A model generated the notes under the pieces. The model saw only the letters and a list, made by a program, of their open reading frames with translations. It was not told the origin of the DNA and did not search any database. This document shows, piece by piece, positions 1-64,000 of a stretch of DNA of 64,000 nucleotides. Numbering within the stretch: the stretch's first letter is position 1; each line of letters starts with the position of its first letter. The stretch lies in contig CAZTGD010000006.1 in the NCBI GenBank assembly GCA_964613055.1, positions 5,340 to 69,339 on the forward strand, given 5' to 3'. This stretch comes from an uncultured Caldisericales bacterium (lineage in GTDB: Bacteria > Caldisericota > Caldisericia > JAAYUI01). The translations under genes and the position numbers were made by a program.

Positions 1-1
1 T

Positions 2-163
2 GGTTTCAAGGGAAGCCCCACGTGGGTCAAACGGATCTTCACTCCGCCACCACCAGAGGGTGGACCTCTGTTTGATGACGACAAAGCTGTTGAAAAAGCA
101 CTTGATCTTGTCTTTGAAAACAAACACTTTAGGGAAGCTGTTCTTGGTCAGGAGGCGGAGTGA
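2..163 (+). CDS. etfB: 3' end of electron transfer flavoprotein beta subunit (partial; window starts inside the gene). The stop TGA overlaps the etfA ATG.
   Basis: Frame-2 translation GFKGSPTWVKRIFTPPPPEGGPLFDDDKAVEKALDLVFENKHFREAVLGQEAE* resembles an EtfB/FixA C-terminus. It is directly followed by etfA, which is the expected operon context. Confidence 0.6.
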   Translation, partial: GFKGSPTWVKRIFTPPPPEGGPLFDDDKAVEKALDLVFENKHFREAVLGQEAE

Positions 164-1170
164 TGGCTGACAAAAAAGAATGGTTGGATGTACTAGTTTA
201 TATTGAAATATCAGATGGCAAACCACATGAAGTAGGTTGGGAGTTGTTGGGACAGGCAACACGTCTTGCCGGAAAACTCAACCAGAAGGTAAAGGCTCTC
301 ATCATCGGCAATGGAGCATCCAAGTTTGCCGAAGAAGCAGTTTCATACGGCGCTGAAACCGTGTATGTTGTGGACGATCTTGCATATGAAACATATGTAA
401 CTCGCACATACTGCAACGCATTCTGCAAGGTAGTAAACGAGTACAAACCAAAGATTGTTCTTATTGGTGCAACACCGCTAGGCAGAGACCTTTCAGGTGC
501 CGTAGCTACAAATCTTCAGGCTGGTCTGACAGCTGACTGTACAGGGTTGGACATAGACGAGAAGACTCACAAGCTGTTATCAACAAGACCGACCTTTGGT
601 GGTAACATAATGGCAACCATCTTCTGCCAGAAGGGTCAACCAGAGATGTCTACTGTCAGACCCAAGGTCATTAAGAAGGGTAAACCAGATACTTCTAGGA
701 AGGGTGAGATAGTAAACGTTGACATACCAGTCGATCCGAAAGACCTCACCGTAAAGGTACTCGAATTCATCCCAGACAAGGCCGGAACAGTTGAGATAGA
801 ACACGCCAAGATAATTGTAGCTGGTGGCAAAGGTGTCAACAGCCCGGAGGGCTTCGAGCAACTCAAAAAGCTGGCAGACCTACTTGGCGGTGAGGTTGCA
901 GGTTCAAGGCCAATGATCGAGGCCGGACTGCTTCCCCAAGAGCGTCAGGTTGGTCAAACGGGTAAAACCGTTTGCCCAAGGGTATTTATTGCGGTAGGTA
1001 TAAGCGGTGCCATCCAGCACCTGGTGGGCATGCAGAACTCCGATGTAATTATATCGATCAACAGTGATCCCGAGGCGGCGATCTTCCAGGTATCGACCGT
1101 TGGCATAGTCAAGCGTTGGCAAGAGGTTGTTCCAAACCTCATACAGGAGCTTGAGAGGAGGTTGAACTGA
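163..1170 (+). CDS. etfA: Electron transfer flavoprotein alpha subunit (EtfA/FixB)
   Basis: 336-aa ORF. The likely start is the ATG at 163; the ORF track used the GTG at 160. N-terminal Rossmann-like region and C-terminal FAD-binding ETF-alpha region with motifs ...IAVGISGAIQHLVGM..., typical of EtfA. Confidence 0.85.
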   Translation: MADKKEWLDVLVYIEISDGKPHEVGWELLGQATRLAGKLNQKVKALIIGNGASKFAEEAVSYGAETVYVVDDLAYETYVTRTYCNAFCKVVNEYKPKIVLIGATPLGRDLSGAVATNLQAGLTADCTGLDIDEKTHKLLSTRPTFGGNIMATIFCQKGQPEMSTVRPKVIKKGKPDTSRKGEIVNVDIPVDPKDLTVKVLEFIPDKAGTVEIEHAKIIVAGGKGVNSPEGFEQLKKLADLLGGEVAGSRPMIEAGLLPQERQVGQTGKTVCPRVFIAVGISGAIQHLVGMQNSDVIISINSDPEAAIFQVSTVGIVKRWQEVVPNLIQELERRLN

Positions 1171-2474
1171 TGGAAGAGAAATTTGACCTGATCATCGTTG
1201 GATCTGGACCAGCAGGCATCAGTTCAGCAATCGTTGCGGCAATGGGTGGTTTGAAGGTAATCGTGATTGAGCGAGGTGAGTTCCCCGGCTCAAAGAGTGT
1301 TTTTGGAGGCGTAGTCTACGCATCCGAGATTGCAAAACTCGTACCCGAATTCTGGAACGAGAAGAGGATACCCATTGAACGCAGGATTACCGACTCCAGA
1401 CTCGTATACATGAATGACAACGGCGCGCTCCAGGTTGGCTATAAAACGGGCAAGTTCGCAGAGGATCCACCTAATGTGCTTTCCGTACACCGTGCTAAGT
1501 TTGACCGCTGGTTTGCCAAGAAAGCGCAAGAAGCAGGAGCACTTATCATATGCAACACGTGTGTTGAAGAGGTGCTTCGGGATAACACCGGCAGAGTTAC
1601 CGGCGTGAGGACCGGAAGACCCGACGGAGATGTGTTTGGAAAGATGGTCATCTTCGCAGATGGTATCCAGTCACCTCTCACTGTTAGAGCCGGCATACGC
1701 CCCGAGGTAAAGCCAGAGAATGTAGCACTTTCTGTTAAAGAGAACATCCAAATCGGCGAAGAGGAAGTCAACAAGCGATTTTCAGTCAAGCCGGGCGAGG
1801 GTGTGACCTTTGAAATGCTTGGTTCGATGGCAGACGGCATGGACGGCGTTGCCATAATGTACACCAACAAGGACACGGTTTCACTTGGAGTTGGTGCAAA
1901 CCTGAAACAATGGATGGTGAACAGGAACACACCGTATGAATTGATTGACAGACTCAAGGAACACCCATTTGTCAAGCCGTTTGTTGAGGGTGGCACCCTG
2001 AAGGAATACACAGCACACTGGCTACCTGAGGGTGGTTGGGACACCATACCAAAGCTCTATGGTGATGGCTATCTGTTGACCGGTGACACGGCGATGCTGT
2101 TCAACACACTTCACAGAGAGGGTACAAACCTCGCTCAGGCAACGGGTCGCATGGCAGGTGAGATGGCTTTGGAAGCCATTAGCAAAGGAGACACGAGCGA
2201 AAAAGCCCTAAAGGTGTACAACACACGCGTCATGAAGAGTTTTGTCGGCAAGGATATGAAAAAATACAAGGGCTTTGGTCACTTCCTCTTCAAGAACAAA
2301 GACCTCTTCAGCACACTCCCCGAGTTTGTCGGCGAGACATGTGAGGAGATGCTCAGGGTAGATGGAGCTTCAAAGAGGGAGAAACAAGCCAGAATCAAGA
2401 AGAACTTTGGCAAGAAGATAGGGCTGATGAAACTTCTAAAAATCGGTTGGAAAGGATGGAGGATTGTAAGATGA
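1170..2474 (+). CDS. fixC: FAD-dependent ETF-quinone oxidoreductase-like protein (FixC family)
   Basis: 434 aa. N-terminal FAD-binding motif DLIIVGSGPAGISSA. Overlaps the etfA stop (ATGA). Followed by a FixX-like ferredoxin. Confidence 0.85.
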   Translation: MEEKFDLIIVGSGPAGISSAIVAAMGGLKVIVIERGEFPGSKSVFGGVVYASEIAKLVPEFWNEKRIPIERRITDSRLVYMNDNGALQVGYKTGKFAEDPPNVLSVHRAKFDRWFAKKAQEAGALIICNTCVEEVLRDNTGRVTGVRTGRPDGDVFGKMVIFADGIQSPLTVRAGIRPEVKPENVALSVKENIQIGEEEVNKRFSVKPGEGVTFEMLGSMADGMDGVAIMYTNKDTVSLGVGANLKQWMVNRNTPYELIDRLKEHPFVKPFVEGGTLKEYTAHWLPEGGWDTIPKLYGDGYLLTGDTAMLFNTLHREGTNLAQATGRMAGEMALEAISKGDTSEKALKVYNTRVMKSFVGKDMKKYKGFGHFLFKNKDLFSTLPEFVGETCEEMLRVDGASKREKQARIKKNFGKKIGLMKLLKIGWKGWRIVR

Positions 2475-2755
2475 GTAAGATAGAAGACAAGCTGTACACA
2501 ACTCGATTCAAGGTCGACGAAACCCCTCATCTGAAGATTGCCGATCAGTCAATCTGCTTGAAATGCCTTAAGGAACACGGACAACCCTGCACCATCTTCT
2601 GCCCGGCAAAGGTCTACATCTGGGAAGAGGATCACATAAATGTCGTGTATGAGGGTTGCCTGGAATGTGGTAGCTGTCGCATCGGATGTCCCTACACCAA
2701 CATCACCTGGAACTTCCCCAGGGGTGGATTTGGGGTGATGTTCAAGCTGGGATAA
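2471..2755 (+). CDS. fixX: Ferredoxin-like protein FixX
   Basis: Cys pattern C..C..C...CP is FixX-like. The ATG overlaps the fixC stop (ATGA) at 2471; the ORF track start at 2447 is probably an over-extension. Confidence 0.8.
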   Translation: MSKIEDKLYTTRFKVDETPHLKIADQSICLKCLKEHGQPCTIFCPAKVYIWEEDHINVVYEGCLECGSCRIGCPYTNITWNFPRGGFGVMFKLG

Positions 2756-2808
2756 TAAAAAATGGCTGACAGTCGATAAACTGATGTCAACCAAAGAAGT
2801 AGGTTAAT

Positions 2809-3801
2809 ATGTCATTTGCTGATTGGATCCAAATTGGAGTTTCAGTTTTACTGGCTTTTATTGGTATTGGATTTTCAATATACTCAATTACAAGGAATAA
2901 AGCTGAGTCAAAATTGATAAAATCCTACAATGATAGCTTTGATAAGAAGATTGATGGATTAGACAAGACACTTACCAAAGTTTATATAAGCCATTTAGAA
3001 GGCAAGAATATAAAGAAGCAACCTGATACTCTGGACGATCCCCAAAAAGACGATGCGTATAGCATTATTTGTAAATTGAATGACAGACAAAAAAGGTTTC
3101 TTTCTGCTATCGATCTTTTTCCAAAACAATATGGTATCTCAAAAATTGCTGGTCATGATGGGTATGATGAGAAATTCAAAGTCAATGATATCGATCTTAA
3201 TAGAGCACAATTTATCAAAGGCGATAAAAAGATAAAAAGTACTATCACTACACTCAAAACAATCGATTTAATTGGAGAAGGTTATGATGAAAAATTACCT
3301 AACTGCAATCACTTTTTCGTACTAAAGAAGACTGGGGAGGAAGTTCTATCCATACTGCGAGGAAATAAAGGTGACCCATTAATTAATTTAATAAATGACA
3401 TCAATGAAGATGTTTCTAAATATAACGATAATTTGTATAGAATTCTAGAAGATCTGCATAACCTAAAATCAGAAAGCTATTATCTTCAAGACTGTACAGC
3501 AGGAAATCACAAATTTTACAGATGTGATAAGGTAATTGCAGATCCAAAGAATTTGAAATCTCTTATAGAAAACGAAAATATAACTGAATTGGATAAGGAT
3601 GAAAGGTTTGAATATCTCGGTGAGTGTCTATCTCGCGAATTAAGGCAAGCAAGACAAAACTCTCTTTTATCAGACGGAAAAGAAATTACTAAATCTCTCT
3701 ACTTTGTCAGTAATTCAGCCTGTGGCTCACAGTACCTTTGGGTAAAGAATAATCAGGATAAGGTACGCGAAATACTGAATAAACAACCATCACAAGTATA
3801 A
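2809..3801 (+). CDS. Hypothetical membrane-anchored protein (single N-terminal TM helix) inside an AT-rich island
   Basis: 330-aa ORF with a hydrophobic N-terminus (WIQIGVSVLLAFIGIGFSIYSI). Local GC is clearly lower than in flanking genes. No recognisable family. Confidence 0.5.
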   Translation: MSFADWIQIGVSVLLAFIGIGFSIYSITRNKAESKLIKSYNDSFDKKIDGLDKTLTKVYISHLEGKNIKKQPDTLDDPQKDDAYSIICKLNDRQKRFLSAIDLFPKQYGISKIAGHDGYDEKFKVNDIDLNRAQFIKGDKKIKSTITTLKTIDLIGEGYDEKLPNCNHFFVLKKTGEEVLSILRGNKGDPLINLINDINEDVSKYNDNLYRILEDLHNLKSESYYLQDCTAGNHKFYRCDKVIADPKNLKSLIENENITELDKDERFEYLGECLSRELRQARQNSLLSDGKEITKSLYFVSNSACGSQYLWVKNNQDKVREILNKQPSQV

Positions 3802-3815
3802 CTCCTAACATAGCT

Positions 3816-4142
3816 GTGCTACTCACTATGATATTAATTCAAGTTGCCTTCAGGTCAAGAATATCTATGTCTTTACCTGTTGACTTTCTTTTTTCACTGA
3901 TTACAATTTATTACATGGAATGGTTTGTTAACAACTTGGGATCAGTAGCTCTTATCGTAATAATCGTTGGTGTTGTGCTTGCCTTACTACTGTATCGTTC
4001 TTCATTGAGATCGCTGGGTTTTGGCAGGAACGTATCTGAGAAGTCTGGTGATGCTCCAAAGGATCATAAGGAAGGAGATAAAAAACTCAAAAACAAATTG
4101 AAGAACATGGCAGAAGAAACTAAATGGGACTGTTACTACTGA
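3816..4142 (+). CDS. Small hypothetical membrane protein. The true start is possibly the internal Met near 3915 (MEWFVNNLGSVALIVIIVGVVLALLLY...).
   Basis: ORF with one clear TM helix followed by a charged Lys/Glu-rich tail. AT-rich context. Confidence 0.35.
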   Translation: MLLTMILIQVAFRSRISMSLPVDFLFSLITIYYMEWFVNNLGSVALIVIIVGVVLALLLYRSSLRSLGFGRNVSEKSGDAPKDHKEGDKKLKNKLKNMAEETKWDCYY

Positions 4143-4294
4143 TCTACTAACCTTATTTTAATCCAACCGCAATTACCGTTAGGTTCAACTGTTAGTTTCA
4201 CAATTTTGTAATAATATCAATAATATTCAATATAATTTAAACTTGACTGTGTGTAATATTTATGTTAATATTTTAAATACTTAAGGAGGTGTGT

Positions 4295-4423
4295 ATGATT
4301 GAGAGAGTTGTCGAATCTGATTTTGTTGGTAAGGGTCCGGTTAATGAGATGTTGAGACTAATTGATGACGATGGTAACTGGCAAAATGGTGAGTTGAAAG
4401 TCAGAATGAGAGTAGTTAATTAA
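4295..4423 (+). CDS. Small ORF (42 aa) with a near-perfect Shine-Dalgarno site
   Basis: TAAGGAGGTGTGT precedes the ATG at 4295. Peptide MIERVVESDFVGKGPVNEMLRLIDDDGNWQNGELKVRMRVVN. Below the 60-aa cutoff of the ORF track. Confidence 0.3.
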   Translation: MIERVVESDFVGKGPVNEMLRLIDDDGNWQNGELKVRMRVVN

Positions 4424-4623
4424 GATGCAGGTTTTGATGATAAAATGAATAAGCAATTCAGTGTTTCTATAAGACAATCAGTTCATCCTAGCATTATAAC
4501 AGATAACCCCATACTAGAAGATGTAGAAAAAAAACGATGATAACGTATACACTTGGACATATTATATTAGAGCAAAGAAGTACTAGATACATAGTGCTCT
4601 ATTCATTTATAAAAACGGCGAAA

Positions 4624-5505
4624 TCAATGTAAGAATAATTGTACTCTCGACCAAACACTCTTGATATTAGCAGACACCTCACCATCCTGCTCAACTATTA
4701 TCTTTCCCTCTGATAGAATCCTTGGCACCGATTCATCATATCGAATGCGACCGACAGACATCACACCATTCTCTTTTGCAACCCGGTCAATCTCAGCCGA
4801 CACTTCTGGATTTATGTCCCACTTGTTGATACACATGGCTACCTTCATTTTGAAGCTGTCTGCTAGCTGGATGACACGTTCCATGTCATGCTTACCCGAC
4901 TGGGTGGGTTCTGTTACCAAGAGAAGCAGGTCAGCCCCGCTTATAGAAGCAATTACAGGACATCCAACGCCAGGGGGTCCATCTACAATCAGGACATCAG
5001 AATTATCATCCCTGGCTTTGACCCTCGCCTTTGACTTGACCAGTGAAACGAGTTTCCCTGAGTTCTCGCCTCCCGCATCCAGCAGGGCGTGGATCATTGG
5101 ACAATATTTCGTATCCGATTCCATCCACACACCCCTCTTCGGGGTGGACAGCTTGATAGCGTTAGCTTTACAAACATAGTCACATAGCGAACAGCCTTCG
5201 CATTTTAGTTCATCAATCCTGTAGATAGTTTTACCACTTTTATCAGTCGATTTGTCAATAGCATCGAATCGACAGTGTTCATAGCAGAGACCACAAAAGG
5301 TGCATTTGTTCTGATCTATTTCTGCCAGCAGACCGCTGTGAAAATCGTGGGTCCGAGTTTTTTCAGGCTTCATCAGGATGTGCATGTTCGGTGCGTCAAC
5401 ATCACAATCCGATATCACAGAGTTTTTTGCTAAGCTAGCAAACGATGCTGATACAGTGGTTTTGCCACTGCCCCCCTTACCACTAATTATTACAAGCTCT
5501 TTCAT
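4624..5505 (-). CDS. MinD/ParA-family P-loop ATPase with an inserted 2x[4Fe-4S] ferredoxin domain
   Basis: Deviant Walker A GKGGSGKTT. Two CxxCxxCxxxC clusters (CTFCGLCYEHC and CEGCSLCDYVC). 4-bp overlap with the upstream paralogue. Confidence 0.8.
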   Translation of the reverse strand: MKELVIISGKGGSGKTTVSASFASLAKNSVISDCDVDAPNMHILMKPEKTRTHDFHSGLLAEIDQNKCTFCGLCYEHCRFDAIDKSTDKSGKTIYRIDELKCEGCSLCDYVCKANAIKLSTPKRGVWMESDTKYCPMIHALLDAGGENSGKLVSLVKSKARVKARDDNSDVLIVDGPPGVGCPVIASISGADLLLLVTEPTQSGKHDMERVIQLADSFKMKVAMCINKWDINPEVSAEIDRVAKENGVMSVGRIRYDESVPRILSEGKIIVEQDGEVSANIKSVWSRVQLFLH

Positions 5506-6332
5506 GCGATACCCTCAATCCTGTTCATCAACTGCCTGAAAAGATCAGCGTATTCTGGGATTGACTGAACGACTGTGTCTCCCATAGAATAAGCCTTGGC
5601 AATCCTCATGTCATTTGGAATTCGAGCGAGTATCGGAATCCCCTTTGCATCACAGAACTTTTCAACCCCATCATCACCAATATCACTACGGTTTATCATA
5701 ACGCCAAAACGTAATGCTCTTCTCTCCAGCAAAGCCACTGATAGTTTCAGGTCATGCAGTCCAAAGGGTGTAGGCTCTGTGACCAACACCACATAGTCAA
5801 CTCCGTCAACAGCCTCTATTGCCGGACATGTGTTGCCGGGTGGTGCGTCTATGATGTTCAATCCATTCACTGAAATGTGTTTTTTGACAGACGATATGAG
5901 TTGGGGAGACATCACATTGCCTATCTTGAGCTGACCCTGAACCAGGGTTGTCTCGCCATTTCTAAATATACTTATCTCTCCTAGTTTCTTGGGGTTGGTA
6001 GTGATCGCGTCATGAGGACAGACAATCCAACCACCACAGCTGTGGCACATTTCATCATATACAATAACCTTTTTTGGGAGAGTGATAATTGCATTATACT
6101 TACAGAAATCACTGCACACGCCACATTTTGTGCAAAGTTGGTCGTTTACTGAAGGGGTCTCTATTGACACATCGGTTTGGTCAATCAAATCACCACCGAT
6201 GAAGAATGCATCGTTGGGCTCCTCGACATCACAGTCGAGAAGGGTAACAGGGGTCTTGGCAATTCTGGCAAGATTACATGCAACAGTGGTCTTACCCGTA
6301 CCGCCTTTTCCAGAAGCTATTGCAATCAACAT
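5502..6332 (-). CDS. MinD/ParA-family P-loop ATPase with an inserted [4Fe-4S] ferredoxin domain (paralogue)
   Basis: GKGGTGKTT Walker A. Cys clusters CTKCGVCSDFC / CHSCGGWIVC. Confidence 0.8.
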   Translation of the reverse strand: MLIAIASGKGGTGKTTVACNLARIAKTPVTLLDCDVEEPNDAFFIGGDLIDQTDVSIETPSVNDQLCTKCGVCSDFCKYNAIITLPKKVIVYDEMCHSCGGWIVCPHDAITTNPKKLGEISIFRNGETTLVQGQLKIGNVMSPQLISSVKKHISVNGLNIIDAPPGNTCPAIEAVDGVDYVVLVTEPTPFGLHDLKLSVALLERRALRFGVMINRSDIGDDGVEKFCDAKGIPILARIPNDMRIAKAYSMGDTVVQSIPEYADLFRQLMNRIEGIA

Positions 6333-6366
6333 ATTAGTGATATGAATATCCTTAAGATGCTTATAC

Positions 6367-6684
6367 TTAATTCAGATTATGCTTTTCAATGGCTTTAGAG
6401 ATAGTGGATTCATCGGTCACGATTATCTTAAGGCCTGCTGACTCCAGCACATCCTGTGCCTTTGGCCCGCAGTTCATACACACCATCACATCAATGCCAG
6501 CTTTTGAAACAGTTTCAGCTGATTTAATACCAACTCCATGAGCCGCACTAAGATTGGCGGTATTGTCGATGATCTTGATCTCTTTGGTTTCAGTATCAAA
6601 AATAAGGAAACTCTTTGCTCTGCCAAACACATCCTCGATGGCTGAGTTCAGATTGTCGCCTGCAGTGGGGAATGCTATCTTCAT
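6367..6684 (-). CDS. NifX/NifB-like dinitrogenase FeMo-cofactor-binding-domain protein
   Basis: 105 aa. MKIAFPTAGDNL...KIIVTD resembles the Nitro_FeMo-Co domain family. It commonly sits beside Fe-S MinD-like ATPases. Confidence 0.7.
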   Translation of the reverse strand: MKIAFPTAGDNLNSAIEDVFGRAKSFLIFDTETKEIKIIDNTANLSAAHGVGIKSAETVSKAGIDVMVCMNCGPKAQDVLESAGLKIIVTDESTISKAIEKHNLN

Positions 6685-6756
6685 ATTTCACCTTCCATGA
6701 TCGATTTTGGTGCACCGACATCAAGTCAGTGCACAGCGCTAGATTATACAGCGATT

Positions 6757-6984
6757 CTATTCGTTGTCGTTTTTCTTATCGGTGGTAGTCTGTTGTGAGC
6801 CCCAGCCAAAGAAGCCACGCCCAAATCCACGTCCTCTACCGAATCCCCGGCCCAGACCTCTTCCCGATCCTCGACCGAAACCATAGGGACGGTCTATAGG
6901 TTTTCCACCATTGCTACACGGTCCAAGCCTTCTACCTGTTCCTGCGCCCCTTCCGTCTGGTCCTTTTCCATCAAAACCTGGCAT
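6757..6984 (-). CDS. Small Gly/Arg-rich protein with RGG/FGRG repeats
   Basis: 75 aa, ...GFGRGSGRGLGRGFGRGRGFGRGFFGWG.... Strong SD (AGGAGGTGAG) immediately upstream on the minus strand. First gene of the operon. Confidence 0.5.
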   Translation of the reverse strand: MPGFDGKGPDGRGAGTGRRLGPCSNGGKPIDRPYGFGRGSGRGLGRGFGRGRGFGRGFFGWGSQQTTTDKKNDNE

Positions 6985-7174
6985 ATCTCACCTCCTAATA
7001 ATTTATCGCAATAACATTCTACGATTGTAAATATTTATTACAATTAAATTGCAATTATTGATTCCATCATCGATCCTAATCAATAGGCATAGCTGTCGAT
7101 CTCAGCTAGCCTAATTGATTTACCTTGAAACCGATTGCCTGCTAAATACTATTGACGGGGAAGGTAGGAAATAT

Positions 7175-8467
7175 ATGAAAAGAACCCTTGCAAAAGACGC
7201 CGTTGACCATATTGGCGAGACAATCACCCTTGAGGGGTGGCTTCACAACGTCCGTGAACTCTCAGATTTTTCATTTGTTATTCTGCGTGATCGCTCAGGC
7301 ACTGTTCAGGGAATAATTGAGAATCCAGACTTTGAGGTGCCAGAGCTGACCAATGAATCTATCATCAGGCTTCATGGCAATGTTGTAAAATCTGAATTTG
7401 CAAGAGCAGGCTTTGAGGTCAGGGTTACAGGGATTGATATCATTGAAAAGGTTGAAGAAGAACCACCAATCCAACTCAACAAGAAGAACGTCAAGGAACA
7501 CCTGGAAAGGGTGCTTGATTTCAGATACTTCTCTTTGCGCCATCCATCAATCAAATCGATATTCGAGATTCAATCAACCATAGCACAGGCATTCAGGGAT
7601 TACCTTCTGTCGCAGGATTTCACAGAAATCAGGACACCAAAACTCGTTGCTTCAGGGACAGAAGGTGGAGCAAACCTGTTTAGGGTCGATTATTTCGAAA
7701 CTAACGCCTATCTCGCTCAATCTCCACAATTCTACAAGCAGATGATGGTCGGTGTCTTTGAGCGTGTATTTGAGATAGGACCCGTTTTCAGAGCTGAACC
7801 CCATAAGACAACCAGGCACGTGAATGAATATACATCTTTGGATATGGAGATGGGTTTCATCAGGGATGAATTTGATGTGATGGACACTCAAGAGGGCATC
7901 CTCAGGCAGATGGTGAACTCAGTCATTGAGAATCATGGAGACACACTACAAACGATGAAGGCTGAGATATCAATCCCCGATGAGATTCCAAGGCTCAGGA
8001 TGAGCGAGGTACACGATATCCTGAAGAATAAATACAAGGTTACCTATGAGAAGAACTTTGACATAGATCCCAATGGTGAAAAAAAGATATGTCATTGGGC
8101 AAAGAAAGAATACAACTCTGACTTTGTCTTCATCACTGGCTATCCAAAGATGAAGCGACCCATGTATACCATGCCTGATCTCGATCACGAGGGAGAAACA
8201 AGGGGCTTTGACCTTATCTACAGAGGCACAGAAATAACGACAGGCGGACAGAGGATTCATGATCACAAAATGCTTAGTGACAATATCGCTGGTTTTGGAA
8301 TGAATCCGGATGATTTCACTTTCTACACGGATGTTTTTAAGTATGGTATCCCACCGCATGGCGGTCTGGCAATGGGTCTCGAGCGTATCACCTGCCAGAT
8401 GCTGGGCCTGAAGAACATTCGTGAGGGTGTGCTGTTCCCACGTGACCTTGAGAGACTCACCCCCTAG
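7175..8467 (+). CDS. aspS: Aspartyl-tRNA synthetase, archaeal/eukaryotic type (short form, no GAD insertion)
   Basis: Class II aaRS motifs (FRAE, GGLAMGLERI). About 430 aa from the ATG at 7175, which has GGAAGGTAGG upstream. The ORF track start at 7115 is an over-extension. Confidence 0.85.
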   Translation: MKRTLAKDAVDHIGETITLEGWLHNVRELSDFSFVILRDRSGTVQGIIENPDFEVPELTNESIIRLHGNVVKSEFARAGFEVRVTGIDIIEKVEEEPPIQLNKKNVKEHLERVLDFRYFSLRHPSIKSIFEIQSTIAQAFRDYLLSQDFTEIRTPKLVASGTEGGANLFRVDYFETNAYLAQSPQFYKQMMVGVFERVFEIGPVFRAEPHKTTRHVNEYTSLDMEMGFIRDEFDVMDTQEGILRQMVNSVIENHGDTLQTMKAEISIPDEIPRLRMSEVHDILKNKYKVTYEKNFDIDPNGEKKICHWAKKEYNSDFVFITGYPKMKRPMYTMPDLDHEGETRGFDLIYRGTEITTGGQRIHDHKMLSDNIAGFGMNPDDFTFYTDVFKYGIPPHGGLAMGLERITCQMLGLKNIREGVLFPRDLERLTP

Positions 8468-8470
8468 TAG

Positions 8471-9730
8471 ATGAAATCAACCTTTTTTATCCACACACTT
8501 GGCTGTCAGATGAACAAGGCTGACTCCGAGTTTTATGCGTCAGTATTGAAGAGTATCGGATATGAGGCATCCGATGAGCAATCAGCAGATATCATGATGG
8601 TGAACACTTGTGCTGTTCGACAGGCATCCGTTCACAAGATGGAGTCACTCATTGGTAAGTGGGTTGCCATGAGAAATAAAACAGGCAAACCAAGAAGGAT
8701 AGGTGTCATAGGTTGTGTGCCAGCCATCGATATTCAGTCATTCAAATCCAACCATCAGCAGGTAGATTTTGTCATCGGTACCTACCCCAACAAGGATCAG
8801 ATGATAGAAGCAATGAAGGATACATTTGAGTTTGCGAGTAGTATAAATCTTAAAACAGAATCTCAAGTTTCTGCATACGTTCCGATAACCTCTGGTTGTA
8901 ACTGTTTCTGCACATATTGCATTGTCCCCTATACGAGAGGGCTCCTCAAATCTAGAAATGAGGATGAAGTTCTTGATGAGGTAAAAAACAGAATATCGAA
9001 CGGAGCAGTTGAGATTGTGCTTCTCGGTCAGAATGTCAATGAGTTTGGACTGGATAAAGGCGATAAGCACGGTTTCATAAAGTTGCTTGAGCGTATCGAC
9101 AGTATAAAAGGTTTGATGAGACTAAGATTCATAACCAGCCATCCAAAAGATATGGATGACCATACTATCGAAAGGATGTCAAAACTTGATAGACTCGCGC
9201 CTTACTTCCACCTTCCAGTTCAATCCGGTTCAGATGATATACTCAGACGGATGGCTAGGGGATATTCAAAAGATCAATACCTTCATCTCGTCAAAAAGAT
9301 AAGAGAAGAGTTTCCAGTGTGTGCAATTACAACGGATACAATCGTTGGATTCCCTGGCGAGACCGAAGGGCAGTTTCAAGAAACGTTAGATTTGATGGAT
9401 AATGTGCAATTCGATCAGGTTTTCTGTGCCATGTACTCTCCAAGACCAAAAACAGCCGCCCAGAAAATGACTGGAAGATGCACCAGTGAAGAACTCCACA
9501 GGCGAATAAACCTTCTACTGGAGAAACAGAAGGTCATCGGCAAACGAATTACAAACAACTACCTGAACACTCATACAAAGGTTCTCACTCTCAGCTACAC
9601 TGACAATAATACAACAGGCATCAATGAAAGAGGAAGGTTTGTAGAGATAGATGGAAGACACCCAATCGGCAATATTGTTAATGTTTTCATCAAATCCGTT
9701 GACGGAAGGCTGAAGGGGATAATCGTCTGA
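8471..9730 (+). CDS. MiaB/RimO-family radical-SAM methylthiotransferase. Size and context suggest an MtaB-like tRNA ms2t6A enzyme.
   Basis: N-terminal MTTase domain (FIHTLGCQMNKADSE). Radical-SAM CxxxCxxC (CNCFCTYCIVP). C-terminal TRAM-like segment. 419 aa. Confidence 0.8.
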   Translation: MKSTFFIHTLGCQMNKADSEFYASVLKSIGYEASDEQSADIMMVNTCAVRQASVHKMESLIGKWVAMRNKTGKPRRIGVIGCVPAIDIQSFKSNHQQVDFVIGTYPNKDQMIEAMKDTFEFASSINLKTESQVSAYVPITSGCNCFCTYCIVPYTRGLLKSRNEDEVLDEVKNRISNGAVEIVLLGQNVNEFGLDKGDKHGFIKLLERIDSIKGLMRLRFITSHPKDMDDHTIERMSKLDRLAPYFHLPVQSGSDDILRRMARGYSKDQYLHLVKKIREEFPVCAITTDTIVGFPGETEGQFQETLDLMDNVQFDQVFCAMYSPRPKTAAQKMTGRCTSEELHRRINLLLEKQKVIGKRITNNYLNTHTKVLTLSYTDNNTTGINERGRFVEIDGRHPIGNIVNVFIKSVDGRLKGIIV

Positions 9731-10947
9731 TGGATGCAAAAACATACGAGTTTGTAAGACATTGCGAGAATAATCTGATTGATAGATTTGCCGATGTTGA
9801 CCAGATTGGTGACATTAACCTGGAAAAGGTACTTTATGCTTTCAGAGTAGTCGGTTTGACCACCTCAGACCTTGCAGGTTCTACTGGCTATGGACTGGGG
9901 GATGCGGGACGCGACAAACTTGAACGGGTATTCTCTCATGTCTTCGGTACAGAATCAGCACTGGTTCGACCACAGATAGCATCGGGAACCCATGCCATTG
10001 CTTCAGTGTTGTTTGGTCTCTTACGACCTGGAGATAGAATGGTATCCATAACAGGTCGACCGTATGACACGCTTGAAGAGGTGATTGGTATCCGTCAATC
10101 AAGAGGTTCTCTTGCTGAGTTTGATATTGATTATGCAGAATGCGACTGGAGACTCGAACAGTCGACAGATTCCCTTGACGAACCTACCAAAATCGTCTAC
10201 ATCCAGCGCTCCAGCGGGTATCGACCAGGTCCCTCCGTTACCATCGAACAACTCGAAGACTGGATAAACAGAATAAAGGTCAGATCCCCACAATCTGTCA
10301 TCGTCGTAGACAACTGCTACTGCGAATTCGTAAGTGTAAAAGAGCCTGCTGATGCAGGGGCTGACATCACCATAGGATCGCTTATCAAGAACCCTGGCGG
10401 AGGCATCGCCCGAACGGGTGGTTACATTGCTGGCATAAAGGATCTTATAGACAGGATCGCAACTCGAGTAACCGCCCCTGGTGTTGGTGCTGAAATCGGT
10501 GCTACATGGGGATTCCTAGATTCTTTTTTCCAGGGTATCTACGTCTCACCTCCAGCTGTTGCCTCAGCAGTCAAAGGGGCAATCCTCATTTCTGAATGCC
10601 TTTCTCAGTTGGGTTATGGTGTCTACCCAAAGATCACCGATGACAGGGCAGACATAGTAACATCGATTGAGCTACCTGACAGGGAGTCATTCATGGCTGT
10701 TGGATCAGCCATTCAAACCATGTCTCCTCTCGACTCAACGGCAATTCCAGAACCGTTTCCTCAGGGTGGCTATACAGCAGATGTAATGCTTGCAGGTGGA
10801 GGATTTGTGTCTGGCTCTACACTTGAGCTTTCTGCAGATGGTCTTGATAAATCACCATACACCATCTATATTCAGGGTGGTGTGAATATGAATCATATTC
10901 GTCTGGGGTTATCTAATATTATCTCAGCTCTCGAAAGGGTGCGATGA
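9730..10947 (+). CDS. Methionine-gamma-lyase-family PLP protein (aluminium-resistance / YnbB-like)
   Basis: GYGLGDAGRDKLERVFSHVFGTESALVRPQIASGTHAI closely matches the conserved YnbB-family N-terminal region. Confidence 0.8.
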   Translation: MDAKTYEFVRHCENNLIDRFADVDQIGDINLEKVLYAFRVVGLTTSDLAGSTGYGLGDAGRDKLERVFSHVFGTESALVRPQIASGTHAIASVLFGLLRPGDRMVSITGRPYDTLEEVIGIRQSRGSLAEFDIDYAECDWRLEQSTDSLDEPTKIVYIQRSSGYRPGPSVTIEQLEDWINRIKVRSPQSVIVVDNCYCEFVSVKEPADAGADITIGSLIKNPGGGIARTGGYIAGIKDLIDRIATRVTAPGVGAEIGATWGFLDSFFQGIYVSPPAVASAVKGAILISECLSQLGYGVYPKITDDRADIVTSIELPDRESFMAVGSAIQTMSPLDSTAIPEPFPQGGYTADVMLAGGGFVSGSTLELSADGLDKSPYTIYIQGGVNMNHIRLGLSNIISALERVR

Positions 10948-11339
10948 AACGACTGGATGTTTCAACCAACAAGAGAGAGGAATTTATAGACATTACACAC
11001 CTGATATCTTCAGCTTGTGCAGAATATGGGTGGAGCAGTGGTGTGCTAACCCTGTTCGTACCCCATACCACCTGTGGTATCACCATAAACGAAAATGCAG
11101 ACCCACATGTAAAAGAAGACATGAACTCTTATCTTTCGAAACTAATCCCTCAATCTCAATATTTCAAACACGCTGAGGGGAACTCTGATTCACACATTAA
11201 AGCATCGCTTGTTGGTTCATCAGTTTCCCTGATAATAGAAGATGAGAATCCTAAACTCGGCACATGGCAAGCTGTATACCTTGCTGAGTTTGATGGACCA
11301 CGAAGGAGAAAAGTTTGGCTGAAATTTCAAATGGATTAG
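10944..11339 (+). CDS. YjbQ/UPF0047 family protein (secondary thiamine-phosphate synthase-like)
   Basis: HTTCGITINENADPHV...HIKASLVGSSVSL...GTWQAVYLAEFDGPRRR are family-typical motifs. Confidence 0.75.
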   Translation: MKRLDVSTNKREEFIDITHLISSACAEYGWSSGVLTLFVPHTTCGITINENADPHVKEDMNSYLSKLIPQSQYFKHAEGNSDSHIKASLVGSSVSLIIEDENPKLGTWQAVYLAEFDGPRRRKVWLKFQMD

Positions 11340-11932
11340 TACTGGGCATCATTTCTGCCACTCATCCTCAGTATGTTTTCCTAGCTGAAGACAACTCTAT
11401 TCTTATTGAGAAAAAGCTTGTTAGAACAAGGATGACAGGGAACAGAATCATACCCAGCGTTCGGTCTTGCCTCGATGAGATAGGTTGCGGGATTCAATCA
11501 GTCGATACATTTCTCGCATTATCAGGACCAGGAAGCATGACCGGTATACGCGTTGGACTTGCTCCTGTCAGGGCTTGGGCATACACGAGCGGCAAAAGCG
11601 TTGTCACCCTTGATACACTTTCGGTTTTAGCGGAGGGATTTGAGAGACCAACACTAGCGCTTATGTCTGCCGGACAGGTCAATTGGTGGATTCAGGCATT
11701 TTCAGGTTCTATTTCAGATACACCACGACTTGTAGACAGAAGCAAGCTTTATGATTACGACAAAGTTGATTGGAATTGGGTCACGCCAAGTAGAATTGAA
11801 CCTAAACATGCAAAGAAGATAACTCAATCACCAACCCCTACACAGGTGCTTTCATCCATGAACTCTGCGCCTGCAACAAACTGGGTGAAAGCTAGACCCA
11901 GATACCTTTTTGAGCTTTCAAAGAATGGATAA
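11315..11932 (+). CDS. tsaB: tRNA t6A biosynthesis protein TsaB (inactive Kae1/TsaD paralogue)
   Basis: ASKHA-fold N-terminal region (LGIISATHPQYVFLAED). It is adjacent to tsaD. The exact start is uncertain, since the ORF overlaps the yjbQ 3' end. Confidence 0.7.
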   Translation: MAEISNGLVLGIISATHPQYVFLAEDNSILIEKKLVRTRMTGNRIIPSVRSCLDEIGCGIQSVDTFLALSGPGSMTGIRVGLAPVRAWAYTSGKSVVTLDTLSVLAEGFERPTLALMSAGQVNWWIQAFSGSISDTPRLVDRSKLYDYDKVDWNWVTPSRIEPKHAKKITQSPTPTQVLSSMNSAPATNWVKARPRYLFELSKNG

Positions 11933-11983
11933 ACAATTGAATAATGTAATCAATATAATTCAAATAAGGATTACAGAACACCA

Positions 11984-12979
11984 ATGATTTCACTTGGTAT
12001 TGAAACCTCTTGCGATGATACAGCTGTTGGTATAGTCGATGGTGTAGATATCATTGCGCAGGTCAAATCATCACAGGACAGGGTACACGCCGAGTGGGGT
12101 GGCATCGTTCCTGAACTAGCATCTCGTGCTCATCTGGAAAACATAATCCCAATAATAGATGTTGCCATGAAGGATGCGGGTTTAACAAAGGATGGGATTG
12201 ATATCATCTCTTGTACCTATGGACCTGGATTGGTCGGCTCATTACTGGTTGGCATTGAGACAGCCAAAGCTTTGAGTTATATCTGGAACAAACCACTGGT
12301 CGGGGTTAACCATCTGCGTGGGCATGTCGCTTCAGCGATGCTTGCCAATCCTGAGATGGAACTACCATCGCTCGGATTACTCATCTCAGGCGGACACACT
12401 GAAATAATAATGTTCAATCCTGATTTCACACTCAAGCTCATATCGACAACGAGAGATGACTCTGTTGGTGAGAGTCTCGACAAGTTTGGAAGGGTGCTTG
12501 GTCTTTCATACCCAGCAGGACCTGAGCTGGACAGGATGTCTCTGATTGGTGATTCCTCAAAAGTAGAGTTACCCACGGTCAAACTCAAGGACAATAGTCT
12601 GGATTTCAGCTTCTCAGGTCTCAAAACAGCAGGTATCCGGGCAATACAGCGCTATCCAGAATTACCTAAAAGAGACCTTTCAGCCTCATTTATGAAAGCT
12701 ATTAGCAATCAATTGTTTGATAGATTGATGACAGCTACTGTTCGATACAAACCAGAATCCATTTTCTCTGTTGGTGGGGTTTCAGCAAGCAGGTATATTA
12801 GATCGCGTATAAAGAGTTTCTGTGAAACTATGAATCTTCCATTGCATGTACCACCAACAGAATTATGTACTGATAATGGTGCAATGATTGCGTATTGTGG
12901 TTTACTCTACTACCGATTCGGTATTAAATCAGGTCTTGGTCTTCAACCTATATCCAGACTCCCGCTTGATTCTGTCTGA
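11984..12979 (+). CDS. tsaD: tRNA N6-adenosine threonylcarbamoyltransferase TsaD
   Basis: GIETSCDDTAVGIV signature. Metal-binding H..H motif (VNHLRGH). 331 aa. Confidence 0.9.
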   Translation: MISLGIETSCDDTAVGIVDGVDIIAQVKSSQDRVHAEWGGIVPELASRAHLENIIPIIDVAMKDAGLTKDGIDIISCTYGPGLVGSLLVGIETAKALSYIWNKPLVGVNHLRGHVASAMLANPEMELPSLGLLISGGHTEIIMFNPDFTLKLISTTRDDSVGESLDKFGRVLGLSYPAGPELDRMSLIGDSSKVELPTVKLKDNSLDFSFSGLKTAGIRAIQRYPELPKRDLSASFMKAISNQLFDRLMTATVRYKPESIFSVGGVSASRYIRSRIKSFCETMNLPLHVPPTELCTDNGAMIAYCGLLYYRFGIKSGLGLQPISRLPLDSV

Positions 12980-12995
12980 CCTCAATTACAATATG

Positions 12996-13023
12996 TTGAC
13001 AAGTTAAATTGTAAGGTTAAACT
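12996..13023 (+). promoter_or_regulatory. Candidate sigma70-type promoter for the two-component operon
   Basis: TTGACA (12996-13001), 16-nt spacer, TAAACT (13018-13023). SD AGGAGG lies before the ATG at 13047. Confidence 0.3.
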
Positions 13024-13046
13024 GTTGATAGTCAGGAGGCTCCGAT

Positions 13047-13802
13047 ATGGCCGAAAGAACAAAGAAAGAGAAGAAGAAGATACTGATAATCGAGGATGAG
13101 TACCGCATTGTTGAGTCTCTTAAATTCAACCTCGAGGGTGAGAATTACAGTGTATATCATGCATCACTTGGCAAGGAAGGTTTGGAGCTTTTCAAGAGAC
13201 GAAAACCGGATTTAATTCTCTTAGACCTCATGCTCCCCGAGGGACAGAGTGGAATCGATATACTCAGGCGTATCAGGCAAGAAGATCCGAGTGTACCTGT
13301 GATAATTATAACTGCAAAGACAACTGAGATTGATGAAGTTGTTGGCATGGAGATGGAGGCTGATGATTACATTACCAAACCTTTCTCAATGGCAGTTCTG
13401 AAATCTCATATAAAGAGAAGACTCAAGGTAGCCGAGCAGAAAGGTGCCGCCGAAGAGAAGGAAGAAGAACGCAAGGAAATCACGAACGGCGATATCTATA
13501 TGAACTATGCACAGCGTGAATGCAAAGTTCGAGGCAAACCGGTCAAGCTCGGGTATAAGGAATTTGAGATCCTCTGGTATCTTGCATCCAACTCCAACCA
13601 AGTCTTCAAGCGTGAACAGATCATGGAAGAGGTTTGGAAAGTAGATCAACCACTGGATACAAAAACAGTTGATGTCCATATTAGGTGGATAAGGAAGAAG
13701 ATCGAACCTAAGCCAGAGGCACCCAGATATATTGAAACGGTTAGGGGTGTGGGATACAAATTCTCCTCATCGCATCAGAGCCCACAAAACGATAACAGTT
13801 GA
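13047..13802 (+). CDS. OmpR-family response regulator (receiver + winged-helix)
   Basis: Receiver motifs (ILIIEDE, DLILLDLMLP, ITAKT). C-terminal trans_reg_C-like region. Confidence 0.85.
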   Translation: MAERTKKEKKKILIIEDEYRIVESLKFNLEGENYSVYHASLGKEGLELFKRRKPDLILLDLMLPEGQSGIDILRRIRQEDPSVPVIIITAKTTEIDEVVGMEMEADDYITKPFSMAVLKSHIKRRLKVAEQKGAAEEKEEERKEITNGDIYMNYAQRECKVRGKPVKLGYKEFEILWYLASNSNQVFKREQIMEEVWKVDQPLDTKTVDVHIRWIRKKIEPKPEAPRYIETVRGVGYKFSSSHQSPQNDNS

Positions 13803-15520
13803 GTTTTTGGGTCAGGCTCTTCCTGACCTTCACACTATGCCTGCTATTTACTCTCTTGTTACTTGGGGCATACGTTTATTTTGCTATCTCCAGTAATATT
13901 GCAGAAAGACTTACCATTGATGCTTTTACGCTGAAAGCATGGGTGAAATACGATATAAGTAACGGGTTAGCTGATTCAAGTCTTGCTGATTTAGAGATAT
14001 ACCTTACAGAAAAATATTCGAAAACCATCCCCATGTTTTTGGTAGACGAGGATGGTATCCTGTTCGAAACGAACAGACCTTCTGGTATTCATCCCATTAA
14101 TGATTACCCCGAGCTTGAGGCTACCTGGAACGGGGAAGAGGATAATTCAATAAGGATGATAGATGGCAGGCTGTATGTTGTAGTCGCGAGTCCCATTATT
14201 CATGAAGATGATCATGTTGCCAGCCTCGTCATTAACTACCCTGCTGATGCACTAGTTAACCAGATCAGGGAATTGATTCAACTGATCATTGCAACATTCG
14301 TAACTGCTTTGATTATTGGGGCAATTGTTATTTATTTCACAACACGTTACCAAACAAAACCATTACTCGAGCTCATTGATGATGCCAGAGCAATAAGCGC
14401 TGGTGATTTCGAACGTAAATTCACATTGTTGGGTAATGATGAGATATCTCAGTTGTCACGCGCTCTTCAAATTATGGTCACTAGACTCAAAGCGGCACTC
14501 ACAGTCGCTCAAGAAGAAAAAAGTCGTTTTAATGCTATATTTACTCACATGATGGACGGGTTGATTGTTGCTGACATAGATGGAAGGCTCGTTCACGCAA
14601 ACGCCTCTTTTTTGACAATGTTTGGGTTGTCGCTCCCAGAACTTATTGGATTTGATGTCCGGCAGTGTAACCTTCCAGTTCAGATGAAAGAGAGTATCCT
14701 GTCTGCGGAGGGTGAAACCGTTTTGACAATTGACAAACCCAGCAAAAGAGTGATTCGCGTCAGGACAACAGCCATCGAGGGGGAAAGGGAGCTCGTAGGA
14801 TCGATTACAATCTGTGAGGACATTTCTCGAGAAAAGGAACTTGAGGCATCTGAGAGGGAGTTCACTCAGTACATTAGCCACGAGCTGAAAACACCGCTTA
14901 CATCACTTTCAGCGGCAGTTGAAACCCTTCAATTGATACCAGATGATGACAAGAAGAACAAAAAACGTTTTCTTGCGATCCTACTCGACGACATTGGACG
15001 ATTGAACAATCTCGTAACATCCATCATTGAGTTCCAAAAGAACAGGAATGTGGCTTTCGAACTACAGCGGTTTGGAGCAGTTGACCTTGCAATCGAGATA
15101 CAGGACAAGTACCTGGCGTACGCCTTCAAGAAAGGTGTGAACCTCGATATAAACATCCCAGACGATGAGGTGAAGGTAGTAGCCAATAGGGACAGAATAG
15201 TTCAGGTAATGATGAATGTCACCGACAATGCCATCAGATTTACACCGAAGGGCGGTAGGATAGTCATTGGAGTAAAACCTGGAGAAAACCGTGTTTTATT
15301 CTGGATCGAAGACAGCGGTATCGGCATTCCCAACAATTATATACCCAAACTCGGTGAACGATTTATTAAGATACCCAGGAAGGAACACAAATATGACACA
15401 CAGGTCGGATTGGGATTATCAATATGCATAGATATACTGAATCAACACGGGAGCAAGCTAGAAATTGAGTCGGAGGAGGGCAAGGGATCAAGATTCAGCT
15501 TCTATTTGAAAAAGGGGTAG
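13799..15520 (+). CDS. Sensor histidine kinase (2 TM + periplasmic sensor, HAMP, PAS-like, HisKA, HATPase_c)
   Basis: H-box SHELKTPL. N/G boxes (DNAIRFT, DSGIGIP, GLGLSI). 4-bp overlap with the RR gene. Confidence 0.85.
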   Translation: MSFWVRLFLTFTLCLLFTLLLLGAYVYFAISSNIAERLTIDAFTLKAWVKYDISNGLADSSLADLEIYLTEKYSKTIPMFLVDEDGILFETNRPSGIHPINDYPELEATWNGEEDNSIRMIDGRLYVVVASPIIHEDDHVASLVINYPADALVNQIRELIQLIIATFVTALIIGAIVIYFTTRYQTKPLLELIDDARAISAGDFERKFTLLGNDEISQLSRALQIMVTRLKAALTVAQEEKSRFNAIFTHMMDGLIVADIDGRLVHANASFLTMFGLSLPELIGFDVRQCNLPVQMKESILSAEGETVLTIDKPSKRVIRVRTTAIEGERELVGSITICEDISREKELEASEREFTQYISHELKTPLTSLSAAVETLQLIPDDDKKNKKRFLAILLDDIGRLNNLVTSIIEFQKNRNVAFELQRFGAVDLAIEIQDKYLAYAFKKGVNLDINIPDDEVKVVANRDRIVQVMMNVTDNAIRFTPKGGRIVIGVKPGENRVLFWIEDSGIGIPNNYIPKLGERFIKIPRKEHKYDTQVGLGLSICIDILNQHGSKLEIESEEGKGSRFSFYLKKG

Positions 15521-15531
15521 AAAGCGTCTAT

Positions 15532-16878
15532 CTAATCAACAGAGCCTGCCCATACGGCAACCAGCTCATCTTCTTGAAGTCTAAAACAGACAGACAGATT
15601 TGAATCACCTGGGAATCTCAACTCGAATCGATTACTGCCGGCTGGCAACCATGTTCCAATAATTGCTGTAAAATCTCCATTGGCAACTTCCGGGTTACTT
15701 GCAAACCCAAGTTCCCTTGTCCATGTGTACGTATTACATACTAAATCTCTGTACTCAAGATTTATCCCAAACACATCATCATATTGTACTACTGACAAAT
15801 TTTTCGGGAATACATCTATATTGTGTTGTGAGAGAATCTTGTTGTCTGAAAGGTCAATTACTACGAGCTTGTAACCAGTTGAAGAACATATAACCGTTGC
15901 AATCGTTTGTTCATCAATAAAGTCAATTGGACTCGCTTCACCATCAACGTGATTGAAAGCGCCCAAAGCCCACTTACCTTCCCATATTGGTTTTACAGAG
16001 TCACCGTCCAGCTCAACAACCTTTTGCCTACCTTCAGTTGTTATGTAATTCCAAATTGTGGTTTTGTCTGTTTTTCGACCATGAAAGGCTACATTTCCTT
16101 TGTATGTAGATACTACTTTATTATCGTTTATAAGCTGACAACTGCCTTCTTGAAAGGTGGTCAGTGAAATGTCATCATCAAACTCTCTAGCTCTTGGATA
16201 ACTCCAGAAGGGTCTCGAATCCATCCATTCCACTTCTTCAAGTTTTAACATAGCGTCAGTTAATGAGCCAAGGGAACAGACACCATAATCCCCATTATCA
16301 GAGCATACTGCGAGTCCAACTATGTCTACAAAGTTTGTATTCTCGTTAAAGCCTGCCAAAGGCATTATCTTTGTCCAATCTCCCGTTATAGGAGTCTCTT
16401 CCAGGTCAAATGTATGTGTTTCACCAGTGACAATGGAGGAGATCAAGCAAGTTGCATCAGACGCTTCTGGAACTGTTCGGATTCGGAATCCTTCATTGGT
16501 GAGAATGGGCTTGTGTTCAGCATCCACCTCTCTCTCGGTATCAAGCTTAATCGTGTATCTGTTGTCATCGCCCTTCATAACATCGACGAATACTCTTTTT
16601 GGAAGATAACCCACATGCGATACTTCAACATCTATTACACCTGGTTCTACTATGAGCTCATTAATAGGTGCGATATGAGTTGAGTCTTTGATAGAGACAG
16701 TGGCATTGTCTGGAACTGTAAAGATGGTTAATGTAGTTTCAGACTCACACGCAACAAGTAGAACACAAGCCACCAACGAGAGTGCCAACCACCATCTCTT
16801 AAACAGCGTACCCTTTAGATAGTTAGATAATTTACCGGAAAATACAGAAAGATGTGACATCAATCCACCTTGAACCAC
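15532..16878 (-). CDS. Secreted lipoprotein with an N-terminal PEGA-like domain
   Basis: Lipobox LVAC. PEGA-like pattern (FTVPDNATVSIKD...VSHVGYLPKRVFV). The N-terminal extension before the signal peptide suggests a later start. Confidence 0.5.
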   Translation of the reverse strand: MVQGGLMSHLSVFSGKLSNYLKGTLFKRWWLALSLVACVLLVACESETTLTIFTVPDNATVSIKDSTHIAPINELIVEPGVIDVEVSHVGYLPKRVFVDVMKGDDNRYTIKLDTEREVDAEHKPILTNEGFRIRTVPEASDATCLISSIVTGETHTFDLEETPITGDWTKIMPLAGFNENTNFVDIVGLAVCSDNGDYGVCSLGSLTDAMLKLEEVEWMDSRPFWSYPRAREFDDDISLTTFQEGSCQLINDNKVVSTYKGNVAFHGRKTDKTTIWNYITTEGRQKVVELDGDSVKPIWEGKWALGAFNHVDGEASPIDFIDEQTIATVICSSTGYKLVVIDLSDNKILSQHNIDVFPKNLSVVQYDDVFGINLEYRDLVCNTYTWTRELGFASNPEVANGDFTAIIGTWLPAGSNRFELRFPGDSNLSVCFRLQEDELVAVWAGSVD

Positions 16879-18287
16879 TCGATGAATTTCTGATACTCCA
16901 TTTCGTATCTGCCATCTTCATTCATCAACTTTATATTGAAGAAGTTGGTTTCACCTATGTATATCGTGACTATCTGGTTTGTCTGCTCTTCGTTGATTTC
17001 AAACTGAACAGCATCCTTGTCACCAAGCTTAACATGCTTCATCTCTCCAACATTCATACCAGGATCTTCCTGATAGAAAGAGTACATGATTTCGTTATCT
17101 ATACCGGAATATGTTGAAGCATCCTGGACGTCTATAGAAATGAATGAACTGTTAGAATTACCTGGGGGAAGAACAAAGGATTGAAGGTTTGAGACTTCAT
17201 CAAACGACCACCCTGCAGGAAGTGTTGCAACATATGTATCGGTTACTGCCTTCTCACCCTTTGGAACGGACTGATTCCCGTTTGTTTTATCCGGGTTGGA
17301 GTCCTGGTTCGAATCGTTTGCATTATCTCGATCTTCTCTGGCAATCTGACCAGGGTCCTTGTCCATAAAATAGGTGAATGAATGGATTATCTCGTTCATT
17401 ACATCATCTTCAACGGAATTGTGTACTGACAATACGAGCACCTTGCCCTTGAGTGGCATGTAGTATGATGAGTATCCATCAGCATCATCAGATCTAATCG
17501 AGGTATGTGTAAACACCTTCATTTCAGCAGAGGCTTTGTATTCATCAGAGCAATTCTCATCAAGCCACGATACAATTGAAGAGGGGGCTGATGGATTGGC
17601 AGATGGATAAGGGTAATCGGTTACTGTAAGGGCTGGTACGCCATCAAAATCGATAAACTCGATCAAGTTGTCTGTCTTTTCTATCTCCCAATCACTGTTA
17701 TAGTTCATAAACCAAAACTCGTTATCAAATATATCAAACTGTTGATTGTCCTGCCGTTGGGCGACATCTTCATATTTCCATTCTGTGATGATTGGCTTGA
17801 ATGTTCCACATGAAGCTTTTGCCTCCGCAAATTCACGGGCTTTATATTTGCCTGGGGAAACCTGCATTACATATACTGCACCGGTGATCGGGACAAAAAC
17901 TATAAGCCCCTTGCCGTTGTCATTTCTCGTCTCTATCCATCTCGATGGAATCGTCTCTTCGGCTTCTTCAGCTTTCAAAGGCAGAGATTCAAGTTTATCT
18001 GATATTACACTTTGATCACCTGTCATCATTTCAACAAGGGAAGAGGAGATTGAATTAATATAACGGAAACTAGAGTTCTTGTCTTCAACAACCCCATACT
18101 GAAGCATCATTCCACTGCTAACAATCCTTACTGCAGATTCCTCCTTATCAAGATCCCATTCTGATGGGTAATCAAACGAAAACAGATCACCATTATAACT
18201 CTTTGAAAGATTGATTTCCTTCGATGTACAGGAGGAAATCAAAATCATCACTAGCATCACGGCAATGACCTTGAAAATGTTTCTCAT
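16860..18287 (-). CDS. Lipoprotein, three tandem modules of the local paralogous family
   Basis: Lipobox ISSC. Modules begin FSFDYPSEWDL / FWFMNYNSDWEI / ATLPAGWSFDEV. Family C-motif DVMNEIIHSFTYFMD. Confidence 0.55.
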   Translation of the reverse strand: MRNIFKVIAVMLVMILISSCTSKEINLSKSYNGDLFSFDYPSEWDLDKEESAVRIVSSGMMLQYGVVEDKNSSFRYINSISSSLVEMMTGDQSVISDKLESLPLKAEEAEETIPSRWIETRNDNGKGLIVFVPITGAVYVMQVSPGKYKAREFAEAKASCGTFKPIITEWKYEDVAQRQDNQQFDIFDNEFWFMNYNSDWEIEKTDNLIEFIDFDGVPALTVTDYPYPSANPSAPSSIVSWLDENCSDEYKASAEMKVFTHTSIRSDDADGYSSYYMPLKGKVLVLSVHNSVEDDVMNEIIHSFTYFMDKDPGQIAREDRDNANDSNQDSNPDKTNGNQSVPKGEKAVTDTYVATLPAGWSFDEVSNLQSFVLPPGNSNSSFISIDVQDASTYSGIDNEIMYSFYQEDPGMNVGEMKHVKLGDKDAVQFEINEEQTNQIVTIYIGETNFFNIKLMNEDGRYEMEYQKFIEWFKVD

Positions 18288-18329
18288 AATCTCTCTCCTT
18301 CGTTTATAATGTTAACAGGATTTAAATTT

Positions 18330-18833
18330 TTATTCAAGGTTGGGTTTTTCAATATATTTGACTGAAGAAAGAACAATCCTCGCTCCTTCACTGAGTTTGT
18401 TGTTAAAATTCCCATAGGTAAACACGTATGCATCATCATCAAATGTGATAATATAGGAATGTGTTATTATGTTTTGTGTTATTGTTATCTTAGCGTATTT
18501 ATTCTCACCGAATTGAACTTCTTCTGGTTGAGAGATATTATCCAATTCATCCTGTACTTTTTTAGCAAAGTCCATGGATGGTAATTGAATATCTTCGATG
18601 AGTTGAACATCGATCACAAACGTATCTCCTGAGGTTCTGTTCGATTCAAGCGTTAAGGACTCCCCTTCCCCACTACTTACAACCCAATCCGCAGGTCTGT
18701 TGAACACGATGTTTTCAAAGACCTGCTCGGCTGTTTCAATCTCGCTTGTAAAGAAGTTATTTTCGCCACCACATGAAATAAAACAGGATATAACTATTAA
18801 GAAGAAAATAAGAGCAGTCGAGACTCTTCTCAT
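18330..18833 (-). CDS. Lipoprotein, single-module member of the paralogous family
   Basis: Lipobox FISC. IVFNRPADWVV start motif. Confidence 0.55.
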   Translation of the reverse strand: MRRVSTALIFFLIVISCFISCGGENNFFTSEIETAEQVFENIVFNRPADWVVSSGEGESLTLESNRTSGDTFVIDVQLIEDIQLPSMDFAKKVQDELDNISQPEEVQFGENKYAKITITQNIITHSYIITFDDDAYVFTYGNFNNKLSEGARIVLSSVKYIEKPNLE

Positions 18834-19396
18834 CTAAGCACCTTTATTGAATCTAGTAGGGAATCTAGCTCTTGGGTATTCTCCGGTACACCAGTGACAC
18901 TAATTAAAACTATATTCCCGTCTTCAGTGTTTGTTACATATTGCCACAGTTGTGTTTGTGAGTCAGAACCAGAAATAGTTGCAATAAGCTCTTGAAACAC
19001 AACATTGCTTGGATTTGGATCACGTGTATTCAGTTGTTGTGGGTTTGATGCACCTCGAGCGGTAGTGTCAATATATTGCTTGGCATTCATTATACCGCCA
19101 GTGTCGATAAACTGTATTGTTACACCTGATATCCCACTATCTTCATTCATCAGAGACATTGAAATATTAGATTCGTTTCGATTAACAATCGACCAACCAT
19201 CTGGCATAACAAACTCAATGAAGGAATTACTGATCTTGTTTGCATCTTTATCATAGGAGTTTTGTCCCAATGAAATCGTTTTCTCATCAGTGACATCGAT
19301 ATCTGCTCTTTCAGTCTTCTCTGTTGTGCATGAGGTGATAAACACTGACAAAACGAGCATCAGGCAAACCATCAATGTTATTGGCTTGTTATTCAT
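18830..19396 (-). CDS. Lipoprotein, paralogous family
   Basis: Lipobox ITSC. FIEFVMPDGWSI start motif. C-terminal LDSLLDSIKVLR. Confidence 0.55.
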   Translation of the reverse strand: MNNKPITLMVCLMLVLSVFITSCTTEKTERADIDVTDEKTISLGQNSYDKDANKISNSFIEFVMPDGWSIVNRNESNISMSLMNEDSGISGVTIQFIDTGGIMNAKQYIDTTARGASNPQQLNTRDPNPSNVVFQELIATISGSDSQTQLWQYVTNTEDGNIVLISVTGVPENTQELDSLLDSIKVLR

Positions 19397-19403
19397 ATAT
19401 ACC

Positions 19404-20438
19404 TCACTTCATCTCGATAGTTTTTAATACATACATTGCATCATCGGGGATTCTATTCGACCAGCTAAAAACTGAAATCATTAAAGGTTCTAAGTCATCT
19501 CTTTCTGCAACCAGATGAAACTCAGAATAGCTATCGCTTTTAGATTCAATAAGACGGTACTTGATATTTCCAAGCTCCATTGAAGTAATTGAGCTGTTGA
19601 GTTGATCTGCTATGCCTTGAGCATATTCTTCAACCTTCATATCATCACCAAGGTTAACATACTGAATTGAAAGGGAGATCAGATCACTGTTCACGCCCTC
19701 TTTCGGTTCAAGAATCGTCAATCTGTCATCATCAGATGTCAGCTCAAGAAAGGGTGATATTTCAAAATCAATATATTTATTTGAGTAAAGCTCTGTTTTA
19801 TCGTCTTGATTCGAGTCTGTGAAATTTCCGTTGCTGTTATCTTGATCTTCTCCATTACTATTGTCGACATCCCCATCATTGCTATCCGATGTGTTATTGT
19901 CATCCTTATCGAAATAATCTGGGTCGGTCAGTCTGAAAGACTTCACAATGTCAACAGCTTTATCAAAGTCACCTTTAGTATTTGGAAGGGGATCTGTGAA
20001 AACAGTAATAATACGTTCTTCCACTGGAACGAATAATGCCACAGCCATTTTTTTATCAGTATTCCCGGTTATCAACACCCCTATGGTATCCTTTTCCTCT
20101 ATCGTTTCTCTTTCCATGTTTACAAGTTCGGACTCGACTGCACTGAGTGCTTCTTCAATTGTGTCAATATCTCCTATCAATGCTCCCTGATGATCTTTGA
20201 CCTCTACTATAACAGAGAAAGGATTTCCACTGATTTCCAAAACATCTTCCATCCATCTCCCCTGAAACCCTTCTGGGCAGTTGATGGCGTAGTAGGGTCC
20301 CAGAAGCACATTGCCGCTATCTTTCTCTACTGGACCTCCGCATGAAACGGTGGCAGGCATCATGAGGACAACAAACAAAATTACCAAGAAAATCCTGGAG
20401 AAAAGCATTTGCCGCATAATCATTTCCTTTCTTCTCAT
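19404..20438 (-). CDS. Lipoprotein, two modules joined by a D/N/S-rich low-complexity linker
   Basis: Lipobox VSCGG. FDKAVDIVKSFRLTDPDYFD C-motif. Acidic linker DSNDGDVDNSNGEDQDNSNG. Confidence 0.55.
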   Translation of the reverse strand: MRRKEMIMRQMLFSRIFLVILFVVLMMPATVSCGGPVEKDSGNVLLGPYYAINCPEGFQGRWMEDVLEISGNPFSVIVEVKDHQGALIGDIDTIEEALSAVESELVNMERETIEEKDTIGVLITGNTDKKMAVALFVPVEERIITVFTDPLPNTKGDFDKAVDIVKSFRLTDPDYFDKDDNNTSDSNDGDVDNSNGEDQDNSNGNFTDSNQDDKTELYSNKYIDFEISPFLELTSDDDRLTILEPKEGVNSDLISLSIQYVNLGDDMKVEEYAQGIADQLNSSITSMELGNIKYRLIESKSDSYSEFHLVAERDDLEPLMISVFSWSNRIPDDAMYVLKTIEMK

Positions 20439-20543
20439 CTGTCATCATTATAGCAAGCAGTGTGTATCAGTTCCAGAATAGCACAAAGCCCTGCCTTATA
20501 CCAGACAGGGCTTTGAATTGTAGTCTGCAAAGTAAATGAAATA

Positions 20544-21662
20544 CTAGTCGAAATAATTGTCGTTGGTGATAACGAATGATTCAACCATTGCGTTAAAGGT
20601 GTCTATGTATTCTTCAGAGTCGATCTCGGAAGTTCCATTTATTATTATTGCCCAGTCATCCATTTCTATGGCGTAGTTATACACAAAAGAATCGTTGAAC
20701 GTTGTCCTTGTTGCAACCGCATTGTGTCCTGAGATAACCATTGTTGTGTCTTCGATCGATCCCATACTCATTGCTGTAGTATCTTTTGAACCTGTTACGG
20801 TGATGAATAGCTCGTCAATCTCAAACATGGTTGTCGTTATCTCATCTGTACTGAAGCTGTTAACCTCTGCTGAAGATGGATGCTTGATTGTGAAGAATTC
20901 ACCTTTGTATGTTTTGCCCAGAGTCATTGCATTGGGTCCAACCTCAATCTCCGTTGGCAGTGAAACATTCACATCTATTTCGTTACCCTCTTCATCTTTG
21001 AATGATGCTGAATATTCACCATCTTTGCTGTCGTTGACACCCTCTTTATCCCCCTGATCAGTATCAGGGTACTCCTCTTCATAATCCTCTTCTATAGGTT
21101 CTGTTTCTATTTCGACTGGTTCAAAATCTATAGATTCGGGCATATCCGTATTGGTGACCCTTAGGGATCTTATTATTTGCCTTGTCAGTTCAACGTCCTC
21201 GTCATTTTTACCCGGCTCATCAGTTATTGCCATAAGCACCCATTCATCAAACGGTACAAACGCGGCAACACCGTGGTAGCCATCATTTTCTCCTTCAATC
21301 CACAAAGCTTTATGTCTGCCCAGCTTCATTTCCTTCTCGGAGTAGTTGGATATCTCTGATTTGATATCGCTCTTAACTGAATCAATTGAACCAAGGTCAC
21401 CCATCTTTGATTCCTTCATTGGCATACATATCGCTTCAATCTTAATGCCGTTCTTGCCTTCGAGGGTTACTCCCCCTTCATGCTCCTTAACTTGAAATTC
21501 AGGTGTATAGCCGATTGTCAGAAATCTTCCATCAAAACTATTCCCAAGGTTAGCGGATGCTTCTGGATTTGTGTTAGCGTTTCCCTCATCTCCTCCACAA
21601 CCCACAACCATTCCCACAGCAATCACTGCAACTAATAAAAAGACCGGAATCCTTTTCATCAT
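20544..21662 (-). CDS. Lipoprotein, two modules joined by an acidic linker
   Basis: Lipobox VVGC. ELTRQIIRSLRVT and FNAMVESFVITNDNYFD C-motifs. Confidence 0.55.
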   Translation of the reverse strand: MMKRIPVFLLVAVIAVGMVVGCGGDEGNANTNPEASANLGNSFDGRFLTIGYTPEFQVKEHEGGVTLEGKNGIKIEAICMPMKESKMGDLGSIDSVKSDIKSEISNYSEKEMKLGRHKALWIEGENDGYHGVAAFVPFDEWVLMAITDEPGKNDEDVELTRQIIRSLRVTNTDMPESIDFEPVEIETEPIEEDYEEEYPDTDQGDKEGVNDSKDGEYSASFKDEEGNEIDVNVSLPTEIEVGPNAMTLGKTYKGEFFTIKHPSSAEVNSFSTDEITTTMFEIDELFITVTGSKDTTAMSMGSIEDTTMVISGHNAVATRTTFNDSFVYNYAIEMDDWAIIINGTSEIDSEEYIDTFNAMVESFVITNDNYFD

Positions 21663-21728
21663 TTCTCCTCTCTGAAGTCAGCTTTTAATCCAGCCAACCA
21701 GAACGTTTTATCGGGAAGCGATTATATA

Positions 21729-22709
21729 TCACCTGGAACGGAATTGCAAATGATCAATTATCCTAATGCTGTATAAAGCTGATCCCGCTGACAAGATCTC
21801 TTTTTTGCTATCAAGACTTTTGGCTACTGCTGAAATGTATCCACCCTCAAGTGGTATCATAATTGATATTGTCTTTTCAGACTCTTTCAGTGTTTCAGTC
21901 CATATACTATCAAACACACCGATATTGATCACTTCAATTGCAATAGCACCGAGGTTCACATCATCCCAGTTCTGAATGCTCATGAGTCTTTCAATATCGA
22001 AAGGATCCATCATCCAATCATCAATCCAATCGATGAAAATCTCAAAACCATCACAATCAATACTCAGTTTGTTGTAACTATTCTCAATGACTGTCCCATC
22101 CACATTTATCTGTAATGCTTCGGTGCTTACCACATTATCGGAAAATGTGAGTTCTCTGTTATGGTCAAATTGTTCGTATTGAGGACCTTCAAGATCAAAA
22201 GAATAGTCCTCTTCAATAATTCTCAAAGACATGACAATCTCCCTGGCAAGCATGAATTCATCTGTAGAGAAGTTTGTTACAGTTGCTATCATCTCCCATC
22301 CATCTCTTGGGATCATGACGGATATAAATGGCCACTCAAACTCATTTTTCGTGTAGGCAAACAAGGCAGAATCTTCACCGAGTTTCACTTCAGACAACTC
22401 ATCCCAGTAATCCTCACCATTGTGCCAAAGACTATAAAGGTCACCTTCCCTACGGTCACTGTTCCAGTTTGAGTAAGCTTCAATTTGAAGATCAGTGTCT
22501 TTTGATGACAGTATTACACCTGGATTCTTTTCGGTTATGCTGAGGGGTGTGAATCCTGCCGGATAATCAAGAGAAAAGAACTCACCATTATAAGTTTTTT
22601 CCAACAAAGGTTTGTCTTGCTCAGAGACACCATTGGATTCATCACTTGAGCAAGAAATTATAACCGGCAATATAAGCGCTGTAGCAAGAAGTAATCTAAT
22701 GGTTTTCAT
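21729..22709 (-). CDS. Lipoprotein, two modules
   Basis: Lipobox IISC. YNGEFFSLDYPAGF start. MLAREIVMSLRIIEEDYSFD C-motif. Confidence 0.55.
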   Translation of the reverse strand: MKTIRLLLATALILPVIISCSSDESNGVSEQDKPLLEKTYNGEFFSLDYPAGFTPLSITEKNPGVILSSKDTDLQIEAYSNWNSDRREGDLYSLWHNGEDYWDELSEVKLGEDSALFAYTKNEFEWPFISVMIPRDGWEMIATVTNFSTDEFMLAREIVMSLRIIEEDYSFDLEGPQYEQFDHNRELTFSDNVVSTEALQINVDGTVIENSYNKLSIDCDGFEIFIDWIDDWMMDPFDIERLMSIQNWDDVNLGAIAIEVINIGVFDSIWTETLKESEKTISIMIPLEGGYISAVAKSLDSKKEILSAGSALYSIRIIDHLQFRSR

Positions 22710-23238
22710 GAAATTGTATCGTCTCGACTATTCTATGCCCGAGTTCAATATCATCTGGCACCTGTGGAGTCAATTCTACCTTAAGAAGTTTGCCATCGAG
22801 AGGGATGGTGTATTCGATTATCTCCACTATACTCATTCCAGATATCCCTCCAGGGATTGCCATCTTGACAAACAATGACCTCACTCCATCAACCTTAACG
22901 TCTTTCATCTCACAATTCATAGCTTTAGATGAAATATCGTTGTACTGAGCATAAAGATTGGTCGTATCTCCCTTAGTCATGCCACTAATGCTTAGCATTG
23001 AAAACCTCAACATTGGACTGATATTGCCAATATCTTTAATGACTATGTCTGCTTCTCCAGACTCAGATACTTGCATTATGGACGGATACTCGACACTGAA
23101 ATATTGATTATCATAGATATTGTCAAAACTCGGAGAACCACAACTTACAAGCAGTGTCAAGGATACCATAATACCTACCATTATCTTTCGAGAAATTATC
23201 ATAGAATATTCAATACACCCAATCAGCAGATCTGTCAA
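22696..23238 (-). CDS. Lipoprotein, single module (the true start is probably the internal Met before the signal peptide)
   Basis: Lipobox LVSCGS. YFSVEYPSIMQV start. LGHRIVETIQF end. Confidence 0.5.
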   Translation of the reverse strand: MTDLLIGCIEYSMIISRKIMVGIMVSLTLLVSCGSPSFDNIYDNQYFSVEYPSIMQVSESGEADIVIKDIGNISPMLRFSMLSISGMTKGDTTNLYAQYNDISSKAMNCEMKDVKVDGVRSLFVKMAIPGGISGMSIVEIIEYTIPLDGKLLKVELTPQVPDDIELGHRIVETIQFHENH

Positions 23239-23342
23239 GCCATTATCATTACTTATTACGGCAAAGCTACTTAAATTGAATCCTTGTTAATGATCTATAG
23301 GCTGTTACTATTATCTTACACAAAATCACACAGGAGGTAAGA

Positions 23343-24539
23343 ATGAACTCAAAGCAATATATGGAACTGGAGCGTAAACATGGAGCCAGTAACTATGAAT
23401 CATTAGAGGTCGTGCTTTCAAAAGGTGAAGGCGTTTGGGTCTGGGACGTTGAGGGCAATAAATACATGGACATGCTCAGTGCTTATTCTGCTGTCAACCA
23501 TGGTCATCGCCACCCAAAGATAGTCAAAGCCATGAAGGATCAGATTGACAGACTGACCTTGACCTCAAGAGCCTTCTTCAATGATCGTCTTCCTGCTTTC
23601 TGTCGGCGAGTTTGCGAATTTACCGGCAAGGAAATGTTCCTACCAATGAACACCGGTGCAGAAGCCGTTGAAACGGCTATAAAAACGATCAGAAAATGGG
23701 GATACGAGGTAAAGGGTGTTGAACCTGAAACGGGTGAGATCATAGTATTTGAGAACAACTTCCACGGCAGAACCACGACCATCGTAAGTTTTTCAACTGA
23801 TATGAATGCCCACAAGAACTTCGGTCCATTCACCCCTGGTTTTGTGATTGTTCCATACAATGATTTGAAAGCTATTGAAGATGCAATCACAGACAAAACA
23901 ATAGGTATAATGGTTGAACCAATTCAGGGAGAAGCTGGTATCAACGTCCCCGACATGGGTTACCTGAAGGGGATTCGAAAGATATGCGATGACAACAGTA
24001 TAGTCTTTGCCGCAGATGAGATCCAATCTGGATTCGGAAGGACAGGCAAACGCTTCTGTTGCGACCATGAGAATGTTGAACCTGACCTATTCATACTCGG
24101 TAAAGCCCTTGGTGGTGGTGTATTCCCGGTATCAGGTGTTGCCGCAGATGAGCAATACCTCGGTGTATTCAAGAAGGGTCAGCATGGTTCAACGTTTGGC
24201 GGAAATCCTCTGGGATCAGTTGTTGGTACGACAGCAATAGATGTACTGGTTGAAGAGAAGCTGGTAGATAATTCAGCCAAACTGGGTGAGTACTTCATGG
24301 GTAAGCTCAAAACGCTTGAAGGTAAAATCATAGAGTGTGTCCGTGGAAGAGGGTTGATGATTGGAATAGATATAAAAGAAAGCGCTGGGCATGCCCACGA
24401 TTATGTCGTCAAGCTTCGTGACAATGGTATCATAGCTAAAGAAACTCACGACACCATCATCCGCTTTGCTCCTCCTTTAACTATAACAAAAGATGAACTA
24501 GACTGGGCGTTTGAGCGAATAAAAAAAGTCTTTGCATAG
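23343..24539 (+). CDS. rocD: Ornithine aminotransferase (class-III PLP aminotransferase)
   Basis: N-terminal HGASNYESLEVVLSKGEGVWVWDVEGNKYMDMLSAYSAVNHGHRHPKI is OAT-like. AGGAGGT SD precedes the ATG. Confidence 0.85.
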   Translation: MNSKQYMELERKHGASNYESLEVVLSKGEGVWVWDVEGNKYMDMLSAYSAVNHGHRHPKIVKAMKDQIDRLTLTSRAFFNDRLPAFCRRVCEFTGKEMFLPMNTGAEAVETAIKTIRKWGYEVKGVEPETGEIIVFENNFHGRTTTIVSFSTDMNAHKNFGPFTPGFVIVPYNDLKAIEDAITDKTIGIMVEPIQGEAGINVPDMGYLKGIRKICDDNSIVFAADEIQSGFGRTGKRFCCDHENVEPDLFILGKALGGGVFPVSGVAADEQYLGVFKKGQHGSTFGGNPLGSVVGTTAIDVLVEEKLVDNSAKLGEYFMGKLKTLEGKIIECVRGRGLMIGIDIKESAGHAHDYVVKLRDNGIIAKETHDTIIRFAPPLTITKDELDWAFERIKKVFA

Positions 24540-24561
24540 AAATAATTGAATCAGAATAACT

Positions 24562-24603
24562 GGGTGGGGGTTTCATTTCATACCCCCACCTTTTCTTTTT
24601 TTT
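24562..24603 (+). terminator. Rho-independent terminator after rocD
   Basis: GGGTGGGGG...CCCCCACC hairpin followed by TTTTCTTTTTTTT. Confidence 0.5.
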
Positions 24604-24625
24604 CAAGTTTTATATAATTCAAGTC

Positions 24626-25123
24626 ATGCGGAAGATTATAGTCATCACGATTGTCTCACTATTGACACTTATTTCATGTGGCAGTGAAAAATCCATACCT
24701 GAAGAGCTGAAGTTCTCAAAAACAACATCACTTTACAGGGTGTACTACCCGGAAGGATGGGAAGCCACGATGGGAGCAAACGGCAGTTGTACCATTTCAT
24801 ACAACGATACCGCAATAACCATCCCGTTCCTCATTATTCCAGATGAAAACGCCAAACCGAATGATATTGAAAGCCTCGGTGAGTTGAAGGATGTACTCAT
24901 TCAGAATAATCCAGAAGGTACAACCGAAATAGAATCGATCTCAGGCAAGAAAGCATTGTGGTGGTTTTTCGATGTGAAGGGTGTTGAACTCGCAAGCTTC
25001 ATGTTGCCACTGGATGGCGTTATTTTGACGGGCATGGTCTGGCCAAGTCAGAATGAAGATTTCACATACCGTGAACTGGAGCTTGCCAGGCAAATTGTGG
25101 ACAGTTTCAGGTTGTTGAAATAG
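24626..25123 (+). CDS. Lipoprotein, single-module member of the paralogous family
   Basis: Lipobox LISC. YRVYYPEGWEA start. YRELELARQIVDSFRLLK end. Confidence 0.55.
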   Translation: MRKIIVITIVSLLTLISCGSEKSIPEELKFSKTTSLYRVYYPEGWEATMGANGSCTISYNDTAITIPFLIIPDENAKPNDIESLGELKDVLIQNNPEGTTEIESISGKKALWWFFDVKGVELASFMLPLDGVILTGMVWPSQNEDFTYRELELARQIVDSFRLLK

Positions 25124-25304
25124 CTATTTCATGTTTGATGAATTATTCAATGTTCACGTAATTACTCACCAAATATTTTTTGTGCTAGATAGTGTTTGCT
25201 TGTTACATTACTTGATAAGATCATATTTTTTGAAACATTGAAATTAATCTGCTAAGACAACACCAAGTTTTTCTATGGGATTCGTTTATAAATAAATATT
25301 TGTT

Positions 25305-25547
25305 TTATCTGTCCATTAGAGATACCCTAACGCCTTTACTTTTCTGTTGCTCGAGTATCCACGCCCTTGCCTCCTCTACGGTATTGAATATCTCTTTTCT
25401 ATTGCCAGACAATTTACCGTAAAGCTCTGTCGCGACATGCTCCAAAAGACTACTGCAAACAACGCAGTAATCAATCACATACATATCCGAATTGGGGGTG
25501 TCCATTTCAGCAAAGCGATTCACATACTTTAGATGTGCCATCTCCAT
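25305..25547 (-). CDS. Small hypothetical protein (80 aa)
   Basis: ORF only. An in-frame stop is confirmed at 25734-25736 and no upstream Met, so it is 80 aa from the ATG at 25547. No family assignment. Confidence 0.3.
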   Translation of the reverse strand: MEMAHLKYVNRFAEMDTPNSDMYVIDYCVVCSSLLEHVATELYGKLSGNRKEIFNTVEEARAWILEQQKSKGVRVSLMDR

Positions 25548-25728
25548 GCCTGTGATATCGTTTATCTGCCAAACCTTGAAAGCATTTCCCTTCTTATACC
25601 TTACAAGACTCTTTCTGGCTATGAACTCAGCATCCTCAACAGACGAGGGCGTACCTATAAACTTGTTGTAGAGAATATTAGTTTCCGCATCATATTCAGC
25701 CTTGAAATCTATAATCTGCTCCCACTTA

Positions 25729-27360
25729 TTACATCATTTCTGGTGCTGACACACCCAATACTGACAGTGCCGATTTTAACACGCACCGAGTTGCTTTAAC
25801 CAACAACAGTCGTTTGTTTCTGATCTCATCGTCTTCATCCAGTACTCTGCACTTATGATAGAAATGATGAAACGCTCCAGCCACCTTCTCTGCAAACTGA
25901 GTGATCCTGTTTGGTGCTCGTGCATTTGAAGCACTGACTATTACATTGGGGAAAGAAATTATCTCTCTGATGAGATTAAGCTCAGCATCCTCTGTAAACA
26001 CAGATACATTGCTTATATCAGCGTCACCAGCTCTCTCGTCGCTGATTATTGCGTTGCATCTGACATATGCATACTGTACATAGTAGGCAGGATTATCCAT
26101 CGATTTGCTCTTCGCCTGGTCAATGTCAAAATTCAAATGCGTATCTGACGTCCTCATCTGATAGAAGTACCTAGAGACATCCACACCAACCTCATCCAGT
26201 AGTTCCTCAAGGGTGATAAACTCGCCGGAACTCTTACTCATCTTCACCTGTTTACCATCCTTGAACAGATGAACTAGTTGATATAAATGGAACTCGAGTT
26301 TGTCTTTGTTATAGGCGAGAGCTTCCAAACCAGCCTTCATAGGTCCAATGTGTCCATGATGATCAGCACCCATCACGTCAATCACATGATCAAATCCTCG
26401 ATTGAATTTGTTTATGTGGTAGGCGATATCAGTAGCTGTATACGTGATATCACCATTGCTTTTTATTATTACAAAATCCTTGTCATCTCCCAAGTCTGTT
26501 GAACGCATCCATGTAGCACCATCCTCTTCATACAGCATACCACGCTCTTTCAATATGTTAATAGCATCCTCAATCTCACCTGTCTCAACCATCTTTTTCT
26601 CAGAAAACCAAACATCGAATTTGATACCAAATCTTGAAAATACATCCCTTTGCCATTTGATAATTCTGTCAACCGCTTCTTTCCGGAAAAATTGGTGTCG
26701 CGACTCATCATCCATTTCGAGGGGTATTGTCCCGTATTCCATCTTTATCTCAACTGCTATATCGAGTAGATACTCACCTGGATAGCCTTCCTCCGGTATA
26801 TTCCATTCTAGGTTGTGTGCCTGTTTAAAACGTTCCTCAAGAGAGTAAGCCAAATTATCTATCTTAGCACCACGGTCATTTACATAGAACTCTCGAGAGA
26901 CATCGTGACCAGTCCATTCAAGCAGACGTGCGATAGTGTCACCGAGAGGTGCACCTCTACCGTTTGCAACTGTCACAGGTCCTGTAGGGTTGGCTGAAAC
27001 AAACTCAACCTGTACCTTTCTATCACCACCAATATCCCACCTGCCAAAATCATCCTTGAGTGCGTGGCGAAGCCACTGAACAAAGACATCTCCCGTTAGG
27101 AAGAAGTTTATGAATCCAGGACCAGCTATCTCTACTTTACTGAACATTGATTTATCAATGGATTCGATGATCTCTTCAGCAATCTTGCGGGGGGGCATCT
27201 TTAACTTACCTGCCAAACCCATGGCAATGTTGCTTGAATAATCCCCATGCTTGGGTGTATCAGGCCTCAGCACTTCAAACGAATGGTCGTCAACACTTTT
27301 TTGTCGCAGGTAATCATCAAGAATACCTGCAATCCTATCTCTTATACTGCAATTTATCAA
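25729..27360 (-). CDS. argS: Arginyl-tRNA synthetase
   Basis: Class I HIGH motif region (ANPTGPVTVANGRGA). KMSKS (VKMSKSSGEF). Typical C-terminal ...APEMM. Confidence 0.9.
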   Translation of the reverse strand: MINCSIRDRIAGILDDYLRQKSVDDHSFEVLRPDTPKHGDYSSNIAMGLAGKLKMPPRKIAEEIIESIDKSMFSKVEIAGPGFINFFLTGDVFVQWLRHALKDDFGRWDIGGDRKVQVEFVSANPTGPVTVANGRGAPLGDTIARLLEWTGHDVSREFYVNDRGAKIDNLAYSLEERFKQAHNLEWNIPEEGYPGEYLLDIAVEIKMEYGTIPLEMDDESRHQFFRKEAVDRIIKWQRDVFSRFGIKFDVWFSEKKMVETGEIEDAINILKERGMLYEEDGATWMRSTDLGDDKDFVIIKSNGDITYTATDIAYHINKFNRGFDHVIDVMGADHHGHIGPMKAGLEALAYNKDKLEFHLYQLVHLFKDGKQVKMSKSSGEFITLEELLDEVGVDVSRYFYQMRTSDTHLNFDIDQAKSKSMDNPAYYVQYAYVRCNAIISDERAGDADISNVSVFTEDAELNLIREIISFPNVIVSASNARAPNRITQFAEKVAGAFHHFYHKCRVLDEDDEIRNKRLLLVKATRCVLKSALSVLGVSAPEMM

Positions 27361-28268
27361 AGTCTAGGCTCCAGTTCCATATACACATTCTTGACACCAG
27401 GTATATTGGATACCAGTTTCTCAGCAGATATTATCTCGCTTGTGTCCTTCACATAACCTCGCAGGAATACATGACCGCCGATCACCGTTATGTTGACATC
27501 CCTGGCGCGAATATTGTCTGATTGTTTTATTCCCGAATAGATGGATTTCTCCAGTTTGTCGTCTTCTGTTTCTCCGGTTCCATGCAATCGGATGCTTGAT
27601 ATGACAGACTTGACTCCAGCCACCTTACTGGCAATCTTATCGGATTTTTTTATTGAATCCTTATCAGAGGAGTTACCTGAAAGGAATACATGACCTGATT
27701 TAGCAAAGACCTGAAGGTGATAAACCTTTATGTCTCTGTTGTTACCCAGACTGTAGACTACCGCATTGGCAAGATCAACATCCCCCATCGTGTAGGGGGT
27801 CCTCATTTTATCGATAACCTTTGAAACACCCTGAGTCTGTTGAGCCATTTCTAGTACCGCTTCTCTGGCTCTTGCATTGCTTATTCTTCCAACGATTGTA
27901 AGGGTACCACTTTCAGCAATGCCTGATATTTTATTTTCTTTGGGAAGGTATCGACTGATCTGATCACTGAAGTGTTCTTCAATTTCGTCATTGTCAAGGG
28001 CGTTTTTTGTGCGTCTTTCATCATCATCGATATCAACCAGTTCGGAATATCTGGTTTCGTGAATAGCGTTGACCAGGGTCTCTCTCTTTGTTTCCTCCAG
28101 GTCGCTTGGCAATCTTACGATCACCCTTCCAGCCTTGAGCGTAACGGAGTATCCTTCAATCTTCCTCTTCTCCAGCGTTGTTGTCACTCGCCTTGCCACC
28201 TGCCTGGCTATTCTGTTGTCCTTGCGATCCCGATAGATCATCCTATTCAGATTCTTACCTCTTGCCAT
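27357..28268 (-). CDS. BON-domain protein (OsmY-like, three BON repeats)
   Basis: Repeated BON-type endings (VAGVKSVISSIRL, IPGVKNVYMELE). 4-bp overlap with the argS start. Confidence 0.6.
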   Translation of the reverse strand: MARGKNLNRMIYRDRKDNRIARQVARRVTTTLEKRKIEGYSVTLKAGRVIVRLPSDLEETKRETLVNAIHETRYSELVDIDDDERRTKNALDNDEIEEHFSDQISRYLPKENKISGIAESGTLTIVGRISNARAREAVLEMAQQTQGVSKVIDKMRTPYTMGDVDLANAVVYSLGNNRDIKVYHLQVFAKSGHVFLSGNSSDKDSIKKSDKIASKVAGVKSVISSIRLHGTGETEDDKLEKSIYSGIKQSDNIRARDVNITVIGGHVFLRGYVKDTSEIISAEKLVSNIPGVKNVYMELEPRL

Positions 28269-28285
28269 AAACCTCCTCTGTCTTT

Positions 28286-28933
28286 CTATTGTTGGAACAT
28301 CTGCAGACCGTCAGCTGATCCAACGATGCGCTCACAGGCTCTTTCAGGGTGTGGCATCATACCCACTACGTTCCCTTCTCTGTTGCAGATTCCTGCTATA
28401 TCATATATAGATCCATTTGGATTACAGTTCTTGTATCTGAACACAATCTGATCGTTTGTAATGAGTTCGTCAAGTGTCACATTGTCAACATAATACCGAC
28501 CTTCATTATGTGCTATCGGAACATGAAGCATTTGTCCAACGTTCAACTTTTTAGTAAATGGTGTTCTCGTTGTTATCGTTTCGATGTCCACCCAGCGAGA
28601 TTCAAACCTAAGCGTATCATTGGGCAGAAGTGCTCCGGGAAGAAGACCGCACTCAGTTAGGATCTGAAACCCATTGCATATGCCTATCACACTCCCGCCA
28701 GTTTCTGCAAAACGCTTCACCTCTTCCATGACAGGGGAAAACATCGATATCGCGCCTGACCGCAGATAGTCACCATAAGAGAAACCACCGGGAACAATTA
28801 TGATGTCTGATCCCTGAAGATCATGTGATTTATGCCAGATGGGGAAGGATTCATTGCCAGCGATATCTCCGGCAGACCACAAAGCATCTGTGTCACAGTT
28901 GCTTCCCGGAAAGACAAGAACTCCTACCTTCAC
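28286..28933 (-). CDS. purQ: Phosphoribosylformylglycinamidine synthase, glutamine amidotransferase subunit PurQ
   Basis: MKVGVLVFPGSNCDTD. Catalytic GICNGFQ motif and the HPE region. Confidence 0.85.
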   Translation of the reverse strand: MKVGVLVFPGSNCDTDALWSAGDIAGNESFPIWHKSHDLQGSDIIIVPGGFSYGDYLRSGAISMFSPVMEEVKRFAETGGSVIGICNGFQILTECGLLPGALLPNDTLRFESRWVDIETITTRTPFTKKLNVGQMLHVPIAHNEGRYYVDNVTLDELITNDQIVFRYKNCNPNGSIYDIAGICNREGNVVGMMPHPERACERIVGSADGLQMFQQ

Positions 28934-29175
28934 TCAGCAATCCTCACAGAGAATATCTCCATGACTGGATTTGAAAGCAATCTTTCAGCGGTCTCACACG
29001 CCATTTTTTCAGCTTCATCCCTTTTATCCGTATCGATCTTTAGTTTGATACTCTTACCAACCCGGACAGATTCGATCTTGTTGTAACCCATATGTGTCAG
29101 GGCTTTGGCAATCGTCTTGCCCTGCGGATCAAGTATGTCGGGTTTGAGTTCCACTACCACCTCAACTTCAATCAC
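28930..29175 (-). CDS. purS: Phosphoribosylformylglycinamidine synthase subunit PurS
   Basis: 81-aa PurS-like sequence. Overlaps purQ (ATGA) and purC. Confidence 0.85.
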   Translation of the reverse strand: MIEVEVVVELKPDILDPQGKTIAKALTHMGYNKIESVRVGKSIKLKIDTDKRDEAEKMACETAERLLSNPVMEIFSVRIAE

Positions 29176-29866
29176 TGCGAATCCTCCTGGAGACCTCTTT
29201 GTATGCTGAGAGTACTCCGCCTAAATCCCTTCGAAATCTATCCTTGTCTAGCTTCTCACCTGTTTCGACATCCCACAGTCTGCATGTATCCGGTGTCCAC
29301 TCATCCGCTAGTATAACTTTATCATGAAATACGCCAAACTCCAACTTAAAATCGACCAACTGCAGTCCCACTTCAGAGAAGAATCGCTTCATGTGATCGT
29401 TTATCTCATAAGTAAGTCTGGTCATCTCATCGATCTGATCTTGGCTTGCACACCCAAACATTACTATGTGATCTCTGCACAGGAATGGATCGTGGAGTTC
29501 ATCGTTTTTATAGCAGAACTCTAGTAAAGGTTTTTCCAGCTGTTTGCCTTCAGAGAAACCAAAACGCTTGCATATCGAACCGGCAAGAGTATTCCTCATG
29601 ATAACCTCTATGGGGAGAATCTCCACCCTCTTCACCAGGTGTCTGTTTGGTGGTTCGTATTCAATGAAGTGATTCGGTACGCCACAAGCAGTGAGATACT
29701 TCATTATGACTGATGATATCTCAGCGTTTATTCGACCCTTACTCGCCATCTGGTCGTATTTAGTGCCGTCAAACGCTGTCAGGTCATTCTTGAATTCAGC
29801 TATCAGGACATCAGGATCGTCTGTTCCAAACAGAACCTTTGCCTTGCCTTCATATAGCTTGTTCAT
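29168..29866 (-). CDS. purC: SAICAR synthetase
   Basis: MNKLYEGKAKVLF...IPIEVIMRN is PurC-typical. Confidence 0.9.
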   Translation of the reverse strand: MNKLYEGKAKVLFGTDDPDVLIAEFKNDLTAFDGTKYDQMASKGRINAEISSVIMKYLTACGVPNHFIEYEPPNRHLVKRVEILPIEVIMRNTLAGSICKRFGFSEGKQLEKPLLEFCYKNDELHDPFLCRDHIVMFGCASQDQIDEMTRLTYEINDHMKRFFSEVGLQLVDFKLEFGVFHDKVILADEWTPDTCRLWDVETGEKLDKDRFRRDLGGVLSAYKEVSRRIRSD

Positions 29867-31175
29867 CGGTCTCCTCCAATACCTTGTAAAAAATCGTATC
29901 TATATATCTCAGGTAGTAGTCAAGATCAAAGATGGATTCTATCTCGGCTTCACCGAGAATACTTTGTGTTTCAGGATCATCCAACGCTAACTGCCTCAAA
30001 TGTCCCATGCCTTTAGATGCTGGTATTGCCAGTCTTTGTACGATCTGATATGCCCTTGTCCTTGATAAACCTCTACTCATGAGTGACACCAGGAATCTTC
30101 CAGAGAATATCGCTCCACCTGTTATGTCGATGATCTCTCTCATCCTGTCTTCGTGGACGACTAATCCAGATATGATTTCGTTCATCTTCTTCAGCATGTA
30201 CGATGTAAGAATGGATGAATCGGGAAGGATTATACGTTCTACGGACGAGTGAGATATGTCGCGCTCATCCCAAAGGGCTACGTTTTCCAATCCAGCTAAA
30301 GCGTTGGATCTCAGTACACGAGATAACCCAGTAAGTTGCTCTGATGTTTTGGGATTTTTCTTGTGCGGCATGGCGGAGGAACCGGTTTGACCCTTTCCAA
30401 ACGCCTCTTCTACTGCACCTATCTCAGTTCGTTGTTCAGTTCTCAACGATACGGCAATCCGCTCAATCGATGCACCGACTTGAGCGAGTGCCAACAGATA
30501 CTGAGCATGCCTGTCTCTTGAGATAACCTGTGTGCTAACTGGATCTGGCTTGAGACCCAACTCGTCACACATTGCCCTTTCAAGATCAGGATGAAGATTG
30601 GAGTATGTTCCAACAGCACCAGACATCTTACCCACTCGATTCATCTCGATGGCTGATTCTAACCGTGTCATATCTCGAGACAACTCAGCGTACCAGGATA
30701 GCATCTTCAAACCAAACGTCATTGGCTCAGCGTGAATGCCGTGCGTTCTGCCCATCATGGGTGTGTGCTTGAATTCAATGGCTCTTACCTTCGCAGTTTC
30801 AAGAAGTGATTTAAGGTCAGCCTTTAGGATGTTTCCAGCTCTCACAATCTGTATAGATGTTGCAGTATCAAGGATATCGGATGAGGTTGCGCCTTTGTGG
30901 ATGTAACAGGCATCATCGCCAACCGTCTCACCAAGCGCATTGATGAAAGCTACAACGTCGTGGTCCGTTATCCGTTCAAGCTCATCTACTCTCTCCAGAG
31001 TGAATGTTGCGTTGTTTTTGATGTTGAGAACGGAGTCGCGAGGTACTTCGCCCATCTGACCCCATGCTGATACTAGGGCGACCTCAACATCCTTCATGAT
31101 GCTGAAGCGGTTCTTTCTGTCCCATACCGCTTTCATATCAGGTACAGAGTATCTCTCTATCATGGTCTCCTCCAA
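29850..31175 (-). CDS. purB: Adenylosuccinate lyase
   Basis: IERYSVPDM N-terminus. Fumarase/ASL family signature GSSAMPHKKNP. Confidence 0.9.
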   Translation of the reverse strand: MEETMIERYSVPDMKAVWDRKNRFSIMKDVEVALVSAWGQMGEVPRDSVLNIKNNATFTLERVDELERITDHDVVAFINALGETVGDDACYIHKGATSSDILDTATSIQIVRAGNILKADLKSLLETAKVRAIEFKHTPMMGRTHGIHAEPMTFGLKMLSWYAELSRDMTRLESAIEMNRVGKMSGAVGTYSNLHPDLERAMCDELGLKPDPVSTQVISRDRHAQYLLALAQVGASIERIAVSLRTEQRTEIGAVEEAFGKGQTGSSAMPHKKNPKTSEQLTGLSRVLRSNALAGLENVALWDERDISHSSVERIILPDSSILTSYMLKKMNEIISGLVVHEDRMREIIDITGGAIFSGRFLVSLMSRGLSRTRAYQIVQRLAIPASKGMGHLRQLALDDPETQSILGEAEIESIFDLDYYLRYIDTIFYKVLEETDEQAI

Positions 31176-32437
31176 GCGGTACGTTTCTCTCCCGGACCTA
31201 CAGAGACAATGTTGATGGGAACACCAACATAATCCTCAATGAACCCGATGTATTCCTTAGTCTTATCAGGTAGATCATCTATCTGTTGATAATCCGAAAG
31301 ATTCTTCATCCATCCTTCAAATCGTTTGTATATAGGTTCAACATGAGCGAGATATCCGCTGTCAGGATTGAAATGTCTGACCGTTTTACCGCTTATTTTG
31401 TATTCTGTACACACCTTTATCTCATCGAATGTGTCAAGCACATCAATGAGTGTCAATGCGAGATCAGTAGTTCCAGATATTCTCACAGCGTATCTCAGCG
31501 CAACAAGGTCTAACCAGCCACAATCTCGCGGTCGACCGGTGGTAGTGCCATACTCATTCCCCCGCTCCCTGATCATCTGTCCTACATCATCATCGAGTTT
31601 TGTTGGGAATGGACCCTTGCCAACGCGTGTCTGATACGCCTTCACGACACCAGTAATGCGCCTGAGATGTTTGGGGGAAAGACCAAAAGTGGACATACCC
31701 GATACGGGCAGACACGATGAGGAGGTAACATATGGGTATGTGCCATGTTCAAGATCGAGAAGGATGCCCTGGTTACCCTCAAGCAGAATGTCCTTTCCTT
31801 CGCTTAATGCATCATGGGCAATCCTTGATGTGTCAGCGAGCATAGATCCGATAGCAGATATGGCTCTTTCAACAGGCTCATACACCTCATCAAAAGTCAA
31901 CGGTTTTGAATCATACAGTCTTTTAAAAATTGTGTTCTTTTTTTCAAGGTTTCGAGCTAGTATCTTCCTCAATCTGCGCTCATCCCTGAGTAGTCCCATC
32001 CTTATGCCAATGCGGTTGATCTTATCGGCATAGCAGGGACCGATGCCCCTCATCGATGTACCAATCGAACCCTTTCCTCTGGATTTCTCATCCAGGTCCT
32101 CCTGATATCGATGGTACTTCAGAATCATATGTGCGCCTTCCGATATGAATAATCTGCCCTTATAATCAGTGACCATCGATATATCTTTCAACTCCCGCAT
32201 CAAACCACCAGGGTCAACCACCATTCCAGAACCCATGAGATTGATTGAATCATGCTTCATTATACCCGCAGGAACAACATGAAGCTTGATCGTTTTATTG
32301 CCAGTCACTATCGTGTGCCCAGAGTTTGGCCCACCTGCGAATCTGGCTACATAGTCTGTGGAATCTGCCAGCAGGTGAGTAATCTTGCCCTTAGCCTCAT
32401 CCCCCCACTGCAGACCACATACCATCATTACTGGCAT
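31160..32437 (-). CDS. purA: Adenylosuccinate synthetase
   Basis: MPVMMVCGLQWGDEAKGKI...GGPNSGHT. AGGAGG SD precedes the ATG at 32437; the ORF track start at 32488 is an over-extension. Confidence 0.9.
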   Translation of the reverse strand: MPVMMVCGLQWGDEAKGKITHLLADSTDYVARFAGGPNSGHTIVTGNKTIKLHVVPAGIMKHDSINLMGSGMVVDPGGLMRELKDISMVTDYKGRLFISEGAHMILKYHRYQEDLDEKSRGKGSIGTSMRGIGPCYADKINRIGIRMGLLRDERRLRKILARNLEKKNTIFKRLYDSKPLTFDEVYEPVERAISAIGSMLADTSRIAHDALSEGKDILLEGNQGILLDLEHGTYPYVTSSSCLPVSGMSTFGLSPKHLRRITGVVKAYQTRVGKGPFPTKLDDDVGQMIRERGNEYGTTTGRPRDCGWLDLVALRYAVRISGTTDLALTLIDVLDTFDEIKVCTEYKISGKTVRHFNPDSGYLAHVEPIYKRFEGWMKNLSDYQQIDDLPDKTKEYIGFIEDYVGVPINIVSVGPGEKRTAWRRP

Positions 32438-32512
32438 ATTAACCTCCTGAGAACGAATGATTGTAACCGCTGAATACACTGTCTGCAACCAATTTTGAGT
32501 GTTGAAATGAAC

Positions 32513-33040
32513 CTAGACACAATTGAGTTTCCTCTTGCAGTAACAGATTGCCGAGTCATTAATCTTCCAATCATCGATCACTTTGATAATATCAAACCCT
32601 TTCTTCAGCTGATCGATTGGCATGTGTCTTGATTCATCTTTCAATCCATGGCTTTTTAGGTACTGCATGTATTCTCCCTCCAAAACAGATAAAATACTTA
32701 CATTTTGGTTCATTTGAATAACCACTGTGTAAACTGTGTTTTTTAGGCTGGAAGGTGATTCTGGAAACGTCTCGTCATTTTTGTATCTTTCTGCAGGTAT
32801 TCCAACCATAATTCCCACTATCTCTTGATGCCTTCGATAGATAATCGGTATAGTTTCAGGATAATCAATATACTTATCCAGATTTGCCAGGTTGAGGATA
32901 GTCAGGGTCAAAGGTTTGAGCAACAGCAGGCAATCTCGATCCTGACGCTTAATTGATTTAATCAGCTCAATCCTGTCACTTGAATTAATTATATTTATCA
33001 GTTCTGTTGGTGATGACATACAATACTCATTATACATCAA
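32513..33040 (-). CDS. Hypothetical protein, divergent from the XRE regulator
   Basis: 175-aa ORF, no recognised family. Confidence 0.4.
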   Translation of the reverse strand: MMYNEYCMSSPTELINIINSSDRIELIKSIKRQDRDCLLLLKPLTLTILNLANLDKYIDYPETIPIIYRRHQEIVGIMVGIPAERYKNDETFPESPSSLKNTVYTVVIQMNQNVSILSVLEGEYMQYLKSHGLKDESRHMPIDQLKKGFDIIKVIDDWKINDSAICYCKRKLNCV

Positions 33041-33135
33041 AAAATGTCATAATCCACCTTCTATGTATTTCTTCAATGCAATATCTTCACAATATGGATA
33101 TTGCATTGTACTGATTTTATGGTATAAGTACAATC

Positions 33136-33465
33136 GTGAACGAAAGAATAAGCATAGGCGAAAAGATAAGGAAACTCAGGCTTGAGATGAACTATACTCA
33201 GAAAGACATCCAACAAGGTACGGGTATTCCACAGTCGAACCTCTCCGAGCTTGAGCGAGGAAGGTTCACTCCACAGATAAAGACACTTCGAAAAATTGCT
33301 GATTTCCTGGGGATCAATCTTTCATATCTATTGGATGTTGATGATACAAACCTTGATGATATAAGACTTAACATCAGAATGAACAAGGAACTCAGCGAGG
33401 AAGGCAAGAATGAGATCCTTGACTTCATTGATTTTGTCAAGCAGAAAGAGGAGAAAGGGAAATAA
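33136..33465 (+). CDS. XRE-family helix-turn-helix transcriptional regulator
   Basis: IGEKIRKLRLEMNYTQKDIQQGTGIPQSNLSELERGRFTPQIKTLRKIADFLGINLSYLL is a canonical HTH_XRE. Confidence 0.75.
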   Translation: MNERISIGEKIRKLRLEMNYTQKDIQQGTGIPQSNLSELERGRFTPQIKTLRKIADFLGINLSYLLDVDDTNLDDIRLNIRMNKELSEEGKNEILDFIDFVKQKEEKGK

Positions 33466-33595
33466 AGAGTGTATTCTCTCTCGCCCGTCGTCTTTCCTCA
33501 TCTTTCTCCACACCTGACTCAATACTAATTGAGAACATCTTTTCCAGATTAGAACTAAAGCTGATCTATAAGGTTTTTCGTGTCTGGTTGGTTTA

Positions 33596-33850
33596 TTGGT
33601 CAGAACAGCCTGTGGTACACATGCAGGTATAAACTCTAAACTCCCGCTTGGTAGAAAGCGCTTCACCATAGCCCAAGAGCTGTGCCACTACTTTTTACAT
33701 AACGGTTGTCATACAGATTCATTCGAACAGGCTCAACCAAATCGGATCGAACGTGAAGCTAATAGATTTGCTGGAGAACTGCTGATGCCTGAAAGACTAT
33801 TGAGAAAATCAATAACTGAGCTAAAAAGCTCTTCACCTTTACTCTATTGA
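33596..33850 (+). pseudogene. Truncated ImmA/IrrE-family zinc-metallopeptidase fragment (core HExxH only)
   Basis: LPLGRKRFTIAQELCHYFLH...EREANRFAGELLMPE holds the HEXXH and E.EAN motifs, but the ORF is only 84 aa. Stops close both termini. Confidence 0.45.
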
Positions 33851-33930
33851 TACAACGAGGGATTGGCATGGATATTCAAAACATCACAACAAGTTATGGA
33901 TATCCAACTGAATAGGCTGAACCTGAGAGT

Positions 33931-35862
33931 TTAGCCCTGGAACAATCTTTTAATATTGTCCAACTCTTCCTTTTTAGAAAACACAGTTGCAACATCTCCC
34001 TTCTTCAATACAAAATCGCCTAGGGGAATGTGTGCATTCCCAGCTCTCCTGATCAGAGAGATGATAGCTCCTTTTGGGATCATCAGCTCTTTCAATGATT
34101 TGTTATAGAGCATGGGGTTGGATACCACCAGCTGATCTGCTATGACATTTAAATCCTTCTCTCCCAAAAGGCACAAAGCAGAGCTATGATGAACAATTGA
34201 CTCTATCGTTTGAGCGGCGGAGATTGTTGGACTCATCGCTTTTATGCCCAGCTCTGAAAATGCTTCCATCCTCGATGGCATAGATATAAGACAAATAATA
34301 TCTTTTATTTTGAAGGTTGATTTGGCAATTTGAGCGATCATAAGGTTCTTTGAATCAGAAGAAGTGATAACAATCAGATACTGGGCATCCTCTATACCCG
34401 CACTCCTTAAAACTTTCTCGTCCGTAGCATCCCCCAGGTAGGCTTCAAAGCCCATGCCTTCTGCAATATCTACCTTGTTCCTGTCTATATCAATCAGGGT
34501 CACGCTGTCTCCCCTCTTCTCGAGAAATCTGGCAGTTTCAAACCCAATTGCGTTTGCTCCTATTATAATGATCTTCATTGGAATTACCCCCAGTCTTTTT
34601 GCCAACGGTTTGGCAATGAAGGATACAAATGCGACACTTATTATGATAACACCGAAGACCAGCGCTTTTATTATTGTACTCTCAGCGTTCATACCATGCT
34701 TGCTGAGTTCTACTGCCGCAAGTGACGCTACTGATGCGGCAACAATACCTCGAGGACCAGTAAAAGCGATGTACAGTTTTTCTTTTATATTGACTACCAG
34801 CGTACATGTGACGGTAAAAACCATCAACGGTCTCACCAGGATTATCACTCCAAAGGCAAATACGATACCCATCCAGCCAATTGATGTCATGATTGACAGA
34901 TCGATCGTTGCGGCAAGCACAACAAAAACCATTGAAATAGCCAGGGTAACCAATTCACTCTTGAACTTCAGACAGGCTCTCTTCCCCGCATAAAGCATGT
35001 TGCCCATCACTAAACCTGCCACGGCAGTGCTGATTATACCACTCTCTTTATAGATATATTCGGGGATAGCATAAGCAATCAGTGCTGTGGCAAACGTTAT
35101 GGCAACGGCTGGCCCTATGTCCTTGAGCTTGGTCAGACGAATGGTTGTAACAGCCAACCACCCGGTGATGAAACCCGTGATAGAGCCTATCAATATACTG
35201 CCAACAAAATGTGATACTATGGCAGTCGTTGCTCCTTGAGTGAGAATGAATTCGAGGAGAAGGATTGAGATCACAGCACCGACAACGTCAGCGATGATGC
35301 CTTCTGCAGACATGATCCTTTTGATAGAGGGTAACACGTCTATCCTCTTGAACAGTGGAGTAATAACAGTTGGACCAGTGACCGACAGAATGGCTCCGAT
35401 TAACAGAGACGTTACCCAGTCAAGCGAAAAGAGGTAGTGCGCCAGCACTGCAATAAGAGCGATTGTTATCGGCATACCAAAGACAATCAGATTAACAACT
35501 GTTTTGCTGGTCTCCCTCAATTTCTTGATATCCAATGCCATCGCGCCTTCAAAAATTATCAACCCCACTACAGGGCCGATAATACCACTGGCTATGTTGT
35601 TGAGTTTAGCAGATTCGATAATACCAAAACCAGTCGAACCGAGTAAGAGTCCCGCCAGGATTCCAAACACGAGGTAAAACACGATTGAGGGTAACTTCAA
35701 TTTTGATGAAGCCAACAACCCTATCGCTCCGAGGGCGAATGCCACCGATATTATCATCAGAACCTGCATACTCATCATCTCTATTATACATGAAGCATCA
35801 ATTATTGGGAAGGGGCTTTTGACTTCACAGTATAAAAACTGTATAATACTGTATATAATCAC
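33931..35862 (-). CDS. Monovalent cation:proton antiporter (CPA family) with C-terminal TrkA-N/TrkA-C regulatory domains
   Basis: About 12 TM helices. Rossmann motif KIIIIGANAIGFETARFL. TrkA-C-like tail. The real start is likely an internal Met (MMSMQVLMII...). Confidence 0.7.
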   Translation of the reverse strand: MIIYSIIQFLYCEVKSPFPIIDASCIIEMMSMQVLMIISVAFALGAIGLLASSKLKLPSIVFYLVFGILAGLLLGSTGFGIIESAKLNNIASGIIGPVVGLIIFEGAMALDIKKLRETSKTVVNLIVFGMPITIALIAVLAHYLFSLDWVTSLLIGAILSVTGPTVITPLFKRIDVLPSIKRIMSAEGIIADVVGAVISILLLEFILTQGATTAIVSHFVGSILIGSITGFITGWLAVTTIRLTKLKDIGPAVAITFATALIAYAIPEYIYKESGIISTAVAGLVMGNMLYAGKRACLKFKSELVTLAISMVFVVLAATIDLSIMTSIGWMGIVFAFGVIILVRPLMVFTVTCTLVVNIKEKLYIAFTGPRGIVAASVASLAAVELSKHGMNAESTIIKALVFGVIIISVAFVSFIAKPLAKRLGVIPMKIIIIGANAIGFETARFLEKRGDSVTLIDIDRNKVDIAEGMGFEAYLGDATDEKVLRSAGIEDAQYLIVITSSDSKNLMIAQIAKSTFKIKDIICLISMPSRMEAFSELGIKAMSPTISAAQTIESIVHHSSALCLLGEKDLNVIADQLVVSNPMLYNKSLKELMIPKGAIISLIRRAGNAHIPLGDFVLKKGDVATVFSKKEELDNIKRLFQG

Positions 35863-36706
35863 TTATACAAATGAGATAACCGGAGAATATGTGAGAATAG
35901 TCGATGCCATTTCAGTTCTAGTTTGCACATCACAGATGATGTGGTTGTCTTGGATAATAATATACTCCAGTGTTCTTTCATTGATGAGACTTATACTCAA
36001 CAGTGGTGGCATGATTGATTGGATAAACGCCCTTACTCTCAAATCTATTCCCGTCGACCACCCAGCCGTGCTGTTCAACCATGCTTTATCGCTTGATAAA
36101 GGGATTCAAGGCATTGTTTTCATTGTGATTGTTTATCTCTGCCTGTTCGTCACTGTAAGCATGGTTGAATCTCTACTCTATCCATATGTATTGGATTCTG
36201 TGAGAAACACTCTGCCAGATTTTGGCTGGGATTTCTGGAGGAAATGGAAGAAATTCGCACTATTCTTTATCATGTTCACTCCGATCTGGATACTGTCTGG
36301 ACTACTTGGTTACACAGCAACGGTTATCAGCCAAGGTACAAACTTTCCAACAATTGTTGCTGAACTTATAAAGTTCACCTTGATGTCTGTCCCACTGATA
36401 ATCCTTATCCCCGCGAGATTCTATTACTCTGATGGATACGGTTTTCTTAGATCGATAATGGAGTCACTTTTAAACATACAGAAATATTTTAAGTCAACCA
36501 TCCTGATACTAATTCCTTCAGGATGCATATATGTATTTTTGGTTCAGCTTACGCAGAATTCAATGACTGGCCTACAAACGTTATTGTCTTTTTCACCATT
36601 ATTGTATGCATTGGGTGCTCTTTTCTGGTTTGCCTGGGCTGTTTCAGTATTTTACACCGTTAGAATTTATCAAAACATAAATAGAAACACAGGAGGTTAT
36701 TCATGA
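35819..36706 (+). CDS. Hypothetical polytopic membrane protein
   Basis: Multiple hydrophobic helices. Start uncertain. Confidence 0.4.
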   Translation: MTSQYKNCIILYIITYTNEITGEYVRIVDAISVLVCTSQMMWLSWIIIYSSVLSLMRLILNSGGMIDWINALTLKSIPVDHPAVLFNHALSLDKGIQGIVFIVIVYLCLFVTVSMVESLLYPYVLDSVRNTLPDFGWDFWRKWKKFALFFIMFTPIWILSGLLGYTATVISQGTNFPTIVAELIKFTLMSVPLIILIPARFYYSDGYGFLRSIMESLLNIQKYFKSTILILIPSGCIYVFLVQLTQNSMTGLQTLLSFSPLLYALGALFWFAWAVSVFYTVRIYQNINRNTGGYS

Positions 36707-37578
36707 CAAATTTCTGGCATAGAACACTTAACAGAATGATACCACGTCACGGCGCTGGTCTGTTTGGAGTCGGTTCGGCACTTTCGGCTTCTCTTTACAT
36801 CTCGGTTCTGTTTGCTGAGATAGTATCCACTTTCATCGAGAGTAATAGCGTCTCTATGATCGAAACACTGATCACCTTTGTTACCACTCCAACCATAGAA
36901 GGTGCAATAACTATTCTTATCTTCTCAGTATTGTGGATATTTCTGGGTGCGATAGCACTTGCGGGTGGTTGTCGCTATCTGATTGGATGTGTTGATCCAA
37001 AGCATATAGCCCAAAGAACCTTCTTTAACGGTATTCGATACTACTGGGTGAAAATGCTTAGATACACTGTATTCTTGACCTTCGGTGGACTTTTCTTCCT
37101 AATGCTCTTCTGGATACTCTGGCAGTTGATCGCTGGTATGGTAGGAGTGTTCGTTGTTCTTATTATTGTACTTTTTGTTATCCTGGCAACTGCCTTCTGG
37201 TCAAAACTGGCATTCACTCCTTACTTCATGGTTTCGGGGATGGGCCTGTTCCCCTCTATTGTAAAATCTTGGGGTGCGACAAACAAAAGGATTTGGTCCA
37301 CAACGATACTCAGGTTGTGTCTGGTGATATTCATTTCCATGCCAGTCATGTTTAGATTCACCATAGAACCAGAAGTCATGGTTCCGTCTCTTTCTGTCTG
37401 GCCCTTCGTTGCACTCATTGTATTCGGTTACATCGAACTCATTGTGGTGAGAGGGTACCAGGAATGGCAGGAGAAGGAAAAACTTCCAATGGTTTCATCC
37501 AAGTTTGTAAAGAGTGATGTGCAGATACTGGATATATATGATTCAAATGTAAACGGACCCAGAAGCATGGAATACTAG
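36703..37578 (+). CDS. Hypothetical polytopic membrane protein
   Basis: Several TM helices. ATGA overlap with the upstream gene. Confidence 0.45.
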   Translation: MTNFWHRTLNRMIPRHGAGLFGVGSALSASLYISVLFAEIVSTFIESNSVSMIETLITFVTTPTIEGAITILIFSVLWIFLGAIALAGGCRYLIGCVDPKHIAQRTFFNGIRYYWVKMLRYTVFLTFGGLFFLMLFWILWQLIAGMVGVFVVLIIVLFVILATAFWSKLAFTPYFMVSGMGLFPSIVKSWGATNKRIWSTTILRLCLVIFISMPVMFRFTIEPEVMVPSLSVWPFVALIVFGYIELIVVRGYQEWQEKEKLPMVSSKFVKSDVQILDIYDSNVNGPRSMEY

Positions 37579-37631
37579 CAGATCTAAATCATGACTTGAG
37601 AGTTATCTGTTTGCATGTAAGCTGTAAGTTG

Positions 37632-38108
37632 ATGAGAATTCTTCTAGTTTATGCACTTTGTTTCTTCGCTTTGCTGATATCATGTGACATTCAAACAGAT
37701 TTAAAGCGGGTTGATCTAGATTTCTTCTCTTTTATTTCTCCTGCATCGTTGAATATGGTTGCTAGTGGTGAGGGTGTCTGTCGTTTTGCAGGGAACATTG
37801 GCAGTATAGATCTTTCCTGGTCCTTTGACCAGTTCTCAAGGAAAAACATGCCTGCAAGGGAATCAGGAAGAAAACAACCGGGTGAGGAGATAATAGAATC
37901 CACCAAGGCTACGCTTGGTGACAGGCACATCTGGTGGAACAAAACCCGCATTAACAATATAATAACTGTTAGAATGACAATCCCACTCGACTCAGGCTAT
38001 CTCAAAGCTGAGGGAGTTGCAACTGAAGACAACATTGAACAGATTGAAAGATCTTTAAGGAGTTTAGTAATAAATGATGAGAATTACTTCATTGATAATT
38101 TCGATTAG
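37632..38108 (+). CDS. Lipoprotein, paralogous family
   Basis: Start adjusted to the Met giving signal peptide + lipobox LISC. C-terminal IEQIERSLRSLVINDENYFIDNFD family motif. Confidence 0.5.
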   Translation: MRILLVYALCFFALLISCDIQTDLKRVDLDFFSFISPASLNMVASGEGVCRFAGNIGSIDLSWSFDQFSRKNMPARESGRKQPGEEIIESTKATLGDRHIWWNKTRINNIITVRMTIPLDSGYLKAEGVATEDNIEQIERSLRSLVINDENYFIDNFD

Positions 38109-38679
38109 CCTTATCCTCATTTCCTTAGGTGTTATTACAGGATGTGATAGCTCCGAAGGCAGATTCAGGTATGAAGGTCCATTCTACTCTCTGGAAATGA
38201 GTGACAGTTGGCATATGCACGACTTTGGTGGTGATAACCTGAAGATACACGGATACTACAGGTGTGTCACGTTCAGCAAGAGACCCATTCAGCTTCGGGA
38301 ACTGTCTGAGATAAACCAACTGGAATATGCAATCACATGCGCGAGTATATTTGATTCAACACTCACCCAGGGGGATTTCGAAGCCATTGAGATACCCTCG
38401 CAGATAGCTGGCATAACAATTGTCGAGAAGAAGCAAATAGAGATAGACGGGGTACCCGCCCGGTGGCTCGAGTGCGAAACCACATTTGAAGGTAAACAGA
38501 ACGCGTCTGTTCTTCTGGATGTACCACTGAACAATGGATACATTCAGATTGATTTCTTCGGACCCAAGGGTGATGAGAGCCTGCAAACAGAGGCAAGGCG
38601 TATCGTTAGGTCACTTACAATATCCAATCCAGATTATTTTATTGAGAATACTCAAAAGGAAACATGGAGGACGGAATGA
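38074..38679 (+). CDS. Lipoprotein, paralogous family
   Basis: Lipobox ITGC. FYSLEMSDSWHM start. ARRIVRSLTISNPDYFIE end. Confidence 0.55.
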   Translation: MMRITSLIISISLILISLGVITGCDSSEGRFRYEGPFYSLEMSDSWHMHDFGGDNLKIHGYYRCVTFSKRPIQLRELSEINQLEYAITCASIFDSTLTQGDFEAIEIPSQIAGITIVEKKQIEIDGVPARWLECETTFEGKQNASVLLDVPLNNGYIQIDFFGPKGDESLQTEARRIVRSLTISNPDYFIENTQKETWRTE

Positions 38680-39632
38680 TGAATCTATTAATTGCATACC
38701 CAACAGACGATGAAATGAGAGTCGGTTTTTCCGAAAACAATGACAGCAAACCTGCTTTTCTCTCTATTGGCTATCCTACATCTCATGAGGACTTTGAAAA
38801 TGCAATCAAAGAGGCTTTCAGCGAGATGGGCAATCCAGTATTTGATATTGGTGTGGCATGTTACGGCATGACTCAAAAGACCGACAAACCTTCTATCGAG
38901 TTGACATCCGATGTTATTAAGTCGCTTTCAGCCTGTGAGTATGGAATGGACCCTTCCAATATGACCAGTGTTCTCATCCATGCCCTTAACCCCAACAAGG
39001 CAATACTCGCCTATCCACTAACATATGATTGCCTGTCACCGATTGCTAGACTGTCTGGTATTCCTGAGATTGAAAGGCGCATGGTTGCCAGAACCATGGA
39101 CCACCTGATGGCGGGAGAAGGCAAAAAGACATTGACCGTATATCTCTCGCAAGGTGAAATGTCTGTATGCGCTCAGGATAAGGGCAAGGTTATTGATATC
39201 ACAAACTCCTATGATGGAGAGGGCCCGATGACTCCAACCAGGTCTGGTTTCTTCCAGCAGAAGTGCGTCTATTCCATGGCATTTTCCGGGAAGTACAGCA
39301 GAGAAGAGCTCCTCGATAAGATAAGAGTCAGAGGTGGTCTGCTTGCTTATCTGGGTACATCAGACCTAGATGAAGTATATGGGATGATTGATGGTGATGA
39401 TGAGAAAGCAAAGCTCATCTATGATGCGATGTTATACACCTTGTTCAAGGAGATCGGAAGCAAATCAGCTTGGTTGTGTGGTGATTTTGAGAGTATAATC
39501 CTGACTGGACCTCTTTCTGACAATAAGAGACTTGTTGATGATATTAAGGCTGGCATCACGAAACTTGGTAACGTTTCTGTCAATAATGATCTCTGTGTGG
39601 CAACATTTCTTAGAAGCCAGGGGATAATTTAA
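38664..39632 (+). CDS. Butyrate-kinase-family (ASKHA) paralogue with a degenerate ATP phosphate-1 motif
   Basis: C-terminal two-thirds align well to butyrate kinases (KGKVIDITNSYDGEGPMTPTRSG, FSGKYSREELLDKIRVRGGLLAYLGTSD, ILTGPLS). The N-terminal NPGSTSTK position reads YPTDDEMR instead. Confidence 0.6.
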   Translation: MEDGMMNLLIAYPTDDEMRVGFSENNDSKPAFLSIGYPTSHEDFENAIKEAFSEMGNPVFDIGVACYGMTQKTDKPSIELTSDVIKSLSACEYGMDPSNMTSVLIHALNPNKAILAYPLTYDCLSPIARLSGIPEIERRMVARTMDHLMAGEGKKTLTVYLSQGEMSVCAQDKGKVIDITNSYDGEGPMTPTRSGFFQQKCVYSMAFSGKYSREELLDKIRVRGGLLAYLGTSDLDEVYGMIDGDDEKAKLIYDAMLYTLFKEIGSKSAWLCGDFESIILTGPLSDNKRLVDDIKAGITKLGNVSVNNDLCVATFLRSQGII

Positions 39633-39635
39633 TCA

Positions 39636-40343
39636 ATGAAAGAACCGAGAATAACCATCTTTGCAGGTCCGGTTGGCGCTGGTAAAACAGAGATTTCAAT
39701 CAATTACGCTTTAAAGCTGAAACAGTTTGGAACAGAGGTAGCACTCATAGACTACGATGTCGTAAAACCTTACATCCGAGTCAGAGATGCCGCTGGTATT
39801 CTGTCGGAAAATGGTCTGACAGTGCTGATGCCTGATGGGAAGGTCGCCTTTGCTGATATGCCCATTGTACCTCAAAAGATTTATCAATGGATTGCTGATG
39901 ATTCCAGACATCTTGTTATGGATGTTGGTGGAGACAAGCAGGGATCAACAGCGTTGGGTCAGATAATGCCAAGGCTTTCAGAGGATGAATATGAATTCTG
40001 TCTTGTCATAAACCCATACAGACCATTCACCAATTCCATTGCCGGCATAAAGCGTTTGGCAGAAGAGGTCTCTCTAGGCGCGCGCACCAAATTTGACTCT
40101 ATCGTTGGCAATCCTCATGTAAAGGAAATGACTACAATCAAGGACTTTATGGACGGTCTCAGGCTCATCCGAGAGGCTTCAGCTGAGATGAATCTCCCAA
40201 TCAAGTTCATAGGTGTATCCGAGGGTCTGTATCCACAGGTTAAGGTGGACAGTGTCGATGAGGAGCTACTGCCCATGCAGATGTTTGTTACATATCCATG
40301 GCAGGACAGATGTGAGTGTGTCAATTGGATATACAAGGGGTAG
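39636..40343 (+). CDS. P-loop NTPase (SIMIBI/G3E-like), function unknown
   Basis: Walker A GPVGAGKT. VMDVGGD Walker-B-like segment. No clear NKxD. Begins 4 bp after the buk-like gene. Confidence 0.5.
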   Translation: MKEPRITIFAGPVGAGKTEISINYALKLKQFGTEVALIDYDVVKPYIRVRDAAGILSENGLTVLMPDGKVAFADMPIVPQKIYQWIADDSRHLVMDVGGDKQGSTALGQIMPRLSEDEYEFCLVINPYRPFTNSIAGIKRLAEEVSLGARTKFDSIVGNPHVKEMTTIKDFMDGLRLIREASAEMNLPIKFIGVSEGLYPQVKVDSVDEELLPMQMFVTYPWQDRCECVNWIYKG

Positions 40344-40387
40344 CTATCTTGTTTCTATCGATATAGATATGTATTAGGAGGTTCTGT

Positions 40388-40846
40388 ATGAATAGGGTAA
40401 TTGTGTCAATCATACTAGTGACAATTCTTGCAACACTTTTCCTATCTGTATCATGTGGGTGTAATTTGAAAGATGATGATATCAATTCCGACTTAGAAGT
40501 ATTTGCTGAGAAAAGATTGAATCATTTATTAAAAGGTTTCCGTACCGCAGGTTGGAAACTGGGTGAAGATATTACAAAAGAGATAGCAATCGATGGTATG
40601 TGTAACATGATTAACAGTTTTTGTGATATCTTTGGATCGGATTCACATAAGAGTGGGTGTTACAAGCCAATATTTGATGACTGGATACAGTATAAATTAT
40701 ATGAAATCTATATATTAGATGATCGTAGTAGCAGTGATGACATAGGTTTGGAGAGGCTTAGAAGTAGACATCCTGAATTGTATGACAGCGATAGCTGTAA
40801 TGACTGGGAAAGGCTTTTAATACATGAAAGCAAGAAAAAATACTAA
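40388..40846 (+). CDS. Small Cys-rich lipoprotein (AT-rich region)
   Basis: Signal peptide + lipobox VSCGC. Six further Cys. GGAGG SD. Confidence 0.45.
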   Translation: MNRVIVSIILVTILATLFLSVSCGCNLKDDDINSDLEVFAEKRLNHLLKGFRTAGWKLGEDITKEIAIDGMCNMINSFCDIFGSDSHKSGCYKPIFDDWIQYKLYEIYILDDRSSSDDIGLERLRSRHPELYDSDSCNDWERLLIHESKKKY

Positions 40847-41094
40847 TATTTTCAGAGACATTATCCCAGTACCTTTGCCAATACCAGAACCATACCCACC
40901 AGCACAGATTCCACCATGGACGAGACAAGTAGTTACAAGCTAAATTCTGGACATATCAGGGTGGTTTTATTTGGTTGGGTTGTTGCATAGAATACATTTT
41001 AATATTGATAAGTATTTAATCTTATTCATAGAATTCTATTATGCTTGAGAAATCAAGCTGGGAGGATATAATCACCATATGGAGGTAGCAGAAA

Positions 41095-42705
41095 ATGGAG
41101 AGAGCAAGAACAACAATAGCAGTTTTAATTGCCCTACTATTAGTATCTGTTGTATTTACATGCTGTACAATGTCTGGTGACAATGGTGTGGATACTGAAG
41201 ATGACCATGTAAGAATAGCCAAATGGGTCACCATTGACGGTGATGATTATGATCCTAATACCGATTGTTATGCTCCTTTAATTGATAATGGGGCATCAAT
41301 TCAGTACGTGTATGTTGATTCCAATGGCACAATAAATGCGATGGTGAATATTGGTCATACAGTTTTTGTAAGAAGGGTGGGTAACGATTGGGTGGACATC
41401 AAAGGCACACCGTTGGATAAAATAATGGAAAGTACAGAATATGATATACTCAAACATCAATCACCTCCCTTTTTAAATTGTCATGCCGATCAATTAAAGA
41501 TTGATAGTAATGGTTATCCCCATATTCTATCTCAGTACCTTTTGCTAAACGGTGAATCGTATTATTCTAGGGGGTATGTTAAATCTAACGGTTCAGACCT
41601 GTTATATATGAAATGGAATGGTACTGATTGGGTCAATATTTACGGAGAGAAGATATATAATAATAATATAACAATTTCAAGACTACATGTAGGCGACGGT
41701 AATGGTTATTGCGAAGTGTGTCGAATGCAACTAGACAGCGAAGATCGACCACATATATACTGGGAAAGAAAACGTGATATTGAAAAAGATACTATGGACA
41801 AATCTTATTACATTCATTGGGATGGGGACAAATGGCTTACAGCATCTGGTGCAGAATATCAAGATAATAGAAACGATTCTTTAGTGATAAGTGGTAAAAT
41901 TAATTATGGTGTGAATGTTGAGTTGTTTTTAGGAATTGATGATTCGCCACATATATTCATGGTATTGGAAAAATACTATGAAGAGGGTGAAGGCAAGGCA
42001 AAAAATATTTACTATACTGATGAATTACCTGTTTGTTATTTACACTATGAGAATGGAGCTTGGAGGGATATTGATGGCAATATATTCAAACACAGCTGTA
42101 CAAGTAACCCTATAATTTATGAAACTAGATTATTTTACGGTGATTATTGTTCATTTTACAAAAGCGATTCAGACAAACCTTTCATCCTTTGGACAGATCA
42201 AATATATCGACCGTTTAAGCTTGGATTAGTTCAGGGTTTAGATAATGATTGGGTCACGTTGAAAAGTGAATTGTGGAATAAGGATGTTGAAAATCATATT
42301 TTGGATATATACAAGGGTAAAACAAATGTTCTGTTATATGATTACTTCAAACCAATAATTCGAGAAGATAATAGAGAAAATATACATATTGCATGGTGCA
42401 AAATAACATCTGATACTAATTACGACGAATTATTATCAATTCATTATTTAAGATATAACGGCGTTGACTGGTTGGATTTTGAAGGAAGAAAGATTAACTT
42501 AGATAAAAATATTGATGGAGCAGTAATATCTGAAAAAGATGTAACATGGAATGATGATAATGGTCATCACACGTTGGATGTAAAAGATTTTCACCTTTAC
42601 ATTGATAAGGAAAACAAGCCCCATCTTATATGGTTGTTCTCTGATCTAAACAAGTGTAGATATAATAATACCCACAACTACATTAAGGGGATTCCTGTTG
42701 AGTGA
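41095..42705 (+). CDS. Secreted lipoprotein with at least six ~65-aa repeats (beta-propeller-like)
   Basis: Repeated G.DWV.I.G motif (NDWVDIKGTPL, TDWVNIYGEKI, DKWLTASGAEY, GAWRDIDGNIF, NDWVTLKSELW, VDWLDFEGRKI). Signal peptide with Cys. Confidence 0.5.
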   Translation: MERARTTIAVLIALLLVSVVFTCCTMSGDNGVDTEDDHVRIAKWVTIDGDDYDPNTDCYAPLIDNGASIQYVYVDSNGTINAMVNIGHTVFVRRVGNDWVDIKGTPLDKIMESTEYDILKHQSPPFLNCHADQLKIDSNGYPHILSQYLLLNGESYYSRGYVKSNGSDLLYMKWNGTDWVNIYGEKIYNNNITISRLHVGDGNGYCEVCRMQLDSEDRPHIYWERKRDIEKDTMDKSYYIHWDGDKWLTASGAEYQDNRNDSLVISGKINYGVNVELFLGIDDSPHIFMVLEKYYEEGEGKAKNIYYTDELPVCYLHYENGAWRDIDGNIFKHSCTSNPIIYETRLFYGDYCSFYKSDSDKPFILWTDQIYRPFKLGLVQGLDNDWVTLKSELWNKDVENHILDIYKGKTNVLLYDYFKPIIREDNRENIHIAWCKITSDTNYDELLSIHYLRYNGVDWLDFEGRKINLDKNIDGAVISEKDVTWNDDNGHHTLDVKDFHLYIDKENKPHLIWLFSDLNKCRYNNTHNYIKGIPVE

Positions 42706-42864
42706 GGATTGTGACTTCAGACTCACAGAGAAGAGTATCTTCTCCAACAAGGTACCTTTTATCTTCTTTCCCTGCTGGCCTATGTTTTCCCTAATACCAC
42801 ATATCTAAACTATCATAACCTTTGACAAACTGTATCCGGTTAGTACACTCCCCTAGAAAGGAGT

Positions 42865-43632
42865 ATGGATATGGACACGGACAATGTCATTAACCTGTAT
42901 GACGGGGAAACCTATGACGCGAGAGGTTATCACTTTGATGGGGAGCTTGATTTCTGGCAAAAGATGGCAGATAAATCAGGTAGTTACATCCTCGAACTCT
43001 GCTGTGGTTCGGGCAGGCTGGCTATCCCTCTTGCGGTAAAGGGATTCAACCTAACTGGAATAGATCTAAACGATTCAATGCTTCACAGAGCTAAGAAGAA
43101 TGCTGAGGATGCAGATGTATCGATTGACTGGATAAACGGTGACATCAGGAATTTCAATATTCCAAAAGAATTCGATATGATATTCATTGGTTTTAACTCC
43201 ATGCTTCACCTACTTGCATATGATGACGTCGATTCAATGCTATCTTGTGTTTACAACCATCTCCACGCCTTCGGGAGATTTGTGACATCCATCTTCAATC
43301 CTTCCTTTGAAATCCTGAGTAGAAATCCAAAGGACAGGTATCCACATGCGATATTCAATGACCCAAAGACAGGTGAGAGTATTACGATTGAAGAATCAGT
43401 CAATTACGATAAAACCACACAGATAAACCATGTTACCCTCTATTACCAATTTGAGGATGGAAGCGAAGAAACCAAACCTCTGGACATCCGCATACTCTAC
43501 CCCAAGGAGATCGAATACATACTAAAGCAAAACGGATTCAGGATTGAAAACAAATACGGGGGTTATGACATGAGTGAATTCGTGTCTGCATCACCCCTCG
43601 ACATCATCTCGAGTTTGAAGGAGAGTTACTAG
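42865..43632 (+). CDS. Class I SAM-dependent methyltransferase
   Basis: Motif I LELCCGSGRLAIPLA. Acidic post-I motif GIDLNDSM. Motif II DMIFIGFNS. Confidence 0.7.
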   Translation: MDMDTDNVINLYDGETYDARGYHFDGELDFWQKMADKSGSYILELCCGSGRLAIPLAVKGFNLTGIDLNDSMLHRAKKNAEDADVSIDWINGDIRNFNIPKEFDMIFIGFNSMLHLLAYDDVDSMLSCVYNHLHAFGRFVTSIFNPSFEILSRNPKDRYPHAIFNDPKTGESITIEESVNYDKTTQINHVTLYYQFEDGSEETKPLDIRILYPKEIEYILKQNGFRIENKYGGYDMSEFVSASPLDIISSLKESY

Positions 43633-43940
43633 TTCGGTCTCTTGTGCATTGTGATCCTGCTCTTCATTGCAACCTCCAGGGCTGTCCTGTATTGGTCGGT
43701 AAAATCAGCCGGACCCAACTGTCTGAGTTCCTCCAGGTGGAAGTCAGTCAGTGTCATGTACCCCTCAAGATCACAACCATATTCCTTCGCCAGACTGTCC
43801 CTCGTTTTTATCGGTAATATGACCTGATCTGTGAATCCACCGTCCCATTCTCCATTGCAGAATTTTACGATATAGGCAAGACCGTCGGACTCTGTGTCTG
43901 CAAGCTTCAGGATCTTCTCAGCAACCTCTTCTAGCGTCAT
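43629..43940 (-). CDS. Hypothetical cytoplasmic protein
   Basis: 103-aa ORF with a strong SD (AAGGAGGTTATCA-ATG) on the minus strand. Confidence 0.45.
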   Translation of the reverse strand: MTLEEVAEKILKLADTESDGLAYIVKFCNGEWDGGFTDQVILPIKTRDSLAKEYGCDLEGYMTLTDFHLEELRQLGPADFTDQYRTALEVAMKSRITMHKRPN

Positions 43941-44147
43941 TGATAACCTCCTTCTCGCTTGAGTGATATGATAGTCAAGTGTAGGTCATTTGCAAATCAT
44001 CAAAAAATAATTGAATCGGGAAACTGTGACTTACAAAAAAGTACTTAGCTCAAATGGTGATTACTTCAATTGGATTTGAACTGATTAGTATTCATTAGAC
44101 AATTTAGCTAAACACCCAAATAATTACTCATTTTTTACATTACCATC

Positions 44148-45998
44148 TCATTTCACATTAAAACGCCTGAGTGGTATCTCCCTATCCAGAACATAAAACA
44201 CACCATTACTCACACATGTAAAGGGCGAATAACAAATGTACTCGGGGGGTGCCAACGGCATGTTAAGGGGATATTGATCATGAATTGAGTAGTCTATCGA
44301 CAGCTCTCCGAAACCACACACGATAATATCATTATTTTTCATTACTCTTAAATCTGATTCTAAAAGCCACTCTTTCAAGTTGATCGAAGTTGCCGAATCA
44401 TACACTTCCATGGCAAACCCGACAAATACATCATCTATGCTAACAATTCCTTCGTCAAACCTTGCTAGCTCGAAGTCAACAAACCTACATCCGCTCATGT
44501 TATCGGATCGAACCTTATATTTTGTTGAATAATCACCAACCTGTTTTAAGAAAAACGGCGTTATAAACACCTTTGAATCGGGCATGTAAACAGCAAAACC
44601 TTCACCTTTGATATACTCAATTTTAGATTCAATTGGAACTATAAATGTCAAAGCAAGCCGATTCATCTCACCTGTGACCTTGCTTTTGAACCTAATATGA
44701 GATAGTTGAATAAGCTTGTTTGCATTGTGGTCACAGAAAACAGGGATATTCAGATGGTTATAACCGGAACCCCCGCCAACACTGGGTAATCTTGAAGGGT
44801 TATCATTGACTGATATAACCGGCACTAGTTGACAACTACATTGTGTTTTTCTGGATAGATCAATTACAACCGTCCTGTCCTGGGCACCATAGCTCCTGCC
44901 AGTGCTACCGACGGTAAATGATTGATCAAAGTAAGTCTTTCTAATAGCCCATGGATCATCTGACCACCTGGATTGAAACAGAAATTCTCTATCGATTCGT
45001 GACATCAGATCATCCATCCAACTGGGAAAAGTATAATCGAAGTAGCAGGTTGATATATCACCTACGCTACCTATCATATCTTTGGTTAATCCTCCCCTGA
45101 TGTGTCTAACCAGCTCTAAAACTGTGCCACCTGTGCCGGCTATAACATTGTAGCTTCTAGAGTTCGCCCCACATATCCAATTCTGCTTCCCAACAAAATG
45201 AATCATGGCATCTGTCAGAATAAAATCAATCCAGTTCTGTGCAACTTTTCGCATTGTTTCATCAGTTGAATATCTTTCGATTGAGTAGAGTGCTTGAAGG
45301 TCAACTGCAAGATAGGTTGGAGAGTTGAATTCTGTGATTCCATTCTCCAAAGTCCACTCGACAAAGGCATCAAAAGCTATCTTTGCAAAACCCTCCCCGA
45401 TTCCATTCCCTGAAATCTCTGATGATATTAGAAGATCAGAAACAAACATTAGATGGTAATTTGTATGAGACAGAGTCGATCTATAATCGGAAAACCATGT
45501 TAAAACAAGTCCTTTTGAACAAATTACTATTGACTCCTGCATCAATTCGATTACATCTTCTTCGAGTCTATCTCTCACATCAAACCATATCTGAAAAACT
45601 ATCAGTGGGATAAACATGTCCCATTCCAATCCTTCATCTACTGCAACGTACTCAGGGTACCGCCATGAGCCATAGTAGGGATTGTCAGTATTGCGAACCT
45701 GACTGACAAGATACTTGCGCAGGATGGAATTGCCCAGTTCATGATAATTTTCCTTGTTTGAAGATAACAGGCACAATGCAAACCTGAACTCATCCCTACA
45801 CGTTGGTATGTTACCCATCTCCCTGAATCTTAACCCTTCAATATCATACAGGTCGCGCGAGAAAACCTTCTCAATAATGAGATCAGCAACCTGTTGGACA
45901 TTAAGAAACTCTTCATCAGCCTCAACTACACAAACACAGGAAATCGTGTTAATCGATAATAAAATGACAATCAAGACAGCTATTAACTTATTAATCAT
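44148..45998 (-). CDS. Large secreted lipoprotein, possibly an (alpha/alpha)-toroid polysaccharide-active enzyme-like protein
   Basis: Signal peptide/lipobox ISCVC. 616 aa. No firm family match from sequence alone. Confidence 0.45.
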   Translation of the reverse strand: MINKLIAVLIVILLSINTISCVCVVEADEEFLNVQQVADLIIEKVFSRDLYDIEGLRFREMGNIPTCRDEFRFALCLLSSNKENYHELGNSILRKYLVSQVRNTDNPYYGSWRYPEYVAVDEGLEWDMFIPLIVFQIWFDVRDRLEEDVIELMQESIVICSKGLVLTWFSDYRSTLSHTNYHLMFVSDLLISSEISGNGIGEGFAKIAFDAFVEWTLENGITEFNSPTYLAVDLQALYSIERYSTDETMRKVAQNWIDFILTDAMIHFVGKQNWICGANSRSYNVIAGTGGTVLELVRHIRGGLTKDMIGSVGDISTCYFDYTFPSWMDDLMSRIDREFLFQSRWSDDPWAIRKTYFDQSFTVGSTGRSYGAQDRTVVIDLSRKTQCSCQLVPVISVNDNPSRLPSVGGGSGYNHLNIPVFCDHNANKLIQLSHIRFKSKVTGEMNRLALTFIVPIESKIEYIKGEGFAVYMPDSKVFITPFFLKQVGDYSTKYKVRSDNMSGCRFVDFELARFDEGIVSIDDVFVGFAMEVYDSATSINLKEWLLESDLRVMKNNDIIVCGFGELSIDYSIHDQYPLNMPLAPPEYICYSPFTCVSNGVFYVLDREIPLRRFNVK

Positions 45999-46057
45999 AT
46001 CGATTATGATACATCCCTTGGAGATAAATAACAGACAAGGTAAAACTAATTGGTCTT

Positions 46058-46090
46058 GACGTCAACCGTTTTCATGGCACAATAACCTGC
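46058..46090 (+). promoter_or_regulatory. Candidate promoter for tRNA-Tyr
   Basis: TTGACG, 17-nt spacer, TGgCACAAT extended -10-like element, ending about 6 nt before the tRNA 5' end. Confidence 0.25.
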
Positions 46091-46095
46091 CTGCT

Positions 46096-46181
46096 GGGCA
46101 GTTAGCGAAGTGGTCAAACGCGGCAGACTGTAAATCTGTTGACATACGTCTTCGGAGGTTCGAATCCTTCACTGCCCACCA
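46096..46181 (+). tRNA. tRNA-Tyr (anticodon GTA), class II with long variable arm, CCA encoded
   Basis: Acceptor stem GGGCAGT/ACTGCCC. D-loop with GG. Anticodon loop CTGTAAA (U33, GTA, A37). Variable stem GAC-ATAC-GTC. T-loop TTCGAAT. 3' ACCA. Confidence 0.85.
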
Positions 46182-46393
46182 TTACTATTCCAAATGGTTA
46201 TCTTCCAGTTGTCTTCACTATCTGAAATGAAAATATAGACATATTTTATACATTCTTCAAAATTATAACAGCTATGATCTAAGTTTTCCTGGAATCACTG
46301 ATTATTTTTCTTAACACCAGCCATGAAACTTCATGTGTCATTACTTATTCGAAGCAAGCAGTAGGCGAATCAAGAGTTTTTATACGACTGGCT

Positions 46394-47398
46394 CTATTCC
46401 TGCCCCTTCACAGTTACAGAATAGTTATGCTCATCCACATGTATTACCGTTGCGACAGTATCGTTTACCACCCAAGCGTTTTCAGGGAGGGCTTCACGTT
46501 TGGTAGGATCAGGCAGTCCACACACGATTATCTCTTTTGGATTTAGCGCATTTATAAATACTTCATTCATACTACCAACCGGAGCACCGTTTGTGGCAAT
46601 AACGACATCGGTCTGTTGTATCTTACCACGCTCAAGCATCTTCTTCTCATCTAGTGAATCTATTTGACTGGTTAACAAAAAGGATATCTCTCCCATCGAA
46701 AAACGTATAACCATCGCGCCATCATCGTCATCACCTGGATTGAGTGGATATAGCACCTCAAACGTAACACCACTAAGGTTCCAGATGGCACCAGCCTTCT
46801 GCTGTTCAGCCATCACACTGTTTTCCCTAGAGGTCCTAAATACATCTGCGATTGCACCTTGACCACTTTTATATCCGGCAAATCCTAGGAATCCAACTGG
46901 AATATCCTGTAGAATGGCTGATGCACCTTCGAATGTCCCATCAATGTTTGAAGGAATCATCAGATAATTCAAAGCGGGAACGTTGTTTTCCTTTAGATAT
47001 CTTCGAACAATTTCCCCTGACTCAATATCACCAGCCCCGTATAGAATAGCAAATTGACCTTTTGATTCAATGAGAACAGGGTTGCCCATGACGGGAATAA
47101 TATGAATATTGAATCCAGAAGTGTCTGACAAACCTGCACCGGGTATATATCTTCTATCAACAGATGAGGTCTTTTTGCCATCAACAGACATCTTGTCACC
47201 AGTCATTGATTCTATTGTTGGCGTTTCATTGATTGATTTCTCCTCTGGAGCTAAATATTCATAGGAGTTGTCACTTACCTCACCGGCAGTGCCATCGGTT
47301 GTTTCATCTTCACCACATGAAACGAGCACCGGCACGGCTATCAGAAGTGTAATTAAGAATGCAATAAATAGCTTTTTCATTGTTCCTCCGCTGATCAT
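46394..47398 (-). CDS. Lipoprotein with a degenerate metallo-beta-lactamase-like (ComEC-C-like) fold
   Basis: Lipobox LVSC. Segment FAILYGAGDIESGEI...NYLMIPSNIDGTFEGASAIL follows the spacing of the MBL HxHxDH/H motifs but lacks the His ligands. Confidence 0.4.
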   Translation of the reverse strand: MISGGTMKKLFIAFLITLLIAVPVLVSCGEDETTDGTAGEVSDNSYEYLAPEEKSINETPTIESMTGDKMSVDGKKTSSVDRRYIPGAGLSDTSGFNIHIIPVMGNPVLIESKGQFAILYGAGDIESGEIVRRYLKENNVPALNYLMIPSNIDGTFEGASAILQDIPVGFLGFAGYKSGQGAIADVFRTSRENSVMAEQQKAGAIWNLSGVTFEVLYPLNPGDDDDGAMVIRFSMGEISFLLTSQIDSLDEKKMLERGKIQQTDVVIATNGAPVGSMNEVFINALNPKEIIVCGLPDPTKREALPENAWVVNDTVATVIHVDEHNYSVTVKGQE

Positions 47399-47406
47399 AC
47401 CATCGA

Positions 47407-48582
47407 CTAGGACAGAAGTTTCTCAGCTAATTTAATGGATAACCAGGATGTGTCTTCCCAGGTCAACTCTGGTATCTCTCTACCGAAATGCCCGTAGTTC
47501 GTTGTAAAGGAGTAGATGGGTCTCATCAAATCCAGATGCTCAATTATTCCCTGCGGTTTCAAATCGATTAGTTCCTTGATTGCTCCTTCTATTCTACTGC
47601 TATTTACATCACCCGTTCCAAACGTTCTAACGGCAAAGTGTGTGGGTTCTGCCCTACCAATTACATAAGATATTTCGATCTGACACGCTTTCGCCAATCC
47701 TGCTCTTACAACGTTTTTTGCCAAATATCGAGTCATATAAGCGGCTGATCGGTCTACTTTCGATGGATCTTTCCCTGAGAAAGCACCACCACCATGGGGA
47801 CATGCACCACCATATGTGTCAACGATAATCTTTCTACCCGTTACGCCTGCATCTGATACTGGACCTCCAATGACAAACTTCCCAGTTTGATTTATGTAGA
47901 AGTTGACATCATCGTCTAGTAGATCGGCTGGGATTACTTTATCAATGACCTCTTGTCGCAGTTTCAGTTTTGCATCCTCCCGCATCTGGGATGGATCATT
48001 CGGATCGAGAACATCCTCTTTGTGTTGAGCGCTGAGTACAACTGTTTTTATTTTCTTGGGTGTCCCATTTTCATACTCAACGACAACCTGGCTCTTACCA
48101 TCAGGTCCCAGCCATGGGATTGTACCATCCTTACGGACATCGGTGAGTCTCTTGGTCAATTTATGAGCATAGTGTATGGGCATGGGCATTAATTCTGGTG
48201 TTTCGTTGACTGCAAACCCGAACATCATACCCTGATCGCCAGCTCCACCCTTGTCTACTCCCTGAGCAATGTCAGGCGATTGCTTGCCAATGGCATTGAG
48301 TATGCCAACCGTATCTGATGTGAACTTGAGCCAGGATTTGTTGTATCCGATTTCATTGATCCGCCGTCTGACGAGATTGTGCAGATCAACATAAGAGGTT
48401 GTTGTTATCTCTCCCCCCACAATCACCAAACCCAGCCCCGTGAATGTTTCACAGGCGACTCTCGCTCCCTCGTCATGAGTAAGAATCTCATCTAGCACTG
48501 CATCTGAGATGGAGTCACACACCTTATCGGGATGACCTTCGGTGACAGACTCAGACGCAACAAAACGTTTCTCTCTATGCAT
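47407..48582 (-). CDS. metK: S-adenosylmethionine synthetase
   Basis: GHPDKVCDSISDAVLDE and GGGAFSGKDPSKVDRS signatures. Confidence 0.9.
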   Translation of the reverse strand: MHREKRFVASESVTEGHPDKVCDSISDAVLDEILTHDEGARVACETFTGLGLVIVGGEITTTSYVDLHNLVRRRINEIGYNKSWLKFTSDTVGILNAIGKQSPDIAQGVDKGGAGDQGMMFGFAVNETPELMPMPIHYAHKLTKRLTDVRKDGTIPWLGPDGKSQVVVEYENGTPKKIKTVVLSAQHKEDVLDPNDPSQMREDAKLKLRQEVIDKVIPADLLDDDVNFYINQTGKFVIGGPVSDAGVTGRKIIVDTYGGACPHGGGAFSGKDPSKVDRSAAYMTRYLAKNVVRAGLAKACQIEISYVIGRAEPTHFAVRTFGTGDVNSSRIEGAIKELIDLKPQGIIEHLDLMRPIYSFTTNYGHFGREIPELTWEDTSWLSIKLAEKLLS

Positions 48583-48649
48583 CCATCAGCCTCCTGCTAA
48601 TCTAGTAAATTTAGTCAATTGAGAATAAATGTCAATTATATTCACACTC

Positions 48650-51600
48650 TTAATTATTTCCAGTCACGAACAACTGGGGTGCTTTTATCCAAAGGTTTCT
48701 GTCCAATCCAGCCTCTTGGTCATACAGATCATTTACAAACATGAACGTAATTATGTGGTTACCTTGTGTCTGACGAAAACTGATTTGCTTTGATTCATAC
48801 TGCTGTGATGAAATGTCGATCGATTCAATTAACTGTCCATCAACTAGAATCCTCAGCTGAGCATTTTCTTCACCGGCCTTATCCTGTCTGGCAAGAAAGG
48901 TCAGGACTACATCCGAATCGCTGTCAATATAAAACTCACCTGTAGCAGAACTGTTTGACATGAACACCGTTTCCTCACCGATGATCTTGACCAGGTTCTT
49001 CGACTCAGTAAGTGAGAATGTGATCTGTTGACTCGGAAATGATTTAACCCCCAGCTCCAGCAACAAAGTTGCCAAAGGGTGGTTCCAGTTTCTTTCCCAA
49101 TGAAGGTTATTGATTATGAGATCAGGTTTGCTGTCACTTGTGAGGAGGCATAGATGACCCATTACTATGAAGTCAACATCGTATCCTCGCGCGTTAATCT
49201 TAACCATTGGCATCCCACTTGGACTCTCATACTCTCCAGTTAATATTGAATCTAACAAAGCCTTTCTCCCATGGTTATAATCACAGGCATTGGCAAGCAT
49301 AAAACGTGTCAGGCTGGGAAATTTCTGTTTATTGAGGGGAATCATACCGACTGGTTTTTGTGGTTCCGCCTTGTACTCGATATCTATTCCCATTTCATCC
49401 AACACACTATCATCTACTCCATCCAGTATCACAGTTGATTCAGCTGAGAGTTCCTTAAGATCAACACCCTTACAGCCTTTACCATAGTAGTAAACGCAAG
49501 GATCAGCTATATTATTGCCTGATTTAAATCCCAATACTGAAAGCATGATAGATGAAGCCTTACTGGATACGAGAGGTGTGTTATTACTATCATTGGTTTT
49601 GTCATCAACATATCTTATCAATTCAGACAGGATTTCACCGCATCTAGGTTCGCTTGTAAACTTCTGTTCGATGGCAACCGTTGAAAAAACACCCATAGTC
49701 GGAACATCAACTATTGGATAGAACTGCCCCCAACCCGTACCCGCACACAGCATGGGTTTGCATGGAAGCCCATTGATTAGCTTGAACGCATCCCTGGCTA
49801 CAATGTTGTCACCAGCAAAGAATCTCATCAGCTCATCTGCATCCCAACTGCCAAAGTCACTGACCCAGCTTGTGGTTGTAAATCCATCCTGGAATCTGTT
49901 TCTGCAGAGTTTACCCACTCCAGCAGTTCTCAGTGGTATGTAATCCAGGTTATCCTGCGGAAAAAGGATGACATATTTATTATTCAGCTTGAAGAGATCA
50001 GCGTCTTTCATCAAAGCATTTGGCGCTACAACGACAGGCAGGTCTCCATTTATACCATCAATTTCTTTGATAACTTCAAATGAAAAACCGGCATGATTAA
50101 GCTCTTTTGAAAATGCATTATTTATGTCTAACAGTTGAAACTTGGGAGCAGAAAACTCATAGGGGTAAATATGCATCTCGTGTGTTTCTTTGTGTACAAT
50201 TTCTCCATCTGATCGCATGTTCATCTTCAAAGGAAGGTTTTTTTGTGTGTTTACAGGTGGAGTTTTGGTGCTGATCTCAATCACCTTGCTCTCAGAAGGA
50301 TTTATTATCCCTGACCATTTCCCACTGTCTTCTGCAAACTCCCATTTGAAATCGATACTTTTAGGTTTCTCTGACCAGTTCTGCAGATACACTGTTCTGT
50401 CTAGTGTTCTGTCAGCGAAGTGATAGTTGTCATGCTGTATGACAAAAAAGCGAGTGGGTTTGTACAATTCGCACGTTGCACTGGCTACCAACTCACCATC
50501 CTCAAGTGGATTCCAAGGGTTGAATGCGGATACTCCCTGCACTCGGAATGCTGATACGTAGTGGTCAAACAACTCTGTTTTAGCTTCCATCTTGTATCGA
50601 TTAATATCTTCAAGTGAAACATCTCCGAGTACGACAGAGCTGGCATACATAGGCTCTGGTAACCAGAGAAACTCACCCATGTACATCGGTTTGTCTCGAT
50701 TCCATGTATAGGGACCTGCAGGGAAACTACCACAGATGAACTCTTCATCAAAGAAGTATGCATCTTGAGGATATGTATGGTGAGTTGAAGGTTCATGACA
50801 ATAGTGCAGGTTGTATATGTCAGCACAACCGTTTGGATCATCATCCCCTTCAAACATTATCAGTCTGTTGGACGTTTCTTTGACATACTCACCGAGTTGT
50901 TCCAATCGATCTGGCACTCCTTCGTAGACACCTCCTCCTGTCAGTAACAGCTCATTCTCAATTGATGCAATCACCCAGCTCGGATGGTTGTAGTCCCTGT
51001 AGATATGTTCATTCCAGGTATTTTTTAAGTTTGCCCAGAACAGATCAGAACCCAGATCATACCTGTCACCCATAGTCCATGCAGATGACTCATTGATAAT
51101 GAGTAGACCTTTCTCATCTGCGACATCCAGGAATTCCTCGGGGAATGGATTTGCATGGAGTCTGAGTGCATTAGCATTCATTGACTTCACGCGTCCAATG
51201 AGACTCTGTGCATAATCCTTAGCATGAGATTCAACAGGCCAAATGTGCTTGGAGCAGGCTCGAAGATATATCTTTGTCCCATTCAGATAGAAATCAGACC
51301 CTCTTATCGAAAACTCTCTGAATCCAAATCTTTCAGTCAGCGAATCTATTAAAGTATTATTCTTTTTAATCCTAACAACAGCGTTATAGAGATTTGGCGA
51401 CTCGGGACTCCACAATCTTGGATTGCCCCATGAAGAAGATAGTTCAGCTCTTCCTCCGTTTCTATCCACTTCAAACTCTGAGCTTGGCAATGATAATACT
51501 TTTCTTCCATCAAGTGTTTCAATGACTACTTCAGCAGTGAAAGCACCGTAACCCTCTTCAGGCACACTGACATCGGCAAACACACAGATCATATGGTTTG

Positions 51601-52207
51601 AAACACTGGTATCTATCCAGACCTTCTCAATGTGTGTCCGAGGTTTCCTGACTATCTCTGATGGTATCCACATACCAGCCATATGTGGAGCAGAACCAAC
51701 TGGAAAGATTATGGATGCTTTTGGAAGTGTGTGCTTGTTAATTGGTGTTTTTATTTCTAAACCACTTCTCAAACATGCATTCACATCCTGAACTCCGAGA
51801 ATAACCTTGTTTTTACCATGCATAAGGAGATCAGTCACGTTGAACTCAAAGGGAAGATATCCACCAAGATGAGTGCCAGCCGGTTTACCATTAACCCATA
51901 ACCTTGCTTTGAAGTTAACGGCTGGGAACTTGAGAAACAGCAAATCCTCTCCATCCCATTCAATCTCCCCTTTGTAATACCCACAGTTGAATGGCTCATC
52001 GGCAGTTATCTGTTGAATAAACCAGTTATGAGGGAAGAGTAAAGGTTTCCAGCCATCCTCTGGAACATTATCCAACGTGAGTTTGTCAGCCCATGACGGA
52101 GCGAAAAACTCAAAAACGGGGTCATTGATGACTGTGATCTCCTCACCTTTACCAAAAGGTGGAACTATTTGAAGCAGTGTCAACAATACTACAAGCACAA
52201 CCTTCAT
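48650..52207 (-). CDS. Secreted glycoside hydrolase family 2-like enzyme (beta-galactosidase/mannosidase-type) with extra C-terminal domains
   Basis: Signal peptide. GH2 sugar-binding-domain pattern (ARLWVNGKPAGTHLGGYLPFEFNVT). Acid/base motif NHPSWVIASIENE. Confidence 0.65.
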   Translation of the reverse strand: MKVVLVVLLTLLQIVPPFGKGEEITVINDPVFEFFAPSWADKLTLDNVPEDGWKPLLFPHNWFIQQITADEPFNCGYYKGEIEWDGEDLLFLKFPAVNFKARLWVNGKPAGTHLGGYLPFEFNVTDLLMHGKNKVILGVQDVNACLRSGLEIKTPINKHTLPKASIIFPVGSAPHMAGMWIPSEIVRKPRTHIEKVWIDTSVSNHMICVFADVSVPEEGYGAFTAEVVIETLDGRKVLSLPSSEFEVDRNGGRAELSSSWGNPRLWSPESPNLYNAVVRIKKNNTLIDSLTERFGFREFSIRGSDFYLNGTKIYLRACSKHIWPVESHAKDYAQSLIGRVKSMNANALRLHANPFPEEFLDVADEKGLLIINESSAWTMGDRYDLGSDLFWANLKNTWNEHIYRDYNHPSWVIASIENELLLTGGGVYEGVPDRLEQLGEYVKETSNRLIMFEGDDDPNGCADIYNLHYCHEPSTHHTYPQDAYFFDEEFICGSFPAGPYTWNRDKPMYMGEFLWLPEPMYASSVVLGDVSLEDINRYKMEAKTELFDHYVSAFRVQGVSAFNPWNPLEDGELVASATCELYKPTRFFVIQHDNYHFADRTLDRTVYLQNWSEKPKSIDFKWEFAEDSGKWSGIINPSESKVIEISTKTPPVNTQKNLPLKMNMRSDGEIVHKETHEMHIYPYEFSAPKFQLLDINNAFSKELNHAGFSFEVIKEIDGINGDLPVVVAPNALMKDADLFKLNNKYVILFPQDNLDYIPLRTAGVGKLCRNRFQDGFTTTSWVSDFGSWDADELMRFFAGDNIVARDAFKLINGLPCKPMLCAGTGWGQFYPIVDVPTMGVFSTVAIEQKFTSEPRCGEILSELIRYVDDKTNDSNNTPLVSSKASSIMLSVLGFKSGNNIADPCVYYYGKGCKGVDLKELSAESTVILDGVDDSVLDEMGIDIEYKAEPQKPVGMIPLNKQKFPSLTRFMLANACDYNHGRKALLDSILTGEYESPSGMPMVKINARGYDVDFIVMGHLCLLTSDSKPDLIINNLHWERNWNHPLATLLLELGVKSFPSQQITFSLTESKNLVKIIGEETVFMSNSSATGEFYIDSDSDVVLTFLARQDKAGEENAQLRILVDGQLIESIDISSQQYESKQISFRQTQGNHIITFMFVNDLYDQEAGLDRNLWIKAPQLFVTGNN

Positions 52208-52280
52208 ACTGCACCTCTTTGCTTATCGTTCATGTAAAATTGGCAGTTACAAGTCTGGAATGCTTATTCAGCAATATATT

Positions 52281-53843
52281 CTATAAATTCTTTGAATCTT
52301 TTTTTTGTATATCAAGCCAATCTAATAACGCCTCAACTACCTTTGGATCAAACGCTCTACCTGACTGTCTTTGTAGCCAGTTCACTTCTGTGTCAATTCG
52401 AAGCATATCAAGCGCATTTGTGAAGTAGTTTTCTGTTCTGTATGAGAGTGACTGGGCAAGATGAAGTATTCGAGAGAGTCTTGGTATTTGTTCACCTTTG
52501 AGACCTTTTGGATATCCAAGTCCATCCCACCTTTCGTGATGAGTAGCTACAATCTCTGCACAATCAGAAAGTTCCGGCTGATGCTCTAACAGCTCAGCTG
52601 TCCTAAGCGGGTGGTCATGAACATCTTTTAGTATGCCAGAATTAAGTGTGCTTGTCCCGTGTACCAGGTATCTCTGGAGTGTTTCGTAATCAAGGTAGAT
52701 TAGGGAGACATCGATCAACTTCGCTGACAGCATGAGCGTTTTAATGTCCTCAGATGACAATTTCAATGCCTTACACAACTGGCTTAATACCAGATTCATA
52801 TTGCTAAGTCTTCTTGACAGAACTGGATGCATTGAGTCAACAAGTCTTGAAACAGATATGAGGTGAGATGTGTATATATTCGATAGAGAATCCTCCGTTT
52901 TCATCCTGGCATAGGAGTCTGAGATAATGGTAATACATACATCACTCAGATTTCTTGATAAACTCGATTCGGCATTTTTTGGTGTTATCACCAATGAGGT
53001 GCCAAAGTGTATGTTGTCAAATACAACTGGTTTTGACGTTAACAGCCTCCCATCAGGTAGGCTGTTTATATAATCCTCTTGACTCTCAATAATCGAATAG
53101 ACTTCTTCTTGAAAGACGTCAAAAACACTTTTCCCAATATTTCCTCTCTCAGAACAATCAATTATTTTCCATCCATCAGATAGAATAGCATTGACTGAGG
53201 TTCCCTTGGCTAGAGGAATATTTGATAGAATCGATCTTTTATTTATGCTCTCATTCAACAGATTAAATATGCTGTTGAATTCAGTAATGTTGGATGTTAG
53301 TAGTTTTGACAACTCATGATTGTTTCTATCCAAAGAGGATGACAGAATTGAGCTATCTGTGAGTATTCCGAGTTGAATCGATGAGTTTCTTAGTAGTATC
53401 TGTTCGTTAGATTTATATGGACTAATTTTCTTTGCATATGCAAAAACACCCTGCAAAACCTGCCTTTTTTTCCATGGTATGAACAAGAGATGTAAAGTAC
53501 CATTATCATAATCTACACTCATGGACAGTTTATGCTCTACGCTCAATCTCCCCTCTATCTCTGGTATTTTTTCCCTGATTATATCTAATACCTTTTTCTC
53601 CACTTGTGGGGATGAGCTCCATGATGATAGTATTGATAGTTTCTCTCCTCTACCGATTGATGCCATTATCGCAGAAATGGAATCGGTAGCTCTGACAACA
53701 TTAACCAAAGCATCCCGAAGTTTGGATTTCGATGTTACTCCCGAGAAAATCCTTTCATACCAGTTGTAGAATATATTCAGCTGTTCGTATGTACTAGCCA
53801 ATTCCTCTAACAGAATTTCATCTTTATCCATGGATGCTACCAC
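52281..53843 (-). CDS. HD-GYP domain c-di-GMP phosphodiesterase-type protein with an N-terminal sensory region
   Basis: C-terminal HD...HHERWDGLGYPKGL motif. Confidence 0.75.
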   Translation of the reverse strand: MVASMDKDEILLEELASTYEQLNIFYNWYERIFSGVTSKSKLRDALVNVVRATDSISAIMASIGRGEKLSILSSWSSSPQVEKKVLDIIREKIPEIEGRLSVEHKLSMSVDYDNGTLHLLFIPWKKRQVLQGVFAYAKKISPYKSNEQILLRNSSIQLGILTDSSILSSSLDRNNHELSKLLTSNITEFNSIFNLLNESINKRSILSNIPLAKGTSVNAILSDGWKIIDCSERGNIGKSVFDVFQEEVYSIIESQEDYINSLPDGRLLTSKPVVFDNIHFGTSLVITPKNAESSLSRNLSDVCITIISDSYARMKTEDSLSNIYTSHLISVSRLVDSMHPVLSRRLSNMNLVLSQLCKALKLSSEDIKTLMLSAKLIDVSLIYLDYETLQRYLVHGTSTLNSGILKDVHDHPLRTAELLEHQPELSDCAEIVATHHERWDGLGYPKGLKGEQIPRLSRILHLAQSLSYRTENYFTNALDMLRIDTEVNWLQRQSGRAFDPKVVEALLDWLDIQKKDSKNL

Positions 53844-54231
53844 CTACATTCAATACAGAATTGATGACAGCGACTAAACCCGACGGAGAGAAGGGTTTGG
53901 TCATGAATTCAGAAGCCCCTAAACGCATCGCTTTTGTTTTGTCCTCCTCCTGCCCCCTGCAGGTAAGAACTATAACAGGTATTGTTTTCAGTTTGCCATT
54001 TTTCTCCATGTGTTCGAGTATCTCAAAACCAGACATAACCGGTAACATGAGATCAAGGATGATAATATCTGGGTTTTTACTATCTATTAATTCAAGAGCT
54101 TCCTCCCCCTCATGAGCAAGGAGCACCTCAAAACCAGAGTTCTCAAGCACATATCGGATCAACTTTGCGATTGCAAACTCATCCTCTATTACTAACACCT
54201 TTGTTGGTTCTGCATCATCAGTCATTGGCAC
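53824..54231 (-). CDS. Single-domain response regulator receiver (CheY-like)
   Basis: VLVIEDE, DIIILDLMLP and LTCRG motifs. Overlaps the HD-GYP gene. Confidence 0.75.
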   Translation of the reverse strand: MPMTDDAEPTKVLVIEDEFAIAKLIRYVLENSGFEVLLAHEGEEALELIDSKNPDIIILDLMLPVMSGFEILEHMEKNGKLKTIPVIVLTCRGQEEDKTKAMRLGASEFMTKPFSPSGLVAVINSVLNVGGSIHG

Positions 54232-54748
54232 CCTCCTTTTGAGTTGCTATAGGTACGATATCTGCCCATACCCATGGTCTGTGAGGGTGGCTGTTTAGAA
54301 TATACTCATCTATAATCATAACCTCACCTGACATTTCATTATACAAAGGACTCCCTCCGGTATACATGGTGTCCTTGGGGTCAGCATATCTGTTTAGTTC
54401 ATTTGATTCTATCCACTCTTCTAACTGAAGGGTTTCATTTGGAGACAGTTTTTTCAACCAATGTGAAGGGATGTTTAACCATGGCCTGTCTCGATTATTA
54501 CTCCTAATAAAATCAAGTCTTTCATCATAGCTTTCAAATTTCATTGTGGAGTATTCATGAAGTTCTAGTAGGTCTACTCCTCTCGGATCAAGACCTTCCC
54601 ATGCGATCCAAGCCTCAACCATTGGTGCTTCATCGGGTGTTATGGGTCCAACCGGAACTCCGCCAAAGACAGCCACTGAAACCAGAATAGATGCAATCAG
54701 GAAGACAGCACTCACAGCAACCGCACTAGGTACACTCATTTTACTCAT
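54218..54748 (-). CDS. Hypothetical membrane-anchored exported protein, first gene of the RR/HD-GYP operon
   Basis: N-terminal TM/signal anchor (AVAVSAVFLIASILVSVAVF). No family assignment. Confidence 0.4.
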   Translation of the reverse strand: MSKMSVPSAVAVSAVFLIASILVSVAVFGGVPVGPITPDEAPMVEAWIAWEGLDPRGVDLLELHEYSTMKFESYDERLDFIRSNNRDRPWLNIPSHWLKKLSPNETLQLEEWIESNELNRYADPKDTMYTGGSPLYNEMSGEVMIIDEYILNSHPHRPWVWADIVPIATQKEGAND

Positions 54749-55090
54749 GTTTAGCTCCGAACATATGACCTATATTATAATACACAGTCAGATGAAGTAA
54801 AGCGTTGTTGTCAATACGTTTGTTGAGAAATGTTAACATTTTTGCAATAAGTTCTATCAGCTAAAACTATCTTTCAATTGGTCTAGCATACTAAAAGTAG
54901 CAACTATACACAGATGAATTAGACTTACACCCAAAGTACAACAGTGATCAGCTACAGTATGAATCGCATACAGATAAAGGATTATCAATCAAAGAAGGTT
55001 TTAGGAATAATGAATCTATTCATAATAATAGTAATGCGTATGTTCTGAAATGAACCAACAAATATCATACCACATAGAAACACATCACCT

Positions 55091-55130
55091 AAAAAAACCG
55101 AAACCCCCCTGTGGCCTAGGAGGGGGGTTT
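55091..55130 (-). terminator. Rho-independent terminator for the 55190..56212 gene
   Basis: Minus strand reads AAACCCCCCTCCTAGGCCACAGGGGGGTTT followed by CGGTTTTTTT. Confidence 0.5.
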
Positions 55131-55189
55131 CAAGTAACGGAAACAAAGGAGAGTTGCTTGATTGCTTACGCAACTGCCTACATTACACC

Positions 55190-56212
55190 CTATTCAATCT
55201 TTTTGTTCCCAATATTCACTCTGATACGGTTGTAGATAAACAAGCCAAGGAGCACGAGCAGGAATATGACAGCCGATATGACTATCATCATAATGAGGAA
55301 ACCAATAAACCACACAGCACCATCCTGGATGTCATTCCAAAGACGATGAAGACCGCGTACAAATCTTGATGGCTCAGAGGTTGGCTCAATCTCAACATCT
55401 GGCTGGCTAATCGTCATGTGGATTCGGGACATCGATGTCATGGCTCTCAGATACTTCATCCTTCCCTCTATCTGATCGACTTCCTCTTGAACCTGCTGAA
55501 TCTGATAGTAGATATCAATAGAATCATCGACATCCTTTGCCTTGCTGTAGAACTTATTCAACTCAGCAATAAGCATTTTCTTTGAGGAGAGTCTGCTTTC
55601 CAGGTCCACATACTCCTCTGTAACATCATCTTCTGATTCGCTTCTATCAATCACATCACCAAGTTGATAAATGGTTTCAATTACTGAATCGAAGTGTTCA
55701 GTTGGAACTGAAAGTGTGCAGGTTATGGTCTGATACCTTTTATCTTCGTAATCAGAAACATTTTCATTGTAATCTGAAACCCTACCACCTACAGACATTG
55801 CCTTCTGTTTAGCACTGGAGTATATCTCATAGGGATTCTCTCCCTTGATACGGATATTCGCATCCTTCTTTATCATCCTGTTCCACTCACCAGCACTGAC
55901 AGAACCAATAGAGATAGGTGAACTTACATCACGGTGATAGCTGGAATCCGGCATTTCCGCCATGGCTAGGTCATCAACAGCACCCGCTGGACTTCCAGAG
56001 TTTGTAGTTGATTTTTGAGCTCTCTCCATATCGAATTCATCTTCAGTATCATAGGAATAGCTTTCACTTGGTGTCTCTTCATATCCCCAATCACCATCAT
56101 AATCGTAGCTGTCACCACCACTACCCAGACTCGTCATCACAACAACAGATGCTACAAACGCTATCACAACTCCAACAACGATCACCCACTTCATATTCTT
56201 GTTTACTTTCAT
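55190..56212 (-). CDS. DUF4349-like membrane protein (N-terminal anchor, coiled-coil middle, C-terminal TM pair)
   Basis: Topology and composition resemble DUF4349/anti-sigma-like proteins. Assignment from general architecture only. Confidence 0.35.
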   Translation of the reverse strand: MKVNKNMKWVIVVGVVIAFVASVVVMTSLGSGGDSYDYDGDWGYEETPSESYSYDTEDEFDMERAQKSTTNSGSPAGAVDDLAMAEMPDSSYHRDVSSPISIGSVSAGEWNRMIKKDANIRIKGENPYEIYSSAKQKAMSVGGRVSDYNENVSDYEDKRYQTITCTLSVPTEHFDSVIETIYQLGDVIDRSESEDDVTEEYVDLESRLSSKKMLIAELNKFYSKAKDVDDSIDIYYQIQQVQEEVDQIEGRMKYLRAMTSMSRIHMTISQPDVEIEPTSEPSRFVRGLHRLWNDIQDGAVWFIGFLIMMIVISAVIFLLVLLGLFIYNRIRVNIGNKKIE

Positions 56213-56319
56213 TCTTTCTAATTCCTTTCTATTACATTTTCTATCATACAGTTCTTCATTCTATTAGTTCCAAGAACCGAGAGGGGGCATTTCGAATCTG
56301 ATGATTTACTTGTCTCAAA

Positions 56320-57246
56320 CTACGTTCTTTTCTGATAACCCTGGGTATCGAGATACTCCAGGATGTCGTCTGTAGTCGGTGAATTAAAGACAGTGAAGTC
56401 TTCTCTGCCTGAAAGGAATGATAGTTGCCGTTTTGCGTATCGTCTTGTATCAGTTTTCATACGTTCAAGAGCGAAATCGATAGTGCATATACCGTGAAGA
56501 TGGTCGAGTAGGGCAGGGTACCCATGCCCCATGACGTCTCTCACATATGGTTCAAGTCCGTCTTTGATGATCATTTCAATCTCTTCTAATAACCCATTTT
56601 CTATCATCTCATCGACTCTCAGATTTATCCTTCTGTAAAGGTCTTGCCTTGGTCGAGTAATGCCAACCTTGAGAAAATCAAATGGTAAAATAATCTTTTC
56701 TCTGAACACCTCTGAACGTGGTCTGCCCGTGATCGTAATGATTTCAAGAGATCGAATTATTCTTCTGCGGTCGGCAGGTGAAATCTTTTCTGCTGACTGC
56801 GGATCGAGTTTTTTAAGTTCTTCATAAAGACAATCTAGCCCATCGCTATCAGCTCTTTCCTCAAGGTTCTCTCTCAGCTTCAAGTCGGCAGGTGGTGTTG
56901 GAGAGAATCCATCAACCATGCTGGCTATCCACATATACGTCCCACCAGTTACGATGGGTAGTCGTTTCCTTTGAAGAATTTCTTGAATGACATCTTCTGC
57001 ATCGGTAAGATACCTTGAAACATTGTACCTGTCTCTGACAGACACATGTCCTATCAGGTGATGGATGACTCCACTCATCTCCTCAGTGGTTGGTCTGGCT
57101 GTGCCTATCATCAACTCCTTATAAACCTGTTGTGAATCAACTGAAACTATATCTCCACCGACTGCTTTTGCTACCTCAACGGCAAGTTTTGTCTTTCCGC
57201 TTGCAGTCGGTCCAAAGATGATGAGTACGGTTTTATCTTTGTTCAT
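56320..57246 (-). CDS. miaA: tRNA dimethylallyltransferase
   Basis: P-loop GPTASGKT and VDSQQVYKELMIGTARPT are MiaA-typical. Confidence 0.85.
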   Translation of the reverse strand: MNKDKTVLIIFGPTASGKTKLAVEVAKAVGGDIVSVDSQQVYKELMIGTARPTTEEMSGVIHHLIGHVSVRDRYNVSRYLTDAEDVIQEILQRKRLPIVTGGTYMWIASMVDGFSPTPPADLKLRENLEERADSDGLDCLYEELKKLDPQSAEKISPADRRRIIRSLEIITITGRPRSEVFREKIILPFDFLKVGITRPRQDLYRRINLRVDEMIENGLLEEIEMIIKDGLEPYVRDVMGHGYPALLDHLHGICTIDFALERMKTDTRRYAKRQLSFLSGREDFTVFNSPTTDDILEYLDTQGYQKRT

Positions 57247-57745
57247 TACACTTTATATTATATCTTAAGAAACTGTCTGACAAGAAGCGAATGGCAGTGA
57301 TCCATGCCTTATTATTGTCTAACAACATCATAGATGAATTGGTTAGTGACCAAACCAGATATTGAGTAGTTTTGTTTTAATGTGATACAGCTTAGCCATA
57401 TCTGAGTCTATTATAACTCTTTTCCCTTGACCATGTAGATGAGATTTGTAATATCCCCTATCTTATCATTGTACTTAAGATCTTTTGCTAATGAGAATAA
57501 TGACTTTAGATCGTTATTTTTATTTCGCATACCTGATAGTTCAGTTTGCATCTCACCTCCATAAATATGTCATATTGTTTCAACTCCATAACAAATCGTA
57601 GTAAATATAACACGAATTTGTTGTTCAGAGTTGAATACTGTTTTGATAAAATGTCGATTTAGTGTATTGATGTCAAATGTCAGCACCTTCACAGATAAGT
57701 GGTTTGTGGTATAATGTTGCTGAATCGGGAAAGATAAGGTGACAT

Positions 57746-59890
57746 ATGAAAAAAGCCACAAAGATTGTATGCTTGATGATATTGATGATCTCATTAGTTA
57801 TGACTCCTGTGATAGTTTCTTTTGCCAATACATCAAATCATTCCATGTTGATGGTTCTCCAGCCAAATGGAGGGGAGATGTGGGGTTCGGGTGAAACACA
57901 CATCATTGCATGGGCATCTGGTGGATTAAACCCACAAGGACGCATATTCATTTATGTGGGAGATGAGGGTAACTGGAGTAAAATTGCCGGACCTATGCCC
58001 GTAACACTCAACGCATGGTCATGGAACATAAAAGACCCTGGATGCACCCACGCCAAGATAAAAGTCGTCTGTTATGTTGAATCAAATTGTCAGATAATGG
58101 ATATTTCAAACGGGTACATAACCCTCACTGGCACAAAACCCACACTACAACCACCAACACTTATTACACCGTTGAACAACACGATTGAAGTCTCAACTAA
58201 ACCAACGTTCACATGGGAAGCAAACACCATGTCATACTCATACAGATTACAGATTTCCAGATATGAAACCTTCACAGATATATATATGGACAGATGGATT
58301 ATTGACGATACCTCATACAAACCCGAATACTCGCTACCAGACGATTCAAAGCTATACTGGAGAGTTGCGTCATACGACTCTAGTGGCAACCCCAGTTTGT
58401 GGTCGTATCCATGGTCATTTTCCACCGGCAGAGCAGATAATGCAGACTTCTTTATGGCAAACGGCAAGGTGACCACTGAAAATGGCTACCTGTTGGATGA
58501 CGTATATATGGATTTCGTCTGTCAACACAACTCAAAACACCAACCTCAACCGGTATTAACTGATTACAGGGGATACTGGACACAGACAGGATTTGAATCA
58601 GGATACACATACAAGGTTATACCCAGCAAACCCGGCTACACTTTTGACCCACCTCAGATGTTCATCGAACAGTGGAACTCATCGGATATAAACTTCACTG
58701 CAAAATCGATACTCTCAGGATCGATAACGGTTGCTTGGCCCAACGGCATGGAAACCATCAAAGCTGGTGAAGAGAAGAAGATCCTATGGACATCCACCAA
58801 CCTAAATCCAAAAGCGAAGATCTATATCAGCCTGATCAAGAGCATCGGACCGAGTGAACTCATTGCAGGACCAATTTCCAGCAACACCCGATCGTTTACA
58901 TGGATTGTACCCAACTACGAAATACATATGGCAAAGATCAGGATTGAATGCAGAGAGGATGACAAGCTAACGGCAATAGATGAGAGTGACTGGTGGTTCA
59001 AGATCTCAAAAGAGCCCCAAATCCAACTCAGACCATCCCTCACATCACCCTTAAATGGTCAGCAGTGGGTGTCAACACATCCAACACTCTACTGGGAACC
59101 GATCACCAGTTACGACAACTATCAGGTACAACTCAGCGACAACCCATACTTCACCAACCTCATCATCGATCGCTACACAACCAACACCTGGGTCAACATC
59201 ACCCCCAGTCTGAATTATGGCATGAAGTACTACTGGCGGGTCAAGGCTTTCAACAATGCAACCAACGACACAACAGAGTGGAGCTACTGGAATCACTTTA
59301 CCACCGGATACGAGAGAGAAGAGGAAACCTGGCAGGCACAAGGTTGGGTGGAGGACGACAACGGCAACCCCGTCTATGGATGCATGATTTCATTCGTGTC
59401 ATTGTCAGGAAACGCCTCTGTGCCAGCGGTTGCTGTCACAAATGATAAGGGGTTCTGGTCACAGACGGGCTTTGTATGCGGAGAGGAGTACAAGGTATAT
59501 CCCGCCATTCAGGGTGTTTCATTCAGCCCCTCAAGCATGGTCATATCTGAGTCCGTATCCTCTAGTATTAACTTCACTGCTTTCGGTCTGGGTTCATCGG
59601 CTGACCTGATCGTCCGATCCCCTGAGGCTGGTTCATACAAGCGTGGCACAACCCAGTCCATCTCCTGGTCGGTCAACTCCATCCCTGAAGACGCAGTCTT
59701 CTATATCAGCCTCATGCACGACGGAAAGGTTACCCAGATTGACGGACCACTTCCTTCCTATGACCGTCACAAGGTGTGGACAGTGCCAGACATCATCACA
59801 AATGACGCAAGGATAAGGGTGCAGGCATGGCGAAACGCCCAGATCATAGCAGAGGCAAAGGGACCCACATTCTCAATAACAGGACCATAG
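57746..59890 (+). CDS. Large secreted protein with internal Fn3-like and other triplicated repeats
   Basis: Signal peptide. Repeats ...TFTWEANTMSYSYRLQISRYETF... / ...TLYWEPITSYDNYQVQLSDNPYF... and GPMPVTLNAWSWNIKD / GPISSNTRSFTWIVPN / GPLPSYDRHKVWTVPD. Ends 4 bp before the RM gene. Confidence 0.55.
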   Translation: MKKATKIVCLMILMISLVMTPVIVSFANTSNHSMLMVLQPNGGEMWGSGETHIIAWASGGLNPQGRIFIYVGDEGNWSKIAGPMPVTLNAWSWNIKDPGCTHAKIKVVCYVESNCQIMDISNGYITLTGTKPTLQPPTLITPLNNTIEVSTKPTFTWEANTMSYSYRLQISRYETFTDIYMDRWIIDDTSYKPEYSLPDDSKLYWRVASYDSSGNPSLWSYPWSFSTGRADNADFFMANGKVTTENGYLLDDVYMDFVCQHNSKHQPQPVLTDYRGYWTQTGFESGYTYKVIPSKPGYTFDPPQMFIEQWNSSDINFTAKSILSGSITVAWPNGMETIKAGEEKKILWTSTNLNPKAKIYISLIKSIGPSELIAGPISSNTRSFTWIVPNYEIHMAKIRIECREDDKLTAIDESDWWFKISKEPQIQLRPSLTSPLNGQQWVSTHPTLYWEPITSYDNYQVQLSDNPYFTNLIIDRYTTNTWVNITPSLNYGMKYYWRVKAFNNATNDTTEWSYWNHFTTGYEREEETWQAQGWVEDDNGNPVYGCMISFVSLSGNASVPAVAVTNDKGFWSQTGFVCGEEYKVYPAIQGVSFSPSSMVISESVSSSINFTAFGLGSSADLIVRSPEAGSYKRGTTQSISWSVNSIPEDAVFYISLMHDGKVTQIDGPLPSYDRHKVWTVPDIITNDARIRVQAWRNAQIIAEAKGPTFSITGP

Positions 59891-59894
59891 AAAC

Positions 59895-62800
59895 ATGTCT
59901 TCAGAGCTGAAGCAAGCATACAGTATCTATATCAAGCAGATTGAGCTTGACCACCGTAAAGGGAATGACACGGAGATAACCCACCGTGACGCCTTTTCCG
60001 CGTATGTCAAAGCTGTGCTAACCGATGGTTACACTGTCTCTCAGGAAACAAAACAAGAGGATGGCAACAAACCGGACTATGAAATAGAGAGCAAATCAAG
60101 AACAGTTGGATTCATCGAAACCAAGAAGATAGACTATCCCCTTGACAGGCTCGAAGGTGACGATCAACTGCAGAGATACTTTGAAGCGGTTGGCAATGTG
60201 ATAACCACAAACTACCTGGAGTTTAGATGGTATTCAAAGATTGAAAACACAGATGATTACGATGGCTCCAAACTGATACCAATCAGATCACTCAAGGTCG
60301 CCCACTGGGATGGTAAACGGATTGTAACCGATATAAAAGACCCACATCTGAAGCTGGCTGATTTCATTAGGGGGTTTACCTATGCAAAGGTGAGAACCGT
60401 CCGCAAGCCCGTTGAGCTTGCGCGGAGGATGTCATCGACAGCAAAGATGATTCGCGATTCAATGACGGAGGAATTGGCAGGAGAAACCAATGAAATTGAT
60501 CCGCTTTCATCTCAACTGGAATCTTTCAGGGAAACGATTATTGCTGACCTGTCTCCACAGTTGTTTGCGGACATGTACGCTGAAACCATAAGCTATGGTC
60601 TCTTTTCGGCAAAGAACGCCGTTGGCTCAAAAGAGATAACCTGGCAGGGAGCATCCCATTCCATTCCCGCAACCAATCCCTTCCTCAAGAGACTCTTCAA
60701 CGAACTCGTTCAGCAGTTGCCCCCTGCTGTTACCAGATACACGAATCTGCTTGTAAACCTGATGAACGCCATTGACCTGGAATCGGTTATGAAGGGGTTT
60801 GGCAAGGGTAGAGCGAAAGACCCCGTATTTCATTTCTACGAGACATTCCTTTCAGAATACAACCCTAGCCAGCGTGAGAGGCGCGGGGTGTACTACACCC
60901 CAAAACCAGTCGTGAGGTTCATTGTCCGCTCAGTCGACCATATCCTCAGAACCACCTTTGGTTTAAACGGAGGATTGGCAAACGCTGAAGAACAAGACGA
61001 TGGCGTCAAGAGACTCACCATCCTCGACCCAGCCACAGGCACTGGCACCTTTCTCCATGAGGTATTAAACCAGATATTTGAAGAGATTGGTGTCGCCCAG
61101 GCCGGTGGATTCGACAGGAATGACAAAGGGGTAAACGAGGATATCATCCCCAGGCTCTATGGTTTTGAGCTGATGATCGCTCCATACACCATAGCCCACC
61201 TGAAGCTGGGTATGTTGCTTGCAGAGAATGGCTACCAGGGCAGTCAGAGGCTGAATGTGTATCTGACCAACGCGCTGGAGGAGGCGCACAGGTTTGATGA
61301 TGACAGCACAAAAGGGCTCTTTGGATTCACAAAGACAATCATGGCGGAGTCAGAAGGCGCATCGAAAGCCAAGAGTGAACTGCCCGTGATGGTGGTGCTT
61401 GGCAATCCGCCATACTCCGGTCATTCCGCAAACGATATCGAGTGGATGGATGAGCTGATGAGAGGCAAGTGCTACACTGGCAACCCCAAAGAAAAGCTGT
61501 CACAAAGACCTCATGAAAAAACGCACAACTACTTTGAGGTGGACGGCAAGGGTCTTGGTGAGAGGAATCCCAAGTGGCTCAACGATGACTATGTCAAGTT
61601 CATCCGCTGGGGTCAGTGGCGCATAGAGCAGACGGGCGCTGGTGTGCTGGCGTTCATAACAAACCACGGCTATCTTGACAACCCAACCTTCCGAGGCATG
61701 AGGCAGTCACTGCTTGAAGCGTTTGACGAGATTTACATCACCGACCTGCACGGCAACGCCAAGAAGAAGGAGGTCACACCAAGTGGTGGCAAGGATGAGA
61801 ACGTGTTTGACATCCAGCAGGGCGTTGCCATAGGAATATTTGTGAAGCACCCCAAACCCCCCTGCCCTGCACAGGATAATAACCCCCTTTTCAAGGGGGT
61901 CGAATACGACAAAGTCGGATTCGGGGGGTTTAACAAACACTCAAAATACCTAAACAAATCCTTCACCAACGAGAGGATAAAGCAATACAACCTCATATCC
62001 AACGGCACACACCTGCCATACGCAGATGATCTAAAAGACAAAGCCAGAGAACTGAGAAAGAGCCAAACACCAGCAGAGAAGAAACTGTGGTATGAATACC
62101 TAAGCAGACTCGACCTTCGCTTCAAGCGTCAGCACCCGATAGACAACTACATAGTAGACTTTTACTGCACGAAACTCGGTTTGGTGATTGAGATTGATGG
62201 TTCATTGCACAACGAAGACCTACAGCATGATAAAGACAAAAAGCGTACTGCGATACTGGAGAAATATGGTCTGACCGTGATTCGTTTTTCCAACGATCAG
62301 GTTTTAAAGGAGTTTAAGGGTGTCTGTCAGGTTGTAGATTCGTATATAAGCAAAGATAAACCCCCCTACCCTGCTGTGCAGGGCATCCCCCCTCGAAGAG
62401 GGGGGTGTAAGTATGCTACGGTGTATCATCATGACCTGTGGGGGGTGCGTGAGATACGGGTCAATTCAAAAAAAGAGAACGATAAAACAGAGCTGGTGGG
62501 TGGCAAGTATCACTGGCTGGATACACACAGTGTGGGTGAAGGTGTCGACTGGAAGGTGCTGAACCCGCAACAACCCTTCTATCTGTTCAGCCCCTTTGAC
62601 AACGAGCTTGCCCATGAGTATGAGTGTGGCGTGAAGATTACCGATCTGTTTCCCACCAACTCGGTTGGGATAGTGACAGCAAGGGATAAGTTCGTTATTG
62701 ATTTCGAAAGAAACAATCTGGTTCAGAGATTAAATGAGTTCTGCTCAAAAGAGATATCCGATGATACAGCAAAAAGGAATTTTCTATCGAATCGAGACAA

Positions 62801-63533
62801 ACTAGATGTTTCTAAAGCCCGAAACGAGGTTAGAAAAGTAAATATTGAAAATTATGTTGATGACATCTTATACCGACCTTTTGACACGAGACCAATCATT
62901 TATTTGCCAGCTTTGATTGAGAGAAGCAGGGATGATGTCATGAAACACATGCTGGCGGGGGATAATGTTGGTTTGATAACCACAAGACAAGTTGCTGTAA
63001 GTATTTTCAATCATTCACTTATCACCAATAGCATTATTGACAATCGTCTAACAAGAAGCAATAAAGGCATCTGTTACCTTTTCCCGCTGTACTTGTATCC
63101 ACACGGCGACTCACTGGATGTTAAGTCAACCTCCTGGCGGGAGGGTGAAAACGGACGCATACCAAACCTGAACAGGAAGCTGATTGAGGGCATCGCTAAA
63201 CGTTTGGGTGTGATTTTTATTTCGGAGGGCAAGGGCAACATCATTCAAACCCCCCTGCCCTGCACAGCAGGGCGTCCCCCCTCGAAGAGGGGGGGCAAAG
63301 GACCCCCTTTTGAAGGGGGTCGAATCCGCTTCTGGCGGATTCGGGGGGTTGACAATCGGTCCAGAGGACATCCTCAGCTACATCTACGTCATCCTCCACA
63401 GCCCAACCTACCGCACCCGTTACGCACCATTCCTGAAGATGGACTTCCCCCGTGTGCCCTTCACCTCCAACCTGGAGCTGTTTGCCAAACTCTCAGCCAT
63501 CGGCTCAAGACTTATCAGCCTGCATCTGCTTGA
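59895..63533 (+). CDS. Type IIG (MmeI-like) RM enzyme as it reads in this sequence; authentic to ~63295, then out of frame
   Basis: PD-(D/E)xK (PDYEIE...GFIETKK, aa 60-78). MTase motif I ILDPATGTGTF. YYTPKPVV. NPPY at 61404-61415. Family-typical ...DENVFDIQQGVAIGIFVK and ...VYHHDLWGVREIR.... After the G7 tract at 63289-63295 the frame gives low-complexity P/Q/L-rich sequence. Confidence 0.7.
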   Translation: MSSELKQAYSIYIKQIELDHRKGNDTEITHRDAFSAYVKAVLTDGYTVSQETKQEDGNKPDYEIESKSRTVGFIETKKIDYPLDRLEGDDQLQRYFEAVGNVITTNYLEFRWYSKIENTDDYDGSKLIPIRSLKVAHWDGKRIVTDIKDPHLKLADFIRGFTYAKVRTVRKPVELARRMSSTAKMIRDSMTEELAGETNEIDPLSSQLESFRETIIADLSPQLFADMYAETISYGLFSAKNAVGSKEITWQGASHSIPATNPFLKRLFNELVQQLPPAVTRYTNLLVNLMNAIDLESVMKGFGKGRAKDPVFHFYETFLSEYNPSQRERRGVYYTPKPVVRFIVRSVDHILRTTFGLNGGLANAEEQDDGVKRLTILDPATGTGTFLHEVLNQIFEEIGVAQAGGFDRNDKGVNEDIIPRLYGFELMIAPYTIAHLKLGMLLAENGYQGSQRLNVYLTNALEEAHRFDDDSTKGLFGFTKTIMAESEGASKAKSELPVMVVLGNPPYSGHSANDIEWMDELMRGKCYTGNPKEKLSQRPHEKTHNYFEVDGKGLGERNPKWLNDDYVKFIRWGQWRIEQTGAGVLAFITNHGYLDNPTFRGMRQSLLEAFDEIYITDLHGNAKKKEVTPSGGKDENVFDIQQGVAIGIFVKHPKPPCPAQDNNPLFKGVEYDKVGFGGFNKHSKYLNKSFTNERIKQYNLISNGTHLPYADDLKDKARELRKSQTPAEKKLWYEYLSRLDLRFKRQHPIDNYIVDFYCTKLGLVIEIDGSLHNEDLQHDKDKKRTAILEKYGLTVIRFSNDQVLKEFKGVCQVVDSYISKDKPPYPAVQGIPPRRGGCKYATVYHHDLWGVREIRVNSKKENDKTELVGGKYHWLDTHSVGEGVDWKVLNPQQPFYLFSPFDNELAHEYECGVKITDLFPTNSVGIVTARDKFVIDFERNNLVQRLNEFCSKEISDDTAKRNFLSNRDKLDVSKARNEVRKVNIENYVDDILYRPFDTRPIIYLPALIERSRDDVMKHMLAGDNVGLITTRQVAVSIFNHSLITNSIIDNRLTRSNKGICYLFPLYLYPHGDSLDVKSTSWREGENGRIPNLNRKLIEGIAKRLGVIFISEGKGNIIQTPLPCTAGRPPSKRGGKGPPFEGGRIRFWRIRGVDNRSRGHPQLHLRHPPQPNLPHPLRTIPEDGLPPCALHLQPGAVCQTLSHRLKTYQPASA
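61854..61930 (+). repeat. GC-rich modular hairpin repeat, copy A, translated in frame
   Basis: AAACCCCCC-TGCCCTGCACAGG-ATAATAA-CCCCCTTTTCAAGGGGGT-CGAATACGACAAAGTCGGATTC-GGGGGGTT. About 65% GC in a ~43% GC gene. Confidence 0.7.
61932..62354 (+). other. Embedded DUF559-like (Vsr/PD-(D/E)xK-fold) endonuclease domain, in frame within the RM gene
   Basis: LRKSQTPAEKKLWYEYLSRLDLRFKRQHPIDNYIVDFYCTKLGLVIEIDGSLH...KDKKRTAILEKYGLTVIRFSNDQVL matches the DUF559 domain consensus. No ATG or stop of its own. Confidence 0.65.
62358..62405 (+). repeat. GC-rich modular hairpin repeat, copy B (5' modules only)
   Basis: AAACCCCCC-TACCCTGCTGTGCAGGGCAT-CCCCCCTCGAAGAGGGGGG. C6/G6 symmetric hairpin. Confidence 0.7.
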
Positions 63534-63858
63534 GGACGACGTGCTGAAATCCGACAGATCGGTCAGCTTCACAGGAGACGGCGACCACGTGGTGGGCAGA
63601 ATCAGACATGAAAACAACCGCGTCTACATCAACAAAGACGAATACTTTGAGGGTGTGCCGGCGGACGTCTACAGATTCATGGTCGGCGGGTACCAGGTCG
63701 CAAACAAATGGCTGAAGGACAGAAAGAAAAGGGAGCTTGTAAGGGAGGAGAGGACTCGATACTGCAGGATAATCACCTCGCTTAAAATGACCTTAAAGGC
63801 GATGGATGATATCGATGAGATTATTGATTCCGCAGGCGGATTCCCTCTTAAAACCTGA
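63187..63858 (+). CDS. C-terminal module of the same RM enzyme, in the +1 frame (ORF track 63310..63858)
   Basis: Open frame from 63187. Contains LSYIYVILHSPTYRTRYAPFLKMDFPRVPF and MVGGYQVANKWLKDRKKRELV, conserved at C-termini of type IIG/ISP-like enzymes. Deleting one G of the G7 tract joins it to the 59895 ORF. Confidence 0.65.
63247..63350 (+). repeat. GC-rich modular hairpin repeat, copy C (full set of four hairpins); contains the C6/G7 asymmetric tract where the frame breaks
   Basis: AAACCCCCC-TGCCCTGCACAGCAGGGCG-TCCCCCCTCGAAGAGGGGGGG-CAAAGGACCCCCTTTTGAAGGGGGT-CGAATCCGCTTCTGGCGGATTC-GGGGGGTT. Confidence 0.7.
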
Positions 63859-63882
63859 CTGGGCAGAAAAACACCAAACTGA

Positions 63883-63913
63883 AAGGGGACGACCTTAGCC
63901 GGTCGCCCCTTTT
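63883..63913 (+). terminator. Rho-independent terminator after the RM gene
   Basis: GGGGACGACC-TTAGCC-GGTCGCCCC followed by TTTT. Confidence 0.45.
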
Positions 63914-64000
63914 CGATAAAAATGCACTAGAGATATGCTAAGTTAAGTGGATTACGGGTTGATGCAGGTTCCGCTTCCGTCTCCAGGTCCTCTGCTACCT

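What the first reader, a model, noticed from the sequence alone, without database searches (positions are those of the whole stretch)
59895..63858. Mosaic MmeI-like type IIG restriction-modification gene carrying foreign in-frame inserts
The ORF joins an N-terminal PD-(D/E)xK nuclease (D61...E76-x-K78) to a gamma-class N6-adenine methyltransferase (ILDPATGTGTF motif I, NPPY at 61404-61415) and a conserved C-terminal module (YR..Y..FLKMDFPRVP, GGYQVANKWL). This single-chain layout matches type IIG / MmeI-like enzymes; there is no helicase domain, so it is not type ISP. Homologues have only about 15 aa between the conserved ...IFVK and ...VYHHDLWG segments. Here about 190 aa of extra sequence sits there (repeat A, a DUF559 domain, repeat B). 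A third repeat sits further downstream. The gene is about 4-5% more GC-rich than its neighbours, which is consistent with horizontal acquisition. A restriction enzyme decorated with embedded mobile elements and an extra endonuclease domain is unusual and would be worth characterising.
Basis: partly seen in the sequence, partly recalled or inferred. Interest (0 to 1): 0.85.

Follow-up and report, generated by a model that had tools for sequence, protein, structure and literature searches.

The report
Restriction-enzyme gene invaded by mobile repeats
A bacterial restriction-modification (anti-phage) enzyme gene has hairpin-forming repeats and a small extra nuclease gene sitting inside its coding sequence; they are read through as protein in sister strains, but this copy is also broken by a 50-base deletion and is probably inactive.

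Summary
Window 59895-63858 (+) is a single-chain type IIG/IIL restriction-modification gene. It has a PD-ExK nuclease, an NPPY N6-adenine methyltransferase and a Type_ISP_C target-recognition domain (TRD), and no helicase. DrdV is the closest solved structure.

Two loops of nearly fixed length in more than 100 homologues (15 aa and 6 aa) carry inserts. At the first, repeat A, a DUF559 (Vsr-like) nuclease and repeat B add about 181 aa. At the second sits repeat C.

The repeats are GC-rich multi-hairpin elements whose pairing is kept by compensatory changes. Their core belongs to a repeat abundant in cyanobacteria, yet the host is related to Caldisericia and carries them only in this gene. Free-standing cyanobacterial DUF559 genes sit in the same repeat-DUF559-repeat cassette, and three of six examined lie next to restriction genes.

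Sister alleles (1338 and 1341 aa) read through all inserts. The window allele lacks 50 nt of repeat C, which shifts the frame and splits the TRD; three independent assemblies agree. It is probably a pseudogene.

Alleles also differ by TRD swapping, and one breakpoint falls exactly at the 3' edge of repeat B. A related lineage has lost the DUF559 and kept an intact gene.

Verdict: a real new variant of known kinds (in-frame repeat insertion, type IIG enzyme), of moderate interest.

The parts
59895..63858 (+). Whole type IIG/IIL restriction-modification gene. In this allele it is read in two frames: ORF1 59895-63533 and the tail ORF 63310-63858, whose native part starts about 63352.
59895..60284 (+). 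N-terminal PD-ExK nuclease region. P60-D61 is at 60072-60077, E75 at 60117-60119 and K77 at 60123-60125.
   Evidence: Motif read from the sequence. The family consensus is GAPD-x10-GYxExK.
60816..61445 (+). Gamma-class N6-adenine methyltransferase core. Motif I (ILDPATGTGTF) starts at 61020; NPPY is at 61404-61415.
61854..61930 (+). Repeat A, 77 nt. It has inverted ends AACCCCCC/GGGGGGTT with hairpins inside and is translated in repeat frame 0.
61931..62357 (+). DUF559 (Vsr-like PD-(D/E)xK) endonuclease segment, in frame and without its own ATG. The Pfam match is 62028-62336.
62358..62405 (+). Repeat B, 48 nt, the 5' half of the repeat. Its 3' edge (62405/62406) is the mosaic breakpoint against allele L129.
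62643..63203 (+). First half of the target-recognition domain (Type_ISP_C profile positions 1-181).
62708..63077 (+). Variable TRD core. At DNA level it is not alignable with the two other alleles of the same species.
63247..63350 (+). Repeat C, 104 nt, folding as a multi-branch structure (dG -80.9 kcal/mol, z -7.7). It lacks a 50-nt module found in sister alleles; the deletion junction is the CAAAGGACCCCC at 63296-63307. This causes the +1 frame shift.
63343..63804 (+). Second half of the TRD (Type_ISP_C profile positions 183-340), in the +1 frame.
63885..63915 (.). GC-rich hairpin followed by a T run just after the stop codon; terminator-like.

Best explanation
The host gene. This is a chromosomal single-polypeptide type IIG/IIL restriction-modification gene in a bacterium related to Caldisericia. 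It encodes an N-terminal PD-ExK nuclease, a gamma-class N6-adenine methyltransferase and a Type_ISP_C TRD; it resembles DrdV and has no helicase. By analogy with DrdV and MmeI (inferred), the intact enzyme would bind an asymmetric site through the TRD, methylate one adenine, and cut unmodified DNA at a fixed distance.

The inserts. Two surface linkers whose length is otherwise almost invariant in the family have been colonised by GC-rich multi-hairpin repeats of a family abundant in cyanobacteria. At the MTase/TRD junction, two repeats bracket a DUF559 (Vsr-like) nuclease ORF. The same repeat-DUF559-repeat cassette occurs free-standing in cyanobacterial genomes.

Why they persist. The repeats act at the nucleic-acid level: the same DNA is translated in different frames at different sites. 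They persist because they sit in permissive loops and are translated through, giving disordered Pro/Gly-rich linkers and a separately folded DUF559 domain. Selection on the host enzyme keeps them in frame.

This window's allele. A 50-nt deletion between two 12-nt direct repeats inside repeat C shifts the frame and cuts the TRD in two. This copy is therefore most likely a recently inactivated allele.

Allele variation. The part from repeat B to the stop codon is exchanged by recombination between alleles, which is TRD swapping.

Shown: the anatomy, family membership, the indels, the frame shift, the breakpoints, the hairpin covariation, and the predicted order and disorder. Inferred: enzymatic activity, cyanobacterial origin of the inserts, the selfish nature of DUF559, and loss of function.
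For: Family and layout.

Fixed linker lengths, 15 aa and 6 aa.

Repeats:
- Anatomy and folding.
- Of the 9 pairs in hairpin 2, 7 show compensatory changes; 97.6% of cells are paired and 0 of 500 shuffles reach this.
- Different reading frames are used at different sites.
- The repeat core is abundant in Nostoc, Spirulina, Brasilonema, Scytonema and others.
- C5...G5 hairpins are confined to the gene in the window, L006 and L007.
- A metagenome scan finds this repeat variant only in alleles of this gene, plus one related element.

Host: the nearest named MiaA is from Caldisericia and no cyanobacteria appear in the top 120 hits. P0243 is named Caldisericia. The window contains no HIP1.

Same cassette around free-standing DUF559 genes.

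Alleles:
- In-frame sister alleles P0001 and P0241.
- The 50-nt difference.
- The identical frameshifted allele occurs in three independent assemblies.
- A DUF559-less intact allele, P0242/L128, can be compared with L007.
- Breakpoint: there are 5 differences in 4612 nt, 0 in repeat B, then 39 in the next 195 nt.

AF2 model: DUF559 has pLDDT 88-97 and all three repeat-coded segments are below 50.

Tolerance elsewhere: a related repeat is read through in frame inside a valyl-tRNA synthetase gene.

Precedent for in-frame repeat insertions: PMC10969869, PMC3184786.
Against: - No copy of the repeats was found elsewhere in the roughly 100 kb of host-lineage DNA examined, so mobility in this host is not shown.
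- No clear target-site duplications were found.
- DUF559 is more conserved between lineages (75% identity) than the host protein (63%). It has also lost its own start codon. Both observations fit co-option as well as they fit a selfish passenger.
- The frameshifted allele persists in several samples.
- No activity, methylome, transcript or protein data are available.
Confidence: 0.65

Rival explanations
1. Co-option. The DUF559 domain has become a working part of the enzyme, for example a second nuclease or nickase supplying second-strand cleavage. The repeats then serve as flexible linkers.
For: - DUF559 is orthologous between the window and L007: 75% identity and reciprocal best hits. The host protein is only 63% identical.
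- The D...ExDG..H motif is intact when aligned with 3hrl.
- The domain is confidently folded and matches 3hrl with TM 0.82.
- It has no ATG of its own in any of the three lineages (compared).
- It is in frame in the window group and in P0003.
Against: - It is absent from more than 99% of the family.
- L128/P0242 lost it and kept an intact 1185-aa ORF.
- In L007 a frame shift in repeat A separates it from the nuclease-MTase part.
- pN/pS is about 0.4-0.5, against 0.12 for the host part, although only 8-9 differences are involved.
- The same cassette exists free-standing.
Confidence: 0.2
2. The window allele is still functional. Either a +1 ribosomal shift on the CCC-CCU run in repeat C restores the frame, or two polypeptides reassemble, as in two-subunit enzymes.
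For: - The same frameshifted sequence occurs in three independent assemblies from two projects.
- ORF1 keeps the nuclease and the methyltransferase.
- L007 is also split, at the MTase/TRD junction.
- A very stable hairpin lies just downstream of the shift site.
Against: - There is no recognised frameshift signal and no nearby zero-frame stop.
- The split falls inside the TRD fold, between profile positions 181 and 183.
- Sister alleles achieve the reading frame by sequence, not by recoding.
Confidence: 0.1
3. The inserts are intervening sequences removed after transcription or translation (group I or II intron, or intein), with DUF559 as the homing endonuclease.
For: - DUF559 is related to the intron-encoded homing endonuclease I-Bth0305I (3r3p: E 0.006; TM 0.80; PMC3424549).
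- It shows presence/absence polymorphism at a single site.
Against: - Rfam finds no intron.
- The insert boundaries (HPKPP...GGCKY|ATV) lack the intein Cys/Ser start and the His-Asn end.
- The reading frame is preserved in several lineages, which splicing would not require.
Confidence: 0.03
4. Assembly chimera or sequencing artefact in homopolymer-rich repeats.
For: The repeats contain many C5-7 and G5-7 runs, and the source is metagenomic.
Against: - The gene sequence is identical in three assemblies.
- The same architecture appears in at least six further contigs from other projects and lineages.
- The difference from the in-frame alleles is a clean 50-nt block, not a homopolymer length change.
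Confidence: 0.02

Closest known systems
DrdV (PDB 7LO5/7LVV) and MmeI: single-chain type IIL/IIG restriction-modification enzymes
   Same: Same order of domains in one polypeptide: PD-ExK nuclease, helical region, gamma-class N6A methyltransferase, TRD. DrdV is the best match both by sequence (E 8e-40) and by fold (E 3e-23). There is a full-length match to a type IIG model.
   Different: About 16% identity to DrdV. MmeI itself is only a marginal match (Foldseek E 0.07; Pfam MmeI_Mtase below cut-off). None of these enzymes carries a DUF559 or repeat inserts. In DrdV the site-1 loop is only 9 aa longer.
Type ISP enzymes LlaGI and LlaBIII
   Same: The methyltransferase and Type_ISP_C TRD are homologous (E 1e-31 to 3e-32). 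NCBI names many family members 'type ISP'.
   Different: No RecA-like helicase/translocase domain, so the defining ATP-dependent translocation module is missing.
Rickettsia palindromic elements (RPEs) and in-frame MITE fusions in Anabaena and others
   Same: Short palindromic repeats inserted inside ORFs and translated through, compatible with the protein fold (PMC10969869; PMC3184786).
   Different: Here the repeat is read in different frames at different sites, so there is no conserved peptide. It is confined to one gene in the host. One pair of repeats carries a nuclease ORF.
Cyanobacterial multi-hairpin MITE (core GATCCCCCCAACCCCCCTTAAAAAGGGGGG-N13-ACCCCCTTTTTAAGGGGGTCG-hairpin-GGGGGGATC)
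   Same: Same module order and near-identical hairpin cores as repeat C of allele L004 and repeat A of L007/L128.
   Different: The outer inverted repeats of the Nostoc elements (CAATACGGTTCGGTTAAC...) are absent. The closing stem is AACCCCCC/GGGGGGTT rather than GATCCCCCC/GGGGGGATC. I could not match it to a named family (Nezha and others), so no name is assigned.
DUF559 / Vsr-like nucleases: NGO0050 (3HRL), E. coli YcjD, homing endonuclease I-Bth0305I (3R3P)
   Same: Pfam DUF559 E 7e-33. 3hrl gives E 2e-14 by sequence and TM 0.82 by fold; 3r3p gives TM 0.80. The catalytic motif is conserved.
   Different: The known homing member sits in a phage group I intron. This one sits in frame inside a protein between hairpin repeats, with no intron or intein.

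Membership tests
Type IIG/IIL single-chain RM enzyme (DrdV/MmeI kind) | Full-length similarity to a curated type IIG REase-MTase family | tested here: met
   PADLOC PDLC03610, E 3.5e-262, residues 18-1087 of the 1098-aa spliced protein
Type IIG/IIL single-chain RM enzyme (DrdV/MmeI kind) | N-terminal PD-(D/E)xK nuclease motif | tested here: met
   P60-D61...E75-T-K77. Family consensus GAPD-x10-GYxExK.
Type IIG/IIL single-chain RM enzyme (DrdV/MmeI kind) | Gamma-class N6-adenine methyltransferase motifs I and IV | tested here: met
   ILDPATGTGTF, and NPPY at 61404-61415
Type IIG/IIL single-chain RM enzyme (DrdV/MmeI kind) | Intact TRD in the same polypeptide | tested here: not met
   In this window Type_ISP_C is split between two frames at profile positions 181/183. 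The feature is met in sister alleles P0001 and P0241.
Type IIG/IIL single-chain RM enzyme (DrdV/MmeI kind) | Site-specific methylation and cleavage at a fixed distance | not testable with these tools
   Needs enzyme assays or methylome data.
MmeI family proper | Significant match to MmeI domains or structure | tested here: not met
   Pfam MmeI_Mtase scores 20.7 bits against a cut-off of 27. Foldseek to 5hr4 gives E 0.07, probability about 0.5.
Type ISP RM enzyme | RecA-like helicase/translocase domain between nuclease and methyltransferase | tested here: not met
   No helicase family in Pfam. LlaGI and LlaBIII align only from their MTase onwards.
MITE / REP-like dispersed repeat | Terminal inverted repeats and a stable fold | tested here: met
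   AACCCCCC...GGGGGGTT closes a multi-hairpin fold, z -7.7. Covariation in hairpin 2.
MITE / REP-like dispersed repeat | Many dispersed copies in the genome | tested here: inconclusive
   The related core is abundant in cyanobacterial genomes. In the host lineage it is found only inside this gene. Whole host genomes were not scanned.
MITE / REP-like dispersed repeat | Target-site duplication; filled versus empty sites | tested here: inconclusive
   Filled/empty pairs exist for DUF559+B (L007 versus L128, bounded by AGTT) and for a 50-nt module. Both are equally explained by deletion at microhomology.
DUF559 (PF04480), Vsr-like PD-(D/E)xK | Match above the Pfam cut-off with the catalytic motif | tested here: met
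   113 bits against a cut-off of 20.6. Aligned with 3hrl. Fold TM 0.82.
Homing endonuclease gene | Resides in a self-splicing intron or intein | tested here: not met
   No Rfam intron. No intein junction residues.
Homing endonuclease gene | Cleaves the empty allele and is copied into it | not testable with these tools
   Only the presence/absence polymorphism (L007 versus L128) is seen.

The most novel reading that the evidence does not exclude
The hairpin-repeat/DUF559 cassette may be an uncharacterised homing-type selfish element. It would prefer N6-adenine methyltransferase and restriction genes. It would be expressed by read-through translation inside the host protein instead of by splicing. 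Its cleavage and repair would drive co-conversion of the adjacent TRD, linking selfish DNA to diversification of restriction specificity. Three observations fit this reading: the allele breakpoint lies exactly at repeat B, the cassette is retained across lineages that differ by 37% in the host protein, and three of six free-standing DUF559 genes abut restriction genes.
Probability: 0.15. Interest if true: 0.8.

Novelty: new variant of a known kind. Interest (0 to 1): 0.55.

Why it matters
The locus shows that a large defence enzyme can carry about 230 extra residues and still be maintained as one open reading frame in several lineages. Those residues are three disordered repeat-coded linkers and a complete foreign nuclease domain, placed in two loops. 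This identifies engineering-tolerant sites in DrdV-like enzymes.

It also points to an undescribed regularity. DUF559 nuclease genes sit in a fixed position between hairpin repeats, and often lie next to restriction genes. That could finally give this very common domain of unknown function a biological context, as a selfish or homing element of defence loci.

If the repeat at the MTase/TRD junction acts as a recombination joint, it would be a new route to specificity switching.

Tried and rejected
- Intron or intein reading. Rfam found no intron in 59500-64000 at E up to 10. The only notable hit was a sub-threshold whalefall-1 match. The junction residues are not intein-like.
- Measuring linker lengths from MAFFT columns failed, because homologues were misaligned into the insert. 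Motif-anchored regular expressions replaced it.
- The metagenome scan with the 17-mer AAACCCCCCTRCCCTGC gave 113 hits. Scoring the flanks showed that all but six are chance matches.
- Exact-sequence cluster look-ups of four window proteins returned no organism names. Taxonomy came from MiaA homologues and from the name given to P0243.
- pN/pS between close alleles is underpowered for DUF559, with only 8-9 differences.
- A literature search on DUF559 found nothing on mobility or association with repeats. I could not identify a published name for the cyanobacterial repeat.
- The DUF559 homologue search did not return the window's own protein or P0003. Relatedness of the embedded copies was therefore computed locally.

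Full report
**1. What is in the window**

ORF 59895-63533 (1212 aa) is followed by an overlapping ORF in the +1 frame, 63310-63858. Pfam gives these matches:
- N6_Mtase, aa 308-517.
- DUF559, aa 712-814, E 7e-31.
- Type_ISP_C, cut in two. Profile positions 1-181 lie in ORF1 and positions 183-340 lie in the tail ORF.

No helicase family is hit. Motif I (ILDPATGTGTF) starts at 61020. NPPY is at 61404-61415.

Three related GC-rich repeats lie at 61854-61930 (A), 62358-62405 (B) and 63247-63350 (C). Nothing similar occurs elsewhere in the 64 kb.

The gene is 48.4% GC, against 42.0% for the rest of the window. A terminator-like hairpin follows the stop codon.

**2. The host gene**

I removed the inserts and searched with the resulting 1098-aa protein. 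More than 7,700 homologues were found, typically 1060-1110 aa long. Their sources name them 'type ISP restriction/modification enzyme', 'N-6 DNA methylase' or 'predicted helicase'.

- The spliced protein matches the PADLOC type IIG REase-MTase model PDLC03610 end to end (E 3.5e-262).
- The closest solved structures by sequence are DrdV (7lo5, E 8e-40), then LlaGI and LlaBIII from their methyltransferase onwards.
- An AlphaFold model gives the same order: DrdV E 3e-23, with MmeI only marginal at E 0.07.

The gene is therefore a DrdV-like type IIG/IIL enzyme with a Type_ISP_C TRD. It is not a type ISP enzyme, because it has no helicase. It resembles MmeI only in layout. That DrdV and MmeI methylate one strand and cut at a fixed distance is my own knowledge; applying it here is an inference.

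**3. The inserts sit in loops of fixed length**

- Site 1. Between the last methyltransferase strand (...GIFVK) and ...LWG.R, the linker is 15 aa in 80 of 117 homologues and 13-21 aa in 110. It is 196 aa in the window, P0001 and P0241, 262 aa in P0003 and 57 aa in P0242. DrdV has a 9-aa longer loop at this position.
- Site 2. Between G-K-G and GPED, the linker is 6 aa in 89 homologues. Repeat C sits here.

**4. What the repeats are**

Repeat C folds into a closing stem (AACCCCCC/GGGGGGTT) around four hairpins, with dG -80.9 kcal/mol and z -7.7.

I aligned ten copies from five alleles. In the second hairpin, 7 of 9 pairs carry compensatory changes. Overall 97.6% of cells are paired, and 0 of 500 shuffles reach this value. 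One compensated pair separates the orthologous copies of the window and L129.

The same repeat DNA is translated in frame 0 at sites A and B and in frame 2 at site C. The peptide is therefore incidental and the element acts at the DNA or RNA level.

Almost all were cyanobacteria: Nostoc, Spirulina, Brasilonema, Scytonema, Tolypothrix, Leptolyngbyaceae and Chroococcales. In those genomes the motif is the core of a repeat with the form GATCCCCCCAACCCCCCTTAAAAAGGGGGG-N13-ACCCCCTTTTTAAGGGGGTCG-hairpin-GGGGGGATC. This is the module order of repeat C in allele L004.

**5. The host is not a cyanobacterium**

- The window's MiaA has its nearest named relative in a Caldisericia MAG (52% identity). Relatives at 50-66% identity form a group, followed by a gap down to 42-45%. 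No cyanobacteria appear in the top 120 hits.
- A fragment of the L007-lineage protein is named Caldisericia.
- The window contains no HIP1 octamer.

In the window, L006 and L007, nearly all C5...G5 hairpins lie inside this one gene. A metagenome scan for the lineage-specific repeat end found real copies only in alleles of this gene. The one exception was a related element read through in frame inside a valyl-tRNA synthetase gene of another organism.

Import of the repeats together with the gene from a cyanobacterial background is the simplest reading, but it is an inference.

**6. The DUF559 cassette**

The embedded DUF559 is intact:
- It aligns with 3hrl through the D...ExDG..H motif.
- It is predicted with pLDDT 88-97.
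- It superposes on 3hrl (TM 0.82) and on the homing endonuclease I-Bth0305I (TM 0.80). PMC3424549 places Vsr, DUF559 and that homing enzyme in one clade.

Its closest relatives are free-standing proteins of about 130 aa, at 52-61% identity. Many of these proteins end in ...IPPNPP or carry PLxKGG tails, meaning they read into the same repeats.

At DNA level the free-standing genes have the same layout as the window. The 3' part of one repeat (...GGGGGGATC) comes first, then the ORF, then the 5' part of the next repeat (GATCCCCCC...).

Of six independent free-standing loci examined, three abut restriction genes:
- A type IIG gene of the same superfamily (L123/L057).
- A degraded hsdM/hsdS (L130).
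- An Eco57I-type gene together with an SNF2-PLD helicase (L132).

The other three loci have no such neighbour. The sample is small but clearly non-random.

**7. Comparison of alleles and lineages**

- The window sequence is identical in three independent assemblies.
- Two other alleles sit at the same chromosomal place: P0001/L004 (1338 aa) and P0241/L129 (1341 aa). Both read through all three inserts.
- These alleles have 50 extra nucleotides in repeat C, flanked by CAAAGGACCCCC and CAAAAGACCCCC. This longer form matches the cyanobacterial consensus, so the window allele is the deleted, frameshifted derivative.
- L007 is a syntenic gene at 63% protein identity. It carries an orthologous DUF559 (75% identity, reciprocal best hit), a frame shift inside repeat A, and a fourth in-frame repeat insert.
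- L128 is L007's close relative (89% nucleotide identity). It has repeat A but lacks DUF559 and repeat B, and it is an intact 1185-aa ORF. The indel is bounded by AGTT.
- P0003/L006 (58% identity, different genomic context) has a DUF559 and other repeat variants at the same two sites, all in frame. Its DUF559 is not specially close to the window's (53% identity), so common descent versus independent insertion is unresolved.

Nine of eleven allele-site combinations are in frame, although only one of three frames of the long repeat C is open. This argues for selection on the host reading frame.

**8. Mosaic TRD**

The window and L129 differ at 5 positions in 57746-62357 and at none in repeat B. 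They then differ at 39 positions in the next 195 nt, starting at 62406, the first base after repeat B. Identity falls to 58-69% in 62696-63145 and is 91-94% from 63146 to 63745, rising to 97% across the stop codon. L004 shows a third, unrelated TRD core.

The recognition module is therefore exchanged between strains, and one junction coincides with the repeat at the domain boundary.

**9. Structure prediction**

I modelled residues 300-1338 of P0001. The three repeat-coded stretches have pLDDT below 50 (model residues 358-396, 523-556 and 822-868). They lie between confidently folded parts: DUF559 at 88-97 and the TRD at 86-98. This fits tolerated surface linkers.

**10. Interpretation**

Best-supported reading. 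A functional type IIG gene acquired repeat and DUF559 passengers in permissive loops. They are kept in frame by selection on the enzyme. The window allele has just been inactivated by a slippage deletion.

Rivals.
- Co-option of DUF559. This is favoured by its conservation and the loss of its own start codon. It is disfavoured by its loss in L128 and its rarity in the family.
- Residual function of the split allele.
- Splicing. No evidence was found.
- Artefact. This is excluded by replication across assemblies.

In-frame palindromic repeats are known, for example RPEs and Anabaena MITEs. The papers I searched described neither a nuclease-carrying cassette translated inside a restriction enzyme nor the DUF559-repeat-restriction association. 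I therefore rate the finding a new variant of known kinds, of moderate interest.

Noticed in passing
window 63300-63353 (+): The 3' half of repeat C (two adjacent hairpins) matches the Rfam whalefall-1 RNA motif (RF01762) at 28.3 bits, E 8e-5, below the gathering score of 37. That 'sRNA' motif may be a relative of this repeat family.
   Followed up: partly
L159 7715-10003 (-); also L209 around 3069: A related hairpin repeat (AAACCCCCCTGCCCTGCGGGCATCCCCCCTTGAGGAAGGGGGG) is read through in frame (...APLPQGGMPAGQGG...) inside a 762-aa valyl-tRNA synthetase-like gene of another organism. These repeats can therefore be tolerated in essential proteins.
   Followed up: partly
L123 444-4282 (-), L057 2221-2610, L130 3364-5480, L132 1045-8794: Free-standing DUF559 genes sit between repeat halves in a fixed layout. 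In three of six loci they lie directly beside restriction genes: a type IIG gene, hsdM/hsdS remnants, and an Eco57I-type gene with an SNF2-PLD helicase.
   Followed up: partly
window 57746-59890 (+): The upstream 714-aa secreted Ig-like repeat protein ends 4 nt before the restriction gene. It is also GC-rich (46.5%) and has the best promoter-like site of the region in front of it (57688-57715). It stays next to the restriction gene in L007 and L128. The two genes may be co-transcribed or may have been acquired together.
   Followed up: no
L007 11940-12010 and about 13200-13330: The L007 allele has its own frame shift inside repeat A. This yields a 667-aa nuclease-MTase ORF and a 709-aa DUF559-TRD ORF. 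It also has a fourth in-frame repeat insert (...RLCPTSPLEKGELKDHLSRGSDSLPENLGGLE...) after PLYLYP.
   Followed up: partly
P0103: One family member (1446 aa) carries protein kinase domains (PF00069/PF07714) fused to the restriction enzyme.
   Followed up: no
window 55104-55127: An isolated C6...G6 hairpin (CCCCCCTGTGGCCTAGGAGGGGGG) lies between genes. It is unrelated in sequence to repeats A-C and is probably a terminator.
   Followed up: no
P0114 and P0117: Two other family members have moderately longer site-1 linkers (40 and 30 aa) that are not of the repeat type. This confirms that the loop tolerates insertions.
   Followed up: no

Follow-up and report, generated by a model that had tools for sequence, protein, structure and literature searches.

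Rickettsia palindromic elements (RPEs) are short palindromes within open reading frames that are read in frame where the protein tolerates the extra peptide (PMC3733652, PMC10969869). In REP/RAYT systems, a nuclease gene is bracketed by inverted short hairpin repeats, and REP copies have also been reported within genes, including at a shared position in orthologous ones (PMC3733652). I-Bth0305I is a homing endonuclease of the Vsr-like (EDxHD) type (PMC3239194).

The hairpin units described here interrupt a restriction-modification gene in a 64-kb window (the whole stretch of DNA analysed). Their sequences gave no match to RPE or REP and contain no GTAG or CGTC tag. They resemble RPEs in being short in-ORF palindromes that are read through in frame. 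Unlike RPEs, to which they have no sequence relationship, they lack the CGTC tag, are not in Rickettsia, were not seen across many unrelated genes, have a 45-50-nt two-hairpin build and are linked with a DUF559 gene, whereas no associated protein is known for RPEs. The arrangement of units and DUF559 parallels REP/RAYT (REPtrons, REPINs), with a unit-bracketed single-copy nuclease gene and, in each genome, tens of further copies that are solo or paired. However, the protein is a Vsr-like PD-(D/E)XK nuclease rather than an HUH/Y1 transposase, and the units have no GTAG tag but two hairpins, a G6TT tail and a core common to several phyla (partly by construction of our scan, see below). As in MITEs, the units have short terminal inverted repeats (AAACCCCCC / GGGGGGTTT), the solo forms are non-coding and the solo-unit layout resembles internal deletion of a gene-carrying parent; in contrast to MITEs, they showed no target-site duplication and have no DDE transposase parent, and the "parent" carries only a ~120-aa nuclease. 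With Vsr-like (EDxHD) homing endonucleases and free-standing homing endonuclease genes, the cassette shares a related fold and catalytic residues (3R3P, E 0.006), insertion beside highly conserved host motifs, and presence/absence polymorphism among homologues. It differs from them in that no intron or intein surrounds DUF559 (no Rfam or Pfam match), the insert is translated, and DUF559 proteins lack a NUMOD DNA-binding region. We found no description of a hairpin-ended DUF559 cassette in Rfam or the literature, nor an earlier account of a selfish element designed as a hairpin-bracketed nuclease cassette that is read through in a host protein.

Three hairpin elements are built from one unit

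The features of the locus are as follows.

59895..63858, + strand: host gene, single-chain Type IIG / Type ISP-like restriction-modification enzyme (domain matches, homologues)
61854..61930, + strand: element A, a truncated reverse unit Y' then a forward unit Y; left cassette boundary (sequence, folding)
61931..62357, + strand: DUF559 / Vsr-like PD-(D/E)XK endonuclease domain, full length (PF04480, E 7e-33, host reading frame)
62358..62405, + strand: element B, a reverse unit Y'; right cassette boundary (sequence, folding)
63247..63350, + strand: element C, a solo inverted pair Y'+Y (sequence, folding)
63289..63295, + strand: G7 homopolymer, 3' arm of H1' of element C (allele comparison)
63351..63858, + strand: displaced host C-terminus, 169 codons, second half of Type_ISP_C (positions 186-340, E 6e-44)

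The host enzyme comprises an N-terminal PD..ExK motif, an N6_Mtase domain (E 1.9e-10, domain search) and a Type_ISP_C specificity domain, and carries interruptions at two sites. Its homologues number in the thousands, at ~1080 aa each, and the N-terminal PD...IE[TA]K motif is conserved among them. Comparison with the sister allele (dN/dS 0.11) indicates that purifying selection on the gene has been maintained.

A first-pass annotation had described three related elements here, made of four hairpin modules, and both their positions and their modules were borne out by sequence and folding. The shared start it gave, AAACCCCCC, is present in all three, while the shared end, GGGGGGTT, applies to A and C but not to B, which ends GGGGGGTG. 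Likewise, a GC content of ~65% fits B (69%) and C (66%) but not A (55%); the values for the host gene and the window are 47.6% and 42.6%.

Element A begins with a truncated Y' (AAACCCCCC and half a hairpin, 61854-61875), followed by a Y consisting of H1 (61882-61900, ACCCCCTTTTCAAGGGGGT), H2 (61902-61922, GAATACGAC-AAA-GTCGGATTC) and the tail GGGGGGTT (61923-61930); its translation is KPPCPAQDNNPLFKGVEYDKVGFGG. Element B, translated as KPPYPAVQGIPPRRGG, consists of AAACCCCCC (62358-62366), H2' (CCCTGC-TGT-GCAGGG, 62369-62383) and H1' (CCCCCCTC-GAA-GAGGGGGG, 62387-62405), the layout also seen in the inverted repeat on the right side of free-standing DUF559 elements. In element C, Y' (63247-63295; AAACCCCCC, H2' 63258-63272, H1' 63276-63295) and Y (63302-63350; H1 63302-63320, H2 63322-63342, GGGGGGTT 63343-63350) are separated by a CAAAGG spacer and fold into a cloverleaf closed by AACCCCCC/GGGGGGTT. 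The conserved GPEDI..YIY..LH.P.YR motif lies 3-4 codons downstream of C. All hairpin modules can be derived from a single unit that is present in either orientation and comprises, within 45-50 nt, H1 (ACCCCCT-loop-AGGGGGT), a C, H2 and the tail GGGGGGTT. H1 is invariant (across phyla partly by construction, as H1 and the tail were fixed in the pattern scan), and the H2 stem varies in sequence between copies and always pairs.

Folding showed that the elements are far more stable than shuffles, with element C at -80.9 kcal/mol as RNA (z -7.7) and -43.2 kcal/mol as DNA (z -7.1), and z values of about -4 for A and about -3 to -4 for B. Motif searches of the 64-kb window returned 3-4 matches each, where shuffled sequence would give 0.01-0.09, and no copies besides A, B and C were found in it. 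A terminator at 55100-55131 of the window is built on the same AAACCCCCC/GGGGGGTTT stem.

The elements are insertions at two sites of the host gene

Both inserts are absent in ~116 of the 120 best homologues, and in insert-free homologues the alignment runs straight over both sites. Among these 120, only the four closest lineages have inserts, at the same two sites but with different modules. As had been proposed, A-C are inserted palindromic modular elements and not ordinary conserved coding sequence, since ~116/120 homologues lack them. In the paralogues L107 and L110 (27-32% identical to the host), a unit lies at exactly the homologous position, and 94/120 homologues of these paralogues are insert-free. 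The reading frame stays open through the inserts in P0121, P0123, P0361, P0362 and L110, even across extra modules of 51 nt and 42 nt, and the units are translated as Pro/Gly-rich peptide in most alleles. The extra 51-nt module of the sister allele is flanked by an 11-nt near-repeat (AAAGGACCCCC / AAAAGACCCCC). Cyanobacterial Type ISP genes are split exactly at site 1 by small ORFs (HicB-like, ParDE) that are unrelated and lack hairpin units; since these also split genes there, recurrent use of site 1 may reflect permissiveness rather than targeting.

The H2 stems covary: 7/9 pairs have changed on both sides and 95.8% of cells are paired, values reached by 0/500 shuffles. Across 65 distinct H2 sequences, 5.9/8 positions pair versus 4.25 with swapped partners, and three double compensatory changes separate the orthologous site-2 copies of L007 and L134. 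Compensatory-looking changes in palindromes can also come from template-switch mutation or inter-copy gene conversion, without selection.

If the modules were ordinary lineage-specific low-complexity linkers, with DUF559 fused in place, no mobile element and merely incidental palindromy, then the co-divergence of DUF559 with the host and the predicted disorder of module residues 151-209 and 315-348 (pLDDT <50, low-confidence model) would be expected. We consider this reading barely credible. The hairpins exist at the nucleotide level (z about -7) and show compensatory changes, and copies of the unit are also found between genes and in phyla that are unrelated. The window and the L007/L134 lineage have exactly the same H1 and GGGGGGTT although their host proteins are only ~63% identical, and a unit is kept in paralogues at 27-32% identity. 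The linker reading is already contradicted by the H2 covariation and paralogue sites, and by the genome scan and DUF559-unit loci described below.

A G7 run in element C shifts the host frame

The current host ORF spans 59895-63533, and the native C-terminal part is encoded in the +1 phase and reaches 63858. Element C divides Type_ISP_C (model positions 1-180 before it and 186-340 after it, domain search), and the codons at 63351..63858 differ in phase from the upstream ORF. The host frame switches from phase 0 to phase 1 across element C, in which the G7 run at 63289-63295 has one G more than element B and the sister alleles; this run therefore shifts the frame by +1 and leaves this strain with a truncated enzyme. 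Element C, taken by the first-pass annotation for an in-frame insertion, is thus out of frame here, and the peptide "GGKGPPFEGG..." quoted for it belongs to a shifted, non-native frame. The idea of Pro/Gly-rich linkers survives for most alleles, which read through, but not for C in this strain. The polymorphism was reproducible in eight assemblies: G7 was found in the window and three independent assemblies (L001-L003), and G6 in the sister allele in L004, L005, L128 and L129, all four of which stay in frame. In P0121, PPSKRGAKDP is read straight through. A further, independent frameshift lies within the left module of L007.

Restriction-modification genes are classic phase-variable loci, and the C6/G6-7 tracts might be kept as a host-beneficial contingency locus for phase variation by slipped-strand mispairing. 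As in the phase-variable homopolymer tracts of such genes, G-tract length toggles frame between strains, the G7 versus G6 difference falling exactly at the homopolymer. The second frameshift in L007 would also fit, as would the swapping of specificity domains that we observed among alleles of the host locus, which marks it as evolutionarily active. However, a tract of 6-7 is short for high-rate switching and here sits in an inserted palindrome. G7 in 3/3 assemblies of the strain and G6 in 4/4 of the sister allele gave no sign of within-population mixture, and H2 covariation, the DUF559 association and intergenic copies would be left unexplained. We regard selection for switching as very unlikely.

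Units bracket DUF559 genes in several phyla

The 427-nt segment between A and B contains no stop codon, and A, DUF559 and B together span 552 nt, or 184 codons. The domain retains catalytic-type residues (D of VDFYC, E.DG, H, and D of DKDKK) and also matches NF007294, PDB 3HRL (E 2e-14) and 3R3P, the I-Bth0305I catalytic domain (E 0.006), with which it shares the D/E.D/H/D residues of this Vsr-like homing endonuclease. It has 459 free-standing homologues (best 58% identity). DUF559 identity follows host divergence (69.5% between the window and L007, 52% between the window and L006), and dN/dS between the two closest alleles is 0.51, on only 9 substitutions. No in-frame ATG was read near the DUF559 N-terminus. 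DUF559 co-diverges with the host and has no start codon of its own; within this clade its behaviour is that of a fixed domain rather than of an active mobile gene. The first-pass annotation did not include the DUF559 domain.

We rejected the notion of three independent small elements: A and B form the two ends of a cassette around the full DUF559 endonuclease domain, and C consists of two copies of this end-unit in inverted orientation.

A genome-wide pattern scan found >119 unit loci, and 0 in 2.9 million viral contigs. A DUF559 ORF lies immediately beside units at 7/119 loci in several phyla, either between exact inverted units (L010, L077, L127) or with a degenerate partner unit (L105, L011, L046, L108). 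Three exact inverted pairs are spaced 400-500 nt apart, and each of them has a DUF559 ORF between its units; C5-6/G5-6 hairpins occur on both flanks of 4/4 fetched free-standing DUF559 loci. Burkholderiales and Gracilibacteria genomes have free-standing DUF559 genes bracketed by units as inverted repeats, together with numerous solo or MITE-like copies. In the Burkholderiales-type family, 37/83 units have an inverted partner <=40 nt away (a MITE-like layout); the common form there is tail-in, whereas the element C pair is tail-out. Of 120 free-standing DUF559 proteins, 26 continue into a PP.PP/KGG tail, which is a unit in translation. Unit orientation around DUF559 is mixed: inverted in Burkholderiales, direct in L007 and cyanobacterial loci.

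In this lineage, we saw units only in Type_ISP_C-type restriction genes and at one intergenic site, and for the window's own lineage all copies found fell in the one host gene; a JGI metagenome scan returned the unit in the same host gene only, and the translated unit peptide had no further copies among 1.84 billion protein representatives. Related units do lie in intergenic DNA and other genes of one related genome, though not elsewhere in the window. Of the suggested likeness to an RPE family, the inserted, palindromic, modular and read-through character stands, but spread into many unrelated ORFs was not found in the window, the JGI metagenome scan or the viral contigs.

Alternatively, the units could be independent MITE/REP/RPE-like palindromes, moved in trans by a transposase or by replication slippage, and DUF559 a separate selfish or defence gene, so that two parasites share permissive safe havens. 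High-copy genomes do hold mostly solo or MITE-like units without DUF559, unrelated cargo was accepted at site 1 in cyanobacteria, unit orientation around DUF559 varies, and the 11-nt near-repeat bounding the 51-nt sister-allele module fits slippage. Against this, DUF559 and units adjoin at 7/119 loci and 4/4 free-standing loci where chance predicts <0.1 loci (a rough estimate that assumes a few DUF559 genes per genome), 3/3 exact inverted pairs at 400-500 nt enclose a DUF559 ORF, and no transposase gene was seen beside any unit. Independent palindromes are, in our judgement, unlikely.

Units resemble a two-hairpin RNA motif

No Rfam family matched the unit sequences above threshold. The best match of unit Y was whalefall-1 (RF01762), at a sub-threshold 28.3 bits (E 8.5e-5; gathering threshold 37). 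Both have two adjacent hairpins and then a purine-rich tail resembling the hairpin 1 3' arm, but the whalefall-1 core, CUCUCC/GGAGAG, differs. Whalefall-1 is likely an RNA, of unknown function, known from one metagenome only. Units of this kind might act mainly as RNA (a terminator, insulator, processing site or stabiliser) on the DUF559 transcript or, when solo, on neighbouring genes, with the DNA repeats as a by-product. G-T intermediates in H2 stems of the Burkholderiales family, Patescibacteria copies that follow gene ends and are followed by T-runs, and the stem shared with the window terminator all point in this direction. We nevertheless find such a role quite improbable: units take both orientations relative to DUF559 and flanking genes, in-gene copies have no T-runs, and terminator calling on the coding strand does not pick them up, related loci give no Rfam match, and a strong terminator or cleavage site would harm a host gene that purifying selection maintains (dN/dS 0.11).

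A proposed hairpin-ended DUF559 cassette

The units probably form the termini of a small selfish cassette, which encodes a DUF559 (Vsr-like PD-(D/E)XK) endonuclease and is tolerated when translated. In the window, the cassette is (partial unit + unit)-DUF559-(reverse unit) at the boundary of the methyltransferase and specificity domains, with a solo inverted pair (element C) in a specificity-domain loop. Its arrival beside two strongly conserved coding motifs may have been a homing-like event driven by the endonuclease, or an insertion that survived only where the site was permissive; both the nuclease role of DUF559 and cassette mobility are putative, no transposition or homing event was observed directly, and no target-site duplication was found at the units.

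Comparison of alleles shows how the insert is tolerated: the units are GC-rich, nearly stop-free and of frame-preserving length, such that they become Pro/Gly-rich linkers and DUF559 an internal domain. The cassette has been inherited vertically through a clade of 58-100% protein identity with its DUF559 catalytic motif kept. The C6/G6 tracts are frameshift-prone and polymorphic, and may serve to switch the enzyme off, as in the truncated G7 form of this strain. Hairpin modules have been gained and lost and H2 altered by compensatory substitutions, and DUF559 can be deleted with a solo unit left behind; element C may itself be a scar of such a loss. The near relative L134 (89% nucleotide identity to L007, same synteny) has undergone this change, as the left unit is kept and DUF559 is gone.

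A DUF559 cassette and a solo unit pair interrupt a restriction-modification gene

The first-pass annotation of this DNA had described three related, GC-rich, hairpin-forming elements inserted in frame into a coding sequence. All three were recovered, here called A, B and C, with a common AAACCCCCC start and shared hairpin modules; A and B lie at one site of the host gene (site 1) and C at another (site 2).

Features of the host gene and its inserts
59895-63858 (+): host gene for a Type IIG/ISP-like restriction-modification enzyme, a single chain that combines a PD..ExK motif with N6_Mtase and Type_ISP_C domains
61854-61930: element A, site 1
427 nt from A to B: DUF559 domain (PF04480, E 7e-33), complete, stop-free and in frame with the host
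62358-62405: element B, site 1
63247-63350: element C, site 2

The description of these elements as standalone in-frame repeats was right about the frame of A and B but overlooked the DUF559 domain between them, a Vsr-like PD-(D/E)XK endonuclease domain that here has no ATG of its own. Together, A, DUF559 and B span 552 nt, or 184 codons. That the palindromes are insertions was upheld by insert-free homologues: about 116 of the 120 best host homologues (roughly 1080 aa) align uninterrupted across both sites, reading FVKR..GKKKLATV where site 1 lies between FVKHP and CKYATV, and KGDLKKTFGPED where site 2 lies between KGNIIQ and TIGPED. Among these 120, inserts were limited to the closest relatives and lay at sites 1 and 2 every time.

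Relatives of the host protein that carry inserts
P0121 (98% identity to the host) and P0361 (same 90%-identity cluster): same modules as the window
Element C of P0121 and P0361: extra module of 17 aa (P0121) or 14 aa (P0361), in frame
L007 (protein P0234; 63% identity to the host): DUF559 at site 1; frameshift inside the left module
P0123 (locus L006; 58% identity to the host): DUF559; both sites have other Pro/Gly modules, in frame throughout

DUF559 identity follows host identity (69.5% to L007 and 52% to L006) and the catalytic-type residues are retained, which points to an old cassette passed on by vertical inheritance within this clade. A 90%-cluster mate of the L007 protein is labelled Caldisericia.

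DUF559 matches PDB 3HRL (E 2e-14) and, weakly, the catalytic domain of I-Bth0305I (3R3P; phmmer E 0.006), a Vsr-like 'EDxHD' homing endonuclease (PMC3239194). Its D (VDFYC), E.DG, H and D align with D196, N208, H213 and D222 of I-Bth0305I and are conserved in L006 and L007; together with the 3R3P match, these residues make a homing-type activity of DUF559 plausible. The AlphaFold model of the residues encoded by 61410-63245 is of low confidence (pLDDT 57) and suggests disordered hairpin modules and an alpha/beta secondary structure for DUF559.

The elements are built from one two-hairpin unit

Lineage comparison reduced all modules to a single unit, Y, or its reverse complement, Y'. Y consists of hairpin H1 (ACCCCCT-loop-AGGGGGT), the base C, hairpin H2 (21 nt here) and the tail GGGGGGTT, and Y' reads AACCCCCC-H2'-H1'. 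Element B is Y', element C joins Y' and Y, and element A has a truncated Y' ahead of Y; site 1 as a whole reads [Y'-remnant, Y]-DUF559-[Y']. The insertion is a composite of a DUF559 cassette with two-hairpin ends and a solo unit pair.

H1 and the tail are invariant in this clade, and H2 varies in sequence with its pairing kept. Both sides of H2 have changed in 7 of 9 pairs and 95.8% of cells are paired, a level reached in 0 of 500 shuffles; slid controls collapse. Three double compensatory changes separate the orthologous site-2 units of L007 and its close relative L134. In palindromes, template-switch mutation or conversion between copies can also mimic selection and yield this compensatory pattern.

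Folding bore out the proposed hairpins: element C forms a predicted cloverleaf, with a AACCCCCC/GGGGGGTT closing stem and four hairpins (-80.9 kcal/mol as RNA, z -7.7; -43.2 kcal/mol as DNA, z -7.1), and A and B likewise fold better than shuffles. A and C end in terminal inverted repeats, AAACCCCCC/GGGGGGTT(T). The GC contrast first described (~65% in a ~43% background) holds for B (69%), C (66%) and the window (42.6%) but not for A (55%); the host gene is 47.6% GC. Within the 64-kb window each module search matched only A, B and C (0.01-0.09 matches expected from shuffles), and a generic C5+...G5+ hairpin search added just a terminator at 55104 and one weak site. This intrinsic terminator (55100-55131; GAAACCCCCC-12 nt-GGGGGGTTTC, then a minus-strand T7 run) lies ~60 nt past the stop of a 340-aa gene (55190..56212, minus strand), and its stem is the same as the termini of A and C.

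One extra G breaks the frame in the window strain

The claim of in-frame insertion failed for the window copy of element C: the open reading frame exits C in the wrong phase and stops at 63533, while the true host C-terminus (Type_ISP_C model positions 186-340) carries on in the +1 phase. A G7 run at 63289-63295 causes the frame change across C; the run is G6 in B and in the sister alleles. G7 is present in the window and in L001-L003 (three independent assemblies) and G6 in L004, L005, L128 and L129; since each state recurs across its assemblies, the difference is a real one between strains. Sequencing error was ruled out as the cause, as G7 appears in three independent Illumina assemblies. 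The G6 allele (four assemblies, 98% identical) translates straight through to 1338 aa, and a C-type insert is also in frame in P0121 and P0361 (sister alleles), P0362, P0123 and L110. By these reading frames, the insertion is frame-preserving and translated in most alleles, and a one-base G-tract expansion truncates the enzyme in the window strain, where a single added G would switch off the Type IIG copy. Purifying selection acts on the host gene (dN/dS 0.11 versus the sister allele).

A length polymorphism that toggles the frame between alleles (G7 versus G6) is a feature shared with phase-variable restriction-modification genes, and would favor phase variation of the enzyme via the G tract. 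Tract length is uniform within each allele type in these consensus assemblies. We regard phase variation as very improbable. The inserts equip a Type IIG enzyme with a second nuclease domain and with tracts prone to frameshifts. In L007 the host orthologue is frameshifted at 11945-12040, inside the left site-1 module, leaving 667-aa and 709-aa ORFs, a frame break independent of the one in C and, like it, inside a module rich in C/G tracts.

Within the specificity domain, 62708-63078 has no nucleotide similarity to the L128, L129 and L004 alleles, which are elsewhere 92-96% identical, and P0361 carries a third variant of this stretch. The divergence looks like an exchange of target-recognition cassettes between strains.

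Module turnover and site choice

L134 and L007 share 89% nucleotide identity and the same neighboring genes, and L134 has the left site-1 unit but lacks both DUF559 and the right unit. Short homology at the L134 junction suggests that DUF559 was deleted. Because L134 keeps a unit without DUF559, a solo unit can be the scar of a lost cassette, and element C (site 2) may have arisen in this way. Occupied and empty alleles both exist, as seen in the insert-free homologues and in L134 versus L007, and their phylogenetic pattern fits loss rather than gain. The insertion is long-lived, with turnover of modules and loss of DUF559.

The L007 genome has two more Type_ISP_C genes (L107 and L110) with a unit pair at exactly homologous positions, 3-4 codons upstream of a DIF.YIY..LH.P.YR motif. 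Identity is 70% between these two paralogues and 27-32% between them and the host, and 94 of 120 of their homologues are insert-free. As H1 and the tail are conserved despite 27-32% identity of the flanking protein, the units arrived separately or are actively maintained. Gene conversion between paralogues was judged unlikely at this protein identity.

Sites 1 and 2 both adjoin highly conserved motifs (NVFDIQQGVAIGIFVK and GPEDI..YIY), an adjacency typical of homing targets. Unrelated small ORFs with no GC hairpins interrupt Type ISP genes of cyanobacteria exactly at the site 1 equivalent, and the boundary between methylase and specificity domains is a general insertion hotspot. Permissiveness of the domain boundary is therefore as good an explanation for site 1 as targeting. 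The same splits favor the view that the units are MITE-like repeats independent of DUF559 and that the two share safe sites, a view we consider unlikely. In L135 (Nodularia, 4640-5010) and L136 (3740-5010) the split reads ...NIFIKKRV-stop / MIKAKIYYARM..., with HicB-like, ParD/ParE and DUF4926 ORFs in the gap.

Units flank DUF559 genes in other genomes

Scanning one genome per species with the pattern ACCCCYT-N3-7-AGGGGGTC-N17-25-GGGGGGTT returned at least 119 loci; 2.9 million viral contigs gave 0 matches. Among the matches listed, Burkholderiales MAGs each have many intergenic copies, with a tandem G.A in an H2 of 17-19 nt; Patescibacteria units lie just past gene ends and are followed by T-runs; and further units come from Leptolyngbya, Gracilibacteria, Absconditabacterales, Ignavibacteriales and others. 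With an HMM built from free-standing DUF559 proteins, we found a DUF559 ORF adjoining the unit in 7 of the 119 loci among the matches listed. In three (L010, L077 and L127) exact inverted units enclose the ORF, forming an element of ~500 bp with a promoter-like spacer; in the others (L105 from Gracilibacteria, L011, L046 and L108) it lies beside a unit and one partner unit is degenerate. The MAG families of the first three carry dozens of solo or paired units. Among the listed matches of the Burkholderiales-type family, an inverted partner lies at most 40 nt away (Y-spacer-Y') for 37 of 83 units, the layout expected from deletion of a DUF559 gene. For in-ORF copies in GC-rich MAGs, stop-to-stop ORFs extend through start codons, so spanning is uninformative.

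Many of the closest free-standing DUF559 proteins have PP.PP/KGG C-terminal tails, that is, an ORF running into a Y'-like unit. In all four free-standing DUF559 loci examined (Spirochaetota, Alkalinema and Patescibacteria among them), both flanks carry C5-6/G5-6 hairpins, which are often direct repeats. That the modules are linkers formed in place is scarcely credible, being contradicted by the units in other genomes, DUF559 between inverted units, the covariation of H2 and the same-site units in paralogues.

Relation to known systems

The insertion shares translated palindromes with Rickettsia palindromic elements (RPEs) and a nuclease between inverted repeats with REPtrons, and also resembles Vsr-like homing endonucleases, free-standing or intron-borne, but fails a defining feature of each. 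Like RPEs, A and B are in frame and translated here, as is C in sister alleles though not in the frameshifted window copy; unlike RPEs, the elements lack the CGTC tag and were not seen dispersed over many unrelated genes. The RPE-like reading put forward at first thus stands for translated palindromes in ORFs but not for spread into other ORFs. The search for further copies that it invited found none elsewhere in the window, and a metagenome scan for the TTTT-loop subfamily returned the same host gene only. Translated element C gave three matches among 1.84 billion protein representatives, all to unrelated repeat proteins, and so no evidence of RPE-like spread into other ORFs.

Like MITEs, the units have terminal inverted repeats and no coding capacity in solo forms; unlike MITEs, they have no cognate transposase IS, with no transposase ORF seen adjacent to units, and no target-site duplication, with no direct repeat around A+B, C or free-standing elements. 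Like Vsr-like/EDxHD homing endonuclease genes, the insert has a nuclease domain with catalytic residues and occupied and empty alleles, but DUF559 is fused in frame and not placed in an intron or intein or between genes. An intein or intron spanning A to B was rejected, with no Hint/intein domain in Pfam and no intron family in Rfam.

The layout of units and DUF559 is the REP/RAYT arrangement with a different nuclease: a nuclease gene lies between inverted repeat copies (L010, L077 and L127) with many solo copies besides, but the partner is DUF559 (PF04480), where RAYT is an HUH/Y1 tyrosine transposase, and the unit ends lack GTAG. We tentatively propose, as a reading that falls short of even odds, that DUF559 nucleases and the conserved two-hairpin/G6TT unit together make up a so far unrecognised class of selfish element present in many phyla, a counterpart of REP/RAYT based on a nuclease, that spawns REP/MITE-like solo units, prefers conserved sites in restriction-modification genes, and can live in coding genes without an intron or intein through ends translated as harmless linkers. 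In the reading of the insertion itself that we favor, DUF559 would mobilise or maintain the units, entry of the cassette would be homing-like, and the tracts would act as an off-switch. Searches of the literature and Rfam found no description of the unit or of a DUF559-repeat association.

DUF559 is among the commonest small 'endonuclease domain-containing' genes of bacterial genomes, and to our knowledge has no known role. A consistent link to the unit would suggest a role that can be tested, that of nuclease in a REP-like or homing-like selfish element, and would explain the origin of some high-copy intergenic palindromes, possibly including orphan RNA motifs such as whalefall-1. Stop-free, frame-preserving, linker-coding ends would also be a third way for a nuclease gene to reside inside a host gene, besides introns and inteins. 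Alternatively, the hairpins could act at the RNA level in the manner of whalefall-1 (RF01762), the only Rfam match, at 63300-63353; its 28.3 bits fall below the 37-bit gathering threshold, the eight related loci have no such match, and we think this role improbable. At permissive thresholds, Rfam returned no intron, ribozyme or riboswitch in the region and these eight loci.

Other repeats near units and DUF559 genes

The Burkholderiales/Betaproteobacteria MAG loci (within L009-L127) carry a high-copy intergenic repeat, ACCCCCTGAYAAGGGGGTC-GYGAGCCGMAGGCGARC-GGGGGGTT, whose H2 has a conserved tandem G.A and C-G/T-A/T-G covariation. It often occurs as tail-to-tail pairs that make MITE-like units of roughly 105 nt, and several copies lie at most ~15 nt from opposite-strand start codons. 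The DUF559 element of L127 (2030-2650) lies past the end of an AMP-ligase-like gene (..KNNYGKVLKTELRKLL); L024 (~860) and L080 (~4010) have only a solo unit past apparently the same kind of gene end, which may be an occupied/solo polymorphism.

Leptolyngbya SOY_34 has at least 10 loci (L022, L033, L037, L048, L086, L098, L100, L106, L111 and L122) with a unit variant that has a 25-nt H2 and a further GGGGGGCAAACGCCCCCC hairpin after the unit, a separate high-copy cyanobacterial subfamily. One intergenic region of L083 (6330-6620) holds a solo unit and three copies of another palindromic family (GTCATTCC..GGAATCCAGGGG type). In L130 (Spirochaetota, 4756-5145), a DUF559 ORF fused to an unrelated 140-aa N-terminal part is followed by a tandem array of four or more repeats, each roughly 115 nt long (period by eye) and with CCCCCC..GGGGGG hairpins. 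In L133, a Patescibacteria MAG, a small 23S_rRNA_IVP (four-helix-bundle) ORF lies between histidine kinase and response regulator genes (753-1103), 1.4 kb from a hairpin-flanked DUF559 gene; small genes of this type, too, often occur as inserts.

Follow-up and report, generated by a model that had tools for sequence, protein, structure and literature searches.

One extra G in an inserted hairpin element interrupts a DrdV/MmeI-like RM gene of an uncultured Caldisericota bacterium, probably as a recent and stable mutation

The RM gene considered here lies on the forward strand of the window (the whole stretch of DNA that was analysed, 64,000 nucleotides). Its frame-0 reading frame opens with ATG at 59895 and is closed by the stop codon at 63531-63533; its sequence past the G run, GGKGPPFEGGRIRFWRIRGVDNRSRGHPQLHLRHPPQPNLPH..., agrees with the description in the first-pass annotation of this DNA. 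The gene and its features are as follows.

59895..63533, forward strand: frame-0 ORF of 1212 aa, with a PD-ExK nuclease motif, an N6A methyltransferase, an in-frame DUF559 insert, the first half of Type_ISP_C and a 79-codon out-of-frame tail.
61854..61930, forward strand: element A, from the same family of hairpin elements, at the 5' flank of the DUF559 insert.
61931..62357, forward strand: DUF559 (Vsr-like nuclease) coding insert, in frame between the methyltransferase and Type_ISP_C (Pfam E = 6.7e-31, residues 712-814).
62358..62406, forward strand: element B, a hairpin element at the 3' flank of the DUF559 insert, holding a symmetric C6/G6 hairpin copy.
62690..63078, forward strand: part of the specificity domain that varies, each of three lineages having its own allele (no nucleotide-level match to L004 or L006; dN 0.68-0.83).
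63214..63858, forward strand: +1 frame with the conserved C-terminal half of Type_ISP_C (conserved part from TIGPEDIL, about 63352; profile positions 172-340, E = 1.3e-44).
63247..63350, forward strand: element C, about 104 nt, a closing stem AAACCCCCC/GGGGGGTT around four hairpins, in frame in Type_ISP_C between GKGNIIQ and TIGPEDIL.
63276..63295, forward strand: hairpin 2 of element C, with a C6 arm, a TCGAAGA centre and a G7 arm (stem predicted in both RNA and DNA; exact G6 copy at 62387-62405).
63289..63295, forward strand: G7 run, the frameshift lesion, with one G more than the G6 of the sister alleles (G7 in five own-lineage assemblies; G6 with identical 12-nt flanks in the sisters).

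Direct reading of the window at 63276-63295 gives CCCCCC TCGAAGA GGGGGGG, which bears out the G7 run within a C6/G7 hairpin reported in the first-pass annotation; the C6/G6 copy of the same hairpin in element B is also as reported there. The G6 arm of that copy occupies 62400-62405, and a further G6 run is found at 63343-63348. In-silico deletion of one G yields, as had been predicted, a single 1320-aa ORF (59895-63858), while the G5 version stops after 1138 aa and the G8 version after 1139 aa. According to the fold prediction, the seventh G adds two base pairs to the hairpin stem, a G.T wobble and a G-C pair. The break cuts the Pfam domain Type_ISP_C in two, with profile positions 1-181 in frame 0 and 172-340 in frame +1, so the +1 frame indeed encodes the conserved C-terminal domain; it is not open from 63187, as first stated, but from 63214, being closed upstream by TGA at 63211-63213. 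Gene callers annotate only a fragment of 105-134 aa in the +1 region. The interval 59895-63858 should be annotated as one frameshifted gene, not as a 'very-short-patch-repair endonuclease' and a hypothetical protein.

The best match of the protein among solved structures is DrdV (7lo5, E = 3.9e-40), followed by LlaBIII and LlaGI, and its Pfam matches are N6_Mtase, MmeI_Mtase and Type_ISP_C. As in DrdV/MmeI-type (IIL/IIG) enzymes, the N-terminal part has a PD...E.K motif, the methyltransferase has an NPPY motif and the specificity domain is of the Type_ISP_C family, and the residues P60-D61...E75-T-K77 and N504-PPY are invariant in the 10-sequence alignment A1. From its sequence, the protein would be classified as a single-chain type IIG/IIL (MmeI/DrdV-like) enzyme, with the polypeptide interrupted by the frameshift in the window. 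It resembles the type ISP enzymes LlaGI and LlaBIII in the C-terminal domain (the structural matches to LlaBIII and LlaGI are confined to the methyltransferase region), but it is not a type ISP enzyme proper, since Pfam finds no helicase domain that could represent their superfamily-2 helicase-like ATPase motor. In alignment A1, 47 invariant columns lie past residue 1152, that is, in the part missing from the frame-0 product; the motifs lost with it include YR.RY..FLK.DFPR.P and GGYQV..KWLKDR.

Compared with the ordinary homologues of about 1080 aa, the gene carries two extra in-frame insertions, one consisting of a hairpin element, DUF559 and a second hairpin element, and the other of a solo hairpin element. 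None of the three hairpin-element copies occurs in the homologues of about 1080 aa, and in the sister alleles (see below) they are in frame. Element C, whose halves repeat copy B and copy A, is missing from the ordinary homologues, which read GKGDLK-KTFGPED there; its predicted fold has an energy of -82 kcal/mol (z = -8, with z-scores of -3.7 and -2.8 for the other two copies). What places a G run inside a conserved domain is the in-frame insertion there of a palindromic element with C/G homopolymer arms. The DUF559 insert is missing from most homologues, and its closest relatives are free-standing DUF559 proteins of 120-170 aa; a search of the available papers for in-frame DUF559 insertions returned nothing relevant. 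DUF559 inserts are also seen at the same two positions in distant homologues. Excision of the inserts as inteins, introns or otherwise was considered and set aside, and no intein-like junction residues are seen in the insert flanks in alignment A1. Translation through the insert is indicated by the small size of the inserts, by their being open in frame in seven loci, by indels in multiples of three and by omega of the DUF559 part being below 1.

Two sister lineages, with 97-99% identity upstream and the same gene neighbours, both carry intact alleles: P0001, of 1338 aa, in four assemblies (L004 type), and P0121, of 1341 aa, in one NCBI MAG (L006). At the lesion both read GAGGGGGG-CAAAGGACCCCC, that is G6, with flanks identical to those of the window, and the alignment is ...TCGAAGAGGGGGG|CAAAGGACCCCC... 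in the sisters vs ...TCGAAGAGGGGGGG|CAAAGGACCCCC... in the window. By assembly consensus, G6 is found in all four L004-type assemblies and in the single L006 assembly. The sources of the G6 lineages are ERZ27256778, JGI 3300029267, Ga0180431/Ga0180432 and GCA_054921975.1. The two intact alleles confirm a lesion of a single added G in the hairpin's 3' arm, with the ORF restored by G6; since intact sisters have G6 there, symmetry of the hairpin has ceased to be the sole ground for locating the lesion in the G run. The first 1956 nt of the gene are 100% identical to the intact L006 allele. The element-C segment is 172, 163 and 122 nt long in the three lineages, and the sisters, in frame in both cases, carry 51 or 42 extra nt in element C. 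A window with G6 would have 121 nt, and every length difference among the lineages (51, 42 or 9 nt) would then be divisible by 3; apart from the single G the element-C indels keep the frame. A single imprecise deletion of 50 nt, suggested as the cause of the frameshift by the MAFFT gap placement, was rejected as less parsimonious, because it needs two extra substitutions. One G, together with an in-frame indel of 51 nt between the direct repeats CAAAGGACCCCC/CAAAAGACCCCC, accounts for the data; L006, as an independent case, has G6 and then CAAAGGACCCCC.

Purifying selection acts on the gene: omega is 0.11 for the part with the nuclease and the methyltransferase, and 0.27-0.37 past the shift. 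The window-specific branch, which has 6.5 synonymous vs 9.5 non-synonymous changes, departs strongly from the 1:3.5 ratio expected under neutrality. A second stop or indel was looked for in the post-shift region and is absent there. These observations are best read as a post-shift region that has not decayed further and an extra G that is evolutionarily recent.

The assemblies decide whether the extra G is real. G7 is present in all five assemblies of the window lineage, produced by different assemblers: the window itself, MEGAHIT contigs of ERR2407577 and ERR2407578, and Logan contigs of ERR1878617 and ERR2407577, the evidence being assembly consensus, in which minority G6 reads would not show. 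Over 7.1 kb the own-lineage assemblies share 99.99-100% identity; the runs come from Illumina HiSeq/MiSeq sequencing of mats at La Brava and Tebenquiche (Atacama salt lakes) and represent at least two independent libraries, not three, because ERR1878617 may re-deposit one of the two PRJEB25599 libraries. The first-pass annotation had proposed a homopolymer sequencing or assembly error in an intact gene with a true G6 tract. Homopolymers within GC-rich hairpins are classic trouble spots, and the G6 version gives a perfect ORF; still, MEGAHIT at k127, Logan and the source of the window all return G7, and the indel error of Illumina chemistry is low at 7-mers. Two internal controls argue in the same direction: the copy B hairpin (C6-TCGAAGA-G6) reads G6 in the very contigs that show G7 at the lesion, and another G7 run, at 27189-27195, sits within an intact 543-aa ORF with the frame undisturbed. 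Moreover, the sister lineages have G6 in five other datasets, and a repeat-induced misassembly is unlikely, since the repeated stretch is below 50 nt, shorter than the k-mers used. An error is hardly credible in the face of five concordant assemblies and the control tracts, and it was rejected. The other proposal, a slipped-strand switch between G6 (on) and G7 (off) that would work at a useful rate and give reversible control of the RM gene, has a proven counterpart in cj0031 of Campylobacter jejuni. In strain NCTC11168, Cj0031/Cj0032 is on with G9 and off with G10, and mixed lengths occur among colonies of one strain (PMC4889913). As in that system, a single chain combines nuclease, methyltransferase and specificity, restriction and methylation should be lost or kept together (so that the off state is non-toxic), the target-recognition region varies among homologues, and an additional G in an intragenic tract splits the gene into two annotated ORFs, exactly like G10 in cj0031/cj0032. 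Close relatives show both states, G6 in the sisters and G7 in the window, and the undecayed post-shift region is compatible with switching. The length of the tract is ambiguous: G7 reaches the Campylobacter cut-off for phase-variable G/C tracts (at least 7; PMC6321876), and siaD of meningococci is switched by a G7 tract (PMC5953494), so slow reversible switching is possible in principle, but G7 misses the Neisseria cut-off (G of at least 9), and the G6 on state is below every published cut-off, while proven type IIG switching involves G9/G10. The Cj0031 subfamily also differs in domains, with Eco57I/TaqI_C there and N6_Mtase plus Type_ISP_C here. The tract is uniform per lineage, with no variation in length within any of them at the level of assembly consensus (G7 in 5/5 own-lineage assemblies, G6 in 5/5 sister assemblies). 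On alleles are known only from the sister lineages, which differ also in the allele of the specificity domain and in element length. The exact G5, G6 and G8 products of the window lineage are absent from a collection of 15 billion proteins, and a metagenome scan for G5-G9 variants revealed no window-lineage variant, only two further G6 contigs of the L004 type. The tract, unlike that of cj0031, is one arm of an inserted palindromic element, a by-product with a matching C6 arm that is unlengthened in all lineages, and the other G7 in the window is stable within an intact ORF. Phase variation is thus unsupported, and we consider it unlikely.

A functional enzyme could also still be made by bypass of the frameshift, either by a +1 ribosomal slip on A-GGG-GGG-GCA, by RNA polymerase slippage, or by separate production of the C-terminal part from TTG 63310 and assembly of the fragments. 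A +1 slip of tRNA-Gly from GGG 63291-63293 to 63292-63294 would re-pair perfectly and yield the G6 protein (...SKRGAKDP...), an AAGGA motif is found 7 nt 5' of TTG 63310, the break falls within a Pro/Gly-rich inserted linker, where a split might be tolerated, and the region past the shift is undecayed. However, a site of programmed frameshifting or transcriptional slippage should be conserved, while both sister lineages are in frame with G6, and the site lacks any known +1 stimulator, for instance a rare codon or a stop codon in the A site. With the hairpin 6 nt 3' of the site, a -1 shift would be the favoured one, and it runs into a stop after a few codons (as in the G8-like frame); TTG 63310 is predicted to be buried in a stable 9-bp stem. 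Bypass seems very unlikely.

Probably, the G7 tract is a genuine recent +1 G slippage in an inserted palindromic element, resulting in a young pseudogene, or stable null allele, not in a programmed switch. A small palindromic element was first inserted in frame, and is apparently translated, in the C-terminal specificity domain of a DrdV/MmeI-like RM enzyme, and replication slippage would then have added one G to the G arm of its hairpin. The extra G shifts the frame, and the product, 1212 aa long, is without the final 169 conserved residues of this specificity domain. As judged from this conservation, function is likely lost; cleavage, methylation and recognition are carried by one polypeptide and presumably disappeared together, hence the loss would not be toxic to the cell. 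The mutation is carried by every assembly of this near-clonal lineage, sampled in two Atacama salt-lake mats. Of the earlier interpretation, the location of the lesion stands, one of its two explanations is rejected and the other is unsupported, and the inserted, translated palindromic element had been overlooked. Comparison of strain variants, as the first-pass annotation had advised, gives G6 in both sister lineages and G7 in every window-lineage assembly, and the outcome it had set against its own proposals, uniform G7 in a simple pseudogene, fits the evidence most closely at the level of assembly consensus. Public assemblies alone were sufficient to tell a real mutation apart from a sequencing error and to show that it arose recently. 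As a frameshift, the case is minor, being one more RM gene knocked out by homopolymer slippage.

The element itself has features of other known repeats. Rickettsia palindromic elements (RPE) and other MITE-like repeats lodge in frame in protein-coding genes. Like RPE, the elements described here are short multi-copy palindromic repeats that are found in ORFs without breaking the frame, appear to be translated as an extra peptide and are missing from orthologues. Being repeated, hairpin-forming and variably present in an ORF that stays open, they can be regarded, from these sequence features, as RPE-like or MITE-like in-frame palindromic insertions. In contrast to RPE, the family is rich in GC homopolymers (C5-7/G5-7 arms), modular, with a variable number of hairpins inside the closing stem, and tied to a DUF559 nuclease gene; it was found here in RM genes only. 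The closing stem AAACCCCCC/GGGGGGTT(T) is present, and neither a target-site duplication nor a transposase was identified for the hairpin family. The 3' half of element C (63300-63353), comprising two adjacent hairpins and a G-rich tail, matches the full model of the Rfam family RF01762, whalefall-1 (Weinberg et al. 2010, PMC2864571), with 28.3 bits and E = 7.8e-5, and so, with 23.3 bits, does an array of hairpins that adjoins the DUF559 insert in a Caldisericia MAG (L013). Both scores are below the gathering threshold of 37 bits, and no Rfam match at the locus reaches its threshold. Unlike whalefall-1, which is a free-standing non-coding RNA gene, the match here is inside a translated ORF. 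The DUF559-flanking repeats of three other homologues show no whalefall-1 match, only spurious microRNA-like matches to long palindromes.

An undescribed family of translated modular hairpin cassettes, often paired with a DUF559 nuclease gene and occupying recurrent in-frame sites of type IIG RM genes, may tentatively be proposed, with somewhat less than even confidence that it is real. That the C6/G6 arms of such cassettes act as portable slippage tracts, and the mobile element as a crude switch (G6 on, G7 off) that is off here, seems quite unlikely. Genes colonised by such elements acquire fragile sites that are prone to frameshifts, and the elements and the DUF559 inserts merit a separate study.

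A genome-wide search with the 19-nt hairpin gave 34 matches. The locus with two matches is the Caldisericia locus L013; loci with single matches in unrelated taxa are taken to be chance GC palindromes. In a Caldisericia MAG, a DUF559 insert located in a different RM gene has related modules on its flanks. Elsewhere in the 64-kb window, beyond the gene itself, the stem recurs only once, as a minimal hairpin at about 55101-55130.

The frameshift that splits the single-chain DrdV/MmeI-like RM gene at 59895-63858 is real, recent and common to every assembly of a near-clonal lineage. The frame-0 ORF starts at ATG 59895, crosses the G7 run of the hairpin at 63276-63295 (C6-TCGAAGA-G7), and continues into a low-complexity tail (GGKGPPFEGGRIRFWRIRGVDNRSRGHPQLHLRHPPQPNLPH...) up to a stop at 63531-63533, yielding 1212 aa. 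Translation of the version with one G removed (G6) gives a single 1320-aa ORF spanning 59895-63858, and the G5 and G8 versions run into a stop within a few codons. The break divides the Type_ISP_C domain, with profile positions 1-181 in frame 0 and 172-340 in frame +1 (Pfam). Folding predictions give the C6/G7 hairpin in RNA as well as in DNA, and a copy of the same hairpin at 62387-62405 (copy B) has G6. The first-pass annotation had described the break inside the C6...G7 hairpin, the low-complexity tail, the ORF restored by one fewer G, the conserved C-terminal domain in the +1 frame and the symmetric C6/G6 copy B, and in all of this it holds; the +1 frame, which it gave as open from 63187, is open from 63214, since there is a TGA at 63211-63213. 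Past the shift (63296-63533), frame 0 has 79 open codons overlapping the conserved +1 frame, somewhat above the length expected by chance (about 2% in random sequence, a rough estimate).

The encoded protein combines a PD...E.K nuclease motif at its N-terminal end with an N6-adenine methyltransferase, which has the NPPY motif, and a Type_ISP_C specificity domain. Its best relative of solved structure is the single-chain DrdV (7lo5), followed by LlaBIII and LlaGI, which match in their methyltransferase parts, and the domain search found no helicase motor in the window protein. Given the domain set, the DrdV match and the lack of a motor, the enzyme is, judging from its sequence, of type IIG/IIL (the MmeI/DrdV kind), and assignment to type ISP was rejected. 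Homologues of about 1080 aa number in the thousands in the homologue search, and alignment with them reveals two insertions in the window protein.

Insertions, hairpin elements and DUF559 domain in the RM gene
Insertion 1 (alignment): after ...QQGVAIGIFVK; element A, DUF559 and element B
61854-61930: element A, hairpin element on the 5' side of DUF559
61854-62406: in frame between elements A and B, DUF559 Vsr-like nuclease domain, lying between the methyltransferase and the specificity domain
62358-62406: element B, hairpin element on the 3' side of DUF559
63247-63350: insertion 2 (alignment), element C, solo, between GKGNIIQ and TIGPEDIL

The DUF559 insert is without counterpart in most of the ~1080-aa homologues, its nearest relatives being free-standing proteins of 120-170 aa; ordinary homologues read GKGDLK-KTFGPED at the site of insertion 2. 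Element C folds into a closing stem AAACCCCCC/GGGGGGTT enclosing four hairpins (-82 kcal/mol, z = -8); its 5' half is a repeat of element B and its 3' half one of element A, and the second hairpin has the G7 run as its 3' arm. The RM gene contains 10 of the 17 C/G runs of at least 6 nt in the 64-kb window. It was the insertion of a palindromic element made of C/G runs that brought the homopolymer into a conserved domain. This origin is the unusual part; as a homopolymer frameshift in an RM gene the case is otherwise ordinary. Both public labels on 59895-63858 are misleading: owing to the DUF559 insert, the 1212-aa ORF is called 'very-short-patch-repair endonuclease' (JGI), and the C-terminal remainder is annotated as a separate hypothetical protein of 105-134 aa. 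An intergenic hairpin at 55101-55130 (AAACCCCCC-TGTGGCCTAGGA-GGGGGGTTT) shares its closing stem with elements A and C, element B having the 5' arm only; this hairpin could represent a minimal version of the element, or else a terminator with no relation to it.

The extra G had initially been ascribed to either a homopolymer sequencing or assembly error or a slipped-strand phase-variation switch. The former was rejected. The exact 1212-aa product occurs on contigs assembled by MEGAHIT from ERR2407577 and ERR2407578, as well as on one Logan contig (ERR1878617); a second Logan contig (ERR2407577) also spans the site. The runs come from Illumina sequencing of hypersaline mats at La Brava and Tebenquiche, Salar de Atacama; as ERR1878617 is possibly a re-deposit of one of the other two libraries, the independent libraries number at least two, and the assembly pipelines three. 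Over 7.1 kb the contigs match the window at 99.99-100% identity. Each of them has G7, copy B reads G6 in the same contigs, and a control G7 run at 27189-27195 is in frame inside an intact 543-aa ORF, which makes an error very unlikely.

Two close relatives of the gene share its neighbourhood: P0001 (1338 aa; contigs L004, L005, L041 and L042; upstream region 96-97% identical to the window) and P0121 (1341 aa; contig L006, NCBI MAG GCA_054921975.1; upstream region 99.3% identical). Both are intact and have ...TCGAAGAGGGGGG-CAAAGGACCCCC..., a G6 run whose flanks match those of the window, so the proposed comparison of strain variants gave G6 in both sister lineages; both translate PPSKRGAKDP, as the window would with one G fewer. 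Measured from one fixed anchor to the other, the segment with element C is 172 nt long in the L004 type, 163 nt in L006 and 122 nt in the window (121 nt with G6). Since the resulting differences (51, 42 and 9 nt) are all multiples of three, we infer that selection has preserved the frame across element C and that the insert is translated; apart from the single G, no difference between lineages here breaks the frame. The specificity-domain stretch at about 62690-63078 differs between all three lineages, each of which has its own allele; this is the usual mark of an RM gene that has been active and exchanging specificities. Since L006 and the window do not differ over the first 1956 nt of the gene, this points to a recent recombination that swapped the target-recognition part.

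A functional switch between G6 (on) and G7 (off) is improbable. The likeness to cj0031/cj0032 of C. jejuni is real, this being a type IIG gene with on/off switching of a G-tract and colonies of one strain mixed in tract length (PMC4889913), but there the tract is G9 on and G10 off. The cut-off for hypermutable G/C tracts is at least 7 in Campylobacter (PMC6321876) and at least 9 in Neisseria, where a G7 tract does switch siaD and the authors regard G7 tracts as too common to count as phase-variable (PMC5953494). At the level of assembly consensus, tract length is uniform within lineages (G7 in 5/5 of the window lineage, G6 in 4/4 and the single assembly of the sisters), and the suggested metagenome check, a scan allowing G5-G9, found no other variant. 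A collection of 15 billion proteins contains no G5, G6 or G8 product of the window lineage, and the tract, whose length mirrors the opposite C6 arm, is not lengthened in any lineage.

The frameshift might instead be bypassed. If tRNA-Gly slipped by +1 on A-GGG-GGG-GCA, its pairing would be fully restored and the wild-type protein produced, and TTG 63310, with an AAGGA motif 7 nt upstream, is a candidate start for the C-terminal fragment. However, the sister alleles, being in frame, conserve neither as a shift site; the hairpin downstream of the G run would favour a -1 shift, which meets a stop, and the TTG is within a 9-bp stem. Incidental leakiness is thus possible, and programmed bypass is not supported.

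The frameshift as a recent loss agrees with the substitution pattern. Omega (Nei-Gojobori) is 0.11 in the nuclease and methyltransferase part and 0.27-0.37 in the 169 codons past the shift, where no second stop or indel was found. As the window-specific branch there, with 6.5 synonymous and 9.5 non-synonymous changes, is far from the neutral expectation of about 1:3.5, the lesion is recent by this estimate. The shift removes 47 invariant columns of a 10-sequence alignment, and the truncated protein is very probably inactive.

The window MetK is 80% identical to that of the complete Caldisericia MAG OY771555.1 and 79% to that of another Caldisericia MAG, which places the organism in Caldisericota. 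In the OY771555.1 locus (L013, region 5700-6450), another type IIG gene, of the Eco57I/TaqI_C type and 1239 aa long, has an in-frame DUF559 just before NPPY, flanked by hairpin arrays with two exact copies of C6-TCGAAGA-G6, which suggests a mobile in-frame cassette colonising RM genes. By eye, with no identity computed, its DUF559 closely resembles that of the window. Three distant homologues of the window protein (P0003, P0008 and P0048; 46-48% identity) have an in-frame DUF559 at the insertion-1 or element-C site, each with its own lineage-specific flanking palindromes, and in one of them a module (AACCCCCCTACCCCCCTTCACAAGGGGGGCAAA) is similar to the additional one in the L004 allele. These inserts look like members of a family of hairpin/DUF559 cassettes that lie in frame and are translated; a literature search found no description of such cassettes, and they merit separate analysis. 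In hairpin 4 of element C (63321-63341), GAATCCGC/GCGGATTC in the window corresponds to GAATCCGTC/GACGGATTC in L006, a compensatory change hinting that the hairpin structure itself is maintained.

Moreover, the 3' half of element C (63300-63353, plus strand) and L013 6251-6300 (minus strand) give full-length matches to Rfam RF01762 whalefall-1, at 28.3 and 23.3 bits, both short of the 37-bit gathering score. Whalefall-1, a ncRNA candidate, is known only from a whale-fall metagenome (PMC2864571), whereas the matches here are inside a translated ORF, adjoining or near DUF559.
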